Source: Bacilli bacterium
GTDB lineage: Bacteria > Bacillota_I > Bacilli_A > RF39 > UBA660
Direction of reading: 5' to 3'
Assembly: GCA_017432825.1 (NCBI GenBank)
Contig: JAFRIJ010000011.1
Location: forward strand, 172,279 to 236,278
DNA length: 64,000 nt
Part shown: positions 1 to 64,000 of the stretch, one piece after another
Numbering within the stretch: the first letter of the stretch is position 1
How the letters are laid out: each line of letters begins with the position of its first letter
Program-made: the position numbers and the translations under genes
Notes under the pieces: model-generated
What the model was told of the DNA's origin: nothing
Databases searched by the model: none
Seen by the model: the letters and a program-made list of their open reading frames with translations, nothing else

Positions 1-150
1 AAACTTTAAATATTTCTAATAATGATGATATTATTTTGTTTTCTATGATAAATAAATTAGGAAAACAGGAAGTATTAGAAAAATTTGATTATATTTTAGA
101 AAGTTAGAACACATTTTATGTAATTACATAAATTACTTAAGGTGGTTTAG

Positions 151-564
151 GTGATTATTACTAAAAATGGAGATTTATATATTATTTATATTTATAAATC
201 TCATGATATTGATATTTTTAATTATGATGATATTTCTTTTCTTTTAAAAAAAGTATTTAATAAGTTAAAAACTAAATATAATTTAAAGGGATTATGTAAT
301 GTTGATATTTATCTTAATGATGAATATGGAATGATTATGGAAATTAAAAATATTGATAGAGATTTAGAATATTTTGATATAAAAGTTTGTTTTCATTTAG
401 ATTCTTTATTTTTAAATGAAATTGCTTATACATATAATAATGATTATGATGAGATATATTATTATAATGATAAGTACTATACTATATATAATAAAAATAT
501 TGATAGTAATGTTATATATAAAGATGTTTTAACTATTATTAATAAGGGAATTAAGATTAAGTGA
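151..564 (+). CDS. Hypothetical protein, 137 aa, Tyr/Asn-rich, GTG start after a GGTGG Shine-Dalgarno; no recognisable motif
   Basis: ORF lies directly upstream of der and is translationally coupled to it; codon usage matches neighbours. No family recognised. Confidence 0.4.
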   Translation: MIITKNGDLYIIYIYKSHDIDIFNYDDISFLLKKVFNKLKTKYNLKGLCNVDIYLNDEYGMIMEIKNIDRDLEYFDIKVCFHLDSLFLNEIAYTYNNDYDEIYYYNDKYYTIYNKNIDSNVIYKDVLTIINKGIKIK

Positions 565-577
565 AGGTGGTGATATT

Positions 578-1891
578 ATGAAACTTCCTACTGTAGCATT
601 AGTTGGTAGACCTAATGTTGGAAAGAGTACTATTTTTAATAGATTAGTTGGAGAAAAAATTGCTATAATTGAAGATACTCCAGGTGTAACAAGAGATAGA
701 ATATATGGGGATGTTGTATATAAAGATTATAGATTTCATTTAATTGATACTGGTGGTATTGATGTTAGTAAGGAATTGTTTAATAACGAAATTAGAATAC
801 AAACTGAAATTGCTATTAATGAAGCTGATGTAGTGGTTTTTATTGTTGATGGTAATGATGAATTAAATCAAAATGATTTTGTTATTAGAGATATGTTAAA
901 AAAAGCTAATAAAGATGTTGTAGTAGCAGTTAATAAACTTGATAATAATAACAGAATGGATAATATTTATAATTATTATGAATTGGGTTTTGAAAATGTT
1001 GTTGCAGTTAGTGGAGAACATAATATTGGAATTCCTGATTTGCTTGACTTAATTACTGGTAGTTTTAAACCTGTTGAAGATGTTATTTATGATAAAGATA
1101 AAATTAAGTTTTGTATAATAGGTAGACCTAATGTTGGGAAGAGTAGTTTAGTTAATGCTATTTTAAATGAAGATAAGGTTATTGTTAGTGATATAGCTGG
1201 TACTACACGAGATGCTGTTGATACTGAATTTAAATATGATTCTAAGGATTATGTTGTTATTGATACAGCTGGTATGCGTAAAAAAGGTAAAGTATTTGAA
1301 TCTATTGAAAAATATAGTCTAATTAGAAGTATGAAAGCTATTGAAAGAAGCGATGTTTGTGTTATTGTTATTAATGCAGAAGAAGGTATTATTGAACATG
1401 ATAAACATATCGCAAGTTATGCTATGGAATCTGGAAAACCTATGGTTCTTGTGGTAAATAAATGGGATACTGTTAGTGATAAAAATAATATTAGAGAGTA
1501 TACTGATTTAATGAGAAATGAATTTCAATTTTTAAGTTATGTTCCTATTGTATTTTTATCTGCTTTAACAAAAAAAAGAATTCATACTTTAATGCCTGAA
1601 ATTGAAAAGGTATATAATAATTCTTTAAAAGAAATTAAAACTAGTTTACTTAATAGTGTTATTAGGGATGCTGTTATGTTAAATCAACCTCCTTCTTATA
1701 AGGGGAAAAGATTAAAAATATATTTTGTAAATCAAAGCGGAATTAAACCTCCTAAATTTACTTTTAGTGTTAATAGTAAAAACTTAATTCATTTTTCTTA
1801 TGAAAGGTATCTAGAAAATAAATTGAGAGAAAATTTTGATTTAGAAGGGACTCCAATAATTTTGCAATTTAAAAATAGAAGCGGAGAATAA
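578..1891 (+). CDS. der: Ribosome-associated GTPase Der (EngA), double GTPase
   Basis: Two G-domains, each with a Walker A GRPNVGKS(T/S) and DTAG/DTGG motifs, followed by a KH-like C-terminal domain. Length is 437 aa. Confidence 0.95.
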   Translation: MKLPTVALVGRPNVGKSTIFNRLVGEKIAIIEDTPGVTRDRIYGDVVYKDYRFHLIDTGGIDVSKELFNNEIRIQTEIAINEADVVVFIVDGNDELNQNDFVIRDMLKKANKDVVVAVNKLDNNNRMDNIYNYYELGFENVVAVSGEHNIGIPDLLDLITGSFKPVEDVIYDKDKIKFCIIGRPNVGKSSLVNAILNEDKVIVSDIAGTTRDAVDTEFKYDSKDYVVIDTAGMRKKGKVFESIEKYSLIRSMKAIERSDVCVIVINAEEGIIEHDKHIASYAMESGKPMVLVVNKWDTVSDKNNIREYTDLMRNEFQFLSYVPIVFLSALTKKRIHTLMPEIEKVYNNSLKEIKTSLLNSVIRDAVMLNQPPSYKGKRLKIYFVNQSGIKPPKFTFSVNSKNLIHFSYERYLENKLRENFDLEGTPIILQFKNRSGE

Positions 1892-1892
1892 T

Positions 1893-2411
1893 ATGTTAAA
1901 TAAATTTTTTATTTTTATTTATGATAATGGAATATATGATCAGGAAGTATATAAATATTTTTTTAATAATGCTATTCAGTTTGATTATTATGAAGAGGAC
2001 ATGCTAAGGAATAATATTGGATGTAATTTGGTTATTGATAAGAAAAATGATATTCTTATTGATGTTATTCCGTTTATTCCTAGAATGGTAGATGATATTA
2101 CTACTTTAATTAATATACATGAATATGTTCATACTTTGTGTTTATATAAAAATTTAAATAAGAAATACAAAGATTCTGTTATTTTAGAAGTTTTACCAAT
2201 GTATTATGAAAAATTGTTTGCTATGGAACATGATAGTGATATTTTAAGAAGCTATGAAGCTAAATTAGATGATATAACTTTAAATAGTAATGATAAAAAG
2301 TATTTGTCTGCATTAAAGATTTGTTATCAATTATTAGATGGTAATAAAAAGAATAATAGCTTTAAAAAGATTAATAGAATAGCAAAAAAGCTTTCTAAAA
2401 ATATTTATTAA
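1893..2411 (+). CDS. Hypothetical 172 aa protein with an HExxH (HEYVH) motif; possible small zinc metallopeptidase
   Basis: ORF is translationally coupled to der (ATG 1 nt after the der stop). An HEYVH pentapeptide is visible; no other family signature recognised. Confidence 0.45.
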   Translation: MLNKFFIFIYDNGIYDQEVYKYFFNNAIQFDYYEEDMLRNNIGCNLVIDKKNDILIDVIPFIPRMVDDITTLINIHEYVHTLCLYKNLNKKYKDSVILEVLPMYYEKLFAMEHDSDILRSYEAKLDDITLNSNDKKYLSALKICYQLLDGNKKNNSFKKINRIAKKLSKNIY

Positions 2412-2449
2412 ACTTTATATTATTCCTACATAAAATATTGTAGGAGGTT

Positions 2450-2707
2450 ATGATGGCTTTTTCTGATGGTTTTTTTAAGAAAGTAGAAAAAAAGACTAAT
2501 GTTAATAAAGAAACAATTTTATCTTTAGCAAAAAAATTGCAAGGTGGTAATATGAAAAATGAATCTACAATAAAAGAAGTTATTCATGATATTTCAAGAA
2601 TTACTGGTAGAGAGGTTACTAAGGAAAAAGAAGATAAAATTGTTAATGCTATATTAAATGATAATGTACCTAAAAATTTAGATAAGTATATAGATGATCA
2701 AAGTTAG
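2450..2707 (+). CDS. Small sporulation protein, SpoVIF/YjcC-like (85 aa)
   Basis: AGGAGG RBS present. The pattern FFKKVEKKT...KEKEDKIVNAI resembles the SpoVIF/YjcC family as recalled from memory; it lies in the spoIVA neighbourhood. Confidence 0.45.
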   Translation: MMAFSDGFFKKVEKKTNVNKETILSLAKKLQGGNMKNESTIKEVIHDISRITGREVTKEKEDKIVNAILNDNVPKNLDKYIDDQS

Positions 2708-2733
2708 AATTTTATTCTAATTTTGTTTTTTTT
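2704..2733 (+). terminator. Rho-independent terminator (7-bp stem TTAGAAT/ATTCTAA plus T-run)
   Basis: Hairpin followed by TTTTGTTTTTTTT directly after the 2450-2707 ORF. Confidence 0.35.
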
Positions 2734-2789
2734 ATAATAAATATAATTATTAGTCATAAAATTAATTGAATAAGAGAGTGAGGTATGTT

Positions 2790-4259
2790 ATGGAAAAATT
2801 AGATGTTATTAAAAACATTTCCGAAAGATGTGGTGGAGATATATATTTAGGAGTGGTTGGTGCTGTTAGAACTGGTAAAAGTACTTTTATAAAGAATTTT
2901 ATGGAAAATCTTATTATTCCAAATATAGAAGATGAATTTGAAAAGAAAAGAACTTTAGATGAATTACCCCAATCTGCTCAAGGTAAGACAATAATGACTA
3001 CAGAACCTAAATTTGTTCCTGCTACTGCTACTAAGATAAAAATAGACGATTTTGAAGCGTCAATTAGAATGGTTGATTGTGTTGGATATGTTATTGATGC
3101 TGCCAAGGGGTATGAAGATGAAAATGGCCCTAGAATGGTGATGACACCATGGTATTCTGATCCTATTCCGTTTGTAGAGGCTGCTGAAATCGGGACTGAA
3201 AAGGTTATTAAAGAACATTCAACAATTGGTATAGTTGTTACTACTGATGGTTCTATTGGTGATATTCCAAGAAATGAATACGTAGAGGCTGAAGAGCAGG
3301 TCATTAATGATTTAAAGGATATTGGTAAGCCATTTATTGTTATTTTAAATTCCGCACATCCTATGATGCCAGATACTGAAAAGTTAGCAGATAAATTAAG
3401 AGATAGTTATAATGTTCCTGTTATTCCTATTAGTGTTTTAAATATGCAGGAAAGGGATATGTATAATATTTTGAAGGAAGCTTTATATGAATTCCCAATT
3501 GATGAAGTTAAATTTAATATTCCAGAATGGATTGCTATATTAAATAATGATAATGACATAAAAAAAGAATATGTTAAAAGAATTAAGGATAGTGTAATTG
3601 AAATTGATAAATTAAGAGATGTTGATAAAATTACTTTAGGGTTTAAAGATTCTGAATATATAGAAAAATCATATATTTCTAATGTAGATACTGCAAAAGG
3701 AGAGGTAACTATTCAACTTGATGCTCCTGATAATCTTTATAATACTGTTTTAAATAATATAATTGGAACAGATATTTCTTCTAAAGCAAAATTATTATCT
3801 ATGTTTCAGGATTATAATATTGCCAAAAGGGAATATGATCAAATTAAGGGTGCTCTTAATATGGTGAAACAGACTGGATATGGTATTGCTGCTCCAACTT
3901 TAACAGATATGAAATTGGAAACACCTGAAATAATTAAACAAGGCTCTAGATATGGTGTTAAATTAAAAGCAAAAGCACCTTCTATTCATATGATTAAAGT
4001 AGAAGTCGAATCTACATTTGAACCTATTATTGGTAGTGAACTTCAAAGTAAAGAATTAATTAATTATTTAACTAAATCTGATAATGGTAATGATATTTGG
4101 AAGAGTGAAATATTTGGTAGAAGTTTAGATGTAATTGTACAGGAAGGAATACAAGCTAAATTATCTATGATGCCTGATAATATTAGATATAAACTTAGTC
4201 AAACTTTAACTAAAGTTATTAATAAAGGTTCTAATAATATGATTGCTATTGTTATATAA
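2790..4259 (+). CDS. spoIVA: Stage IV sporulation protein A (spore coat morphogenetic ATPase)
   Basis: Sequence MEKLDVIKNISERCGGDIYLGVVGAVRTGKSTFIKNF with a Walker A GAVRTGKST. About 490 aa. RBS GAGAGTGAGG sits 6 nt upstream of the ATG at 2790; the ORF-track start at 2766 is a TTG inside that RBS. Confidence 0.9.
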   Translation: MEKLDVIKNISERCGGDIYLGVVGAVRTGKSTFIKNFMENLIIPNIEDEFEKKRTLDELPQSAQGKTIMTTEPKFVPATATKIKIDDFEASIRMVDCVGYVIDAAKGYEDENGPRMVMTPWYSDPIPFVEAAEIGTEKVIKEHSTIGIVVTTDGSIGDIPRNEYVEAEEQVINDLKDIGKPFIVILNSAHPMMPDTEKLADKLRDSYNVPVIPISVLNMQERDMYNILKEALYEFPIDEVKFNIPEWIAILNNDNDIKKEYVKRIKDSVIEIDKLRDVDKITLGFKDSEYIEKSYISNVDTAKGEVTIQLDAPDNLYNTVLNNIIGTDISSKAKLLSMFQDYNIAKREYDQIKGALNMVKQTGYGIAAPTLTDMKLETPEIIKQGSRYGVKLKAKAPSIHMIKVEVESTFEPIIGSELQSKELINYLTKSDNGNDIWKSEIFGRSLDVIVQEGIQAKLSMMPDNIRYKLSQTLTKVINKGSNNMIAIVI

Positions 4260-4263
4260 AAAA

Positions 4264-4292
4264 AATAGATTTATTAAATAAATCTATTTTTT
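4264..4292 (+). terminator. Rho-independent terminator after spoIVA (9-bp stem AATAGATTT/AAATCTATT plus T4)
   Basis: Perfect 9-bp stem with a 7-nt loop followed by TTTTTTG. Confidence 0.5.
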
Positions 4293-4302
4293 GACATACA
4301 AA

Positions 4303-4342
4303 AACCAACTATTCCTGATAAAAGTAGTTGGTTCGAGTTTTT
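4303..4342 (+). terminator. Second hairpin plus T-run downstream of spoIVA (AACCAACTA...TAGTTGGTT)
   Basis: 9-bp GC-containing stem with a 13-nt loop, followed by CGAGTTTTT. Confidence 0.4.
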
Positions 4343-5066
4343 GGAAAAAATTGTACAGTTTTTTAATAATATGTATTATCTATTAGTACAAGACTAATAA
4401 ATAATACAATTATTAAGAACTTTAATAAACATTATCAGTGTTTATTACAATCTCTTATCATTGTGAAGTTTTTCTTTCTTCATAAACAATTGTTTTACTT
4501 AGTGGAGATAAGAATTATATTTCTATAATTTTTCTTTCCTACTGAAGATAGTAAATATAAATTATTATATAATTATTATAGGATAATATTATAATTAATT
4601 AAATAAATTAAGTAATTATATATTATTGAAATAATTATATATACAAAGGGTAATAATAGATTTTATTATTTTTAGTAATAATTTATTATGAGAAATAGAT
4701 TATTATTTATAAATAAATTATAAGTAATAAGGTATTAAATAATAAATTATTGAATAATAAATTATTGTTACCATATAATATTATTTAGATAATAAATTAA
4801 ATAAATAATATTAAGATTTTATATTTTGTATATCTTCTATCTAAGTGTCTTTATTATATCACTAGCATTATATCATGTCAATACTTTTTTAAAAAAAAAT
4901 GTAAAAATTTGTTTATTTTTTTTCCTTTAGAAAACTGTTAGTTAAATAGAGTAAAAAAAGTGCATATTTTATAATAAATGTATTGATTTTCATTTTTTTT
5001 CGTGATATCTTTATGTTGTAAGCATAGATTATAAGTTGCTTATTTATAGATTATGGAGGTATTAAT

Positions 5067-5339
5067 ATGACAAAAGCAGAATTAGTTGAATTCATTGCTG
5101 AAAATGCTGACTTAACAAAAGCTGATTCAACAAGAGCTCTAGAAGCTATGATTGAAGGAGTTACAGCAGGATTAAAGAAAAAAGGAAAGGTTACTTTAGT
5201 TGGTTTCGGTACTTTCAATGCAAAGAAAAGAGAAGCTCGTACTGGTCGTAATCCACAAACTGGTGAAAAAGTTAAAATTGCTGCTCGTACAGTTCCTACT
5301 TTCAAAGCTGGAAACAAATTAAAAGACGCATTAAATTAA
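5067..5339 (+). CDS. hup: DNA-binding protein HU (HBsu)
   Basis: Sequence MTKAELVEFIAENADLTKADSTRALEAMIEGV...GFGTFNAKKREARTGRNPQTGEKVKIAARTVPTFKAGNKLKDALN is a classic HU, with GGAGG RBS. Confidence 0.95.
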   Translation: MTKAELVEFIAENADLTKADSTRALEAMIEGVTAGLKKKGKVTLVGFGTFNAKKREARTGRNPQTGEKVKIAARTVPTFKAGNKLKDALN

Positions 5340-5342
5340 AAA

Positions 5343-5370
5343 AGAGACTTTAAAAAGTCTCTTTTATTTT
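5343..5370. terminator. Bidirectional terminator between the convergent hbs and S24-repressor genes (AGAGACTT/AAGTCTCT)
   Basis: Perfect 8-bp stem flanked by an A-run on one side and a T-run on the other. Confidence 0.55.
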
Positions 5371-6029
5371 ATCTCTCTATATATAGATACAACTTTCCCT
5401 AATATCATATCGTTTGAAATTACATTTACATTTATAGTAGGATATTTAGGATTTAATGCTTGTAATATTATTCCTTTAGGGTATCTATATAATCTTCTTA
5501 CTGATAATACGTTATTTTTGACTGCTATAATTATATCATCACCGTTTTTGTAGTCTTCTTGTTTTTGAAAATATAATTTATCATTTTTAAGATACACTGG
5601 CATCATAGAGTCATCTAGTGCTTTAATATATAATTCGCTTTTGTTTGTTTGAGGTTCATAGGCAGCATTTTTATATGTATTAATTATTTTTTCATTTTGA
5701 GGTGTTAAATTTTTTTCTTTTCTTAAATTTGTTACGTATTCTTTTATTATTTTTTTCTCTATTGTTTGTTGTTCTTCTTTTGATAAAGGAACTTCTTTAA
5801 AACTATCTGTATCAATATTAAAGATATTGCATATTTGTAATAGTATATCATATGGTATGTTTAATTTTCCTGTTTCATATTTATGTAATGTTTGTCTGTT
5901 TTTTTGATAGTTTAGTGCTTTGGCTAAATCCTCTAATGAATAATTGTATTTTTCTCTATTTTCTTTTATTATTCTACTTACTAATGGTTTTAATGAATCA
6001 CTTATTAGTTCTTGTTTTTTTGTCCTCAT
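5364..6029 (-). CDS. XRE-family HTH plus S24 peptidase (LexA/CI-like) autocleaving repressor
   Basis: N-terminal HTH_XRE (LEDLAKALNYQKNRQTLHKYETGK). C-terminal S24 with DDSMMP (Ser nucleophile) and a downstream Lys. RBS AGGAAG sits 8 nt before the ATG at 6029. Confidence 0.7.
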   Translation of the reverse strand: MRTKKQELISDSLKPLVSRIIKENREKYNYSLEDLAKALNYQKNRQTLHKYETGKLNIPYDILLQICNIFNIDTDSFKEVPLSKEEQQTIEKKIIKEYVTNLRKEKNLTPQNEKIINTYKNAAYEPQTNKSELYIKALDDSMMPVYLKNDKLYFQKQEDYKNGDDIIIAVKNNVLSVRRLYRYPKGIILQALNPKYPTINVNVISNDMILGKVVSIYREIK

Positions 6030-6042
6030 AACAATCACTTCC

Positions 6043-6705
6043 TTATTTTATTTTTGATCCTATATATATATTAATTGTTCCAATTATTGCTGCTATTAAA
6101 CTTATCATATACCTTAATACTGCTAATTGTAACATTTCTATTGGTTCTTTTAAAAAGGTATATGCTGCGATAGTAAATAATATAGATACTAAAAATTGGA
6201 TTATTATGCTTGAAAATATATTACTTACCCATATTTGATTCTTTACAGATTTTAGATATGAATACAATTTGCTATTTAGTAGTATTGAGTATAATAGTGT
6301 TACGTTATTGGCAAAATATAATCTTTCACTTCCAATAAATATATTATCAAATGATCTATTTATAAATAGATTAATATTGCTTGATTTTAATAGGCTTGTT
6401 AAGTATATTATTCCAAAGCTAATACATGATGATGCTACTAAAATAAGGGATAATTTTTTTATTTCTTCATTCCCCTGTTTTTGAATAATTATATTTGATG
6501 CTATAAATATTGTTGTTAGTGGAATAATACCTAAATTGATATCAAAATCTATTATAGGTATGATTTTTAAAGTCATTATATTTGATATTATAAATGCTAC
6601 TATTGTATAGGCATATAAGCCATTTATTTGACAATATTTATATAATAATAACATTGAAATTAAGCAAACAATTAATTCTATTACTAGTAAATATATATTT
6701 ATCAT
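6043..6705 (-). CDS. Polytopic integral membrane protein (220 aa)
   Basis: About 6 predicted hydrophobic helices. Immediately upstream of the S24 repressor, same strand, 4-nt overlap with the next gene. Confidence 0.55.
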   Translation of the reverse strand: MINIYLLVIELIVCLISMLLLYKYCQINGLYAYTIVAFIISNIMTLKIIPIIDFDINLGIIPLTTIFIASNIIIQKQGNEEIKKLSLILVASSCISFGIIYLTSLLKSSNINLFINRSFDNIFIGSERLYFANNVTLLYSILLNSKLYSYLKSVKNQIWVSNIFSSIIIQFLVSILFTIAAYTFLKEPIEMLQLAVLRYMISLIAAIIGTINIYIGSKIK

Positions 6706-7367
6706 TTGCTCACCTTCTTACTTTTTATTAATGTTATAGCAATAGCAAATGCTACTACTATTATTAATTCAACCATATATGTTGATAATAATATTTTTAT
6801 TATGTTTGGTAATGTTATTATATTATAATATGATATAAAGTAAGTAAGGATTAAAGCTATTAATCCTGAAGCCATATATGTAGAAACCATACTTATAAAT
6901 ATATAGTCATATAATTTTTTTACTTTTATATATATGTATATAAATACTTCATATGATATGTATGTTGCAATAGGATATGCTATTAATAGTTTTATGTTAT
7001 TTAATATTACATTAGACATATTTATTGCTACTGTATCATTTATAGATTGTGTATAGTAAGCCATTAGATATAATAATATTGATGTTATTATATTTAATAA
7101 TAAGTTTAATTTTATAACTTGTTTAGTATCTTTTATTATATTTTTTTCTAATAATAAGCATAAGCTAGTATATGATATACAGCAAGTTAGCATGCTCGCA
7201 TTTATGTGGAATGTTGATAGGGCAAGATATTTAAAAGATAAAATATATGATATTAAAGAAAAAATAATAAAGACTATTTTTAACCCAAATGTATCTAATA
7301 TTTTATTAAATATATAAATTGATGCTATTCCTATTAATAGGATACATATCATTATTAGCTCATTCAT
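6702..7367 (-). CDS. Polytopic integral membrane protein (221 aa), likely paralog of the adjacent 220-aa protein
   Basis: Similar size and hydropathy pattern to the 6043-6705 product; translationally coupled. Confidence 0.55.
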   Translation of the reverse strand: MNELIMICILLIGIASIYIFNKILDTFGLKIVFIIFSLISYILSFKYLALSTFHINASMLTCCISYTSLCLLLEKNIIKDTKQVIKLNLLLNIITSILLYLMAYYTQSINDTVAINMSNVILNNIKLLIAYPIATYISYEVFIYIYIKVKKLYDYIFISMVSTYMASGLIALILTYFISYYNIITLPNIIKILLSTYMVELIIVVAFAIAITLIKSKKVSK

Positions 7368-7461
7368 TCTTCCACCTTCTTATTCAATTTATATTATATC
7401 ATATTTTTTTAGGATACAAAATAGTTGTTTTTTATTTTCTTAAAAAAATAGAAGTATTTTG

Positions 7462-7905
7462 TTATTCTTCTATTTCTTCATCACTTAATATAGTTAAATC
7501 TGCTAATTCATCATCTGTATCATCATCTAGATAAGTCTCACTATTATCTAGATCATCTATGTCATTTTCTTCTTCGTCTGTATCATTTTCTTCTTCTTCT
7601 GTTTCTTCTGATTCAGTAGTGTTATCTTCGTATATTTCTTCCATTGATACTTTTACTTTGTGATTTGATTTTAAATCCCATTCTCCATTTTCTAATAATA
7701 TAAATTCTTTAGATGTACTTAATGATTGAAAGAAATCAGCTATATTATTTACGTAATCATCTTCTGATAATTCTAATAAATTACATACTTCCTTAAATAA
7801 TTCTGCTGTGTTTTTTGTGCTTTTATTTTCTTCTAGATATAGTTTTGCAATTTCTGTATATGGTAATAATTCTAATTCGTTTTTTGGTATTTTACTTAAT
7901 TTCAT
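7462..7905 (-). CDS. rpoE: DNA-directed RNA polymerase delta subunit
   Basis: N-terminal HARE-HTH-like domain (ELLPYTEIAKLYLEE...FILLENGEWDLKS) plus a long poly-acidic C-terminal tail (EETEEEENDTDEEENDIDDLD...), as in Bacillus RpoE. Confidence 0.8.
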   Translation of the reverse strand: MKLSKIPKNELELLPYTEIAKLYLEENKSTKNTAELFKEVCNLLELSEDDYVNNIADFFQSLSTSKEFILLENGEWDLKSNHKVKVSMEEIYEDNTTESEETEEEENDTDEEENDIDDLDNSETYLDDDTDDELADLTILSDEEIEE

Positions 7906-7917
7906 GATATGTCCTCC

Positions 7918-9162
7918 TTATATTTCATCAATAGGTATTAATCCTATTATATTTAAACTATTATTTATTACTATTTTTGAAGCATTAAACATATTTAATA
8001 TATTTATATTATTAAATGATTTTCTTTCAATAATTATATTTATTAAGCTAATTAGTTCTAATAAATAATCTATTATTATTTTTAAATCTTCTTTTTGATA
8101 TGATTTTATAATTATATCCTCAAAATCAGTTAATTTATTTATTATATTATAAATTATATTATTATTTGCATTATTATATACTTCTTTATTATTTTCTATT
8201 GATTTCATACATTTATTTATTTTGTTTATATATGTTGTTATTTTTATTAAATTTTTTTCTGACTCTTCATTAATTATACATTTATATCTAGTATAATTAA
8301 TATTTTCTTGAATTATATTTTTTCCCTCAATATTATTAATTTTTATTTTTTCTAGATCTAAGTTTAATAATTTAAGTGCCTCTTCGATACTTCTATCATT
8401 ATTATATATTACTATTTTTTCATAATTATTATATTTTTCATATATATGGGTTAAATATTTAGCAAAATCTGTATAATTTCCCATATTATCTATTAATTCT
8501 TTATTACATAATAATAGACTATTGTTATCTATATAACATATATTTTGATATCTTATTTTATTTAATAGATCTTCTATTTGATAACTATCTTCTATTTCTT
8601 TATTATCGGAGTACCTATCTATATATATTCTATATTTATCTAATAATATTTTTATTTCTTCTTTATCTATATTATTATTGTTTATATATATTTCTTTTTC
8701 TATATCGTAGCCGCAATAAGACAATATTCTAGAATAATTATCTATTGTTATTATAGTATTTAAGGATTTATTTATGTCTATTACTTCATCTATTATAGAT
8801 AATTCAATATTTATTTTTTTATTATTTCCTATATTGTTTTTTCCATAGTCTTTATCTTCTTTTAGTATTCTTTTTAGTCTTTCTATTAAGTATTCTTCTT
8901 TAATAGTTATTTTTATAGTATTATCTTCTAATAAATCTATATTTTTTATTATATTATTTCTTACTATTTTTTCTTTTATTCTATTAAATAATTCTTTACT
9001 ATTTATATAAACCATTTTATTTAATTCTTTAATTATATTTGTTAAATAGTATATTTCATTATTATCATTATAATACTTTAATTCTATTTCTTTATTAAAT
9101 TTGGTGGCTATTTCTTCTGATGTTTCTTTTAATAATTCTTTAAGAGTATTATTTATACTCAT
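7918..9162 (-). CDS. Hypothetical 414 aa Asn/Ile/Lys-rich low-complexity protein
   Basis: Long ORF ending 12 nt upstream of rpoE, suggesting an operon. No recognisable domain. Confidence 0.5.
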   Translation of the reverse strand: MSINNTLKELLKETSEEIATKFNKEIELKYYNDNNEIYYLTNIIKELNKMVYINSKELFNRIKEKIVRNNIIKNIDLLEDNTIKITIKEEYLIERLKRILKEDKDYGKNNIGNNKKINIELSIIDEVIDINKSLNTIITIDNYSRILSYCGYDIEKEIYINNNNIDKEEIKILLDKYRIYIDRYSDNKEIEDSYQIEDLLNKIRYQNICYIDNNSLLLCNKELIDNMGNYTDFAKYLTHIYEKYNNYEKIVIYNNDRSIEEALKLLNLDLEKIKINNIEGKNIIQENINYTRYKCIINEESEKNLIKITTYINKINKCMKSIENNKEVYNNANNNIIYNIINKLTDFEDIIIKSYQKEDLKIIIDYLLELISLINIIIERKSFNNINILNMFNASKIVINNSLNIIGLIPIDEI

Positions 9163-9660
9163 TAATAATCACTCATTTCTATGTAAAATTCGCATTCTTC
9201 ATTGCTATCTATTACTAAATAATTTATTTTAATATAGTTATTGTTTATCTCTATATTATTAGTTTTTATTTTAATTTTTAATATTAAATTACTATCTTTT
9301 AATAAGTAATTAGATAAATTAATATAATTTTTAGAAAAATATAATTTATGTTTTGTTTTTTCATTTTCTATTATTATTAATAATGGAGAATGATTTTTTT
9401 CTATCGTATATTTGTAATTTTCTATTTGAAATATTATTCTATTATCATTTTCTATTCCTATAGTATTAATGATATTAGAATTATTATTATTTTTTATATA
9501 TCCTGTTAATTTTTTCTTCGTAAAATCTCCTCCAATTTGTTTAATTCAGTAGACATTATATCATAAGTTTATGAAAAATAAAACTTATATTTATATTTTT
9601 TTTACTAATAATATAAATAGATAATTTTTTTGCTTATTTTATATAGAAAAGAGTGATTTT

Positions 9661-11622
9661 ATGAAAAGAAAAATAATTAATCTTATTATCATTTTATTAT
9701 CTAGTTTTTTTATATTTAATATTGGTTTGTATTTATATTGTTATATTACTCCTAAAGTTCCTCTTAAGAAAGTTAAATCTTATTATTTATATAATAATGA
9801 GGGTAATTTAATATTTAATGATAATAAGAATTGGATTGAGTTAGAAGATATAAGTAGATATTTAATAGACGCTACTATAGATATAGAAGATAAAAATTTT
9901 TATAATCATATGGGTTTTGATTATTTAAGAATATTAAAAGCTGCTATAAATAACATTAGAAATAAATCATTATCTGAAGGTGCTTCTACTATTTCTCAAC
10001 AATATGCTAGAAATTTATTTTTAAATTATGAAAAAACATGGTCTAGAAAGATAGATGAAGCATTAATGGCTGCTGAATTAGAAACTCATTATTCTAAGAA
10101 TGAAATATTAGAGGGATATTTAAATACTATAAATTATGGTGGAGTATATGGTATTGAAAATGCTAGTTGGTATTATTTTGGGCATAGTGCTAGTTCTTTA
10201 AATTTAGCCGAATCATCAATGTTAGCGGGTATTCCTCAATCTCCTTCTAATTATTCTCCTATTAGTAATCTTACCCTAGCTAAGAAAAGACAGGAAGTTG
10301 TATTAAAATCAATGTATAAAAATAATGATATTACATTAGATGAATTAAACACTTCTTTAAAAGAGAATCTTAGTTATATTGGAAAATTAAATCAAGGAAA
10401 TCTTAATAATGTTTTATATTTTAGAGATGCTGTTATTGAAGAATTAAATCATATTAATTCAATTCCTAAATCTGTAATAGATACGGGTGGATTAAAAATA
10501 TATACTACTTTAGATGAAAAAGCTCAAAAAAGTTTAGAAGATAGTGCTAATGATTATTTAGATATATCCTCTGATTTGGAATTTGCTGGTATGATGGTTA
10601 ATCCTGTTGATGGTGGAGTTCTTGCTATGATAGGTGGGAAGAATTATTCTATTAGTCAATACAATAGAGCAATTAAGGCTAAGAGACAAGTTGGATCTAT
10701 AATGAAACCATTATTATATTATTCTGCTTTAGAAAATGGATTTACTTCTGCTTCTACTTTTACGAGTGAAAAGACTACATTTAACTTTTCTAATAATAAA
10801 TCATATACTCCGAGTAACTATAATAATAAATATGCTAATGGTTCTATTACTATGGGAGCAGCTATTGCTTATTCTGATAATATTTATGCTGTTAAAACTA
10901 ATTTATTTATGGGAGAAAGCAATTTAATTAATATTGGTAAAAGATTAGGGATTAATAGTAAATTATCTCCTAATCCTTCTTTAGCGCTTGGTACTAGTGA
11001 AATATCTATGAAAGAGATGATTGATGCTTATAGTTCTTTTGCTAATGATGGATATAAGATTAATAGTCATTTTATTGATAAAATAGAAGATAGTAATGGT
11101 AATATTATTTATGAATATAATAAGATAAATATAGATAGTATTCTTAATCCTAATTTAACTTTTATTTTAAGTGAAATGTTGACTTATACATATGATACTT
11201 CATTCATTGATTATAATTATCCTACTCTTATTAGTTTATTACCTAAGATATCAAATAAGTATGCTTTAAAAAGTGGTACTACGGATACTGATAAATGGAT
11301 AATTGGATATAATAAGAATGCTGTTTTAGCATTATGGAATGGATATGATGACAATAAAAAAATTGATAGTTTAGAGGGAAACTATCAAAAAGATATTTGG
11401 ATTGATACAATGGAAAAATATTTAGATGATAAAGATAATTCCTGGTATGATATTCCTAAAAATGTTGTAGGGGTGTTATTAAATCCTATAAATGGTAATG
11501 TTGCTACTAAAGAAGATAAAAAATCTAAAATATTTTATTTTTTAAAAGGAACAGAACCTTCTATTAATAACAATGATTTTGAAGCTGTATTTAAGGAAGA
11601 AAATAATATTATTAAAGAATAA
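9661..11622 (+). CDS. Class A penicillin-binding protein (GT51 transglycosylase plus transpeptidase)
   Basis: N-terminal TM. GT51 motifs EDKNFYNHMG, GASTISQQ, RKIDE and KNEILEGYLN. Transpeptidase motifs S-I-M-K, SDN and KSGTT. Confidence 0.85.
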   Translation: MKRKIINLIIILLSSFFIFNIGLYLYCYITPKVPLKKVKSYYLYNNEGNLIFNDNKNWIELEDISRYLIDATIDIEDKNFYNHMGFDYLRILKAAINNIRNKSLSEGASTISQQYARNLFLNYEKTWSRKIDEALMAAELETHYSKNEILEGYLNTINYGGVYGIENASWYYFGHSASSLNLAESSMLAGIPQSPSNYSPISNLTLAKKRQEVVLKSMYKNNDITLDELNTSLKENLSYIGKLNQGNLNNVLYFRDAVIEELNHINSIPKSVIDTGGLKIYTTLDEKAQKSLEDSANDYLDISSDLEFAGMMVNPVDGGVLAMIGGKNYSISQYNRAIKAKRQVGSIMKPLLYYSALENGFTSASTFTSEKTTFNFSNNKSYTPSNYNNKYANGSITMGAAIAYSDNIYAVKTNLFMGESNLINIGKRLGINSKLSPNPSLALGTSEISMKEMIDAYSSFANDGYKINSHFIDKIEDSNGNIIYEYNKINIDSILNPNLTFILSEMLTYTYDTSFIDYNYPTLISLLPKISNKYALKSGTTDTDKWIIGYNKNAVLALWNGYDDNKKIDSLEGNYQKDIWIDTMEKYLDDKDNSWYDIPKNVVGVLLNPINGNVATKEDKKSKIFYFLKGTEPSINNNDFEAVFKEENNIIKE

Positions 11623-11623
11623 A

Positions 11624-11650
11624 AGAAGTAGAAATTATTTTTCTACTTCT
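11624..11650. terminator. Bidirectional terminator (11-bp perfect stem AGAAGTAGAAA/TTTCTACTTCT) shared by the convergent PBP and parB-like genes
   Basis: Perfect 11-bp inverted repeat with a 5-nt loop that contains the parB-like stop codon; A/T runs flank it. Confidence 0.6.
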
Positions 11651-12942
11651 ATATTTATTTTATAACTTGTGGCTTCTTCATTTTCTGTAACGTTAATTTT
11701 ATATCCTAATAATTCCATATTTGTAGTAATACTCTTTATCATATTAATAATTGGTGTTATATCTTTGCTTTCTGTATTATTTAAATTTGGAATACTATTT
11801 AAATCAAATTCTGGATTTAATGTTTCGTTAGTTGGTATTGGATTTTCTACATTTATATTTGGATTGATTGATGGTACTTCATTAGGTACTTCCATATTAT
11901 TTAGTCCTGACTCTATTGTTGTTTGTTCTTGATAATTATTTTGAAATGATAGCGGATTTGTCATTGATGGTACCTCATTATAATTACTTTGTTCTACTGA
12001 AGTAGATGATGTTTGATCTGTATTATTAAATGTTGGTATGTTTACTTCAGGACTTGGTGTTGGATCTACATTATTAAATGTTGGTATGTTTGCTTCAGGG
12101 CTTGGTATTGGATTTGCATTATTAAATGCTGGAATATTGGTTTCAGGTGTTGGTTCACTAAAATTTGGAATTGGAGCAGGTTCTACATTAATATTTGGTT
12201 GTATATTATTTAAATCTTGATTTGGTATTTGTTGATTAAGTCCATTCACTATGTTATTTGATTCTTCCATTGATGGAAAAAATCTTCCTCCAAATGCTGG
12301 CTCTGTATTCATTCCTTGTCCTAAATTTTGTTCTAATCCATTATTAATATTGTTATCCATACTTTGATTTTCATTCATTTCTATTCTTTCCCTTCTTATT
12401 TCATTTTTATCTAATTCTGATAAATTAATTATGTCATTATTTATCAAGTTATTATTTACTTCTGTTTCATTGTTTAATGAATTTTTTAATATTTGGTTGC
12501 TATTATTATTATGTTTCTTTATTAATTTTAGTTTTGAATAGATTCTGTCAATTGGAATACCAAGTGTTATACTTAATTTTTCAACATTAGTATTAGGGTA
12601 GGAGATAGCTTTATCATATAATGATGCTTCTTCTTTTCCTGTCAATTCTTTTCTCTGAACATTATTTGTTATAATCATATTTATTGCTTGTTCATCAGTT
12701 ATGTTTTCAACTATAACTGGTACTTTATCCATACCTATACTTTTAGCAGCGTTATACCTTCTATTTCCAATTATTATTTCATATTTATCATCTTTTTTTC
12801 TTACAATTAGTGGTTCTAATATTCCTAATTGTTTTATTGAATTTGCTAGATTATCAATGTTATCATTTTGAAATTCTAGATGAGCATGAAATTCACTGGG
12901 TATTAATTCTGCTATAGGTATATACGTAATTGTATTACCCAT
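11635..12942 (-). CDS. Divergent ParB/Noc-like protein: ParB N-terminal domain plus HTH plus a long Pro/Asn-rich repetitive tail
   Basis: ParB N-domain (ILEPLIVRKKDDKYEIIIGNRRYNAAKSIGMDKVPVIVE) carries GNRR in place of GERR. An HTH follows. About 200 aa of low-complexity repeats (NIPAFNNANPIPSPEANIPTFNNVDPTPSPEVNIPTFNN). Position next to rsmG is as in Clostridia. Confidence 0.7.
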   Translation of the reverse strand: MGNTITYIPIAELIPSEFHAHLEFQNDNIDNLANSIKQLGILEPLIVRKKDDKYEIIIGNRRYNAAKSIGMDKVPVIVENITDEQAINMIITNNVQRKELTGKEEASLYDKAISYPNTNVEKLSITLGIPIDRIYSKLKLIKKHNNNSNQILKNSLNNETEVNNNLINNDIINLSELDKNEIRRERIEMNENQSMDNNINNGLEQNLGQGMNTEPAFGGRFFPSMEESNNIVNGLNQQIPNQDLNNIQPNINVEPAPIPNFSEPTPETNIPAFNNANPIPSPEANIPTFNNVDPTPSPEVNIPTFNNTDQTSSTSVEQSNYNEVPSMTNPLSFQNNYQEQTTIESGLNNMEVPNEVPSINPNINVENPIPTNETLNPEFDLNSIPNLNNTESKDITPIINMIKSITTNMELLGYKINVTENEEATSYKINIEVEK

Positions 12943-13024
12943 AATATCCCTCTATCCTTCTACTATATATAGAATACACTAAAATTTCTATTTTTTCAAT
13001 AAAAAAAGAAAAAAATGTTTATAT

Positions 13025-13726
13025 TTACAAATTTTTCTTTTTTATTTCATTATATTTTCTTGGATATATTAAATTAGTAGGAGATGTTTTTTTATATTTT
13101 ATTAATGTTCTATAACTATTTTCAATGGGTAAATTAAATTCAATTCTATCTATTTCTTTAATATTTAATTTTTTTTCATAGTTATTAATTCCTATTAATT
13201 CTTCTTTTATATTACCTTTCATAGCAATATAATATCCATTAACTTTTACTAATGGTATAGAATACTCAAGTAGGTGTTTTAGTGGTGCTACTGCACGTGA
13301 TGTTACTATATCATATTTTTCTCTTACATTTTTACTGTATATTTCTGCTCTTTTATTAATAACTTCTATTTCTTTTAGTTTTAATTTTTCTATTACTATA
13401 TTTAAGAAATTGCATTTTTTTAGTGTTGAATCTATTAATGTGACTTTTAAATTAGGATACATTATTTTTAATACTATTCCTGGGAAACCTGCTCCTGTAC
13501 CTATATCACATAGTGCTTGATTATTCAATTTTATTATTTTTAATATAGTTAGAGAATCATAAAAATGTTTTAAGTATACATCTTCTTTATTAGTAATAGA
13601 GGTAAGATTATATTTTTTATTTTCTTCTATTAATAAATTATAATAATTTTCTAGTTGTTCTAATTGATAATCTGTTATATTAATATCTATTTTTTTTAAT
13701 TCTTCAATAAATAATTCTTTATTCAT
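13025..13726 (-). CDS. rsmG: 16S rRNA (guanine527-N7)-methyltransferase
   Basis: SAM motif DIGTGAGFPGIVLKI; about 233 aa; classic position downstream of mnmG. Confidence 0.9.
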   Translation of the reverse strand: MNKELFIEELKKIDINITDYQLEQLENYYNLLIEENKKYNLTSITNKEDVYLKHFYDSLTILKIIKLNNQALCDIGTGAGFPGIVLKIMYPNLKVTLIDSTLKKCNFLNIVIEKLKLKEIEVINKRAEIYSKNVREKYDIVTSRAVAPLKHLLEYSIPLVKVNGYYIAMKGNIKEELIGINNYEKKLNIKEIDRIEFNLPIENSYRTLIKYKKTSPTNLIYPRKYNEIKKKNL

Positions 13727-15602
13727 TATATTTCTTCCTTAAATATACCATTAGAATAGATATATCTGATGGATTAACTCCACTTATTCTCATAGCTTGA
13801 CCTATAGATGTAGGTCTTACTTCGTTTAACTTTTGCTTTGCTTCACTTGCAAGATTAGTTATTTTATTATAATCTATATCTTCTGGTATTTGTTTTTCTT
13901 CTTGTTTTAACATTTTTTCTGCTTCTCTTTCTACTTTTTTTATGTATCCTTCATATTTTATTTGTATTTCTACTTGTTTGTTTACATCGTCATTATATTT
14001 CTTAGTTATTAATTTTTCTTTAAATAGTGTATCTATAGTAATTTCAGATCTTTTTAATAAATCATATATTGTTATTCCATCTTTTAATATTGGAGAATTA
14101 TACTTACTTAGTATTTCATTATTCTCTCTAGTAGGGAATATCTTATTATTTTTAAGATAATCTTTAAAGTTATTTATATTATTTAGCTTTTCTTTAAATT
14201 TATTGTATCTTACTTCATCTATTAATCCTACTTTATATCCGTATTCTCTTAATCTAATATCAGCGTTATCACTTCTTAATAATAGTCTATATTCTGCTCT
14301 AGATGTTAGCATTCTATATGGTTCTATTGTCCCTTTAGTTACTAAATCATCTATTAATACTCCTGTATAAGCTTCATTTCTTTTTAAGATTAATGGTTTT
14401 TTATTTTCTAGTTTCATACAAGCATTTATTCCTGCTATTAATCCTTGACATGCTGCTTCTTCATAACCACTAGTTCCATTTATTTGTCCTGCAGTAAAAA
14501 GATTATTTAATATTTTTGTTTCTAAGGATGCTTTTATTTGAGTAGGGTAGATGGCATCATACTCTATAGCATAGGCATACTTTAGTATTTTAGCTTTCTC
14601 TAATCCTGGAAGAGAATGTACCATTTTTTCTTGTATATCTTCTGGCATGCTTGTTGAAAATCCTTGTACGTATATATCATCATAATATATGCTTTCTGGT
14701 TCTAAAAACAATTGATGTTTTTCTTTATCTTTAAATCTAGTTAGTTTATCTTCTATAGATGGACAATATCTAGGTCCTATACCTGTTATATCATCTAAAC
14801 CTCCATACATACTGGATTTATTTAAATTTTCTAATATTATTTTATGAGTTTCAGGTGTTGTATATATTAAATGACATGGTATTTGATTATTTACATCATA
14901 TAATGGTTTATCTAGGTCATGAGAGAAAGTATATGGTATATTATCTCCATCTTCTTTTTTTGTTTTGGAAAAATCTATTGATGATTTTTCTATTCTTGGT
15001 GGTGTTCCTGTTTTTAGTCTTAGTATATCAAAACCATAACTTTTTAATTTATCACTTAGATGCATAGATGTTTTTTCTCCGTTAGGTCCACTTCTTGTTC
15101 TAGTAGAGCCTCTTAATATATCTGCTTTTAAATATGTTCCAGTTGTTAAAATAACTATATTTGATGTTATTTTTTTATTATCTGATAAAATAATTCCTTT
15201 TACTATATTGCTTTCTACTATTAAGTCTTCTACCATTCCTTCTAATATGGTTAAATTCTTTTGATTCTTTAGAGTTCTTAGCATATTTTGTGGATATGTT
15301 ATTTTATCTGCTTGTGCTCTTAAAGAATGTACTGCTGGTCCTTTAGATGAGTTTAACATTTTCATTTGTAATAGTGATTTATCTGCATTTATTCCCATTT
15401 CTCCGCCTAAAGCATCTATTTCTCTTACTATTATACCTTTAGCAGATCCTCCTATAGATGGATTACATGGCATTGTTGCTATATTATTTATATTTCCTGT
15501 TATAAGTAAGGTTGAATGTCCTATTCGAGCTCCTGCTAAGGCTGCTTCACATCCTGCATGTCCTCCACCTACAACTATTATTTCATAATCCATAGTTATC
15601 AC
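13719..15602 (-). CDS. mnmG: tRNA uridine 5-carboxymethylaminomethyl modification enzyme MnmG (GidA)
   Basis: FAD-binding motif YEIIVVGGGHAGCEAA; 627 aa; conserved throughout. True start is probably the MDYEII Met. Confidence 0.95.
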   Translation of the reverse strand: MITMDYEIIVVGGGHAGCEAALAGARIGHSTLLITGNINNIATMPCNPSIGGSAKGIIVREIDALGGEMGINADKSLLQMKMLNSSKGPAVHSLRAQADKITYPQNMLRTLKNQKNLTILEGMVEDLIVESNIVKGIILSDNKKITSNIVILTTGTYLKADILRGSTRTRSGPNGEKTSMHLSDKLKSYGFDILRLKTGTPPRIEKSSIDFSKTKKEDGDNIPYTFSHDLDKPLYDVNNQIPCHLIYTTPETHKIILENLNKSSMYGGLDDITGIGPRYCPSIEDKLTRFKDKEKHQLFLEPESIYYDDIYVQGFSTSMPEDIQEKMVHSLPGLEKAKILKYAYAIEYDAIYPTQIKASLETKILNNLFTAGQINGTSGYEEAACQGLIAGINACMKLENKKPLILKRNEAYTGVLIDDLVTKGTIEPYRMLTSRAEYRLLLRSDNADIRLREYGYKVGLIDEVRYNKFKEKLNNINNFKDYLKNNKIFPTRENNEILSKYNSPILKDGITIYDLLKRSEITIDTLFKEKLITKKYNDDVNKQVEIQIKYEGYIKKVEREAEKMLKQEEKQIPEDIDYNKITNLASEAKQKLNEVRPTSIGQAMRISGVNPSDISILMVYLRKKYNE

Positions 15603-15619
15603 TTCTTTTCTAATCGTTA

Positions 15620-16972
15620 CTATTTTCCTAAACAGAATCTAGAGAATAAGTCGTCTAATAGTTCATCTGTATAGGTTTCTCCTATAATTTCTCCTAATAA
15701 TTCCCAGGCATTTTTAATATTTAATTCTACTATATCTATTGGTTCATTATTATTAATGGAATTAATACTTTCTTCTATTTTGAATAATGATTTTTTTAAT
15801 AAAGATATACTTCTAGCATCACTTAAGTAAGTTAAATCTTCTGTTTGTAATTCTCCTAAATTAAATAATTTAATTATTCTTTCTTTTAATTCATCTATTC
15901 CTTTATTGTTTACTATGCTTATTTTTATTATATCTTTTGGTAATTTAGAATAGTCTAGTTTGTTATCTAAATCTATTTTATTAGATATTATTATATGTTT
16001 TTTTTCTTTAATAATATTTATTAATTCTTTATCTTCTTTTGTAAGTTCTTCATTATTATTTAATATCATTATAATTAAATCAGAAGTATTAATTATTTCT
16101 TTGCTTTTTTCTACACCTAATTTTTCTACTATATTAGTTGTTTCTCTTATTCCTGCAGTATCTGTTATATTTAATAGTATTCCATTTAAATTAATTGTTC
16201 CTTCTACTATATCTCTTGTTGTTCCTTCTATATCTGTTACTATTGCTTTTTCTTCTTCTAATAAATTATTGAGTAGGCTACTTTTACCTACATTAGGTCT
16301 ACCTATTATTCCTACTTTTAATCCTTCTTTTATAACTTTAGAATCTTCTGATTTTTTTATAGTTTTATTTATTTTTTCTTTTATATTTAATAATTTTGGT
16401 AATAATTTTTCATTTGTTACTATTTCTATATCATCATATTCTGGATAATCTATATTTACTTCTATATTGGATATTATTTCTACTATATCTTTTCTTAAAT
16501 CTTTAATTAAATTAGATACTTTGCCACTTATTTGATTTATAGATAGTTTTCTTGCTTTATCTGATTTAGAAGATATTATGTTCATAATTCCATCTGCTTC
16601 TATTAAATCTATTCTTCCATTTAGGAATGCTCTTTTTGTAAATTCTCCAGGCTCTGCTAATCTTGCTCCATTTAATAGTAATAATTCTAGTATTTTATTA
16701 GTAGGCGCTATACCTCCATGACTATTTATTTCTACTATATCTTCTCTTGTAAATGTTTTAGGACTTTTCATTACAGATACTAATACTTCATCTATTATTT
16801 CTTCATTATTAATGATATATCCATAATGTATTGTGTGAGTATCTACTTTGGATAGATCTTTTCCTTTAAATATTTTATTTACTATATTTATACTATCATT
16901 TCCACTTACTCTTATTATAGATATTGCTCCAACTCCTTGAGCAGTAGATATTGCTGCTATAGTATCATCCAT
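15620..16972 (-). CDS. mnmE: tRNA modification GTPase MnmE (TrmE)
   Basis: N-terminal MDDTIAAISTAQGVGAISIIRVSG. G-domain GRPNVGKSSLLN...DTAG. C-terminal CLGK. AAGGAGG RBS sits 8 nt before the ATG at 16972; the ORF track extends upstream through the RBS. Confidence 0.95.
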   Translation of the reverse strand: MDDTIAAISTAQGVGAISIIRVSGNDSINIVNKIFKGKDLSKVDTHTIHYGYIINNEEIIDEVLVSVMKSPKTFTREDIVEINSHGGIAPTNKILELLLLNGARLAEPGEFTKRAFLNGRIDLIEADGIMNIISSKSDKARKLSINQISGKVSNLIKDLRKDIVEIISNIEVNIDYPEYDDIEIVTNEKLLPKLLNIKEKINKTIKKSEDSKVIKEGLKVGIIGRPNVGKSSLLNNLLEEEKAIVTDIEGTTRDIVEGTINLNGILLNITDTAGIRETTNIVEKLGVEKSKEIINTSDLIIMILNNNEELTKEDKELINIIKEKKHIIISNKIDLDNKLDYSKLPKDIIKISIVNNKGIDELKERIIKLFNLGELQTEDLTYLSDARSISLLKKSLFKIEESINSINNNEPIDIVELNIKNAWELLGEIIGETYTDELLDDLFSRFCLGK

Positions 16973-17060
16973 AATATTACCTCCTTTTTCTTCAATTATT
17001 TTAACATACATTTATTTATAATAAAAGTATTTGTTAACAAAAAAAGAACTATTGAGTTCT

Positions 17061-17654
17061 TTAATCGTTTAATTTGTTTTCTACTTCTTCCCAAGTCTTA
17101 CCAATATATTCTAATGTATAATATTCTTTTCCGTCTATATTTAATTTAATTTTTTTTGAATCTATTTCACTTATATCTAATTTTATTATATATGTTGCAT
17201 CGTCTTTTTCTTCCATACAAACATCTCCATTACTTTCGTGACATCCTTTACTAAATACTGTTAGTTCATATATATTATTAGAATTATATTTTATATTATT
17301 TATTTCACCATATATTCCTCCATCAGTTTGATATCTACCATAACTAAATCCTTTATTACCTATACTAGACATATATTTACTATTATTATTAGTATGATAC
17401 CATATTCCTGTTACCATATTTAATAATTCTTGATCAGTATATATTTTAGTTTGTTCTTCTATTTTTTCTTCTGTTTTATTTATAATATCTTCTGTTTTTT
17501 CAATTATTTCTTTAGTTTTTCCTTCTACTTCTTTTTCTTTTTTATTAAATGATATTGTTTTTGTTTCAAACAAAGCAATAAATACTAGTAGCATTACTAT
17601 AATACCTATTAATAAACCAATTATAACTCCATTATTATTATTTTTATTTTCCAT
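17061..17654 (-). CDS. Hypothetical membrane-anchored protein (197 aa), inserted between jag and mnmE
   Basis: Good RBS (AGGAGAA). N-terminal TM (GVIIGLLIGIIVMLLVFIALF), followed by a Lys/Glu-rich linker and a globular C-domain. No family recognised. Confidence 0.6.
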   Translation of the reverse strand: MENKNNNNGVIIGLLIGIIVMLLVFIALFETKTISFNKKEKEVEGKTKEIIEKTEDIINKTEEKIEEQTKIYTDQELLNMVTGIWYHTNNNSKYMSSIGNKGFSYGRYQTDGGIYGEINNIKYNSNNIYELTVFSKGCHESNGDVCMEEKDDATYIIKLDISEIDSKKIKLNIDGKEYYTLEYIGKTWEEVENKLND

Positions 17655-17710
17655 ATCGATTCTCCTTTATTTTATTATACAAAAAAGAATAAAAAAAAGC
17701 AACTTGTAAG

Positions 17711-18331
17711 TTACTCTTCTTTATTATCTTCTTTTGGTTTAATTACTACGCATCTATTTGGTTCTTCACCAACAGATTCAGTATAAACATATTTATTATT
17801 GGATAGAATGTTATGAATAGCTCTTCTTTCATATGAATTCATTGGTTCTAATTTAGCTTCTACTTTAGTCATTTTTACTTCTCTTGCTACTTGTTTAGCC
17901 ATTCTTTCTAGGTTATTTATTTTTCTATCTTTATAGTTTTCAATATCTAATACTATTTTATAAATATTATTCACTTCTTGTGGTACTATTTGTCTTATTA
18001 TATTTTGAAATGCTTCTAGGTTTTTACCATTTTTTCCTATTAAAATAGAATTCTTATCTGAATATATTTCTATTATTATATTTTTTTCTCTTCTTTTTAT
18101 TTCTAGGTTGCATTCTATATTCATTAATCCTGTTATTTCTTTTACACTATCTTTTAAATATGTAATTACATCATTTAAATTAATTACGTTTATTTTAACT
18201 TCTTTTTTTAGTAAACCTTGTTTTTCTGATACTACTTTTACTATTATGTCTTCTTCAGTAGTTTTTAATTCTGTTAATGCTTTTTCTATTGCTTCTTCTT
18301 TTGTTTTTCCTGTAAAAATGTTTTCTTTCAT
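17711..18331 (-). CDS. jag: RNA-binding protein Jag/KhpB (KH plus R3H domains)
   Basis: Domain architecture and its position downstream of yidC. Confidence 0.85.
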   Translation of the reverse strand: MKENIFTGKTKEEAIEKALTELKTTEEDIIVKVVSEKQGLLKKEVKINVINLNDVITYLKDSVKEITGLMNIECNLEIKRREKNIIIEIYSDKNSILIGKNGKNLEAFQNIIRQIVPQEVNNIYKIVLDIENYKDRKINNLERMAKQVAREVKMTKVEAKLEPMNSYERRAIHNILSNNKYVYTESVGEEPNRCVVIKPKEDNKEE

Positions 18332-19251
18332 TAGTCTGCCTTCTTTCTTTCTACTAATTTATTTTGGAATATTGTGAATACACTTGATGTTATCCAATAT
18401 ATTCCTATGGCTGCTGGTAGAGAGAATGATGCTACTACTATCATTGCCATCATAAAATATAGTGTATATTTCATTTGTCCTGCTTGAGGTCCTGATTGAT
18501 CTTTCATTGTTTTTCTAAAAGAGAAAAATGATGTTAGGAAAATTAATATTAACAATAATATATACCAATAATTCTTATTTGTTAATATTCCTACCCATGG
18601 TGTTGTACCCATTTGAAATACTAAAAAATTATTTTCAAATATTGCTGGTGTTCTATTTATTGCTTCTAAAAATGCTAATAAAAGTGGTAATTGAATAAAT
18701 GCAAGTAAACATCCAGACATTGGATTTATTTTATATTTTTGATAAATAGCCATCATTTCTTGGGCTTTTCTTGTTTGATCTTCTTGACTATCTTTTCCTT
18801 TATATTTCTTTTCTAATTTTTCTAATTCTGGTTGAGCTTTTTTTATTAATTCTGATTGAACTACTGTTTTCTTCGTTACTGGCATAAGTAAAAGTCTTAT
18901 TAATAAACAAGTAATTATTATTGATAAACCATAACTTTTTAGTAGTATTCCTATTTTTATTATTAGCCATGCTAAAGGTTTTACAAATAAACTTGTCCAT
19001 AATCCTTCATAATTAGAAAATGGAGTAAAGTTTTTACATTCTGGTATTTTATCTAATTTTACTTTGTTATCTTCATATATTTTTATTACTTCTTTATTTG
19101 TAGGTTTACAAATAATGTTAGAAGTTATTGATTGTCCAGTTTTTTCATTAATTATTGTTTTTTTGTTATCGTCTTTTAGATATTTTGTACATCCTGTTAG
19201 TAGTAGTACGCAAGATAATATTATAAATACTTTTAGTGTTTTATTTTTCAT
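18331..19251 (-). CDS. yidC: Membrane protein insertase YidC/OxaA (lipoprotein type)
   Basis: Lipobox LLTGC. Conserved YidC core. Follows rnpA as in all Firmicutes. Confidence 0.9.
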   Translation of the reverse strand: MKNKTLKVFIILSCVLLLTGCTKYLKDDNKKTIINEKTGQSITSNIICKPTNKEVIKIYEDNKVKLDKIPECKNFTPFSNYEGLWTSLFVKPLAWLIIKIGILLKSYGLSIIITCLLIRLLLMPVTKKTVVQSELIKKAQPELEKLEKKYKGKDSQEDQTRKAQEMMAIYQKYKINPMSGCLLAFIQLPLLLAFLEAINRTPAIFENNFLVFQMGTTPWVGILTNKNYWYILLLILIFLTSFFSFRKTMKDQSGPQAGQMKYTLYFMMAMIVVASFSLPAAIGIYWITSSVFTIFQNKLVERKKAD

Positions 19252-19579
19252 TTTTTTCTCCTATCTTTTTTACTAATTCAATAAAATGTTTTTCCATTTC
19301 TTGATAATTTAGTTCTAGTAATCTCTTTCTACTTATTATAACATAATCATATGTTTTTGGTATAATAAATTTATTTATATCTATAATATTTTTTATTCTT
19401 CTTTTAATTTTATTTCTTATTACTGCTTTTCCGGTTTTAGTTGGTATAGATACTCCATATCTATTATCTTTATTATTTTTTCTATAATAAATTGTATAAT
19501 AATCGTTTTTTTTATAGTTACAATTATTTATTATGTCTGTAAATTCATTTTTGCTTTTTATTATATTTATTTTTTTCAT
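19241..19579 (-). CDS. rnpA: Ribonuclease P protein component
   Basis: 112 aa basic protein immediately downstream of rpmH; basic motifs NRYGVSIPTKTGKAVIRNKIKRRIK. Confidence 0.85.
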   Translation of the reverse strand: MKKINIIKSKNEFTDIINNCNYKKNDYYTIYYRKNNKDNRYGVSIPTKTGKAVIRNKIKRRIKNIIDINKFIIPKTYDYVIISRKRLLELNYQEMEKHFIELVKKIGEKNEK

Positions 19580-19641
19580 ATAACCTCCTTATATATAATA
19601 TAGGAAAGATTTTTTTATTAAAAAAAAAGCACATGGTATTA

Positions 19642-19764
19642 TTATGCGCATAATTTTTTTCTTTTTTTTGCTCTTCTTTTATTTAAAACGTTACCTTTTA
19701 TACGTGCAAAAAAGCCGTGTTTTTTTGCTCTTTTAGCTTTATTTGGTTGATAAGTTCTTTTCAT
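19642..19764 (-). CDS. rpmH: 50S ribosomal protein L34
   Basis: Manual translation of the minus strand gives MKRTYQPNKAKRAKKHGFFARIKGNVLNKRRAKKRKKLCA, 40 aa. Not in the ORF track because it is under 60 aa. Confidence 0.9.
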   Translation of the reverse strand: MKRTYQPNKAKRAKKHGFFARIKGNVLNKRRAKKRKKLCA

Positions 19765-19910
19765 AATATACACCTCCAACTTAAATGCTATTTTATTATA
19801 TATGTTTATTTTATATATGTCAACAATAATATTTTTAATTAATTATATTTTTTTATTTCTTTATTATTTAATTTGTGATACAATTATGATAAGAATGAGG
19901 AGGAGTTTTT

Positions 19911-21665
19911 ATGTTTAAGGAAATAACTGCTATAAGTAAAAATTATGCTATGGTTAGGATAGATGGTACTGTTAGTGATGACTTACTTAATATGAATGTT
20001 ATATTTGAAGATGGTACTAAAAAGATTCTAGGTGAAGTTGAAGAAGTTGATAAAGATCAACTAAAAATTAGTTTTTTGGGTGAATTTATTAATGGTAAAT
20101 TTTTAGGTGGTATTATTAGAAAACCTAGTTTAACTTCTAAAATTAGAATGATTAATCAAGAAGAATTAGGTGAGTTAGTTGGAGATAATGATGATAAGAG
20201 TATGGTTTTAGGTTTATCTCCTTTATATAATAACTATCCTATTAAAATAAATATTGATGAGATGTGGAGTAATCATAGTGCTATATTTGGTAATACTGGT
20301 AGTGGTAAAACATACGGTGTATCTAGATATGTACAAAATTTATTTACTATACCTGATAAAATTCCTTTTAACAGTAACATATTTATATTTAATAATACTG
20401 ATGAATATGATAATGCTTTTAAGAGTATAAATAATTATAATATTAATTTTAATTATAAGATGTATTCAATTAATGGAGATGATAATAGTTGTATTAGACT
20501 TCCATTATGGTTATTATCAGTAGATGATTATGCTAATTTATTGGATGTTACTGAATATTCTCAACTTGCTATAATTGAAAAGATGTTGAGTTTAGTATCT
20601 GCTTTTGCTAAGAAAGATGAAGAATCTAAAAGGTATCAAAATCATTTAATTGCTAGTGCTATTACTTCTGTTTTATATACTAATCAAACTCCTGGTAGAA
20701 TTAGAGATCAGATTTTTCAAATATTGGAAAGCTGTCATACTGAAGAATTAAATTTAGATGTTGAAGTCCCTGGGGTTGGATATACTAGACAATTTAGAAA
20801 ATGCTTTGAAATTGATAGTAAAGGTGAATTTGCAGAAAGAGTTTTAATAGCTGAATATATTCAGAAATTTGTTGATAACAATACTATTTGGAATGAAGAT
20901 TATGTTCCTATATATTTTACTTTATCTGATTTGGAAGTTGCTTTAAACTTTACTTTAATATCTGAGGGATTACTTCTTAATGAAAAGTCTTATTCAGAAG
21001 CTATGGCTCTTAAAGTAAGACTTCATACTTTAAATAATAGTAGTTATAAGAAAATATTTGATTATCCTAGATTTGTTAATATGAATGAATTTATTACTGA
21101 TATTATAATGGTTGGTCAAAATAAAAGAGCGCAAATTATTAATTTTGTTTTAGAAGATATTGACGATAGATTTGCTAAGGCTATTGTTAAGGTATACTGT
21201 AGAATTGTATTTAAATTTAGTAAATCTCTTAAAGAAAGAGGAGCAATGCCTATTCATTTAATGTTAGAAGAAGCTCATAGATATGTACAAAGAGATAATG
21301 ATGTTAATATTTTGGGATATAATATGTTTGAACGAATTGCTAAGGAAGGTAGAAAATTTGGCTTAGTATTAGATTTAATTACTCAAAGACCCACTGAACT
21401 ATCTGAAGCTGTTATATCACAGTGTAGTAACTTTTTAATATTTAAGATTACCCATCCTACTGATTTGGAATATATTAGAAAGATGGTACCTAATATTAGT
21501 GCTGATGTTATTGAAAAGCAAAAAGCTCTTCAATCTGGTACTTGTGTTGCTTTTGGTAGAATGATGAAAATTCCTATGATTGTTAAGATGGAATTACCTA
21601 ATCCTGAGCCTAGAAGTTCTAATGCATCTATCTATAATAAGTGGATGATTGATTGGAAGAAATAA
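19911..21665 (+). CDS. HerA/FtsK-superfamily (DUF87-like) P-loop ATPase, 584 aa, located between rpmH and oriC-dnaA
   Basis: Strong RBS GAGGAGGAG. N-terminal beta-rich domain. Walker A GNTGSGKTYG and Walker B IHLMLEEAHRY. C-terminal LITQRPTELSEAVISQCSNFLIFKITHPTDLEYI is typical of HerA-like ATPases. Confidence 0.8.
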   Translation: MFKEITAISKNYAMVRIDGTVSDDLLNMNVIFEDGTKKILGEVEEVDKDQLKISFLGEFINGKFLGGIIRKPSLTSKIRMINQEELGELVGDNDDKSMVLGLSPLYNNYPIKINIDEMWSNHSAIFGNTGSGKTYGVSRYVQNLFTIPDKIPFNSNIFIFNNTDEYDNAFKSINNYNINFNYKMYSINGDDNSCIRLPLWLLSVDDYANLLDVTEYSQLAIIEKMLSLVSAFAKKDEESKRYQNHLIASAITSVLYTNQTPGRIRDQIFQILESCHTEELNLDVEVPGVGYTRQFRKCFEIDSKGEFAERVLIAEYIQKFVDNNTIWNEDYVPIYFTLSDLEVALNFTLISEGLLLNEKSYSEAMALKVRLHTLNNSSYKKIFDYPRFVNMNEFITDIIMVGQNKRAQIINFVLEDIDDRFAKAIVKVYCRIVFKFSKSLKERGAMPIHLMLEEAHRYVQRDNDVNILGYNMFERIAKEGRKFGLVLDLITQRPTELSEAVISQCSNFLIFKITHPTDLEYIRKMVPNISADVIEKQKALQSGTCVAFGRMMKIPMIVKMELPNPEPRSSNASIYNKWMIDWKK

Positions 21666-21996
21666 ACAGTTTATTGTGGAAAAAAATATTTAATAAAGCT
21701 ATGTTTTTTAAGGCATAGCTTTTTTTTTAACTTATTTGCACATATTTCAACATGTTAAAAAATAGTTTTCCACAGGTACTGTTGTTCGTTAACTGTGGAT
21801 ATTTGTGGATAAGTCCTTTTTTCTTTTATTTTATAAGTCTTTTATTGTTGATAATTAAGTGGAAATACATATATTATTTTTGTTTATTGTTATTTATTTT
21901 CCACATTGAAAAAAATTTGTTACTTTCTAATGAAATATATACACAATTATTTTTTTTATGTTAAAATAACTTTATAAATGTTTTGGAGGTGATGAT
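21666..21996. promoter_or_regulatory. oriC part 1: DnaA-box cluster upstream of dnaA (at least 5 boxes) plus the dnaA promoter region
   Basis: TGTGGAAAA at 21678-21686. TTTTCCACA at 21766-21774 and 21897-21905. TGTGGATAT at 21794-21802. Perfect TGTGGATAA at 21804-21812. Confidence 0.7.
21696..21729 (+). terminator. Rho-independent terminator after the HerA-like gene (AAGCTATG/CATAGCTT plus T8)
   Basis: 8-bp stem followed by TTTTTTTTT. Confidence 0.5.
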
Positions 21997-23385
21997 GTGG
22001 ATATTAATTCTTTATGGAATAATTTTTTAGATAAAATTAAAGAGAATATCTCTTCACTTTCATACGAAACATGGTTTAAGGATACTAAACTAGTTAATCT
22101 TAATGATAATACTGCTACTGTTATTGTTCCTATGCCTTTTCATAAAAAGCATTTGGTAGAAAATTATAAAAATATTATTGAAGATACTTTTTGTAATATT
22201 ACTGGAACTAAATTTAATTTTAATTTTTTATTAGAAGAGGAATGGAATTTAGAGAAGGATTCTATTGAAGAAATTATTTCTTCTTCTAGTTTAAGTAATA
22301 ATAATGATTTAGGCGGTGTGGTTAATCAATCTTATGAAGATGCTAATTTAAATCCTGATTATTCTTTTACTAACTTTATTGTAGGAAACTCTAATAGATT
22401 TGCATATACTGCTTCTATGGCTGTAGCAGAAAAACCTGGTAAAGCTTATAATCCATTGTTTTTATATGGGAAAAGTGGTTTAGGTAAAACTCATCTTATG
22501 CATTCTATTGGTAATTATATTATAGAGAATAGTAATTTAAGAGTTTTATATATTTCAAGTGATAAGTTTGTTAATGATTTTATTAATGCTGTTAGAAGTA
22601 ATGATAAAGATAATTTTGATAAAATTGATTCATTTAAAAATAAATATCGTAATATCGATGTGTTAATGATTGATGATATTCAATTTTTAGGTAATGCTAC
22701 TAAGGGTCAAGAGGAATTTTTTCATACTTTTAATGAATTATATAATTGTAATAAACAGATTGTTATTGCATCTGATAGATCTGTTGATGATTTAAAGATG
22801 TTGGAAAATAGGCTTCTTACTAGGTTTAATTGGGGACTTACTGCTAATATTACTCCTCCTGATTTTGAGCTAAGAATGAATATTATAAGAAAAAAGATAG
22901 CCCATCAAGAGTCTGCTAAAGATGTTCCAGATGAGGTTATAGAATATATTGCTAATAACTTTGCTTCTGATGTTCGTAAGCTGGAGGGTGCTATTACTAG
23001 AGTATTTGCTTACGCTCTTATGATGAATAAGGGTATTGTTGATTTAGATACTGCAGTAGATGCTTTAAAAGATCAGTTAACCGACAGAAGTGTTTATAAA
23101 AACGATATAAATAGAATTCAGACTGTTGTTTGTGATTATTTTAAAATTGATTTAGATGACATGAAGGGTAAAAAAAGGAGTCAAAATATTAATTATCCTA
23201 GACAAGTTGCTATATATTTATGTAGAACTATGGCTAATGAGTCATTTCCTAAGATTGGTACACACTTTGGTGGTAGAGATCATTCTACCATTATGAGTTC
23301 ATATAATAAAATAGAAAGAGATTTAAAAAATAATGAACAATTAAAAGTTGTAATTAATGATTTAAAAAAGATGTTATCAACATAG
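21997..23385 (+). CDS. dnaA: Chromosomal replication initiator protein DnaA
   Basis: AAA+ motifs GKSGLGKTHL and IDDIQFLG; C-terminal DNA-binding domain. GTG start 7 nt after a GGAGG RBS. Confidence 0.97.
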   Translation: MDINSLWNNFLDKIKENISSLSYETWFKDTKLVNLNDNTATVIVPMPFHKKHLVENYKNIIEDTFCNITGTKFNFNFLLEEEWNLEKDSIEEIISSSSLSNNNDLGGVVNQSYEDANLNPDYSFTNFIVGNSNRFAYTASMAVAEKPGKAYNPLFLYGKSGLGKTHLMHSIGNYIIENSNLRVLYISSDKFVNDFINAVRSNDKDNFDKIDSFKNKYRNIDVLMIDDIQFLGNATKGQEEFFHTFNELYNCNKQIVIASDRSVDDLKMLENRLLTRFNWGLTANITPPDFELRMNIIRKKIAHQESAKDVPDEVIEYIANNFASDVRKLEGAITRVFAYALMMNKGIVDLDTAVDALKDQLTDRSVYKNDINRIQTVVCDYFKIDLDDMKGKKRSQNINYPRQVAIYLCRTMANESFPKIGTHFGGRDHSTIMSSYNKIERDLKNNEQLKVVINDLKKMLST

Positions 23386-23521
23386 TGTGTTGAAATTGAT
23401 ACTTGTTATCAACAAGCTTGTGGAAAATAAATCCTTATAATATAAGAGTATAATTAACTTTTCCACAGTTTCCACTCTATAATAATAAATAATTAATATT
23501 AATAAAGAAAGAAGGATTATT
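23386..23521. promoter_or_regulatory. oriC part 2: DnaA boxes plus an AT-rich unwinding element between dnaA and dnaN
   Basis: TTATCAACA at 23406-23414. TGTGGAAAA at 23419-23427. TTTTCCACA at 23459-23467. These are followed by the AT tract TATAATAATAAATAATTAATATTAATAAAG. Confidence 0.65.
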
Positions 23522-24637
23522 ATGAAATTTGTTATTAAACAAGAAATATTATTAGAAAGTTTAAATCATACTTCTAGAGCTATTTCACCTAGAAATTTAA
23601 TTCCTATTTTAACAGGTATTAAATTTGATTTAAAAGAAGAAGGATTATTTTTATCTGCAAGTGATACAGATATTTCTATTAGATGTCTTATTCCTAATGA
23701 TAAAATTGAAGAAATAAGTGAGTTGGGTAGTGTTGTTATTGGTGGAAAATATATTGTTGAAATAATTAAAAAACTTCCTAATGTAGATATTACAATAGAG
23801 GTTATAGATGGATATAAGATGATTGTTAGTACTACTAATACTGAATTTAGTTTAAATGGGATTAATCCTAATGAATTTCCTAATTTAGATTTAGATACAA
23901 CTAAAGAACCTATAATTATAAATACTAACTTGTTTAAAAAAGTTATTAATCAGACTTTTTTCGCTACTTCTCAAAATGAGTCTAGGCCTCTTTTAACTGG
24001 TATTAATTTCAGAATTGAAGATAATAAAATGGAAGTTATGGCTACAGATTCATATAGATTATCTAGAAAGATTGTTGAATTAGATAAACATTTTGATAAT
24101 CCTATTAATATTGTTATTCCGGGTAAGAATTTATTAGAATTATCTAAAATAATGGATGATGATAAAGATAATTTAGAATTACATTTATTTGATAATAAAA
24201 TTTTATTTAAATATAAGAATATTTTATTTTTATCAAGATTGTTATCTGGTACATATCCTGCTACTTCTTCTATTATTCCTGATAATTTCAGTGTTTCTGT
24301 TGAATGTAGTTGTATTTCTTTGTTTGAAATGATTGATAGGGCATCTTTACTAACATCTGATAGGGATAAAAATACTATTAAATTACAACTTTCTAAAAAG
24401 GAATTGGTAATTTCATCTAATTCTCCTGAGATTGGTAAGGTTGAGGAAAAGATGAAAGTTAAGAGTAGTGATGAGATATCTATTTCTTTTAGTTCTAAAT
24501 ATATGTTGGATGCTGTTAGAAGTTTTGAGACTGAAAATATTACTTTATATATGAATAGTGATAGTAGTCCTATTATTATTAAATCTTCTAAAGATGATAG
24601 TTTAATTCAATTGGTTTTACCTATTAAAACATATTAA
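23522..24637 (+). CDS. dnaN: DNA polymerase III beta sliding clamp
   Basis: 371 aa, three-domain clamp; conserved position after dnaA. Confidence 0.95.
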   Translation: MKFVIKQEILLESLNHTSRAISPRNLIPILTGIKFDLKEEGLFLSASDTDISIRCLIPNDKIEEISELGSVVIGGKYIVEIIKKLPNVDITIEVIDGYKMIVSTTNTEFSLNGINPNEFPNLDLDTTKEPIIINTNLFKKVINQTFFATSQNESRPLLTGINFRIEDNKMEVMATDSYRLSRKIVELDKHFDNPINIVIPGKNLLELSKIMDDDKDNLELHLFDNKILFKYKNILFLSRLLSGTYPATSSIIPDNFSVSVECSCISLFEMIDRASLLTSDRDKNTIKLQLSKKELVISSNSPEIGKVEEKMKVKSSDEISISFSSKYMLDAVRSFETENITLYMNSDSSPIIIKSSKDDSLIQLVLPIKTY

Positions 24638-24666
24638 AATTAACTAATTTAGTTAATTTTTTTCTT
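24638..24666 (+). terminator. Terminator after dnaN (AATTAACTA/TAGTTAATT plus T-run)
   Basis: 9-bp perfect stem, 3-nt loop, T-rich tail. Confidence 0.45.
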
Positions 24667-24749
24667 TTTATGACATAATTCTACTTTTTTTGACATTTAT
24701 TTATGTTTTAATTATTTTGTCACGTTATTTTATGTGATAAGGGGGATTT

Positions 24750-25226
24750 ATGAAAGAAAAGGTAGATTATGTTATTAATTATGAAACTTTACTTATTATG
24801 CCTTATGAAAATGACAAAAGTAAGGTATATGAATATGATGAAATTTTTATAGTTAATATGAATGTAATGGATATTATTAAGAATAGTTGTTTATTTTTTG
24901 GAAGTTCTTTAGATGGTAGGAAAGAGGGAACTAAGCATTTGATTAGTTGCGAGATGAAGGTACCAATTATTGTTGAGGATAGTGGATTACTTATATTCTT
25001 TCCTACTGGATCTTATAGAAATAAATCTAATATATGGATTTCTTATAATAATATACTTAATTATTCTAAAATAGATAGTAATCATACTATGATATTTTTT
25101 AAAGAAAATAATAATATTTCTATTAATGTTAAGTATAATATTTTAGATAATCAGATTATTAGATGTATTAAATTAGATGCTGTTTTTAATAAAAGAAGAT
25201 TATGTTCAAATTTGAGTGAAAAATAG
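24750..25226 (+). CDS. ComK-family protein (competence transcription factor-like), 158 aa
   Basis: Strong match to recalled B. subtilis ComK. SCLFFGSSLDGRKEGT compares with SCRFFGSSYAGRKAGT. KVPIIVEDSGLLIFFPTGS compares with KPPIMVDPSNQIFLFPTLS. WIS and NQIIRCIKL compare with NQVYRTAWL. RBS is AAGGGGGA. Confidence 0.75.
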   Translation: MKEKVDYVINYETLLIMPYENDKSKVYEYDEIFIVNMNVMDIIKNSCLFFGSSLDGRKEGTKHLISCEMKVPIIVEDSGLLIFFPTGSYRNKSNIWISYNNILNYSKIDSNHTMIFFKENNNISINVKYNILDNQIIRCIKLDAVFNKRRLCSNLSEK

Positions 25227-25247
25227 TGAATATTTTTCACTTTTTTC
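25225..25247 (+). terminator. Weak terminator after the comK-like gene
   Basis: 6-bp stem GTGAAA/TTTCAC followed by T6. Confidence 0.3.
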
Positions 25248-25331
25248 TTTATAAAATAAGGAATTTATGATATAATTATTATACTTAATATGGAATTAGG
25301 TTTGGTGATTTAATGGGTAGTTTATATTTTT

Positions 25332-26462
25332 ATGATTATTAACAATTTAAAGTTAAGAAATTTCAGAAATTATAGTTATTTAGATATTGAATTATCTAAA
25401 AAATTAAATATTTTTATTGGAAATAATGCTCAAGGTAAATCTAATTTATTAGAGTCTATAGTTGTTTTAGCTCTTACTAAATCTTATTTAAATGTTAAGG
25501 ATGAAAATTTAATTAAGGATGGAGAAAATGTATCTATATTAGAAGCGAATGTTAATTCTTTAAATACTAATAAGAAATTATTTGTTAGTTTTTCTAATAG
25601 TGTTAAGAAACTTAAAATTAATGATGTTGAAATTAAAAAGTATATTGATTATGTTTCTAATATTAAATTTGTTTTATTTAGTCCTATGGATATTACTTTA
25701 ATTAAGGATAGTCCTGCTGTTAGAAGGAAGTATTTTAATATAGAGATTAGTCAAATATCTAATAATTATATTAAATTACTTCAAAAATATAATGTTTTAT
25801 TAAAGAAAAGAAATCAATTTCTTAAAAGTATTAATGATATTAGTTTTGATAATGATTATTTTATTAATATTTTAGATGATAATTTTTCAACACTTGCTTT
25901 GGATATTACATTTGAAAGAAAAAAGTTTATTGATGATATAAATAATTATATTGGTAAGATATATTATGAATTAACTGGTGATAATGGATTAATGTTAGTT
26001 TATAATAATTCTATTCCTTTTGATGAAGATAAAGAATTGATGAAAAATAATTTTATTGATAAGTTAAAAGATAATTATATGAGAGATAAGTTATATGGTA
26101 TGACTTTGAATGGTCCTCATAGAGATGATTATTCTATTTATTTAGATGGAAAGGATTTATCTTTATATGGTTCTCAAGGGCAAAATAGATCTGCAATATT
26201 GGCTTTAAAATTGTCTTTATTAGATATTTTTAAAGATATTACAAATGATTATCCAATTTTGCTTTTAGATGACATTTTTAGTGAATTAGATCTTGATAAA
26301 AGGAATAGATTAATTAAATATATTATGAATGATATTCAAACTATTATTACTACTACTGATTTAGATATGATTGATGAGTCTTTAGTAAATAATGCTAAGG
26401 TATTTATTGTTGATAATGGTAATGTTAATGTTTTAGAGAAGGAAGGTAATAAACATGAATAA
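25332..26462 (+). CDS. recF: DNA replication and repair protein RecF
   Basis: Walker [10 protein letters not shown]; SMC-like ends; overlaps the gyrB start by 8 nt. Confidence 0.95.
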
Positions 26463-28368
26463 TGAACATTATGAAGCTTCTGATATACAAGTTTTAGAGG
26501 GTTTGGAAGCTGTTAGAAAAAGACCAGGTATGTATATTGGTACTACTAGTTCTAGAGGTTTGCATCATTTAGTATGGGAAATTGTGGATAATGCTATTGA
26601 TGAAGCTTTGGCTGGATATTGTGATGATATTGAAATAATTATTAATAAGGATGGTTCTGTTACTGTTAAGGATGATGGTAGAGGTATACCTGTTGAAGTT
26701 CATCCTAAGACTGGTTTATCTACTGTAGAAACTGTTTATACAGTACTTCATGCAGGTGGTAAATTTGGTGGTGGAGGATATAAAGTATCTGGTGGATTAC
26801 ATGGAGTTGGTGCTTCTGTTGTTAATGCTTTATCTAAATGGGTTGAGGTAACAGTTTATAAGCATGGAAAGGTACATAATATTAAATTTGCTAATGGTGG
26901 TAAGACTACTCAACCATTAACAGTTGTTGGTGAATGTAGTGAAGATAGAACTGGAACTACTGTTAGTTTTATGCCAGATCCTGAAATTTTTACGGAAACT
27001 ACTGAATTTGATTATGATACTTTAAAGACTAGAGCAAGAGAGTTAGCTTTTTTGAATAAGGGATTAAGAATAATATTAATGGATGATAGAGATGGACAAT
27101 CTGATACTTTTGTTTATGAAGGTGGTATTAGAGAATTTGTATCATATGTTAATAGAAATAAAACTCCTATTCATGAGGATATAATTTATGTTGAGGGTGT
27201 GGAAAACGATATTTCTATTGAAGTTGCTATGCAATACAATGATGGTTATAATCCTACTATATATTCTTTTGTTAATAATATTATTACTCCTGAAGGTGGT
27301 ACTCATGAGGATGGTGTAAAAAATAGTTTAACTAGAATTATTAATAATTATGCTAAACAGAATAAGTTGGTTAAGGATAATGATGAACCTTTATCTGGTG
27401 AAGATGTTAGAGAGGGATTATCCATGATTATCTCTGCTAAAGTTCCAGAACCTCAATTTGAAGGACAGACTAAGACTAAACTTGGTAATAGTGAAGTTAG
27501 AAAAGTTGCTGCTAGTGTATTTGCTAGCGGATTTGAGAGATTTTTATTAGAGCATCCTAATGATGCTAAGATTATAATTGATAAAGCTAATACTGCTGCT
27601 AGAGCTAGAGTTGCAGCAAAAAGAGCTAGAGAGCTTACTAGAAGAAAAGGTGGTTTAGAAGTAAGTAATTTTTGGGGAAAATTAACTGATTGTTCATCTA
27701 ATGACGCTACTATATCTGAGATGTTTATAGTAGAGGGTGATTCTGCTGCTGGTTCTGCTGTTAGTGGAAGAGATCCTATTACTCAAGCAATACTTCCTAT
27801 TAGGGGTAAGATTCTTAATGTTGAAAAAGCTAGGTTAGATAGAGTTTTAGCTAATGAAGAAATTAGGACTATGATTACTGCTTTAGGTACTGGGATTGGT
27901 GAAGAATTTGATATTGATAAGTTAAGATATTATAAGATAATTATTATGACTGATGCTGATGTTGATGGAGCTCATATTAGAACATTGCTTTTAACGCTAT
28001 TTTATAGGTATTTTAGGCCTCTTATAGATGGTGGGCATATATATGCTGCACAGCCTCCTCTTTATTCAATTAAGCATGGAAAAAATATTAAATATGTTCT
28101 TGATGAATCAGAACGAGATAAATATTTACAAACTTTACCTCCAAATACAAAATATGAAATTGGTAGAATGAAGGGACTTGGTGAAATGGATCCAGAGGAA
28201 TTAAGAGAAACTACTATGGGTATTAATAATAGAGTTTTAAAACAAATTACTATGGATGATGCGATGGCTGCTGATGAGACTTTTCAGCTTCTTATGGGTG
28301 AAGATGTTGAACCTAGAAGAAAATTTATTGAAGATAACGCTTTGAATGTGTTAAATCTTGATATTTAG
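26455..28368 (+). CDS. gyrB: DNA gyrase subunit B
   Basis: GHKL ATPase, TOPRIM (EGDSAAG), PLRGKILN; 637 aa. Confidence 0.97.
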
Positions 28369-28379
28369 GGAGGTATTTT

Positions 28380-30848
28380 ATGCAAGAAGAATTAAATGAT
28401 AAGAAAATAAGTGTAGATATTGTAGGAGAGATGAAGACATCTTTTCTAGATTATTCTATGAGTGTTATTGTAGCTAGAGCTATTCCTGATGTTAGAGATG
28501 GTTTAAAGCCAGTTCATAGAAGGGTTTTATATACTTTATATGAAGAAGGCATGACTCCTGATAAAAAATATCAAAAGAGTGCTAATGCTGTAGGTGCTGT
28601 TATGGGGCATTACCACCCTCATGGAGATTCTGCAATTTATGATACTATGGTTCGTATGGCACAAGATTTTACATATAGACATTGTTTAGTTGATGGTCAT
28701 GGTAATTTTGGTTCAATTGATGGTTTTGGAGCAGCTGCTTCTCGTTATACAGAAGCAAGACTTGCAAAAATATCTATGGAACTATTAAGAGATTTGCAAA
28801 AAGAAACTGTGGATTTTGACGATAACTATGATGGACAAAGAAAAGAACCGGTTGTTTTACCTAGTAGATTTCCTAATATTTTAGTTAATGGTAATATGGG
28901 AATTGCTGTTGGTATGGCTACTAATATTCCTCCTCATAATTTGGGAGAAGTTATAGATGCATGTGTTGCATATATTGATAATAATGAAATATCTGTTAAT
29001 GAATTAATGCAATTTGTTAAAGGCCCTGATTTTCCAACTGCGGGTATAATTCTTGGAAATAGTGGTATTAGAAGAGCATATGAAACAGGTAGAGGTGCTA
29101 TTACTATTCGTGGTAGAGCTGAAATTGAAGATCATCATGGAAAAGATAGAATAATTATTACAGAGCTTCCTTATCAAATTAATAAAAAAGCCTTAATTAC
29201 TAGAATTGGCGAGCTTGTTAGAGATAAGGTATTAGATGGTATTTCTAATTTAAGTGATGAGTCTGCTTTAGAAGGTATAAAGATTGTTATTGATGTTAAA
29301 AAAGAAGCTAATGCTAATGTTGTTTTAAATAATTTATATAAGCATACTCAGTTACAAACTTCTTATGGTATTAATTTCTTAATGTTAGTTGATGGAAAAC
29401 CTAGAACTCTTGGTTTGAAAGAAATAATTGAAAAGTATATTGAACATCAACGAAATGTTATTTATCGTAGATGTCAATTTGATTTAAGAAAATATAAAGA
29501 TAGATTACATATTTTAGAGGGATTAAAAATTGCTTTAGATAATATTGATAAAGTTATTAAAATTATTAGAGAATCTGAAACTGATGAAATTGCTCAAAAT
29601 GGTCTAATGAATGAATTTGGTTTATCTCAAGCACAAGCACAAGCAATCCTTGAAATGAGATTAAAGAGATTAACAGGATTAGAAAAATCTAAAATTGAAG
29701 ATGAAATTAACGAGTTGTTGCAATTAGTTTCTGAACTTGAAGATATTTTAGCTCATGAGGATAAGATTTTTGAAGTTATAAAGAAGGAAATGTTAGAAAT
29801 AAAAGAAAAATATGCTGATGAGAGAAGAACTTATATTGATATGTCTGCAATAGATTTTATAGATGATGAATCTTTAATTCCTGTGGAAAACTCAGTTTTA
29901 ACTATGACAAAGAATGGCTATATTAAGAGAATGGCTGTTGATACATATAGAACTCAAAATCGTGGTGGCGTAGGTGTTAAAGGTATGTCTACTAATGAAG
30001 AAGACTTTGTGGAAACTATAATTAATACAAGTTCTCATGATGATGTTATGTTCTTTACTAGTAAGGGTAGAGTATTTAGATTAAAAGGTTATGAGGTTCC
30101 TGAATATAGTAGACAATCTAAGGGAATTCCATTAGTTAATTTACTTAATTTAGATAAAGATGAACGTGTTACATCTATTTTAAAATTAAATAGGGAAGAA
30201 GATATTAAAGATTTAGTGTTTGCTACTAAATTTGGTTTAATTAAACGTACTCCTATTGAAGAATTTGATAAAATTAGAACTAATGGCAAAAAAGCTATTA
30301 CTTTAAAAGATAATGATGAGTTAATTGCAGTAAGAAAAACTAATGGTAATAATGAAATATTAATGGCATCAACTAATGGTAGAATGGTTAGATTTAATGA
30401 AGATTGTGTACGTGTTATGGGACGTTCTGCTAGTGGAGTTAAAGGAATTGACCTTAATGGTGGAATTCTTGTAAATATGGATGTTGTTAAGGATAATTGT
30501 GATGTATTTGTTATTACTAAGAATGGTTATGGTAAGAAAACACCAATTGAAGAATATCGTATTACTAATCGTGGTGGAAAAGGTGTTAAGACGTTAAATA
30601 TAACTGAGAAAAATGGAGATATAGTTTCGTTTAATGTTGTATCTGGTGATAATAAAGATTTAATGATTGTTACTGATGAAGGTGTAGTTATTCGAATTGA
30701 TATGTCACAGATATCTACTTTAAGTAGAGTTACTCAAGGTGTTAGACTTATTAATTTAAGAGATGGTCAATTTGTAAGTACTGTTGCAATTATCGATCGA
30801 GATGATTCTATATCTAGTGAGTCTAATGATAATATTGAAAATGTTTAA
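28380..30848 (+). CDS. gyrA: DNA gyrase subunit A
   Basis: Active-site region AMRYTEARL-like (AASRYTEARL); QRDR region HPHGDSAIYD; 822 aa. Confidence 0.97.
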   Translation: MQEELNDKKISVDIVGEMKTSFLDYSMSVIVARAIPDVRDGLKPVHRRVLYTLYEEGMTPDKKYQKSANAVGAVMGHYHPHGDSAIYDTMVRMAQDFTYRHCLVDGHGNFGSIDGFGAAASRYTEARLAKISMELLRDLQKETVDFDDNYDGQRKEPVVLPSRFPNILVNGNMGIAVGMATNIPPHNLGEVIDACVAYIDNNEISVNELMQFVKGPDFPTAGIILGNSGIRRAYETGRGAITIRGRAEIEDHHGKDRIIITELPYQINKKALITRIGELVRDKVLDGISNLSDESALEGIKIVIDVKKEANANVVLNNLYKHTQLQTSYGINFLMLVDGKPRTLGLKEIIEKYIEHQRNVIYRRCQFDLRKYKDRLHILEGLKIALDNIDKVIKIIRESETDEIAQNGLMNEFGLSQAQAQAILEMRLKRLTGLEKSKIEDEINELLQLVSELEDILAHEDKIFEVIKKEMLEIKEKYADERRTYIDMSAIDFIDDESLIPVENSVLTMTKNGYIKRMAVDTYRTQNRGGVGVKGMSTNEEDFVETIINTSSHDDVMFFTSKGRVFRLKGYEVPEYSRQSKGIPLVNLLNLDKDERVTSILKLNREEDIKDLVFATKFGLIKRTPIEEFDKIRTNGKKAITLKDNDELIAVRKTNGNNEILMASTNGRMVRFNEDCVRVMGRSASGVKGIDLNGGILVNMDVVKDNCDVFVITKNGYGKKTPIEEYRITNRGGKGVKTLNITEKNGDIVSFNVVSGDNKDLMIVTDEGVVIRIDMSQISTLSRVTQGVRLINLRDGQFVSTVAIIDRDDSISSESNDNIENV

Positions 30849-30856
30849 TATTTTTA

Positions 30857-30886
30857 AAAGAACTTTTATAGTTCTTTTTATTTTTG
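30857..30886 (+). terminator. Terminator after gyrA (AAAGAACT/AGTTCTTT plus T-run)
   Basis: 8-bp stem, 5-nt loop, TTTTATTTTT tail. Confidence 0.55.
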
Positions 30887-30893
30887 CCTTTGT

Positions 30894-31012
30894 TGTGGAA
30901 AACTCCTTTTTTGTTCTATAATCTGTTTTAAAAATTAAATTTTGCTTATATTTTATTACAAAATTTAATTTTTGAAATTTTATTTTAGTTTTTGCTTGTT
31001 ACTGTGGATAAT
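30894..31012. promoter_or_regulatory. Two additional DnaA boxes downstream of gyrA
   Basis: TGTGGAAAA at 30894-30902. Perfect TGTGGATAA at 31004-31012. Confidence 0.4.
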
Positions 31013-31039
31013 TTATTTTTATATATTATTATATTTCTT

Positions 31040-31625
31040 ATAAATAATATAATGTTTCACGTGGAACATTATATTTTTTTTATACTTTTATTTTTATATA
31101 TAAAATATGTAATATTAATATTTAATATATATTATGCAATTCATTATGTTTCACGTGAAACTATATTTTAATTAAATTCTAAAATATTCTTTTTATAATT
31201 AATAATTTTAATTAACTCTTTACTTTTTATATTTATTATTTTAATTTGATATATTTTCTGTATAATGTTTCACGTGAAACATTAAAATTTTTTATTTAAT
31301 TTTTTTATACTTTTTATTTTTATATAAAATATGTAATATTAATATTTAATATATATATTATGCGATTCATTATGTTTTACGTGGAACTATATTTTAATTC
31401 AATTCTAAAATATTCTTTTTATAATTAATAATTTGTAATTAACTCTTTACTTTTTATGTTTATTATTTTAATTTGATATATTTTCTGTATAATGTTTCAC
31501 GTGGAACATTAAAATTTTTTTATACTTTTTATTTTTATATAAAATATGTAATATTAATATTTAATATATATTATGCGATTCATTATGTTTCACGTGAAAC
31601 TATAAAATTATATTACTATTTTAAT
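31040..31625. repeat. Tandem direct repeat, about 213-227 bp unit with about 2.7 copies. Each unit carries two long palindromes built on CACGTG. X-type is TAATGTTTCACGTGRAACATTA (perfect 22-bp copy at 31263-31284). Y-type is ATGTTTCACGTGAAAC.
   Basis: X cores at 31052-31069, 31265-31282 and 31492-31509. Y cores at 31146-31161, 31372-31387 and 31585-31600. Units align with under 10% divergence. A TATAAT hexamer directly abuts each X palindrome. Confidence 0.8.
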
Positions 31626-31714
31626 ATTTATTGTGTATTTTTAAAAAATACAATAATTAATTTTTGGTAAGAATATATATGTAAAAAAATGAAAGTTGTA
31701 TTTTAGAAAATAGG

Positions 31715-31743
31715 TTGATTATTTATAATTTTAATGATATAAT
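31715..31743 (+). promoter_or_regulatory. Sigma-A promoter for the SRP RNA gene (TTGATT, 17-nt spacer, TATAAT)
   Basis: TTGATT at 31715-31720; 17-nt spacer; TATAAT at 31738-31743. Predicted TSS at about 31750. Confidence 0.55.
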
Positions 31744-31749
31744 TTGTTT

Positions 31750-31826
31750 GATGCAACAATAATGCTGTGGAACCAAGTCAGGATTGGAAGATAGCAGCTT
31801 TAACATAGTTTATTGTGTGCATCTTT
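31750..31826 (+). ncRNA. ffs: Signal recognition particle RNA (small 4.5S-type, about 77 nt)
   Basis: Conserved domain IV AAGUCAGGAUUGGAAGAUAGCAGC compares with E. coli AGGUCAGGUCCGGAAGGAAGCAGC. 5' GAUGCAACAAUAA pairs with 3' UUAUUGUGUGCAUC. A U-run terminator follows. Position upstream of dnaX is as in Bacillus. Confidence 0.7.
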
Positions 31827-31938
31827 TTTTTATATTATTAACCGAACGAACGTTTATTTATTTAGAGAAATATATTTTTATTGTTTATTTGTTTGCTTTT
31901 TTATGATATAATATTTTTAGTTTTAGGTAGGTGGTTTT

Positions 31939-33576
31939 ATGAGTTATTTAGCATTATATAGAAAATATAGACCGAGTTCTTTTGATGATCTTGTTGGGCA
32001 GCATGAAATTGCTACTATTATTAAAAATGAAATTTTAAATGATAGAATATCTCATGCTTATTTGTTTTCTGGTCCTCGTGGTACTGGTAAAACTTCTACT
32101 GCTAAGATTATTGCTAAAATGATTAATTGTCATAATTTGGGTATTGATGGTATTCCATGCGGTAAGTGTGAATCTTGTTTAAATGTTAATAATAATGATG
32201 TTGTTGAGATTGATGCTGCTTCTAATAATGGTGTTGATGAAATCAGGGAATTAAGAGATAAAGTTAATTTGGTACCTACTTATGGTAAATATAAGGTTTA
32301 TATTATAGATGAAGTTCATATGCTTACTACGCAAGCTTTTAATGCTTTATTAAAGACTTTAGAAGAACCTCCTAAACATGCGGTTTTTATTTTAGCAACT
32401 ACTGAATTTTATAAAATTCCTGCTACTGTAGTATCTAGATGCCAAAAATTTCAATTTTTAAAGTTTAATATTGATGATATTGTTGATAGATTAAAAAAAA
32501 TATGTAAGTTAGAGAAAATTAAAGTTAATGATGATATTTTGTATGAAATAGCTAGATTATCTGATGGTGGATTAAGAGATGCGATAAATATGCTAGATCA
32601 ACTTTCTTCATTTAAAGATGGTAAATTTGAATTAAATGATGTTTATAAATTAAATGGTGTTGTTTCTTTTGAAGATATTTCTAAATTAATTATATATATT
32701 CTAAATAATGATATTAAAAATATTGTTTTATTTGTGGATAATTTAAATAGATTAGGTATTAATTTAGATAAGTTTTTATATGATGTTGTAGATTATTTAA
32801 AAGATATTCTTATATATAAATCTATTTTGAATGATTCTTCTTATGGTGGTGTTAAACTTGAAAGTATTAAAAATATTTATAATTTGATTGATTATGAATT
32901 TTTATATAAATGTATTAATTCTTTTAATGACATATTAAATAAGGTTAGAAATTCTGGGTTCCCTATTATTGTTTTGACTACTAATTTAATTTGTTTATCT
33001 AATTCTTTTAAAAAAAGTGATTTTATTGTTAAAAATGATGAACTAGTTGTTGAAAAAGAAAAAAATTCTACTAATGATACTGTTATTGATAATGTTTCTA
33101 ATAATAAATTATTTATTGATAAAAAGGTTAGGATTAATAATACTTTTGCTACAGCGTCTAAGATTAATAAAGAAAATGTTGTTTCTAAATGGACTTTATT
33201 AAAAGAGAGTATTATTAATGATTCTAAATATAATTCTTTGATTGGAATTTTTGATGATATAGATGTTATGGCTGTTGGAGATAATAATATAATTTTGTCT
33301 GTTAAATATGATTCTTTATTAGATAGGATATATAATTATTTGTATGATTTTGAAGAATGTATTACTAATTTTTTTAGTAATAATTATAAAGTTGTTTTTC
33401 TTGCTAATGATGAATGGGAATTTGAAAAGAAGATGTATATTGATAATATTAAAAATGGGAAAAAATATACTTATATTGAAGAAGTTGTTGAAAAAAATGA
33501 TGATAATGTTTATACTAATAGTGATGTTGATAAACTTATTTCTATTGTTGGAAATGATGTTATTACATATAAATAA
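31939..33576 (+). CDS. dnaX: DNA polymerase III subunit tau/gamma
   Basis: AAA+ motif GPRGTGKTS; zinc module CGKCESC; RBS GGTAGGTGG; 545 aa. Confidence 0.95.
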   Translation: MSYLALYRKYRPSSFDDLVGQHEIATIIKNEILNDRISHAYLFSGPRGTGKTSTAKIIAKMINCHNLGIDGIPCGKCESCLNVNNNDVVEIDAASNNGVDEIRELRDKVNLVPTYGKYKVYIIDEVHMLTTQAFNALLKTLEEPPKHAVFILATTEFYKIPATVVSRCQKFQFLKFNIDDIVDRLKKICKLEKIKVNDDILYEIARLSDGGLRDAINMLDQLSSFKDGKFELNDVYKLNGVVSFEDISKLIIYILNNDIKNIVLFVDNLNRLGINLDKFLYDVVDYLKDILIYKSILNDSSYGGVKLESIKNIYNLIDYEFLYKCINSFNDILNKVRNSGFPIIVLTTNLICLSNSFKKSDFIVKNDELVVEKEKNSTNDTVIDNVSNNKLFIDKKVRINNTFATASKINKENVVSKWTLLKESIINDSKYNSLIGIFDDIDVMAVGDNNIILSVKYDSLLDRIYNYLYDFEECITNFFSNNYKVVFLANDEWEFEKKMYIDNIKNGKKYTYIEEVVEKNDDNVYTNSDVDKLISIVGNDVITYK

Positions 33577-33591
33577 GAGAGGATGATTAAT

Positions 33592-33888
33592 ATGAATATT
33601 CAAGCTTTGATGAGAGAAGCACAAAAAATGCAGAAAGATTTGCAAAAAACACAGGAGGAATTAGAAAATACTTTATATGAAGGAAATTCTTCTATTGTTA
33701 AAATTACTTTGAATGGTGCTATGGAAATGAAATCTATTTCTATTGATAAAAGTGATTTTGATAATGATGATTTAGAAATGTTAGAGGATATGATTTTAGT
33801 TGCATATAATGATGCTTTAAAGAAAGTTAATGATGATAAAAATAAGAAATTAAGTAAATATGGTAATGGTATACCTGGGTTGATGTAG
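33592..33888 (+). CDS. ybaB: Nucleoid-associated protein YbaB/EbfC
   Basis: Sequence MNIQALMREAQKMQKDLQKTQEELEN is the typical YbaB N-terminus. RBS GAGAGGA sits 8 nt before this ATG. Confidence 0.9.
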   Translation: MNIQALMREAQKMQKDLQKTQEELENTLYEGNSSIVKITLNGAMEMKSISIDKSDFDNDDLEMLEDMILVAYNDALKKVNDDKNKKLSKYGNGIPGLM

Positions 33889-33889
33889 T

Positions 33890-34486
33890 ATGTATCCTGA
33901 ATCTTTAAAAATATTAATTGATAATTTAAAAAATTTACCTGGTATTGGTTCTAAGACTGCTGAAAGACTTGCTTTTTGTATGATTGATTTTGATAAGGAT
34001 AAGCTTACTGATTTTTCTAATGCTATATCTAATGTTAGAGATAATATTAATAAGTGTGAAATATGTGGTAGTATAACTGATAATAAGGTATGTAATGTTT
34101 GTTTATCTAATAGCAGAGAAAAGAATATTATTTTAGTTGTTGAAAAAGCTAAAGATATTTATTTATTTGAAAAGTTGGGGATATTTAATGGTGTATATCA
34201 TGTTTTAAATGGTTTAATATCTCCTCTTGATGGAATTGGTCCTCAGGATATTACTATTTCTAAGTTATTAGATCGAATTAATAATGATAATATTACTGAA
34301 GTAATTCTTGCGTTAAAGCCTAGTATTGAGGGAGAAACAACTATGCAATATATTTCTCAGTTATTAAAAAGTAGTAATGTTATTGTTACTAAGATTGCTA
34401 CTGGTGTTCCAATGGGTACTGATATGGAGTATATTGATTCTTTAACTTTAGAAATGGCTATAGACGAGAGAAAAAATATGAACTAA
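33890..34486 (+). CDS. recR: Recombination protein RecR
   Basis: HhH, C4 zinc finger (CEICGSITDNKVCNVC) and Toprim domains; 198 aa. Confidence 0.95.
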   Translation: MYPESLKILIDNLKNLPGIGSKTAERLAFCMIDFDKDKLTDFSNAISNVRDNINKCEICGSITDNKVCNVCLSNSREKNIILVVEKAKDIYLFEKLGIFNGVYHVLNGLISPLDGIGPQDITISKLLDRINNDNITEVILALKPSIEGETTMQYISQLLKSSNVIVTKIATGVPMGTDMEYIDSLTLEMAIDERKNMN

Positions 34487-34522
34487 TTAATTTTACTAAT
34501 CATAATATTTATTGGTGATGTT

Positions 34523-34705
34523 ATGATTAATAAATTTTTTTTAGTTATAAGAAAAATTATTATTTCTGCTTTATTTATATATGGTTATGATTCTTTGATG
34601 TTATTTACTAATCATACTATTTCTATTAATAGTATTAATTTGCTATTTATAAGTTATTTTGGTATTATTGGTATGTTTTATTTAATTATTTTTTCTTTTA
34701 TATAG
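34523..34705 (+). CDS. Possible small two-TM membrane protein (60 aa); BofA-like by position only
   Basis: Hydrophobic ORF between recR and holB, where Bacillus encodes the small membrane protein BofA. No sequence signature confirmed. Confidence 0.3.
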   Translation: MINKFFLVIRKIIISALFIYGYDSLMLFTNHTISINSINLLFISYFGIIGMFYLIIFSFI

Positions 34706-34737
34706 TTTTGGTGGTGGTTATTGTGTTAGATGATTAT

Positions 34738-35688
34738 ATGGAAAGTCAAGATATTCCTTATACTTTACTTAAGAATTCTGTTGTTAATAATAAGCTTTCT
34801 CATGCTTATTTAATAGATGGTAGTAATTATGAAAAGGCTTTTGATTTTGTTATGGCTTTTGTTAAATTAATTGTTTGTAATAATCATTATTCTAATAATA
34901 ATTTGTGTTCTCAATGTAATATTTGTAAGAGAATTGATGATGGTAATTATACGGATGTAAAGATTATTGAATCTGATTCTTTAGTTATTAAAAAGGAACA
35001 ATTAATGGATTTACAAAATTCTTTTAGTTTAACTTCTCTTGAAGGAAATAAAAGAGTATATGTAATTAAAGATTGTGAAAAGATGAATAAGCAGGCGTCT
35101 AATAGTTTACTTAAATTTTTAGAGGAGCCTTGTGATAATATAATTGCTATATTATTTACTAATAATGTTAGTTCTTTATTATCTACTATTATTTCTAGGT
35201 GTCAGGTTATAAAACTAAATAATAATAAGGTATTTAATAATAAAGCTGTTTATAATTTTGCTTCTATTTTTTGTAGCAAGAAAGAAGATATTGATTTTTT
35301 TGTTAATGATGAATCTAAAAGTAAGATGATTGATGATGTTATTTCTTTTATTAAATATTATGAGGAAAATGGATTAGATAGTTTAATATATGTTAAAAAA
35401 TTATGTTATAATATTTTTTCATCAAGGGAGGATTCTCTTATGGGAATTAGTTTAGTTCTTAATTTTTATAATGATGTGTTAAGATATAAATTTGGTCTAG
35501 GTAATTATTTTTATCAAGAATATATATATTTAATAGAAGATATTTCTAATAGAAATTCTTTAAATAAAATTCTTAATAAAATAGAATTATGTTATAATAA
35601 ATATAGTGATTTGAAATATAATTTAAATGTTAATTTACTTATAGATGATTTAATTATTAGGATGGGTGAATGTGATGAATGTAGTTGA
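34738..35688 (+). CDS. holB: DNA polymerase III delta-prime subunit
   Basis: AAA+-like clamp-loader fold (LSHAYLIDGSNY...SRCQVIKL); zinc motif CSQCNICKR. The ATG at 34738 is preferred; the ORF-track TTG at 34708 is also possible. Confidence 0.8.
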   Translation: MESQDIPYTLLKNSVVNNKLSHAYLIDGSNYEKAFDFVMAFVKLIVCNNHYSNNNLCSQCNICKRIDDGNYTDVKIIESDSLVIKKEQLMDLQNSFSLTSLEGNKRVYVIKDCEKMNKQASNSLLKFLEEPCDNIIAILFTNNVSSLLSTIISRCQVIKLNNNKVFNNKAVYNFASIFCSKKEDIDFFVNDESKSKMIDDVISFIKYYEENGLDSLIYVKKLCYNIFSSREDSLMGISLVLNFYNDVLRYKFGLGNYFYQEYIYLIEDISNRNSLNKILNKIELCYNKYSDLKYNLNVNLLIDDLIIRMGECDECS

Positions 35689-36457
35689 GGTTAAATTTGA
35701 TGATACTAAAGATACTTCTTTTTTTAAAAACAATAAATTTGATTTAAAGGTTAATCTTACTGTAATTGTTAATAGTGATAGAGGATTTTTATTTGGGAAA
35801 GTTGTTAATATTATTAATGATATTGATAGATTTAAAAATGTTGAATTATATGACGTTGTAAGGATTTCTAATAAAAGGGATTATTTACAACATAAGAGTA
35901 ATATTGAAGATATGCCTAACGTACTTAAAAAGTGTCGTGAGCTGGTGAGTACGAGTGGTTTATCTATGAATATTTTGGATGGTAGTTATAATTTGGATAG
36001 AAGTCAATTGTTATTTAGATTTGTTGCTGATGAAAGAGTGGATTTTAGACAACTCGCTAAGGATTTAGGTTCTTTATTTAAGACTAGGATTGAATTAAGG
36101 CAAGTTGGGATAAGAGATAAAGCTAAAGAGATTGGTGGTATTGGTCCTTGTGGTAGGAAGTTATGTTGTAGTAGTTTTTTAAATTCTTTTGATAGTATTA
36201 CTATTAATATGGCTAAAACACAAGGGGTATCATTAAATCCTTCTAAGATTAATGGTGTTTGTGGAAGGCTTTTGTGTTGTTTAAAATATGAAAATGAAAA
36301 TTATAAGGAATTAAGAAAAGATTTACCTATTGTTGGTAAAAGAATTATGTATAATGGAGATAGTGTTAAGGTTATTTCTGTTGATGCTTTAAAAAGAAAA
36401 TATCGTATTGAGTTAGCAGATAAATCAATAATTGAAGTTGATGCTGATGAAGGTTAA
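35666..36457 (+). CDS. ricT: PSP1-domain protein RicT (YaaT)
   Basis: PSP1 C-terminal domain with Cys-rich motifs (GPCGRKLCCSSFL, GVCGRLLCCLKYE); conserved after holB. Confidence 0.85.
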   Translation: MNVMNVVEVKFDDTKDTSFFKNNKFDLKVNLTVIVNSDRGFLFGKVVNIINDIDRFKNVELYDVVRISNKRDYLQHKSNIEDMPNVLKKCRELVSTSGLSMNILDGSYNLDRSQLLFRFVADERVDFRQLAKDLGSLFKTRIELRQVGIRDKAKEIGGIGPCGRKLCCSSFLNSFDSITINMAKTQGVSLNPSKINGVCGRLLCCLKYENENYKELRKDLPIVGKRIMYNGDSVKVISVDALKRKYRIELADKSIIEVDADEG

Positions 36458-37163
36458 AAATAGATTATTAAATTATAAAATGATTATTTATCAGGATGAT
36501 GATTGGTTTAAATTTTCATTAGATTCTGTATTACTTGCTAATTTTGTTACGATTAATTTAAAGTGTAAGAAAATAATTGATTTGGCTTGTGGTAACGCTC
36601 CTATTCCGATGTTACTTAGTAATAGGACTAATGCACATATAGATGGGATTGAGTTACAAGAAAGTATTTATGATTTGGGTATGCAATCAGTTTTAGAAAA
36701 TGATTTGTCTAGTCAAATTTCTTTGGTTTGTGGAGATATTAAAAATATATCTAATTATTTTTCTAGTGATAGTTATGATGTAGTTACATGTAATCCTCCT
36801 TATTTTAAAATTAATGATAATGGTTACGTTAATGATAATTCTGTTAAATCTATAGCGCGTCATGAGATTAAACTTAGTTTGGATGATGTTCTAGTTAGTG
36901 CTAGATATTTACTTAAAAATGGTGGCTATTTTGCTATGGTTCATAGAACTGATAGATTTATTGAGATATTAGAATGCTTGAAAAAATATAATTTAGAACC
37001 TAAGAGAGTACAATTTATTTATCCTAAAGATGGAAAAAATAGTGATTTATTTTTAATTGAGGCTACTAAGAATGGTAATAGTGGTTTTAAGATACTACCT
37101 AATTTAGTTATTCATAATAATGATGGTAGTTATAAAGAATATATTAGAAAATATTTTGAATGA
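36432..37163 (+). CDS. SAM-dependent methyltransferase (YabB/TrmN6-like tRNA m6A methyltransferase family)
   Basis: SAM motif IIDLACGNAPIPMLL; NPPY motif TCNPPYFK. Start uncertain (36432 to about 36480). Confidence 0.75.
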   Translation: MKLMLMKVKNRLLNYKMIIYQDDDWFKFSLDSVLLANFVTINLKCKKIIDLACGNAPIPMLLSNRTNAHIDGIELQESIYDLGMQSVLENDLSSQISLVCGDIKNISNYFSSDSYDVVTCNPPYFKINDNGYVNDNSVKSIARHEIKLSLDDVLVSARYLLKNGGYFAMVHRTDRFIEILECLKKYNLEPKRVQFIYPKDGKNSDLFLIEATKNGNSGFKILPNLVIHNNDGSYKEYIRKYFE

Positions 37164-37171
37164 GGTGTTTT

Positions 37172-38017
37172 ATGTGGCAAAATAGTTATGATAATAGTCC
37201 TACTTTGTATTTAATTCCTACTCCTATTGGAAATATGGAGGATATTACTTATAGAGCTATTAATGTTTTAAAAAGTGTTGATATTATTTTTTCTGAAGAT
37301 ACTAGAGTGACTAGTATTTTATTAAAGTATTATAATATAAATAAAAAGCTTGTTTCTTTACATGATCATAATGAAGATGTTGTAAAAAATAAGGTATTAG
37401 ATTGTTTAAAAGAGGGATTAAATGTTGGTTTAGTTACTGATAGAGGGACTCCTATTATAAGTGATCCAGGATATAAAACTGTAAAGTATGTTAGTTCTAA
37501 TGGTTTTAATGTTGTAGCACTTCCTGGCCCTTGCGCTTTTGTTCCTGCTTTAATTACTTCTGGAATTAATCCTATGCCTTTTATTTTTTATGGTTTTTTG
37601 GATAGTAAAGAATCAAAATGTAGAAATGAATTAGAGAATTTAAAGTATAATGTTAATACTATTATTTTTTATGAAGCACCTCATAGAATATATAAAACTT
37701 TAAAATTAATTTTAGATATTTTTGGAGATAGAGAAATTAGCTTATCTAGAGAAATATCTAAAAAGTTCGAAAGTATTTATAGAGGTTCTATTAGTAATAT
37801 AATAGATGATTTGGATGGTATTAAAGGGGAATTTGTTATTGTTGTTTCTGGTTATGTATCAGTAAATAATAATATTGAAATGTCTATTTACGATAATGTT
37901 AATTTATTAATTAATAATGGTTTTGATAAAATGAATGCTATAAAGATGGTAGCTAAAGAAAGAGGTATTAGTAAGGGTGAGGTATATTCTCTTTATCATA
38001 AGGAGGGATTGAAATGA
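37172..38017 (+). CDS. rsmI: 16S rRNA (cytidine1402-2'-O)-methyltransferase RsmI
   Basis: Tetrapyrrole-methylase fold (LYLIPTPIGNMEDITYRA...FSEDTR). RBS GAGGTG precedes the ATG at 37172. Confidence 0.9.
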   Translation: MWQNSYDNSPTLYLIPTPIGNMEDITYRAINVLKSVDIIFSEDTRVTSILLKYYNINKKLVSLHDHNEDVVKNKVLDCLKEGLNVGLVTDRGTPIISDPGYKTVKYVSSNGFNVVALPGPCAFVPALITSGINPMPFIFYGFLDSKESKCRNELENLKYNVNTIIFYEAPHRIYKTLKLILDIFGDREISLSREISKKFESIYRGSISNIIDDLDGIKGEFVIVVSGYVSVNNNIEMSIYDNVNLLINNGFDKMNAIKMVAKERGISKGEVYSLYHKEGLK

Positions 38018-38574
38018 AGATAATTTTTGGATTAGGAAATCCTGGGAAAGAATATATTAATACGAGACATAATATTGGGTTTCAATTATTAGATTTTATT
38101 TGTAATAAAAAGAATATTTCTTTTTTAAGAAACAAATTTAATGCAGAAGTTGCTGAATATATAGTTGATAATGATAAAGTGTTATTAGTGAAACCTTTAT
38201 CTTATATGAATTTATCTGGTAGTGTTATTTCAAAGTTTGTATCTTTTTATAAGGTTGATTTAGACGATATCTTAGTTATTCATGATGATTTAGATTTAGA
38301 ATTTGGCAAAGTTAAATTTGTTTACAATAGTAGTAGTGGTGGACATAACGGTATTAAGGATATTGAAAGATGCTTGGGGACTAGAGATTATTTAAGATTA
38401 AAGATTGGTATTTCTAATAATAAGGATATTGAAACAAAAGATTATGTTTTAGGTAAGTTTACAGAGGATGAGTTAAATGTTTTACTTTCAGTCGACAAAA
38501 ATCTTGTAAATGTTATTGATGATTTTTGTACAATGGATAGGAATATGCTTATGAATAAATATAATAGAAAATAA
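38014..38574 (+). CDS. pth: Peptidyl-tRNA hydrolase
   Basis: Motifs GLGNPGKEYINTRHNIGF and HNGIKD. Confidence 0.95.
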   Translation: MKIIFGLGNPGKEYINTRHNIGFQLLDFICNKKNISFLRNKFNAEVAEYIVDNDKVLLVKPLSYMNLSGSVISKFVSFYKVDLDDILVIHDDLDLEFGKVKFVYNSSSGGHNGIKDIERCLGTRDYLRLKIGISNNKDIETKDYVLGKFTEDELNVLLSVDKNLVNVIDDFCTMDRNMLMNKYNRK

Positions 38575-38590
38575 TTATCTGGAGGTGTAT

Positions 38591-41500
38591 ATGGACTTTT
38601 TTAATAATATTTTTAATATTAGTGATGATGATTATTATGGTGTAAGTGGATTAAATACTGAGTTATCTTGTATTTATGTTTATAATACCTTTTTGAAATA
38701 TAATAAAGGTATGGTTGTTGTTACTAATTCTTTATTTGAAGCTAATATAATATATACAAAACTTTGTAATTATACTGAAAAAGTTTTGTTTTTTCCTATG
38801 GATGATTTTATTACTAGCGAAGCTATTGCTATTAGTCCTGAATTTAAAAGCGAAAGAATTCATACTTTAAATTGTTTAGTTAGAGATAATAAATATATTG
38901 TTGTTACTAATTTAATGGGTATATTACGTTATTTGCCTAAAAAAGAGATATGGCTTAATAATATTATTAATATAAAACAAGGTGAATCTATTGATAGAGA
39001 TTTTTTATTATCTCGATTAATTGATATTGGATATGAAAGAGAGTCTATAGTTACTGAAACTGGTAAATTGGGTGTTAGAGGATATGTTGTCGATTTGTTT
39101 CCTATTGGTATGGATAATCCTGTTCGTATTGAATTTTGGGGAGATGTAGTTGATACTATTAAATATTTTGATGTAGAGACTCAACTTACTATTAAAGAAA
39201 TTAACGAGGTATCTATATGTCCATATACTGAATTTTTGTTGGATAGTTATGATGATAATACTATTAGAAAACAAAAATATTTAAAGTATTTTGGAAAAGA
39301 TATTGGTTCTTTATGGGATTATACTGATAATTTTAAATGTTTTTATTACGATTATAATCAAATTATGGAAGGTTATAATTTATTAAGTGAAACTATTGCT
39401 GAATATGATAGGGATAATGTTTCGTCTATAAAAACTCAATATATGTATGAGTTTAATGATATTAAGTTTAATAATTATGTTTTTATGATGAATTTCGATA
39501 ATATTTTAGCAAATATTAAATTGAATTATGAAGATAAATATGTTAGTAATAATGCTTTAAATTATAATAATAATATTTCTCTTATTAAAAATGATTTAGA
39601 AAAGTTTATTAAGAATAAGAAAACTGTTGTTATTTGTTTAGATAATAAACAAAGTGTTTTACGTATTATAAAATATTTAGATGAATTTGATTTGGTTAAG
39701 ACTACTTCTGATAATATTATTAAGGGGAAGATTAATGTTATAGTTAAACAAATTGATAGCGGATTTATTTTTGATGATTATGTTGTTTTGGCTTCTTCAA
39801 ATTTATTTGATGTTGGTGAGGTAAAGAAAAAATATAAGAATAAATTTAAGATTGGTACTAAAATTAATAATGTTAATAATATATCTAAAGGAGATTATAT
39901 TGTTCATGAGTCTCATGGTATTGGAATATATGATGAATTATGTACTATCGTAAAAAATGGTTTTAAGAAAGATTATATTAGATTGATATATGCAGGTGGA
40001 GATGTTTTGTATATTCCTGTTGAGAAAATTGATAGGATTAGTAAATATTCTTCAAAAGAAGGTGTTTCTGTTAAACTTGATAGTTTAAGTAATGATAATT
40101 GGGAAAAGAGAAAGGCAAGAGTTCGTAGTAGGTTAGAGAATATTGCTCAGGATTTAATAAAGGTTTCTGCTATGAGGGAAGCTTCTAAAGGTTTTGCTTT
40201 TTCTCCTGATGATGAAAATCAAGTTTTATTTGATAGTGAATTTGAATATGAAGAAACAGATGATCAAATTAAAGCTACTAATGCTATAAAATATGAAATG
40301 GAACAACCTAAGCCTATGGATATGCTTTTGTGTGGTGATGTTGGTTATGGAAAAACTGAGGTAGCTTTTAGAGCTATGTTTAAGGCTGTTAATGATGGTA
40401 AGCAAGTAGCATATTTATGTCCTACAACTATTTTATCCAATCAGCAGTATAAAAACGCTATTAATAGATTTAGTACATTTCCTATTAATATTGCTTTATT
40501 AAATAGATTTGTTGAGAAGAAAAAGCAAAATCAAATATTAGATGATTTGAAAAATGGTAAGATTGATATATTATTTGGTACACATCGTATTTTGAGCGAT
40601 GATGTTAAATTTAAGGATTTGGGATTATTAGTTATAGATGAAGAACAAAGATTTGGGGTTACTCATAAAGAGAAAATAAAAAAATATAAATCTAGTATAG
40701 ATGTGTTAACTTTATCAGCAACACCTATTCCTAGAACTCTTCAAATGTCTATGACTGGTATTAGAAGTCTTTCTTTGATTGAGACTCCTCCTTCAGAGAG
40801 GCTTCCTATTCAAACTTATGTTTTAGGGTTTAATACTAATGTTATTAAAGATGCTATATATAAGGAATTATCTAGGAAGGGACAAGTGTTTATATTATAT
40901 AATTATGTTGATAATATTGAATCTAAGATGAATGAGATTCATAGGTTAGTTCCAGAAGCTTCAATGGATTTTGCTCATGGTAGAATGACTAAAACAGAGT
41001 TGGAAGATAAAATGCAGGATTTTATAGATCATAAGTTTGATGTCTTAGTCTGTACTACAATTATAGAAACTGGTATTGATATTCCTAATGTTAATACTTT
41101 GATTATAATAGATGCTGATAGGTTTGGTTTGTCTCAGTTATATCAAATTAGAGGTAGAATTGGTAGAAGTGATAAGATTGGATATGCTTATTTAATGTAT
41201 AATAATCATAAAGAATTAAATGATATTGCTGTTAAAAGATTAAATACTATTAAGGAATTTACTGAACTTGGTAGCGGCTTTAAAATTGCTATGAGAGATT
41301 TATCTATTCGTGGTGCTGGTGATATTCTAGGTAGTGAACAGTCTGGTTTTATTGATTCTATTGGTATTGAATTATATTTAAAAATGTTAAAAGATGCTGT
41401 TGATAAAATAAAGGGTAATTATGTTGAAGATAAAGATGAAAATAATAATTTAGATAATAATTCTTTAATTGATGTTGATACTCATATTAGTGAAGAATAC

Positions 41501-41914
41501 ATTAATGAAGAAGATTTAAAAATAGAAATTCATAAGATGATTAATGAGGTTAATTCTATTGAAAAATTTAATGAAATTAAATCTTTATTAGAAGATAGAT
41601 TTGGTAGAATTACTAATGAAATGGAAATATATATGTATGAGGAATGGTTTGAAAAACTTGCTAATAAATTGGAAATAAAAACTGTTAAACAAACTAAGAC
41701 ATTAATTGATTTAGAATTATCTTCTAATATTAGTAATAAAATAAACGGTGAAGATTTATTCATTATGGCTTATGAGGTATGTGATAGATTTAAATTAAGT
41801 TATAAAGAAAATAAGATACATATAATATTAGAGATAGTTAATTTAAATAAGCATTTTTTAGTATATATAATTGATTTATTAACTAGATTAATTAATAAAA
41901 TTGATTTTAAATAA
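38591..41914 (+). CDS. mfd: Transcription-repair coupling factor Mfd
   Basis: UvrB-homology N-terminus; RecG-like helicase motifs (GDVGYGKTEVA, DEEQRFGV, LSATPIPRTL); TRG and C-terminal domain. About 1107 aa. Confidence 0.95.
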   Translation: MDFFNNIFNISDDDYYGVSGLNTELSCIYVYNTFLKYNKGMVVVTNSLFEANIIYTKLCNYTEKVLFFPMDDFITSEAIAISPEFKSERIHTLNCLVRDNKYIVVTNLMGILRYLPKKEIWLNNIINIKQGESIDRDFLLSRLIDIGYERESIVTETGKLGVRGYVVDLFPIGMDNPVRIEFWGDVVDTIKYFDVETQLTIKEINEVSICPYTEFLLDSYDDNTIRKQKYLKYFGKDIGSLWDYTDNFKCFYYDYNQIMEGYNLLSETIAEYDRDNVSSIKTQYMYEFNDIKFNNYVFMMNFDNILANIKLNYEDKYVSNNALNYNNNISLIKNDLEKFIKNKKTVVICLDNKQSVLRIIKYLDEFDLVKTTSDNIIKGKINVIVKQIDSGFIFDDYVVLASSNLFDVGEVKKKYKNKFKIGTKINNVNNISKGDYIVHESHGIGIYDELCTIVKNGFKKDYIRLIYAGGDVLYIPVEKIDRISKYSSKEGVSVKLDSLSNDNWEKRKARVRSRLENIAQDLIKVSAMREASKGFAFSPDDENQVLFDSEFEYEETDDQIKATNAIKYEMEQPKPMDMLLCGDVGYGKTEVAFRAMFKAVNDGKQVAYLCPTTILSNQQYKNAINRFSTFPINIALLNRFVEKKKQNQILDDLKNGKIDILFGTHRILSDDVKFKDLGLLVIDEEQRFGVTHKEKIKKYKSSIDVLTLSATPIPRTLQMSMTGIRSLSLIETPPSERLPIQTYVLGFNTNVIKDAIYKELSRKGQVFILYNYVDNIESKMNEIHRLVPEASMDFAHGRMTKTELEDKMQDFIDHKFDVLVCTTIIETGIDIPNVNTLIIIDADRFGLSQLYQIRGRIGRSDKIGYAYLMYNNHKELNDIAVKRLNTIKEFTELGSGFKIAMRDLSIRGAGDILGSEQSGFIDSIGIELYLKMLKDAVDKIKGNYVEDKDENNNLDNNSLIDVDTHISEEYINEEDLKIEIHKMINEVNSIEKFNEIKSLLEDRFGRITNEMEIYMYEEWFEKLANKLEIKTVKQTKTLIDLELSSNISNKINGEDLFIMAYEVCDRFKLSYKENKIHIILEIVNLNKHFLVYIIDLLTRLINKIDFK

Positions 41915-41969
41915 AAAAATATATAATATTTTGTTAATTTGTGATATACTTATTTTAAGAAAGAGAGGT

Positions 41970-42527
41970 ATGATTATGACTTTTTTAATTGTTTTACTTG
42001 TAATTTTATTATTAGTCGGTTCTTTTGTTGTTTCAAATTATAATTCTTTAGTTGTTTTAAGGAATAAAGTAAGAGATCAATTTAGTCAAATTGATGTTCA
42101 ATTAAAGATGAGAGCTGATATGATTCCTAATTTAGTTGAAATAGTAAAAGGATATGAAAAACATGAAAAGGGTACTTTGGAAGCTGTTATTAAAGCTAGA
42201 AATACTTATTTATCTGCAGGATCACCTGATGAAAAAATGAAATCAAGTGGAGAATTAACACAAGCTATTAATAAGTTATTTGCTTTAGCAGAAAACTATC
42301 CTGATTTAAAGGCTAATGAAAATTTCTTAAAATTACAGGCTTCATTAGAAGAAGTAGAAGATAAAATTCGTCATGCTAGACAGTTTTATAATGATGCTGT
42401 TTTGATGTATAATAATAAAATTGAAGTTTTTCCTAGTAATTTTATTGCTTCTATTTTTCACTTTACTAAAGAAAGTTTCTTTGAAGCTACTGAAGATGAA
42501 AAAAAGAACGTTGAAATTAAATTTTAG
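41970..42527 (+). CDS. LemA family membrane protein
   Basis: N-terminal TM followed by the LemA core (NSLVVLRNKV...QFYNDAV). RBS AGAGAGG precedes the MIMTF start. Confidence 0.85.
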   Translation: MIMTFLIVLLVILLLVGSFVVSNYNSLVVLRNKVRDQFSQIDVQLKMRADMIPNLVEIVKGYEKHEKGTLEAVIKARNTYLSAGSPDEKMKSSGELTQAINKLFALAENYPDLKANENFLKLQASLEEVEDKIRHARQFYNDAVLMYNNKIEVFPSNFIASIFHFTKESFFEATEDEKKNVEIKF

Positions 42528-42551
42528 TGGGATTTATTAATCCCATTTTTT
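42528..42551 (+). terminator. Terminator after lemA (TGGGATT/AATCCCA plus T6)
   Basis: 7-bp GC-containing stem, 4-nt loop, TTTTTT. Confidence 0.5.
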
Positions 42552-42566
42552 AATAGGAGTGTTATT

Positions 42567-44273
42567 ATGAAGAAATTATTGTTTACAATTATATTGTTTT
42601 TTAATTCTGTTCTTATGGTTAATGCTACTAGTATATCTAATATAGATATGGATATTTATGTAGATAATAATGGCGTTGCTACTATAAAAGAAACATGGAA
42701 TGCTTCTGTTAGTGAAGGTACTGAAGGATGGCATCCATATTATAATATAGGTTCATCTGAAATATATGATGTTAAAGCATCTATGGATGGTAAATCATTT
42801 GATACTATCGATGATTGGATAGAAAGTGCTAGTTTTTCGGATAAAGCTTATAAAGCTGGTATATACTATCCTCAATCTAATGAGGTTGATATTGTATTTG
42901 GTGTTAGTGAATATGGTAGTCATGTATATTCTATAGAATATAAGATAAGTAATTTTGTCTCTACAACAAGTGATGCAGATATAATATATTGGAATTTATT
43001 TCCATATGATTTTAGTGCTGAACCTGAAAATGTTTCTATAAAGATTTATAGTGATTTTAGATATGAAGATAATTTACCTGTATGGGGATATGGAAAGTAT
43101 GGGGCACCTTGTTATGTATATGATGGTAGAATAGAGATGACATCTGATGGTATTATTAATAGTTCAGAATATTTAACTATATTAGTTAAATTTCCTAAGG
43201 GAACTTTTAATACTTCTAGTGTTTTAGATAATGATTTTGAACATTATCATGATATGGCTGAGGATGGCGCTACTAACTATAATGATAAAAAGAATTTTTG
43301 GGATAAATTAATTGATTTTATTATTCCTTTTATTTCTATTTTCTTTAATGTTATTGTATGGGGAATAATATTTGTTGTTGCTATGTTTTCTACAAAAAAG
43401 AAAAATAATCTTAAATTTGGTAGTGCTGGTAATAAAGTTAAAAAAGATGTTCTTCCTTTTAGAGAGATTCCTTGTAATAAAGATATATATCGTGCTTATT
43501 GGGTTGCTGATAGTTATAATTTAAACAAGAAGAAAGAAGATTTTTTAGGTAGTGTATTACTTAGATGGTTACAAAATGGTAATGTTAGAATTGAAAAGGT
43601 GACTAGTAAAGGGTTATTTAAGGAAAAAATAAATGATAATGTTATATTTGAAAAAAGACCTGATGATTCTATTGAATTAGAATGTAGATTATATGACTAC
43701 ATGTTTCAAGCTAGTGGTGATGGCAAGTTAGAATCTGGTGAATTTAAGAAATGGTGTAGTAGTCACTATTCTAAGATATTGAAGTGGTTTGATGATGTAT
43801 TAGATTTTGAAGTAAAAATGCTAGTTAATGAGAATAAAGCGACAGAAGAAGTATCTGGCAAATTGTTTAAAACTACTTATTATAAAATAGATGATATTAT
43901 GATGAATGATGCTGAAGAGATGGCTGGATTAAAGAAATTCCTCAAAGAATTTACTTTAATAAAAGAAAGAGAACCAATTGAAGTAAAATTATGGAATGAG
44001 TACTTGATGTATGCATCTATATTTGGAATTGCTGATGAGGTTGCTAGTCAATTTAGAAAGCTATATCCTGAAGTTATTACTGAAATGGATAATAGAGGGT
44101 ATAACTATAATGATATTGTTTTTATTCATTCAATTACTAGTGATGGTATTAAAAGTGCTAATACTGCTAAATCTAGAGCTGAATCGTATAGTTCTGGTGG
44201 TGGCGGATTTTCTTCTGGCGGCGGAGGCGGCGGTTCCTTCGGCGGAGGCGGCGGAGGCGGCGGTTTCCGTTAA
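42567..44273 (+). CDS. DUF2207-family membrane protein with a C-terminal poly-Gly tail (568 aa)
   Basis: Signal peptide; extracellular N-domain; a TM segment at about residue 250 (FIIPFISIFFNVIVWGIIFVVAMF); cytoplasmic domain. C-terminus is SGGGGFSSGGGGGGSFGGGGGGGGFR. Classic partner of LemA. Confidence 0.7.
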   Translation: MKKLLFTIILFFNSVLMVNATSISNIDMDIYVDNNGVATIKETWNASVSEGTEGWHPYYNIGSSEIYDVKASMDGKSFDTIDDWIESASFSDKAYKAGIYYPQSNEVDIVFGVSEYGSHVYSIEYKISNFVSTTSDADIIYWNLFPYDFSAEPENVSIKIYSDFRYEDNLPVWGYGKYGAPCYVYDGRIEMTSDGIINSSEYLTILVKFPKGTFNTSSVLDNDFEHYHDMAEDGATNYNDKKNFWDKLIDFIIPFISIFFNVIVWGIIFVVAMFSTKKKNNLKFGSAGNKVKKDVLPFREIPCNKDIYRAYWVADSYNLNKKKEDFLGSVLLRWLQNGNVRIEKVTSKGLFKEKINDNVIFEKRPDDSIELECRLYDYMFQASGDGKLESGEFKKWCSSHYSKILKWFDDVLDFEVKMLVNENKATEEVSGKLFKTTYYKIDDIMMNDAEEMAGLKKFLKEFTLIKEREPIEVKLWNEYLMYASIFGIADEVASQFRKLYPEVITEMDNRGYNYNDIVFIHSITSDGIKSANTAKSRAESYSSGGGGFSSGGGGGGSFGGGGGGGGFR

Positions 44274-44282
44274 AAAAAATGA

Positions 44283-44308
44283 AAAACTATTTTATATAGT
44301 TTTTTTAT
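44283..44308 (+). terminator. Terminator after the DUF2207 gene
   Basis: AAAACTAT/ATAGTTTT stem followed by T7. Confidence 0.4.
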
Positions 44309-44363
44309 TTTTGGTATATAATACTAAATAATTGGAAGAATATAGTTAGAATGGAGTGAAATA

Positions 44364-44897
44364 ATGAAAACAACAGGTATTATTAGAAGAATTGATGATT
44401 TGGGAAGAATTGTTATTCCTAAAGAGTTAAGAAGAAATCTACATATAAAGAATGGGGATACTATTGAAATATTTGTTGATATGGATAATATTATTTTAAA
44501 AAAATATTCTCCAATGGAAAGTATAGAAGATGCTGCTATAAAATATGTTGAGAGTTTTAATCAAGTTTTAAAACATAATGTTATTGTTACAGATAAAGAT
44601 AAGGTTATAGCAGTTAGTGGTAGTTTAAAGAAAAATTATTTAGGAAAGAATATTAGTGAATTTACTGATAGAAGTATTGAGAGAAGAGATAGTTTTGTGG
44701 AAAGACAAAAAAAGAATTTTTCTTTTGTAGAGGGAGTTGAAGATTTTGGATATTATTCTTTTAGTTCTATTGTTAATAATGGTGATACATTAGGATCTGT
44801 TATTATTGTTTCTTTAGATAAACCTATTTTAGAATTTGAAGAAAAAATGGCAATTATATTATCTAAGCTTCTTTCTAATAAATTTATTACAGATTAA
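44364..44897 (+). CDS. spoVT: Stage V sporulation protein T (AbrB-family regulator with GAF domain)
   Basis: Sequence MKTTGIIRRIDDLGRIVIPKELRRNLHIKNGDTIEIFVD (AbrB-N swapped hairpin) plus a C-terminal GAF domain; follows mfd as in Bacillus. Confidence 0.85.
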   Translation: MKTTGIIRRIDDLGRIVIPKELRRNLHIKNGDTIEIFVDMDNIILKKYSPMESIEDAAIKYVESFNQVLKHNVIVTDKDKVIAVSGSLKKNYLGKNISEFTDRSIERRDSFVERQKKNFSFVEGVEDFGYYSFSSIVNNGDTLGSVIIVSLDKPILEFEEKMAIILSKLLSNKFITD

Positions 44898-44899
44898 AT

Positions 44900-44924
44900 G
44901 AAGAATATTGTTCTTCTTTTTTTA
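44900..44924 (+). terminator. Terminator after spoVT
   Basis: GAAGAAT/GTTCTTC stem followed by T7. Confidence 0.45.
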
Positions 44925-44980
44925 TGGTATTTTAATAATATTTTTGTTATAATAGATATGATTTTGAAAGGAGTCATATT

Positions 44981-45475
44981 ATGAATAGATTTTTTGAAAA
45001 AATTAGTTATAAACAGTTTTGTAATGATATCTCTTTGGATAAAGATGTTTATGATAATTATATTTTGCCTAAAAGATGTAGTAAATATAGTGCTGGATAT
45101 GATTTTTTTGCTATTCATGATATGATTATTAAACCTGGTGAAATATTAAAGATTCCTACTGGATATAAAGCTATTATGAATAATGATGAGTTTTTGATGA
45201 TAGTTGTTCGTAGTAGTATGGGATTTAAGTATAATGTACGGATGTGTAATCAAGTTGGAATTATTGATAGTGATTATTACAATAATTGTGATAATGAAGG
45301 TCATATATGGATTTCGTTGCAAAATGAAGGAGATAAAGATTACATAATAAAAAAGGATACTTCTTATGCTCAAGGAATTTTTTTAAAATATTTAACATGT
45401 AACGATTCTGTTAATGATAAAAGAATTGGTGGTATAGGAAGTAGTGATAGAAAGAGTGATGTTAATGAAAAATAA
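44981..45475 (+). CDS. dut: dUTP diphosphatase (trimeric dUTPase family)
   Basis: Motifs PKRCSKYSAGYDFFA and GIIDSDY; 164 aa. Confidence 0.8.
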   Translation: MNRFFEKISYKQFCNDISLDKDVYDNYILPKRCSKYSAGYDFFAIHDMIIKPGEILKIPTGYKAIMNNDEFLMIVVRSSMGFKYNVRMCNQVGIIDSDYYNNCDNEGHIWISLQNEGDKDYIIKKDTSYAQGIFLKYLTCNDSVNDKRIGGIGSSDRKSDVNEK

Positions 45476-46997
45476 TAAATTTTATATAAGTACTGCAATT
45501 GCTTATACTAGTGCGAAACCTCATATAGGTAATACTTATGAAGTTGTATTAGCAGATGTTATTGCTAGATATAAAAGGTTGCAGGGATACGATGTTTATT
45601 TTCAAACTGGTACTGATGAACATGGCGAGAAAATTGAATTGAAGGCCAAGGAAGCAAATAAAACCCCACAGGAATATGTTGATGGTATTGCTTCTTCTAT
45701 AAGAGATATTTGGAATGTTGTTAATACTAGTTATGATAAATTTGTTAGAACTACTGATAAAGAACATGAAAAGGTTGTTCAACATTTATTTAAAAAGTTT
45801 TATGATCAAGGTGATATATATAAAGGTGAATATAAAGGATTATATTGTACCCCTTGTGAATCTTTTTGGACTGAGAGTCAGTTAGTTGATGGTAAATGTC
45901 CTGATTGTGGTAGAGAGGTCAAAGAGGCCTGTGAAGAGGCTTATTTTTTTAAGATGAGTAAGTATAGCAAATGGTTAGAAGAATATATTGAAGAACATCC
46001 TAACTTTATTGAGCCTGAAGCCAGAAAAAATGAAATAATAAATACTTTTATTAAGCCTGGTCTCCAAGATTTATGTGTGTCTAGAACTAGTTTTAAATGG
46101 GGAATTCCTGTTAGTTTTGATGATAATCATGTTGTATATGTTTGGATAGATGCATTATCTAATTATATTACTTTTTTAGGATATGATGTAGATAGTGTTA
46201 GTGATAATTTTAAAAAGTATTGGCCATGTGATATTCATTTAATTGGTAAGGATATATTAAGATTTCATGCTATATATTGGCCAATTATGTTACATTGTTT
46301 AGGGTTAGAACTTCCACATAAAATATTTGGACATCCTTGGCTTTTATTTGGTAGTGATAAGATGAGTAAAAGTAGGGGAAATATAGTGTATGCTGACGAC
46401 TTGGTTAACGAATTTGGCGTAGATGCTGTTAGATATTATTTAATCCATGAAATGCCTTTTGCAAGTGATGGAACTTTTACTAGAGAATTATTAATTGAGA
46501 GCATTAATACAAATTTAGCAAATGTTTTAGGTAATTTAGTTAATAGAACTATTGGTATGATAAATAAATACTTTAATGGTAAAGTTATTAATTCTAACTG
46601 TTCTGAAGAAATAGATAATGAACTTATTGATATGGCTTTGAATATTAAAAATGTAATAGAAAATGATATGAATAATTTAAGAATTGCTGATAGTTTAGAT
46701 CATTTATTTGATTTATTTAGAAGATGTAATAAGTATATTGATGAGACAATGCCTTGGGTTTTAGCTAAAGATGATAGTAAGACTGACAGATTAAATACAG
46801 TTTTGTATAATTTAATAGAATCTATTAGAATTGGTACTGTTTTATTGCAAGCATATTTGCCCGATACTAGTAAAAAGATATTTGAACAGATTAATACAAG
46901 TTATACTTCTTATGATACACTTGATAGATTTGGATATTATGATAGTGATAATGTTGGAGTTTCTTCAGTATTATTTCAACGAATTGATAATAAATAA
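45465..46997 (+). CDS. metG: Methionine--tRNA ligase (short form, no C-terminal tRNA-binding domain)
   Basis: HIGH motif (KPHIGNTYE); zinc knuckles CTPCESF...CPDCG; KMSKS (DKMSKSRGN). Start at MKNNKFYIST overlaps the dut 3' end by 11 nt. Confidence 0.95.
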   Translation: MKNNKFYISTAIAYTSAKPHIGNTYEVVLADVIARYKRLQGYDVYFQTGTDEHGEKIELKAKEANKTPQEYVDGIASSIRDIWNVVNTSYDKFVRTTDKEHEKVVQHLFKKFYDQGDIYKGEYKGLYCTPCESFWTESQLVDGKCPDCGREVKEACEEAYFFKMSKYSKWLEEYIEEHPNFIEPEARKNEIINTFIKPGLQDLCVSRTSFKWGIPVSFDDNHVVYVWIDALSNYITFLGYDVDSVSDNFKKYWPCDIHLIGKDILRFHAIYWPIMLHCLGLELPHKIFGHPWLLFGSDKMSKSRGNIVYADDLVNEFGVDAVRYYLIHEMPFASDGTFTRELLIESINTNLANVLGNLVNRTIGMINKYFNGKVINSNCSEEIDNELIDMALNIKNVIENDMNNLRIADSLDHLFDLFRRCNKYIDETMPWVLAKDDSKTDRLNTVLYNLIESIRIGTVLLQAYLPDTSKKIFEQINTSYTSYDTLDRFGYYDSDNVGVSSVLFQRIDNK

Positions 46998-47024
46998 AAA
47001 GAAATGTATTATTTCTTTTTTTTC
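46998..47024 (+). terminator. Terminator after metG (AAAGAAAT/ATTTCTTT plus T8)
   Basis: 8-bp stem, 5-nt loop, T-run. Confidence 0.55.
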
Positions 47025-47159
47025 GACATATTTTTGTATTATTTAATGATATTATTTTTTTACAATTTATTTATGTAAAATTATGTAAAATTATTTCTAT
47101 TTATTTACATAATATTTGATATTTGTTATTATAATTTTGTAGTATTGCAGTAAGAAAGG

Positions 47160-47339
47160 ATGAATGCAATGCTTAATAAAGCTACAAATAATGAAAAGAA
47201 AATAACAATGGTTTTAGTAGGAATAATTGGTATATTTTTTATTTATTTGATTATGGATAAAAGTATTATTGATATAGTATATCTTTTTGTTGGAATATAT
47301 TATTTTTTAAAATTTTTGTTTATTAAAAATAGGAGGTAG
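47160..47339 (+). CDS. Possible 59-aa small membrane protein upstream of tatD
   Basis: Manual translation gives MNAMLNKATNNEKKITMVLVGIIGIFFIYLIMDKSIIDIVYLFVGIYYFLKFLFIKNRR. RBS AAGGA present. Its last codons form the tatD RBS AGGAGG. Not in the ORF track because it is under 60 aa. Confidence 0.3.
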   Translation: MNAMLNKATNNEKKITMVLVGIIGIFFIYLIMDKSIIDIVYLFVGIYYFLKFLFIKNRR

Positions 47340-47344
47340 TATTT

Positions 47345-48103
47345 ATGGTTGATACTCATTGTCATATTTTTTCTTCTGATTATAATAATATCGATGATGT
47401 TATAAAAAGAGCTATTGATAATGGAGTAAGAATGATTATTGTTAATGGTTGTGATGCTAAGACTAATAATGAGGTTTTAGAATTAGTAAAGAAATATGAT
47501 ATTGTTTATGGTGCTTTAGGAATTCATCCTGAAGAAGTTGATAATTATAAGGATGAAGATATTGATTTTATAATTAAGCATATTGATGATGATAAAATTG
47601 TTGCAGTAGGAGAGATAGGGTTAGATTATCATTATGATTATGATAAGAAAAAACAAATTATGTTATTTAAGAGACAATTAGAAATAGCTAAGTCTTTTAA
47701 TAAACCTGTAATAATTCATAGTAGAGATTCTATTCAAGATACATATAATATTTTAAAAGAATATAATGTAAAGGGAATTATGCATTGTTTTAGTGGAAGT
47801 TTAGAAATGGCAAGTGAATTTATTAAATTAGGATTTTTATTGGGAATTGGAGGAATTGTTACTTTTAAAAATTCCAAGAAGATATTAGATGTGCTAAAAG
47901 AAATATCTATAGAATATATTGTATTGGAGACTGATTCTCCATATTTAGCACCTGAACCTAATAGGGGAAAGCAAAATGAGCCAGCTTATATTGGCTTAAT
48001 TGCTAAGAAAATTGCTGATATTAAAGGTATTACTTATGAAGAAGTAAATAGTATTACTACTTCTAATGTCAGTCGCTTATTTGACAAACAGTTAATGATA
48101 TGA
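47345..48103 (+). CDS. tatD: TatD-family metal-dependent DNase/hydrolase
   Basis: DTHCHI metal-binding start; conserved His and Asp residues; follows metG as in Bacillus (yabD). Confidence 0.9.
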   Translation: MVDTHCHIFSSDYNNIDDVIKRAIDNGVRMIIVNGCDAKTNNEVLELVKKYDIVYGALGIHPEEVDNYKDEDIDFIIKHIDDDKIVAVGEIGLDYHYDYDKKKQIMLFKRQLEIAKSFNKPVIIHSRDSIQDTYNILKEYNVKGIMHCFSGSLEMASEFIKLGFLLGIGGIVTFKNSKKILDVLKEISIEYIVLETDSPYLAPEPNRGKQNEPAYIGLIAKKIADIKGITYEEVNSITTSNVSRLFDKQLMI

Positions 48104-48146
48104 TAGAATTATATGTACCTAAGAAAAAATTTTAAGAGGTGATATA

Positions 48147-48839
48147 ATGAAAAAAATAGCATCTAATGTATTAATTGTTTCTACGCAATTGATTGTTGGT
48201 GGACTATTTTTGTTTATGTTATTTTCAGATGAAGAAGTTAGTCAAAATGTAATTGTTAGAAATAATAATTTGAATAGAATGGCTGATACTGTTTCTGAAT
48301 TATTTGTTGCAGATAAGTTAGAAAAAAAGATTGTTGATGAAAAAAAGGAAATAGAATTATTAAATGAGCAAGAAGCTCAAAAGAAAAGAGAAGAGGAAGC
48401 TTTACAAAAAGCTAAAGAAGAAGCGGAAAGAAAAGCTAAAGAGGAAGAAGAAAGAAAAGCTAAGGAAGAAGCTGAACGTAAGGCTCAAGAAGAGGAAGCA
48501 GCTAGAAGAGCAAGGGCATCTGCTAGTCAAAGTGTTGCTGATTTGCAAGATTATGCTCATGATTTAGTTATAAATACATATGGTTGGTCTGAGGGCGATT
48601 TTACAGCGCTTGTTAATTTGTGGAATAGAGAATCTGAATGGAATGTTAATTGTTATAATTCTTATTCTGGCGCTTATGGTATTCCTCAATCTTTACCTGG
48701 TAATAAGATGGCTTCTGAGGGCGATGATTGGGAAACTAATGGTCAAACTCAAATTAGATGGGGACTTAAATATATTCAAGGAAGATATGGTTCTCCATCA
48801 GGTGCATGGGCTCATTTCTTAGAAAGAAATTGGTATTAA
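48147..48839 (+). CDS. Secreted or membrane-anchored protein with an E/K-rich coiled coil and a C-terminal lytic-transglycosylase-like (IsaA/SceD-type) domain
   Basis: N-terminal TM or signal. Coiled coil with repeats EEALQKAKEEAERKAKEEEERKAKEEAERKAQEEE. C-terminal WNRESEWNVNCYNSYSGAYGIPQSLPGNKMAS resembles the SLT-like domain of staphylococcal IsaA/SceD. Confidence 0.65.
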   Translation: MKKIASNVLIVSTQLIVGGLFLFMLFSDEEVSQNVIVRNNNLNRMADTVSELFVADKLEKKIVDEKKEIELLNEQEAQKKREEEALQKAKEEAERKAKEEEERKAKEEAERKAQEEEAARRARASASQSVADLQDYAHDLVINTYGWSEGDFTALVNLWNRESEWNVNCYNSYSGAYGIPQSLPGNKMASEGDDWETNGQTQIRWGLKYIQGRYGSPSGAWAHFLERNWY

Positions 48840-48841
48840 AA

Positions 48842-48869
48842 ATAGAAAGTATTCTTTCTATTTTTTTTG
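48842..48869 (+). terminator. Terminator (ATAGAAAG/CTTTCTAT plus T8)
   Basis: 8-bp perfect stem, 4-nt loop, TTTTTTTT. Confidence 0.5.
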
Positions 48870-48898
48870 TTATTTGATATAATTATTTTGGTGGTTAT

Positions 48899-49708
48899 AT
48901 GGAAAACAGTTTTCATTTTAAAAAATCATTTGGTCAAAATTTTTTAAAAGATCATAATGTTATAGATAATATTATTAAAAGTGCTGATATTGATAAAGAT
49001 ACTTTGGTTATTGAAATTGGTCCTGGAGGCGGGGCTTTAACAAAAGAGCTTGTTCCATTATGTGGTAGGGCATTATTATATGAAATTGATGATAGATTAG
49101 AAGAAAATTTAAGAAATTTATTAAAGGAATATGATAACTTTGATTTAAAAATATGTAATTTTTTAGATACCGATATATCTAAAGATTTATGTGAATATAA
49201 ATATCCTAAATTATATTTAGTTGCTAATTTACCCTATTATATAACTACTCCTATTATTACTAAATTTATTGATGATAACGTTTTACCAGATAAAATAGTT
49301 ATTATGATTCAAAAAGAAGTTGCATCTAGATTTTCTGCAAAAATAAATACTAAGGATTACGGATCTTTAACAGTGTTTTTAAATTATTACTACGATGTTG
49401 TTAAGTTATTTGATGTAAGTAGAAATTGTTTTGTTCCTAGACCTAATGTTGATAGTGCAGTAGTAGAAATGAAATTAAAATCCAAAAGAAAAAATGTTAA
49501 AGATATTGATTTATTTAAAAAGGTTGTTAAAGATAGTTTTAGATATAAGAGAAAGAATATTAAAAATAATTTAAAAGATTATGATTTAAATATTATAGAG
49601 AGAGTTCTTGGTAAATATGACTTTGATTTGAATTGTAGAGCAGAGAATCTTTCTTTAGATGTATTTATTGATATAGTTAATGAAATGAAAACTTATTCTA
49701 ATGAATAA
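48899..49708 (+). CDS. rsmA: 16S rRNA (adenine1518/1519-N6)-dimethyltransferase RsmA/KsgA
   Basis: Sequence KSFGQNFL...EIGPGGGALT (SAM motif); NLPY motif. Confidence 0.9.
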   Translation: MENSFHFKKSFGQNFLKDHNVIDNIIKSADIDKDTLVIEIGPGGGALTKELVPLCGRALLYEIDDRLEENLRNLLKEYDNFDLKICNFLDTDISKDLCEYKYPKLYLVANLPYYITTPIITKFIDDNVLPDKIVIMIQKEVASRFSAKINTKDYGSLTVFLNYYYDVVKLFDVSRNCFVPRPNVDSAVVEMKLKSKRKNVKDIDLFKKVVKDSFRYKRKNIKNNLKDYDLNIIERVLGKYDFDLNCRAENLSLDVFIDIVNEMKTYSNE

Positions 49709-49750
49709 GTTTTTGTTCTATTCTATTTTGTATTTCATAAATTTTTATAG

Positions 49751-50524
49751 GTGATATTATTGATAAATATTGGTGATTATGTTACTAGGAAATCTTATAA
49801 TAATGATATAGTTTTTAAAGTTGTTGATATAAAGGATGATATTTATTATTTGTATGGTGTTTGTGTAAGATTATCTGCTGATAGTCCTTTATCTGATTTA
49901 GTTAAATATAATGATATTATTAATGATGATTTTAATGTAAAAATAGATGAGTATGTTAATTTAGATAGAAATGATTTTTTTTATATTCCTGGTACTGTTT
50001 TACATATTGATGGTGATAAAAATTTTTTAGGTAAGAGTATGAATTTTTATAAGAGTAATAAAATTAAGGCATATGGTGTGTATTCTCCTGAAGATGAATT
50101 AGAGGATAATGTTTATAAATATTTGGAAAAATATAATCCGGATATTCTTGTTATTACTGGTCATGATGCTTTATTTCGTAAGGAAAGAGCAAATGGTAAG
50201 TACAAGAATACTAATAATTTTGTAAAAGCTGTTAGGGTAGCAAGAAAATATGAAAAATCTCAAGATAAATTAATTATTATAGCAGGAGCTTGTCAATCTA
50301 ATTATGAAGAATTAATTAAAGCTGGAGCAAATTTTGCTTCTAGTCCTAAACGTATTAATATACATGCATTAGATCCTGCTGTTATTGCTACTTCATTATC
50401 TTTTTCTGACAAAAATAAAAATATTGATTTAATTAATATTTTAGAAAAAACTAAATATGGTTCTGATGGTATAGGTGGTATTATTACTAATGGAACTATG
50501 TACGTTGGATATCCTAGAAAATAG
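49751..50524 (+). CDS. yabG: Sporulation-specific protease YabG
   Basis: About 257 aa, in the conserved ksgA-yabG-veg position; matches the YabG peptidase (U57) family by recalled pattern (ILVITGHDA...). Start may be GTG at 49751 or TTG at 49760. Confidence 0.7.
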   Translation: MILLINIGDYVTRKSYNNDIVFKVVDIKDDIYYLYGVCVRLSADSPLSDLVKYNDIINDDFNVKIDEYVNLDRNDFFYIPGTVLHIDGDKNFLGKSMNFYKSNKIKAYGVYSPEDELEDNVYKYLEKYNPDILVITGHDALFRKERANGKYKNTNNFVKAVRVARKYEKSQDKLIIIAGACQSNYEELIKAGANFASSPKRINIHALDPAVIATSLSFSDKNKNIDLINILEKTKYGSDGIGGIITNGTMYVGYPRK

Positions 50525-50525
50525 T

Positions 50526-50747
50526 ATGTCAATTGAAAAGATAAGAAATACTGTTGTTGATAATATAGGTAATGATGTAAAAATTATTTATAATGAGGGT
50601 AGAAATAAAATATATGTTTATAGGGGAAAAGTAGTTGAGGTTTATAATAATATTTTTATTATTTTTGATGTAAAATATGATTGTAAGAGAAGTTTTAGTT
50701 ATTATGATATTCTTACTAATACGGTAAAAATGTCTTTTATGTTATAA
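50526..50747 (+). CDS. veg: Veg (biofilm/sporulation-associated small protein)
   Basis: Sequence MSIEKIRNTVVDNIGNDVKIIYNEGRNKIYVYRGKVVEVYNNIFII...SFSYYDILTNTVKMSF matches the Veg family. The ORF-track start at 50475 overlaps yabG and is unlikely. Confidence 0.85.
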   Translation: MSIEKIRNTVVDNIGNDVKIIYNEGRNKIYVYRGKVVEVYNNIFIIFDVKYDCKRSFSYYDILTNTVKMSFML

Positions 50748-50781
50748 AAATAAGGAAATTATAGTAAATATATTGACTTTT

Positions 50782-50811
50782 TTTGTTAAAATATATAAAA
50801 TGTATTTAGAA
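50782..50811 (+). promoter_or_regulatory. Candidate sigma-A promoter upstream of spoVG (TTGACT, 17-nt spacer, TAAAAT)
   Basis: TTGACT at 50783-50788 and TAAAAT 17 nt downstream. An AGGAAAT element upstream may be a sigma-H-type -35. Confidence 0.35.
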
Positions 50812-50845
50812 AATTAATTTTTCTAGAAGGAGAGTTGATACAGAC

Positions 50846-51103
50846 ATGAAGATTACTTCAGTTAATGTACACAAAATTGAAAAAGAAAATTCTCGTATGA
50901 AAGGAATCGCAGTTGTTACTCTTGATGATTGTTTTGTTGTTAAGGGTATTAGAATTATAGATGGCGATAATGGGTTATTTATTGCTATGCCTAGTAAGAC
51001 TACTGCTACCGGAGAACATAGTGATATAGCTCATCCAATTAATAAAGAAACACGTCAAATGTTTGAAGAAGCTATTATTAATGCTTATAATGAAGCAGAA
51101 TAA
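50846..51103 (+). CDS. spoVG: Septation protein SpoVG
   Basis: Sequence MKITSVNVHKIEKENSRMKGIAVVTLDDCFVVKGIRIIDGDNGLFIAMPSKTTATGEHSDIAHPINKETR is a near-canonical SpoVG. Confidence 0.95.
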   Translation: MKITSVNVHKIEKENSRMKGIAVVTLDDCFVVKGIRIIDGDNGLFIAMPSKTTATGEHSDIAHPINKETRQMFEEAIINAYNEAE

Positions 51104-51129
51104 AAGAACTATTTAGTTCTTTTTTTTAT
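51103..51129 (+). terminator. Terminator after spoVG (AGAACTA/TAGTTCT plus T8)
   Basis: 7-bp stem followed by TTTTTTTT. Confidence 0.55.
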
Positions 51130-51160
51130 AGTTGTTCATATTATTTATTGGGAGGATATT

Positions 51161-51454
51161 ATGGACAAGGTAAAGGAATTAGAAAGTAATTTTAATCATG
51201 GTATTTCTATAGCAGAAAGGAAAAATATTATTGTTACTGGTGTAAAGAAGATAGAGAGTTTTGATAGTGATGAATTTTTAATGGATACTACGTTAGGTTA
51301 TTTATCTATTAAGGGTAGTGAATTAGAAATAGTTAAATTAGATACGTATCAAGGAAATGTATCTATAAAAGGTCTAGTTGATAGTGTAAATTATTTGGAT
51401 GACTTTTCTAAGAAAAATAAGGATAATTCTTTTATTGGTAAATTATTTAAATAA
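51161..51454 (+). CDS. yabP: Sporulation protein YabP
   Basis: 97 aa; YabP-like beta-rich pattern (IVTGVKKIESFDSDEFLMDTTLGYLSIKGSELEIVKLD); conserved yabP-yabQ-divIC order. Confidence 0.8.
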   Translation: MDKVKELESNFNHGISIAERKNIIVTGVKKIESFDSDEFLMDTTLGYLSIKGSELEIVKLDTYQGNVSIKGLVDSVNYLDDFSKKNKDNSFIGKLFK

Positions 51455-51726
51455 TGATATTAAAGATACAAATTTATTCTTTTATAGTTTCTTTTATTTA
51501 TGGAATTATTTTTTATTTACTATTAGAAATTAATTCTAAATTTATATATTCTTCTTATTTGTTTATTAAAATAATATATTCTTTTCTTTTTATTATTTTT
51601 AATTGTTTGTTTTATTTTATTATTTTAATGTATATTAATAATGGGTATATACATATTTATTTTTTTATTTGTATATTATTAGGATATTTATTGTGTAAAG
51701 TTGTATATAAACGAATTGTAAAATAA
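51454..51726 (+). CDS. yabQ: Spore cortex biosynthesis membrane protein YabQ
   Basis: 90 aa polytopic membrane protein overlapping the yabP stop; assignment by position. Confidence 0.5.
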   Translation: MILKIQIYSFIVSFIYGIIFYLLLEINSKFIYSSYLFIKIIYSFLFIIFNCLFYFIILMYINNGYIHIYFFICILLGYLLCKVVYKRIVK

Positions 51727-51769
51727 ATTATATAATGATATAATTATTTAATAATAAAGAGGTGATAAA

Positions 51770-52075
51770 ATGGTTAGAAAAAAAAGAAAATATACAGTTA
51801 AAACTAAGAGTAGAACTTTTATTATTTCTTTATTGTTTTCAATTATTATTATTACTTTAATTTATACTTTGTTTAATGATTTACAAAAAATTACGATTTT
51901 AAATGTTGAGAAGCGAGAATTATTAGAAAAATGTGATAAATTAAAAGATGAACAGGCTTCTTTAGAATCTGATATTGATAGGTTGTCTGATGATGTATAT
52001 GTTGCTAGATATGCAAGAGAGAAGTATTTTTATTCTAAAGAGGGAGAATTAATATTAAAAATTGATGAAAAATAA
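51770..52075 (+). CDS. divIC: Septum formation initiator DivIC/FtsB family
   Basis: N-terminal TM plus coiled coil (LLEKCDKLKDEQASLESDIDRLSDD) and YVARYAREKYFY motif. Confidence 0.75.
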   Translation: MVRKKRKYTVKTKSRTFIISLLFSIIIITLIYTLFNDLQKITILNVEKRELLEKCDKLKDEQASLESDIDRLSDDVYVARYAREKYFYSKEGELILKIDEK

Positions 52076-52084
52076 AAAGAAGAG

Positions 52085-53968
52085 TTATTTCTCTTCTTTT
52101 TCTTCTTCTTTTTCTTTAGGAAGATGTCCTGTCTTTACTAATGAATCTATTTGTTCTTTAGTAATTGTTTCTTCTTCTAATAGTGTTTTTGCGATAAGGT
52201 CTAATAATTTTTTATTATCTTTAATTATTTTTTTTGTTTTTGTATAGCAATCATTTATTATGCTTCTCATTTCTTCATCTATTTCATGAGCAACTATATC
52301 TGAAACGTTTCTGTTTTTTGTATAATCTCTTCCTAAAAATGTATTTTCTGATGGTTCTTCTAACATCATTGGTCCTAATTTACTCATACCATATTCTGTT
52401 ACCATACTTCTTGCTATTTTTGTTGCTTTTTTGAAGTCATCATGAGCACCTGTTGTTATTTCATTAAATTCTACTTCTTCAGCAACACGTCCACCTAATA
52501 ATCCACATATTGATTCTAATAATTCATCTTTTGTATAATTGAATGTTTCTTCTTTTGGTGTCATCATTGTATATCCACCGGCTTGACCTCTTGGGATTAT
52601 TGTTATTTTTTGAACGTCGTTTGCTCCTTCTAGTTTTAAGCCTACTACTGCGTGACCTGCTTCGTGGTACGCTACTAGTTTTTTCTCTTTATCTGTGTAT
52701 TTTTTTGTAACTTTTGCTGGCCCCATAATTACTCTATCTGTTGCTTCATCTATTTCACTCATTGTTATTGCTTTTTTATTTCTTCTTACTGTTAATAATG
52801 CGGCTTCGTTTAATAAATTTTCTAGATCTGCACCACTAAATCCAGGTGTTCTTTTAGCTAGGTTTTCTAATGTTATATTTTCATCAAATTTTTTGTTTTT
52901 AGCATGTACTTTTAATATTTCTAGTCTTGCATTTTTATCTGGCATACCTACTGTAACTTGTCTATCAAATCTTCCTGGTCTTAGTAAGGCAGGATCTAAT
53001 ACGTCAGGTCTGTTGGTTGCTGCTATTACAATTATTCCTTCGTTTGGACCAAACCCATCCATTTCAGTTAGTAATTGATTTAGTGTTTGCTCTCTTTCAT
53101 CGTGACCACCACCTAAACCTGTTCCTCTTTGTCTACCTACGGCATCAATTTCATCTATAAATATTAAACATGGTGCATTTAGTTTTGCTTGTTTAAACAT
53201 ATCTCTTACACGAGATGCTCCAATTCCGACAAATAATTCTACAAAGTCTGAACCACTTATATAATAAAATGGTACTTTTGCTTCTCCTGCTACTGCTCTT
53301 GCTAATAATGTTTTACCTGTTCCAGGAGGACCTACTAAAAGTATTCCTTTTGGTATTCTAGCTCCCATAGCTTGAAATTTTTTTGGATTTTTTAAGAAAT
53401 CAATTAATTCTTTGACCTCTTCTTTTTCTTCTGTTAATCCAGCTACATCTTTAAAGTTTGTTTTAGTTCCTTCTTCTAATAATCTTGCTCTTGATTTTCC
53501 AAAATCCATTGATTTATTGTTTCCACCAATTTGTCTTGTAAATAACCAGAATAGTGCAATACTCAATATTGCTAGTGGAACTATATCTACTAATAAGGCT
53601 AACCATTCTGATGCCTCAGGATCTTTCTCAACTGTTAATTTAATTTCTTGGTTATCTTCGGCTGCTGTGATTTTTGATAAGAATTCATCTGACATTGGTA
53701 GATAAAGTATAAACGATTCATTATCTTTATATTCTTTTAATTTACCTGTTATTTCGTATGTATTAGTTCTTGTTTTTGGTATGATTTTAATTTCTGTAAT
53801 TTTCTGGTTGCTTAAATTCTCAGTAAATTCATCATAGGTTAGTTCATTTACTTTTTTATTATAAGTATTAAATACTAATAAACATATTATTATAAATGTT
53901 AATAAAAATACGTAAGGTAATAGTCCTTTTTTCACTGTTTTATTATTCATTATTTTCCTCCTTTTCAC
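52085..53968 (-). CDS. ftsH: ATP-dependent zinc metalloprotease FtsH
   Basis: Walker [19 protein letters not shown]; SRH; zinc motif HEAGHA; two N-terminal TMs. 627 aa. Confidence 0.95.
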
Positions 53969-55274
53969 AGTACTTAAGTATTATATCACATAATTCATTT
54001 TTTTTAGTATTAAATTTAGATTTTTTTATATTTGGTATCCATAGTATATTATTATCGCTATCTTTTAAAATTGGATAATTATCTCTTTTGTTTTTGGGAA
54101 TTTTATTATTGATAAAAATATCTTTAATTTTTTGTTTGCCATTTAATCCTAATACTTCGATATAATCTCCATCTTCTCTATTTGTAATATATAGTGGTAA
54201 TGATATTTTTTTAGAATTTAATCTACATATATTATTACCGTTTTCTTCTGTATTATCTATTTTCTTTATTATATATTCATTTGTTTCTATAATATTATTA
54301 AATTCAATTTTGTATTTGTTTTTATTACATACATTTGTTTTAAAATATAATTTGTTATATTCTTTTATACATATAATATTTTTAGGTAAGTTAATAAATA
54401 TATTCGGTTTGGTACTATTAATTATATTTATAATATCAATAATATTTTTTTCTTTTATTATGTCTGTTTCGTTGTTATATATTTTAGTCAATAATTTGTA
54501 TATTACATTTTTAATTAAAAAATTATCTAATTTTTTAATTTTATCTATATCTAAATTATTATTTTTATAGTTTCTTTTAATTATTTTTTCTGTTTCTTTA
54601 TTTATATAGTTATTATATTCTTGTAGTGTGTTAGAATACTTTAAAAACATTTTATGTATATCTGTATTTTCTTCTTTTAATAATGGTAAAATGTTTTTTC
54701 TAATTCTATTTCTTGTATATTCTATATTATTATTTGTTGTATCAATATAGTATTTTATATTGTTTTGTTTATTATAATTTATTAAATCTTCTTTGGTATA
54801 TTTTAATAATGGCCTTATGATGTAATAATTATCTGGATGTGATATTTCTTTTATTCCAGCATATCCTTCTAAATTTGATCCTCTTATTATTTTCATTAAG
54901 ATTGTTTCTATTAAATCATCTCCATGATGTGCTAAAAAAAGATATTTTGAATTATATTTTCTTAATATTTTTTTATAAAATGCATATCTTTTTTTTCTTG
55001 CTTCGTTTTCAAAGTTATTTTCTTTATACTTTTCTATTAACATACTTTCAAATATAATATTATTGTTATTGCAATATTCTTTTAGATATAATTCTTCTTC
55101 TTTACTTTCTTTTCTTACGTTATGATTAATATGGGCACATACTATATTATTTGTTGTATTGTTTTTTAAATAATGTAATAGTGCCATTGAATCTGGTCCT
55201 GCAGAACAACCTACTATTAGGTAATCTTTAGGTTTAATGTCTAATTTTAAATCATTTAAAATATTCTTTAACAT
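53943..55274 (-). CDS. tilS: tRNA(Ile)-lysidine synthetase TilS
   Basis: PP-loop VGCSAGPDSMALL; 443 aa; overlaps the ftsH start by 26 nt. Confidence 0.9.
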   Translation of the reverse strand: MLKNILNDLKLDIKPKDYLIVGCSAGPDSMALLHYLKNNTTNNIVCAHINHNVRKESKEEELYLKEYCNNNNIIFESMLIEKYKENNFENEARKKRYAFYKKILRKYNSKYLFLAHHGDDLIETILMKIIRGSNLEGYAGIKEISHPDNYYIIRPLLKYTKEDLINYNKQNNIKYYIDTTNNNIEYTRNRIRKNILPLLKEENTDIHKMFLKYSNTLQEYNNYINKETEKIIKRNYKNNNLDIDKIKKLDNFLIKNVIYKLLTKIYNNETDIIKEKNIIDIINIINSTKPNIFINLPKNIICIKEYNKLYFKTNVCNKNKYKIEFNNIIETNEYIIKKIDNTEENGNNICRLNSKKISLPLYITNREDGDYIEVLGLNGKQKIKDIFINNKIPKNKRDNYPILKDSDNNILWIPNIKKSKFNTKKNELCDIILKYCEKEENNE

Positions 55275-55408
55275 AGTAATGCCTCCTTTTTGGATAATAT
55301 TATAACAAAATATTTATTTAATAGCAAAACAAATATTTATTTCTTTTTACTTTATTTTTCCTTTAAAATTTGATACAATGTATCTTGTAGGAGATAAAGG
55401 TGAGTTTG

Positions 55409-56224
55409 ATGGGAAAAATAATTGCAATAGTAAACCAAAAAGGTGGAGTAGGTAAAACTACCACTAGTATTAATTTAGCAGCATCTTTGGGTATTTTAAA
55501 GAAGAAAGTATTACTAGTTGATTTAGATCCTCAAGGAAATGCTACTACAGGTATTGGTATTGATAAGGGAAGTTTAAATAGTAGTGTTTATGAAGTTATG
55601 ATTATGAAAACTAGTATTGAAGATGCAATTATTAAGACCAAAAGTAAAAATGTTAGTATTTTACCAGCTTATTTAAATTTAGCTGGTGTGGATATGGAAT
55701 TAATTGAATTAGAAAAGCAATATCATGCTGAAGGTAAGAGATTAAATAGGGTTTTAAGACTTAAAGAGGAGTTATCTAAGGTAAAAGATAGGTATGATTT
55801 TATTTTAATTGATTGTCCTCCTTCTTTGGGAATTTTAACTACAAATGCATTAGGTGCTAGTGATAGTGTACTTATACCTGTTCAATGTGAATATTTTGCA
55901 TTAGAGGGAATAATGCAATTAATTAATACAATTATGTTGGCTCAAAAGAAAGTTAATCCTAATTTGGAAATTGAAGGAGTTTTACTTACTATGCTTACTA
56001 CTAATACAAATTTGGGTTTAGAAGTTGTTGAAAGTATAAAAGGATTTTTTAAAGAAAGAGTTTATGATACTATAATTCCTAGACTTATTAGATTGGCGGA
56101 GGCACCATCTCATGGTAAACCTATATTAGAGTATGAACCTAGAAGTAGAGGGACTTTGGCATATTTAAATTTAGCTAAGGAGGTAATAGAAAAGAATGGA
56201 ACAAAAAAAGAAAGCATTGGGTAA
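55409..56224 (+). CDS. soj: ParA-family chromosome partitioning ATPase Soj
   Basis: Sequence [19 protein letters not shown] with the deviant Walker A; 272 aa. RBS GGAG precedes it. Confidence 0.9.
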
Positions 56225-57077
56225 GGGGTTAGAACAATTATTTAGTAGTGAGGTTTTGGATTTTGATTCTTTTGAAGATAGAATAATGGAGAATGCTAAG
56301 GAATCTGATATTTTTGAAATTCCTGTTAATGAAGTTAGGCCTAATCCTTTTCAGCCTAGAAAAAAATTTGATAATGAGTCTTTAGAAGAATTAGCTACTT
56401 CAATTAAAAATTATGGTGTGTTTCAACCAATAATTGTTAAGAAAAGTATTAAAGGATATGATTTGGTAGCGGGAGAAAGAAGACTAAGGGCATCTAAAAT
56501 GGCTGGATTATCAAATATTCCTGCTATAATTAAAGATTTTAACGATGAAGAAATGAGAGAAATTGCATTGTTAGAAAATCTTCAAAGAGAGGATTTGTCT
56601 GCAGTTGAGTTAGCGTGGGCTTATAAGGGTATTATTGATAGTTTGCATATCACGCAAGATGACCTTGCTTCTAGATTGGGAAAAAGCAGGAGTAGCGTTA
56701 CAAATATTTTAGGTTTATTAAGACTTCCTTCAGAAGTTCAGAATATGGTTATTGATAATAAAATTTCTATGGGACATGCTAGAGTTTTGTCTAAAATAGA
56801 AGATGTTAATAAAATAAAAGAATTATCTAAGAAGGTTATTAATGATAATTTGAGTGTTAGGGATTTAGAGGATTTGTCTAATTCTTCAGAAATAAAGAAA
56901 AAAGTTCCTATTAAAAGAACTGTTAAAAATAATTCTGATTATTTATATATTGAGAATAGAATGAAAGAGATATTAGGAACAAAAGTTAAGATTGATAGTA
57001 AGAAGATAGAAATTCATTATAGTTCTTCTGACGATTTAACTAGAATCTTAGATATGTTAAATATAAAAGTTGATTAA
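56196..57077 (+). CDS. spo0J: ParB-family chromosome partitioning protein Spo0J
   Basis: ParB box with canonical [15 protein letters not shown] (GERRxRA) and an HTH; translationally coupled to soj with a 29-nt overlap. Confidence 0.9.
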
Positions 57078-57185
57078 TTAATCAGCTTTTTTTGTCGCTT
57101 TTTAGGGATTTGTATTTATTGATTTTAATATAATAGATATATTAAAATAATATTGTAAGTAATTACTAGAATGCGAGGTTAAAAT

Positions 57186-57410
57186 ATGAAAGGTAAAGTA
57201 AAGTGGTTTAATAATGAAAAAGGGTATGGTTTTATTGATCATGATTCTGGAGAGGATATATTCGTTCATTATAGTCAAATAAAAAAAGATGGATATAAAA
57301 CTTTATCTGAAGGTGAATTAGTTACTTTTGATCTTATTGATACTGCTAAGGGATTGCAGGCTATAAATGTTGAATCAATGGCTACTATTGGTATGGAAAT
57401 AAAGTCATAA
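57186..57410 (+). CDS. csp: Cold-shock protein (CspA family)
   Basis: Sequence [32 protein letters not shown] carries the RNP1/RNP2 motifs. Confidence 0.9.
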
Positions 57411-57478
57411 TAATTGACTTTATTTTTTTATATGTTTTATGTTATAATTATAATTAGTTTATGGAAGAAGGGATAATT

Positions 57479-58771
57479 ATGTTAGATATTAAGTTTGTAA
57501 GAGAAAATCCTAATATAGTTAAAGAAAATATTAAGAAAAAATTTCAAGATAAAAAAATACCTTTGGTAGATGAAGTAATTTCTTTAGATAAGGAAATTAG
57601 AGATTTAAAATTAAAAGGTGATCTTTTAAGACAAGAAAGAAATGAAACTAGTTCTTTAATTGGTAGTTTGATGCGTGATGGTAAAAAAGATGAAGCTATG
57701 AGTAAAAAAGAACGTGTTGTTGATATTAATAAAGAATTAGTTGATATTGAAAAAAGTGAAGAAGAAAAAAGTGTTTCTTTAAAAGAAAAGATGATGCTAA
57801 TACCTAATATTATTGCTGATGATGTTCCTATTGGAGAGGATGATTCTAAGAATGTAGAAGAATCTTCTTTTGGAGAAACAATTGTTCCTAAATATGAAAT
57901 ACCATATCATTCTGATATTATGGCTAGTTTTAATGGGTTGGATAAAGAAGCTGCTGGACGTGTTAGCGGTAATGGATTCTATTATTTAATGGGGGATATT
58001 GCTAGACTTCATTCAGCTGTTTTAGCATATGCTAGAGATTTTATGATTGATAAGGGATTTACTTATTGTATTCCTCCTTATATGATTCATGGTGATGCTG
58101 TGAATGGGGTAATGTCTTTTGAAGAAAAAGAGAATATGATGTATAAAATTGAAGGAGAAGATTTGTATTTAATTGGTACAAGTGAGCATTCTATGATTGC
58201 TAGATACAAAGATCAAATTTTAAATGAATCTGATTTGCCTATTACTATGACTTCTTATTCTCCTTGTTTTAGAAAAGAAGTAGGTGCTCATGGTATTGAA
58301 GAAAGAGGGATATATAGAATTCATCAATTTGAAAAACAAGAGATGGTTGTGATATGTAAGCCAGAAGATAGTGACGCTTGGTATGATAAGATGTGGAATT
58401 ATTCTGTTGAATTATTTAGAAGTCTGGATATTCCTGTTAGAAAATTAGTTTGTTGTTCTGGAGATTTAGCTGATTTAAAATATCGTTCATGTGATATTGA
58501 GGCTTGGAGTCCAAGACAAAAGAAATATTTTGAGGTTTGTTCTTGTTCTAATTTAACCGATGCTCAAGCTAGAAGGCTTGCTATTAGATATAGAAAAGAA
58601 GATGGAGAAAAGGAATTTACTCATACTTTAAATAATACCGTAGTTGCACCACCTAGGATGTTAATTGCGTTTTTAGAGAATAATTATCAAGAGGACGGAA
58701 GTGTTTTAATACCTAAAGTATTACAACCTTATATGGGTGGAAAGGATAGATTAGTTCCTAATAATAAATAA
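57479..58771 (+). CDS. serS: Serine--tRNA ligase
   Basis: N-terminal coiled-coil arm (MLDIKFVREN...) plus class II core motifs; 430 aa. RBS GAAGAAGGGA. Confidence 0.95.
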   Translation: MLDIKFVRENPNIVKENIKKKFQDKKIPLVDEVISLDKEIRDLKLKGDLLRQERNETSSLIGSLMRDGKKDEAMSKKERVVDINKELVDIEKSEEEKSVSLKEKMMLIPNIIADDVPIGEDDSKNVEESSFGETIVPKYEIPYHSDIMASFNGLDKEAAGRVSGNGFYYLMGDIARLHSAVLAYARDFMIDKGFTYCIPPYMIHGDAVNGVMSFEEKENMMYKIEGEDLYLIGTSEHSMIARYKDQILNESDLPITMTSYSPCFRKEVGAHGIEERGIYRIHQFEKQEMVVICKPEDSDAWYDKMWNYSVELFRSLDIPVRKLVCCSGDLADLKYRSCDIEAWSPRQKKYFEVCSCSNLTDAQARRLAIRYRKEDGEKEFTHTLNNTVVAPPRMLIAFLENNYQEDGSVLIPKVLQPYMGGKDRLVPNNK

Positions 58772-58773
58772 TT

Positions 58774-58803
58774 GATTTAAGAAGTATCTTAAATCTCTTT
58801 TTG
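58774..58803 (+). terminator. Terminator after serS (GATTTAAGA/TCTTAAATC plus T-run)
   Basis: 9-bp perfect stem, 4-nt loop, TCTTTTTG. Confidence 0.45.
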
Positions 58804-58818
58804 TATGAAGGTGATATA

Positions 58819-59565
58819 ATGGAAACAAATATAGGAATATTTGATTCGGGTATTGGTGGTGTTACAGTATTAAAAGAATGTTTAAATAATAATAAAAATT
58901 TTAATTACTATTATTATAGTGATTCTATACATAATCCTTATGGTGAAAAAAGTGAAGAAGAAGTTATTAATTATTGTGATGAAATAGTTAAATATTTTGT
59001 TGATAGAGATTGCCATATAATTATTATTGCGTGTAATACTGCTAGTGCTATGGCATCTTTATACTTAAGAAATAAGTATAAAAATTTACATATTATTGCT
59101 ATAGAGCCTGCTATTAAATTAGCGTATGATAATAGTATTCTAAGTACTTTAGTTATGGCTACTAAAGGTACTTTTGATAGTGAAAAATTTAAAGAATTAT
59201 TTGATAAATATCATCATAAGAATTTTTATCTATATTCTTGTGTAGGCTTAGCTAATTTAATAGAAAATAATGATATTAATAAAATAAGTAAATACTTAGA
59301 GGATAATATTATTAAATATAATGGAATAGTTTCTAATGTTGTTTTAGGTTGTACACATTATCCTTTAATAAAAAAATATATTAGAAATGTATTAGGTGAT
59401 GTTAAGTTTTATGATGGTAGTATTGGTGTATCTAATAGATTAAGTAGTATTATTAAAGAGAATAATTATATTGGATATGGTAGTAATATTTATTTTTATG
59501 ATTCTTCTTTAAATAAAAATAAAGAAGAAAGATTTTATAAGATATTGGAGGATGATTATGAGTAA
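58819..59565 (+). CDS. murI: Glutamate racemase
   Basis: Motifs IGIFDSGIGGVTV, IIACNTAS and GCTHYP. RBS AAGGTGA sits 5 nt upstream. Confidence 0.9.
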   Translation: METNIGIFDSGIGGVTVLKECLNNNKNFNYYYYSDSIHNPYGEKSEEEVINYCDEIVKYFVDRDCHIIIIACNTASAMASLYLRNKYKNLHIIAIEPAIKLAYDNSILSTLVMATKGTFDSEKFKELFDKYHHKNFYLYSCVGLANLIENNDINKISKYLEDNIIKYNGIVSNVVLGCTHYPLIKKYIRNVLGDVKFYDGSIGVSNRLSSIIKENNYIGYGSNIYFYDSSLNKNKEERFYKILEDDYE

Positions 59566-60235
59566 TATTATAAAAACAAAAGAAAGGGGTAATTTAATCG
59601 TTATAAGTGGACCTTCTGGAGCAGGAAAAGATTCAATAGTAGAGAAATTGAAAGAATATAATAATAATTTTTGGGTATCTATTTCTATGACTAGTAGAGA
59701 GCCTAGAAGTAATGATATTCCTAATGAAACTTATTATTTTGTTAGTAGAGAAGAATTTGAGAGGAGAATAAATGATGGAATTTTTCTTGAATATGCTATA
59801 TATAATGATAATTATTATGGTACTCCTAGAGATATTATTAGTGAAAAATTAGATAAAGGGCTTGATGTTATATTAGTAATTGAGATACAAGGAGCTTTAA
59901 AAGTAAAAGAACTAATACCAGAAGCTATTTTTATATTTATAATGCCTCCAAGTATGAATGAATTAAGAAGAAGATTAATTAATAGAGGAACTGATAGTAA
60001 AGATAAGATATTTAATAGATTTAAGACTGCTTATAAAGAAATAAATGAGGTAACTAAGTATAATTATGTTGTTGTAAATGATGAGATAGACGTTGCTACT
60101 AAGAAGGTTAATGCTATATTACTTAGTGAAAGATGTAGAGTAGATAGAATAGAAGATATATATCTTAATAACATGGAAGAGGAATTACATGAATTATTAA
60201 TTGATAAAGATTTAGATAATGATATAAAGATATAG
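59558..60235 (+). CDS. gmk: Guanylate kinase
   Basis: P-loop GPSGAGK; sequence MSNIIKTKERGNLIVISGPSGAGKDS; overlaps the murI end. Confidence 0.95.
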   Translation: MSNIIKTKERGNLIVISGPSGAGKDSIVEKLKEYNNNFWVSISMTSREPRSNDIPNETYYFVSREEFERRINDGIFLEYAIYNDNYYGTPRDIISEKLDKGLDVILVIEIQGALKVKELIPEAIFIFIMPPSMNELRRRLINRGTDSKDKIFNRFKTAYKEINEVTKYNYVVVNDEIDVATKKVNAILLSERCRVDRIEDIYLNNMEEELHELLIDKDLDNDIKI

Positions 60236-60246
60236 TAAATTAATTT

Positions 60247-60277
60247 AAGACTTTTATTGTAAAAAGTCTTTTTTTAA
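60247..60277 (+). terminator. Terminator after gmk (AAGACTTTT/AAAAGTCTT plus T7)
   Basis: 9-bp perfect stem, 5-nt loop, T-run. Confidence 0.55.
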
Positions 60278-60311
60278 TATATAATTATTGTTGTGAGAAA
60301 GAGGGATTGTT

Positions 60312-63300
60312 ATGATAAAATATAAAACTATGGATGCTAATGAAGCTGTTAGTGATGTGGCTTATAAATTCAGTGAAGTATGTGGTATTTATCCTATTAC
60401 GCCAGCTTCTCCTATGGCAGAAAATGTTGATAGACTTAGTGCTTTAGGAGAATTAAATTATTTTGGTAATAGGGTTAATGTTGTTGAGATGCAGTCTGAA
60501 GCTGGTGCTATTGCTTTGGTACATGGTGCTTTACAGAATGGAGTTTTATCTACTACTTTTACTGCTAGTCAAGGATTATTATTAATGATTCCCAATTTAT
60601 ATAAATTAGCTGGTGAAATGTTACCTGGTGTTATACATGTTGCTGCTCGTAGTTTATCTACTCACTCTTTAAGTATTTTTGGAGATCATCAAGATGTTTA
60701 TGCTGCTCGCAGTACTGGTGTTTGTATGTTATGTTCTAGTAGTGTACAAGAAGCTCATTATATGGCAGCTATAGCGCATTTATCTGCTATTAAATCTAGT
60801 CTTCCTTTTATTAATTTCTTTGATGGATTCAGAACTAGTCATGAAATTGATAAAATTAGATTGATGGATTTAGATAAGGTTGAGAAATTAATTGATAAAA
60901 ATGCGTTATCTAGTTTTAGAAAACGTGCTATGAATAATTCTAATCCTACTACTAGAGGAACCGCTGAAAATGAAGATATATATTTTCAACATATGGAAGT
61001 AAGAAACAGTGACTATAATAATTGTGTAAATTATGTTTCAAAATATATGGATAAAATAAATAAAATGTATGATACTGATATTAAACCATTTAATTATTAT
61101 GGAGATAAAAATGCAAAAAATATTATAGTTGCTATGGGTAGTGTATGTGATACTATTAGAGAAACTATTGATTATTTAAATGGTAATGGTAAAAAGTATG
61201 GAATGGTTGTAGTGCATTTATTTAGGCCTTTTAGTTGTGAGTATTTATTATCTGTTGTTCCAAAAAGTGTATCTTCTATTGCTGTATTAGATAGAAGTAA
61301 AGAGGTTACTGATTGTGGTGAAGCATTATATTTAGATGTTGTAAATGCTTTTAAAGGAACTAATGTTAATGTTTATGGTGGTAGATATGGACTTTCTTCT
61401 AAAAATACTGATTCTATAGATATTAAGTCTTTATTTGATTTTATTATGAGTAAAGATGTACATAATAACTTTACACTTGGTATTGATGATGATGTTACTA
61501 ATTTAAGTATTAATAGAGATGAATCTTTTTCTATTCCTCATAAGATGCAGGAACTTCTAATATATGGTTATGGATCTGATGGAATGATTTCTACTTCTAA
61601 AGATTTAATTAAAATTATTGGTGATAATACTAAGAAATATGTTCAAGGATATTTTCAATATGATAGTAAAAAGAGTAGTGGTGTTACTAGAAGTCATATT
61701 AGGATTAATGATGATATTATTAGAAGACCATATTATATTAAAAATCCTTATTTTGTTGTAATTAGTAAAGATAATTATATTTATAAATATGATATAGTTG
61801 ATAATATGCAAGATGGTGGTATTCTTCTTCTTAATACTAATTTAGATAATGATAAATTAGTATTGAGTTTGCCTAATAAAGTTAAATATATGCTTGCTAA
61901 GAAGAATATTAAATTGTATGTTATTGATGCTTATAAAATAGCACTTTCTAATGGACTTGGTAATAAGATAAGTACTTGTATGGAAAAATGTATTTTTCAT
62001 TTATTAAATGTTATTAATGATAAGAAAGTTATTTCTATTATGAAGAAGACAAATGAGATGAGATTTTCTAAGAAAGGTAAGAATGTTGTAGATGCTAATA
62101 ATAATGTTGTTGATAAGTCTTTATCTTGTCTTAGAAAGATAAAAATATCTAAAGATTGGATTAATTTAGTTTATTATGACGATAATGTTTCTAATTTTTC
62201 AGATATGATTAATGATTTAAAAGGTGATGATTTACCTGTTAGTGCCTTTTTAGATAAGAAAAGTGGTATATTTAGTGGTGGTAATACAAAATATGAGAAA
62301 AGGGAGATTGCTTCACAAGTTCCTTGTTGGATTTCAGAGAATTGTATAGAGTGTAATCAATGTAGTTTTGTTTGTCCACATGGTGTTATTAGACCATTTT
62401 TAACTAGTAGTAAGGATAATAATGTAAAGTCTATTCCTTCTATTATGCCAAAGGATGTTAATTATTCTATTGGAATATCTTATAAGGATTGTACAGGATG
62501 TGGTTTATGTTTTAGTACTTGTCCTGGTAAAGGCGGTAAGAAAGCTATTGAGATGGTTTCTTACGATAAGAGTAAATATTCCCAAGAAGAATTTGATTAT
62601 TTGTTAGAACATAATATAAATGGTAGCTATAAACCCAAAATAATGAATGTTAAAAATGAAGGATTTATAATGCCTAAATTTGAATTTAGTGGTAGTTGTG
62701 CTGGATGTGGGGAAGCATATTATTTAAAAAATTTAACTCAAGTATTTAATGATAATTTGTTTATTGCTAATGCTACGGGATGTTCTTCAATATATGGTGG
62801 TAGTGTTCCTAGTTTGCCTTATAGTGTTCCTTGGGCTAGTAGTTTATTTGAAGATAATTCTGAATTTGGTTTGGGTATTTTAATGGGTATTAATATAAAA
62901 CGTAATACTATAGAAAAATATATGAGGGATAATTTATCTAAAGATAAAAAAATATTTAAAGAGTGGATTGATAATAAAGATAATTATGATATATGTTTAG
63001 AAATAAGTAAAAAAATTGATTATGATAAGCATAAATTTTTAAAGGAATATAAAGATTATATTACTCCAAAGTCTGTATGGATTGTAGGTGGTGATGGATT
63101 TGCTTATGATATTGGTTATGGCGGATTAGATCATGTTATTTCTAGAAATGACAATATAAACATTTTAGTTTTAGATACGGAAGTTTATTCTAATACAGGA
63201 GGTCAAGCTTCTAAATCATCAAATATAGGTTCAGTTTCTTCTTTTGCGATATTAGGCAAACAAAATTACAAGAAAGATTTAGCTAGAATTGCTATGTGTT

Positions 63301-63707
63301 ATCCAAATGTATACGTTGCATGTTGTAATATTGGTTATAATAAGGAACAATATTTAAAGGCTTTGAAGGAAGCAAATGAACATAATGGGCCTTCTTTAAT
63401 TCTTGTATATTCTCCTTGTATTGAACATGGTATTAAGAGTGGTATGGGAGAGTCTCTTATAGAGAGTAATTTAGCAACAAAGTGTGGATATTATCCTATA
63501 TTTAGATATAATCCTTTAAATAATAAGTTTACTCTTGACAGTAAGAATGTTGATTTTTCTCTATATGATGAATTTTTAAGTCATGAAAATAGATATACTA
63601 ATTTAAAAAAGAACAATCCTAAAGATGCTAGTTTGCTATTAAATGAGCAAAAAGAATGGGCTATGAAAAGATTTGAATATTATAATAAATTAGACTCCAA
63701 TAAGTAA
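60312..63707 (+). CDS. nifJ: Pyruvate:ferredoxin (flavodoxin) oxidoreductase, single-chain (1131 aa)
   Basis: Two 4Fe-4S ferredoxin motifs (CIECNQCSFVCP, CTGCGLCFSTCP); TPP-binding GGDGFAYDIGYGG; conserved N-terminal PFOR domains. Confidence 0.95.
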   Translation: MIKYKTMDANEAVSDVAYKFSEVCGIYPITPASPMAENVDRLSALGELNYFGNRVNVVEMQSEAGAIALVHGALQNGVLSTTFTASQGLLLMIPNLYKLAGEMLPGVIHVAARSLSTHSLSIFGDHQDVYAARSTGVCMLCSSSVQEAHYMAAIAHLSAIKSSLPFINFFDGFRTSHEIDKIRLMDLDKVEKLIDKNALSSFRKRAMNNSNPTTRGTAENEDIYFQHMEVRNSDYNNCVNYVSKYMDKINKMYDTDIKPFNYYGDKNAKNIIVAMGSVCDTIRETIDYLNGNGKKYGMVVVHLFRPFSCEYLLSVVPKSVSSIAVLDRSKEVTDCGEALYLDVVNAFKGTNVNVYGGRYGLSSKNTDSIDIKSLFDFIMSKDVHNNFTLGIDDDVTNLSINRDESFSIPHKMQELLIYGYGSDGMISTSKDLIKIIGDNTKKYVQGYFQYDSKKSSGVTRSHIRINDDIIRRPYYIKNPYFVVISKDNYIYKYDIVDNMQDGGILLLNTNLDNDKLVLSLPNKVKYMLAKKNIKLYVIDAYKIALSNGLGNKISTCMEKCIFHLLNVINDKKVISIMKKTNEMRFSKKGKNVVDANNNVVDKSLSCLRKIKISKDWINLVYYDDNVSNFSDMINDLKGDDLPVSAFLDKKSGIFSGGNTKYEKREIASQVPCWISENCIECNQCSFVCPHGVIRPFLTSSKDNNVKSIPSIMPKDVNYSIGISYKDCTGCGLCFSTCPGKGGKKAIEMVSYDKSKYSQEEFDYLLEHNINGSYKPKIMNVKNEGFIMPKFEFSGSCAGCGEAYYLKNLTQVFNDNLFIANATGCSSIYGGSVPSLPYSVPWASSLFEDNSEFGLGILMGINIKRNTIEKYMRDNLSKDKKIFKEWIDNKDNYDICLEISKKIDYDKHKFLKEYKDYITPKSVWIVGGDGFAYDIGYGGLDHVISRNDNINILVLDTEVYSNTGGQASKSSNIGSVSSFAILGKQNYKKDLARIAMCYPNVYVACCNIGYNKEQYLKALKEANEHNGPSLILVYSPCIEHGIKSGMGESLIESNLATKCGYYPIFRYNPLNNKFTLDSKNVDFSLYDEFLSHENRYTNLKKNNPKDASLLLNEQKEWAMKRFEYYNKLDSNK

Positions 63708-63721
63708 TGGAGTCTTTTTTT
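63693..63721 (+). terminator. Terminator after nifJ (GACTCCA/TGGAGTC plus T7); the stop codon lies in the loop
   Basis: 7-bp GC-rich stem followed by TTTTTTT. Confidence 0.55.
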
Positions 63722-63798
63722 GTAAAGTAATAATATTTATTTTTTATATTTTTGTTTTTTATGTTATAATGGTTTTATAGAATATTTGGAGTGATATT

Positions 63799-64000
63799 AT
63801 GAATGAAAAAAAGAATAAAAAGTTTAATATAAATAAAAATGTTGTTAATAAAACGGATTCTGAGCTAGAAAGAGAAGCTATTCAGGAAGAAAATATATCT
63901 ATTTTTATGATTTTTCTTATAATTGGGATATGTTCTTTAGTGGGAATTAGTTTAGGGTACTTTTTATTTAAAATTGCTATTAATAGTAGTAATGCTATGA
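63799..64000 (+). CDS. 5' end of a hypothetical membrane protein (truncated by the window edge)
   Basis: Sequence MNEKKNKKFNINKN... followed by a TM segment (IFMIFLIIGICSLVGISLGYFLF). Confidence 0.4.
   Translation, partial: MNEKKNKKFNINKNVVNKTDSELEREAIQEENISIFMIFLIIGICSLVGISLGYFLFKIAINSSNAM

Follow-up and report, generated by a model that had tools for sequence, protein, structure and literature searches.

The window, by which we mean the whole 64-kb stretch of DNA analysed, is the replication-origin region of a member of the Bacillota with a GC content of about 24%. Its minus strand carries, in this order, rnpA, yidC, jag, mnmE, mnmG and rsmG, and its plus strand dnaA, dnaN, comK, recF, gyrB and gyrA. 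The proteins SpoIVA, SpoVT and YabG, all encoded here, mark the host as a spore-former. The GC-skew minimum falls near 18-20 kb of the window, and two clusters of DnaA boxes flank dnaA and mark the oriC region (Table 1). An open reading frame for a HerA/DUF87-like ATPase of 584 residues (19911-21665, plus strand) is found between rnpA and dnaA, shortly before the first of these clusters. Such a gene is unusual in the rpmH-dnaA interval; its NCBIfam matches are to anti-phage-associated HerA and fall below the cut-offs. Elsewhere, an Rfam PGK RNA motif (4425-4519, minus strand, 75.5 bits) is found downstream of spoIVA, and a LexA-like protein with HTH_3 and Peptidase_S24 domains (5364-6038, minus strand), which may be an SOS repressor or a prophage-type repressor, adjoins a Vut_1 transporter.

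The locus under study (31040-31625) lies inside the 1,090-bp gap between gyrA and dnaX, which has a GC content of 16%. Directly 3' of gyrA, folding predicts a hairpin followed by a T-run, which is likely to be the intrinsic terminator of this gene; a consensus terminator scan, which demands at least three GC pairs, made no call at this position. On the other side of the locus lies ffs, the gene for the small SRP RNA, with a promoter-like sequence about 110 bp downstream of the end of a tandem array. Since the array is placed between the terminator-like hairpin and the ffs promoter, its DNA is probably not transcribed and probably receives no read-through from gyrA. Past the gyrA terminator and before the first array site, there are two DnaA boxes, one perfect (31003-31011, minus strand) and one with a single mismatch (30894-30902, minus strand). 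The idea that they form a DnaA-ParB coupling element was dropped, no boxes being conserved in the gaps of relatives, and we treat them as incidental.

The array contains six 16-bp palindromes (31053-31601) that match the parS consensus TGTTNCACGTGAAACA with 0, 1, 0, 2, 0 and 1 mismatches, respectively, on the better strand. Three of the six match TGTTNCACGTGAAACA exactly, and the site at 31266 alone is fully symmetric, reading TGTTTCACGTGAAACA. The outer A is replaced by T in two of the sites, and the site at 31373 is degenerate. Each 226-bp unit of the array holds two parS sites, an X-type TATAATGTTTCACGTGRAACATTA and a Y-type TTCATTATGTTTCACGTGAAACTATA. As estimated from dinucleotide-preserving shuffles of the window, chance matches to TGTTNCACGTGAAACA with at most two mismatches are expected at 0.02 per 64 kb, and none of 100 shuffles reached the observed number. 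At this threshold, the 64-kb window contains no other parS outside the array. Raising the limit to three mismatches adds one poor match in the window, inside mnmG, and the additional same-species flanks (10 kb on the left and 3.4 kb on the right) hold no further parS, which brings the DNA of this species scanned to about 78 kb in all. All but one of the window's six CACGTG hexamers fall in the array. At the bases that discriminate parS from the Noc site (discriminating bases and consensus from PMC7383237), the array sites read G and A, as against A and C in the Noc site; they are of the parS type TGTTTCAC and not of the Noc type TATTTCCC. The window contains no Noc-type site TATTTCCCGGGAAATA at up to two mismatches. 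Judged by their sequence, the six palindromes are very probably parS sites, an identity that is well supported.

Table 1. Features of the origin region discussed in the text, with positions in the window.
Feature	Position	Strand	Description
ParB_N paralogue	11635-12942	-	435 aa, directly after rsmG/gidB, in the usual noc position
oriC region	21675-21996 and 23374-23467		DnaA-box clusters flanking dnaA (21997-23385)
gyrA	28380-30848	+	Pfam; left flank of the gap
Hairpin then T-run 3' of gyrA	30856-30878	+	Folding, 9-bp stem, -8.8 kcal/mol, z=-2.2
Tandem array	31048-31604		TRF: 226-bp unit x2.6, 87% matches; repeat search agrees
parS-1	31053-31068		TGTTTCACGTGGAACA, 0 mismatches on the minus strand
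parS-2	31147-31162		TGTTTCACGTGAAACT, 1 mismatch, outermost base
parS-3	31266-31281		TGTTTCACGTGAAACA, perfect, fully symmetric consensus
parS-4	31373-31388		TGTTTTACGTGGAACT, 2 mismatches, degenerate; within the unit absent from other assemblies
parS-5	31493-31508		TGTTTCACGTGGAACA, 0 mismatches
parS-6	31586-31601		TGTTTCACGTGAAACT, 1 mismatch
Promoter-like sequence	31715-31743	+	TTGATT-17-TATAAT with upstream TG; ends 2 nt before the SRP RNA
Small SRP RNA (ffs)	31745-31831	+	Rfam; immediately right of the array
dnaX	31939-33576	+	Pfam; right flank of the gap
parA/soj	55400-56224	+	KGGVGKT (deviant Walker A); presumed ATPase partner
parB/spo0J	56196-57077	+	293 aa, ParB_N + HTH_ParB + ParB_C; presumed reader of the array

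Exact-protein look-ups identified the same species in several ENA metagenome assemblies. In two of these (L087, 3126-4000, and L088, 1745-2607), the gap is identical to that of the window except for about one missing unit, leaving four sites in each; the unit-length deletions measure 215 and 227 bp, respectively, and differ in their breakpoints. Two further contigs start between the array and dnaX, L089 at 348 bp and L090 at 252 bp before dnaX, which is consistent with assembly breaking at the array. Every same-species assembly that spans the gap has four sites or more, and the difference between four and six may be a real polymorphism or may reflect collapse during short-read assembly. The first-pass annotation had described the locus as a cluster of six perfect parS matches about 9 kb from oriC. 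The distance stands, as the DnaA-box clusters are 7.6-9.4 kb from the array, which puts the array in the origin-proximal domain expected of a chromosomal parS. The perfect match holds for the three exact sites, but not for the two sites with one mismatch and the one site with two. There are indeed six sites in the window, but this is a strain- or assembly-dependent count, because the two other same-species assemblies hold four.

The parA and parB genes of the window are located between tilS and serS; dnaA is 33 kb away and the array 24 kb. The ParB protein contains the motifs LGKGL, GERRLRA, ENLQRE and GKSR...SMGH, and it matches both the N-terminal and HTH domains of Bacillus subtilis Spo0J (6SDK, E=5e-61) and the Helicobacter pylori Spo0J-parS complex (4UMK, E=8e-55). 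The B. subtilis Spo0J sequence used for alignment agrees with the 6SDK residues that appear in this match. In this alignment, the window ParB has R and G (GKSR...SMGH) at the positions equivalent to R173 and G201 of Caulobacter ParB, as does Spo0J. In Caulobacter ParB these two residues contact parS, and they are Q and R in Noc (Jalal et al., PMC7383237). The ParB of the window combines a parS-type HTH with a CTP-binding motif, and a presumed ParA partner is encoded as well.

Relatives were collected by a DnaX-seeded contig search, which returned no close relative; the best matches were uncultured 'Bacilli bacterium' MAGs with DnaX proteins 38-45% identical to that of the window. The first-pass annotation had left it to relatives to show whether this locus carries single or multiple parS, and the answer is multiple: 12 divergent low-GC Bacilli MAG loci have 2-8 parS upstream of ffs-dnaX (Table 2). 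Ten of the 12 reach gyrA, and there the parS sites lie in the same gyrA-ffs-dnaX gap (2-7 sites). These ten share the gene order dnaA-dnaN-comK-recF-gyrB-gyrA-gap-dnaX-ybaB-recR-holB, their GyrA proteins are 59-65% identical to that of the window, and Rfam places the SRP RNA between the array and dnaX in all six relatives checked. A further syntenic locus (L001) has a single, degenerate site with two mismatches in the gap, so the cluster is not universal. In none of the relatives is a ParA or ParB encoded less than 10 kb from the array. The comK homologue, found in the window between dnaN and recF (24750-25226, plus strand), occupies the same place in all array-bearing relatives whose contigs reach it (L002, L003, L005, L007, L010, L014, L019, L023, L041 and L074) and is a synteny marker of the lineage.

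Table 2. parS sites (at most two mismatches) and repeat units in the gap upstream of dnaX in the window and its relatives.
Locus	Sites in gap	TRF unit containing parS
Window	6	226 bp x2.6
L002	4	None
L003	6	None
L005	5	None
L007	5	167 bp x3.3
L010	2	None
L014	3	None
L019	5	44 bp x3.4
L023	2	None
L041	6	126 bp x5.6, also called 250 bp x2.8
L074	7	44 bp x3.6
L011 (begins inside gap)	6	62 bp x6.7
L054 (begins inside gap)	8	124 bp x1.9

Outside the gaps, about 250 kb of the relatives' loci contain only five parS sites, all of them inside dnaX of L019 (11068 and 11137) and L074 (11101, 11146 and 11191). These sites are perfect, lie 45-69 bp apart and fall in a variable linker, where they are translated in frame as (N/D)V(S/P)RET. 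On this evidence, the linker coding sequence of the two genomes appears to double as putative centromere sites beside the intergenic array.

We compared the sites themselves in a logo of 65 sites, which has information in A-TGTTYCACGTGRAACA-T only and reaches background beyond ±3 bp. The core of this logo is partly circular, since the sites were picked by their match to the consensus, but that choice affects neither the flanking positions nor the conservation of location. The flanking A/T lies outside the search pattern, yet it is conserved in 125 of 130 cases (96%), so that the conserved palindrome comprises 18 bp. Between genomes, the flanks, the spacing and the unit length (44-250 bp) all differ, and L002, L003, L005 and L014 have non-repetitive spacers and irregular spacing. 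Similarity of the arrays across genomes is confined to 22-30 bp around each palindrome. Because the palindrome is conserved while flanks and spacers have diverged, and the address is kept while the repeat unit is not, we interpret this pattern, seen across the 12 relatives, as evidence of selection for a site at which a protein binds. The same comparison indicates that the arrays expand and contract independently in different genomes.

The parS sites of B. subtilis are dispersed around the origin region, with one inside spo0J, and its soj-spo0J genes adjoin noc/gidB. The window shares with the B. subtilis Spo0J-Soj system the 16-bp palindrome TGTTNCACGTGAAACA, the ParB motifs, the origin-proximal sites, a Soj-type ParA and a spore-forming host. 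It differs in having four to six sites in 550 bp of intergenic DNA and none in parB, and in the location of parAB between tilS and serS. The number of parS sites is about 10 in B. subtilis (PMC7022226), four near oriC in Pseudomonas aeruginosa (parS1-4; PMC7022226, PMC4368675) and ten in Corynebacterium glutamicum (PMC7083940). The array resembles those of P. aeruginosa and C. glutamicum, and gidB-parA clusters, in that close consensus parS sites form one loading zone. However, known multi-parS clusters usually abut parAB, whereas the cluster of this lineage is found at gyrA-ffs. In Myxococcus xanthus, about 3 kb of DNA located some 4 kb upstream of parA hold 22-24 parS sites (PMC3899335, PMC3778016). 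M. xanthus is thus similar in its dense chromosomal parS near the origin at roughly 140-bp spacing, and its sites bind ParB in vitro. In contrast to the array, it belongs to the high-GC Myxococcota and has more sites, near parA, whereas the array consists of recent tandem units 24 kb from parAB.

We also scanned metagenomes for two perfect parS sites 41-71 bp apart and found at least 120 contigs, a scan that was built to find pairs and shows their existence in many lineages, not their frequency. The 80 contigs examined have GC contents of 27-71%, and where neighbours were recognisable the pairs mostly lie in the rsmG-parA gap or directly upstream of parA-parB. These comparisons bear on two points of the first-pass annotation. 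That the palindromes resemble parS and lie near oriC is borne out, as far as sequence can tell, by the consensus match, the chance statistics, the presence of ParA and ParB in the window and the relatives. The view that clustered or tandem parS is unusual was overstated given M. xanthus and the metagenome pairs; this premise falls because tight parS pairs exist in many lineages, and within the present lineage the cluster appears to be the rule and not a one-off duplication. The further suggestion in that annotation, that the array might compensate for the displaced soj-spo0J, is not supported by these data: parAB is indeed distant from the array in the window, and the relatives likewise have no ParA or ParB close to theirs, but neither observation establishes a cause. 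What sets the lineage apart is the address of its cluster, at gyrA-ffs and away from parAB, together with its turnover by tandem amplification.

Taken together, the sequence comparisons make it highly probable that this array of four to six parS sites serves the host as its origin-proximal chromosomal centromere, or as a major part of it. With about 78 kb of the genome scanned, it may also be that other parS sites lie elsewhere and that the array is not the main centromere. In the proposed mechanism, dimers of Spo0J/ParB would recognise each 16-18-bp palindrome through their helix-turn-helix. In established work (PMC7053999, PMC8494293), nucleation of ParB at parS is followed by closure into a CTP-dependent clamp, which then slides onto flanking DNA. 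By analogy with the ParBs studied, the ParB of the window would bind CTP, close into a clamp and slide onto neighbouring DNA. Each parS site would act as a loading gate, and several gates side by side would raise the local ParB density, so that a dense partition complex of ParB could form over the adjacent loading sites, about 8-9 kb from oriC. Known ParB-parS complexes recruit SMC and stimulate ParA (PMC7333895). The partition complex of the window would likewise be expected to interact with ParA/Soj for origin segregation and, as in Bacillus-type systems, to recruit SMC. We infer ParB binding, CTP-dependent spreading, SMC recruitment and a dosage benefit of several sites for this system. The array itself would gain and lose parS units by tandem duplication and deletion, independently in each genome, with selection keeping the palindrome alone.

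As to why there are several sites, magnetic-tweezers experiments found that the ParB-dependent condensation force rises with parS number and that 5-7 sites are needed for condensation (PMC8299390). In vivo, a single parS is enough in several species (PMC7022226), and multiplicity therefore probably reflects robustness or dosage rather than necessity.

The sites might instead serve mainly as ParB operators for ffs/dnaX, in place of or alongside segregation. Such a role would fit the closeness of the array end to the ffs promoter, the two sites that L019 and L074 have 76-120 bp upstream of dnaX in addition to those inside the gene, and the repression of neighbouring genes by P. aeruginosa ParB at intergenic parS (parS3/parS4; PMC7022226). 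However, loss of Spo0J in B. subtilis left the expression of parS-adjacent genes unchanged (PMC7022226), the distance and orientation between array and ffs vary among genomes, and 2-8 sites across up to 1 kb exceed what an operator needs. Promoter-like matches are also not enriched in the array (21 compared to 15.7 ± 3.5 in shuffles). We therefore consider it improbable that regulation is the main role, and an ffs/dnaX operator is possible as an added function that is not needed to account for the data. Nor is a different reader at all likely, although the window encodes a second ParB-family protein, the 435-residue ParB_N paralogue, that retains part of an HTH and might, like some other CACGTG-binding factor, be proposed to bind the array. 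Its arginine patch reads GNRRYNAA in place of GERRxRA, and I stands at the equivalent of R173, the parS-contacting residue that touches a guanine. The partial or degenerate HTH has Noc-like K at the equivalents of 179 and 184 and is without the SMGH helix that carries G201, and the tail comprises an N/P-rich low-complexity region of about 250 residues and then a short C-terminal domain. The canonical ParB, in contrast, has all parS-reading features, and the consensus seen in the array is exactly the one to which 17 ParBs bound when tested (PMC7383237). On its HTH residues we rejected the paralogue as reader of the array; by its sequence, it may be a divergent Noc derivative.

Two further readings concern the origin of the repeats. 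In having iterated units, each with its inverted repeat, the array recalls plasmid centromeres, for instance sopC of plasmid F, which is built of tandem units, variable in number, with one palindrome each for a ParB-family protein. Yet sopC belongs with another branch of the protein family, has another site sequence and is plasmid-borne, and the array is not a sopC-like centromere on a mobile replicon beside its own parAB. It is extremely improbable that the array descends from the partition centromere of a plasmid or phage that once integrated here. Blastn of the array against the 72,556 plasmids of PLSDB gave short AT-rich matches only, its neighbours gyrA, ffs and dnaX are housekeeping genes with no mobile-element gene among them, synteny of the locus extends to twelve divergent genomes, and the palindromes follow the parS consensus of chromosomes. 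The repeats might also be a minisatellite, neutral and AT-rich, or a product of assembly, with an accidental likeness to parS. This reading could account for copy numbers that vary among assemblies, for contigs that break at the array and for a gap GC of only 16%. It would leave unexplained a GC-rich 16-mer that occurs six times in such DNA, far beyond chance, the four or more sites in every gap-spanning assembly, and the palindrome kept in relatives with unrelated, often non-repetitive spacers, and we regard it as very unlikely.

Returning to the centromere, a more far-reaching version can be put forward tentatively, as a possibility that we hold to be somewhat less probable than its opposite. 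Here, the centromere of the lineage would have been consolidated into one intergenic parS array at gyrA-ffs, uncoupled from parAB and subject to fast turnover by tandem amplification, a plasmid-like iterated centromere that acts as the sole or dominant chromosomal ParB loading zone. If the consolidated centromere were true, the lineage would offer a natural series for relating the copy number and spacing of parS to the tuning of ParB loading. The relatives, with 2-8 sites at spacings of about 44 to 240 bp in one homologous locus, form a comparative series for loading of the ParB-CTP clamp. The result gives the probable location of the centromere for a lineage of uncultured gut Bacilli, and it indicates that the array is conserved and selected, and is no chance duplication. 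It introduces no new mechanism, as the site, the protein and clustered parS are all already established; we regard it as a clear but fairly ordinary finding of modest comparative interest.

Very dense parS clusters were also observed in metagenome contigs from unrelated bacteria. One contig of 35% GC carries 15 parS in about 1 kb upstream of dnaA (L111, 1044-2040), another has seven parS upstream of parA (L113, 446-1030), and a third has six parS spaced 32-37 bp apart after gidB (L134, 780-965).
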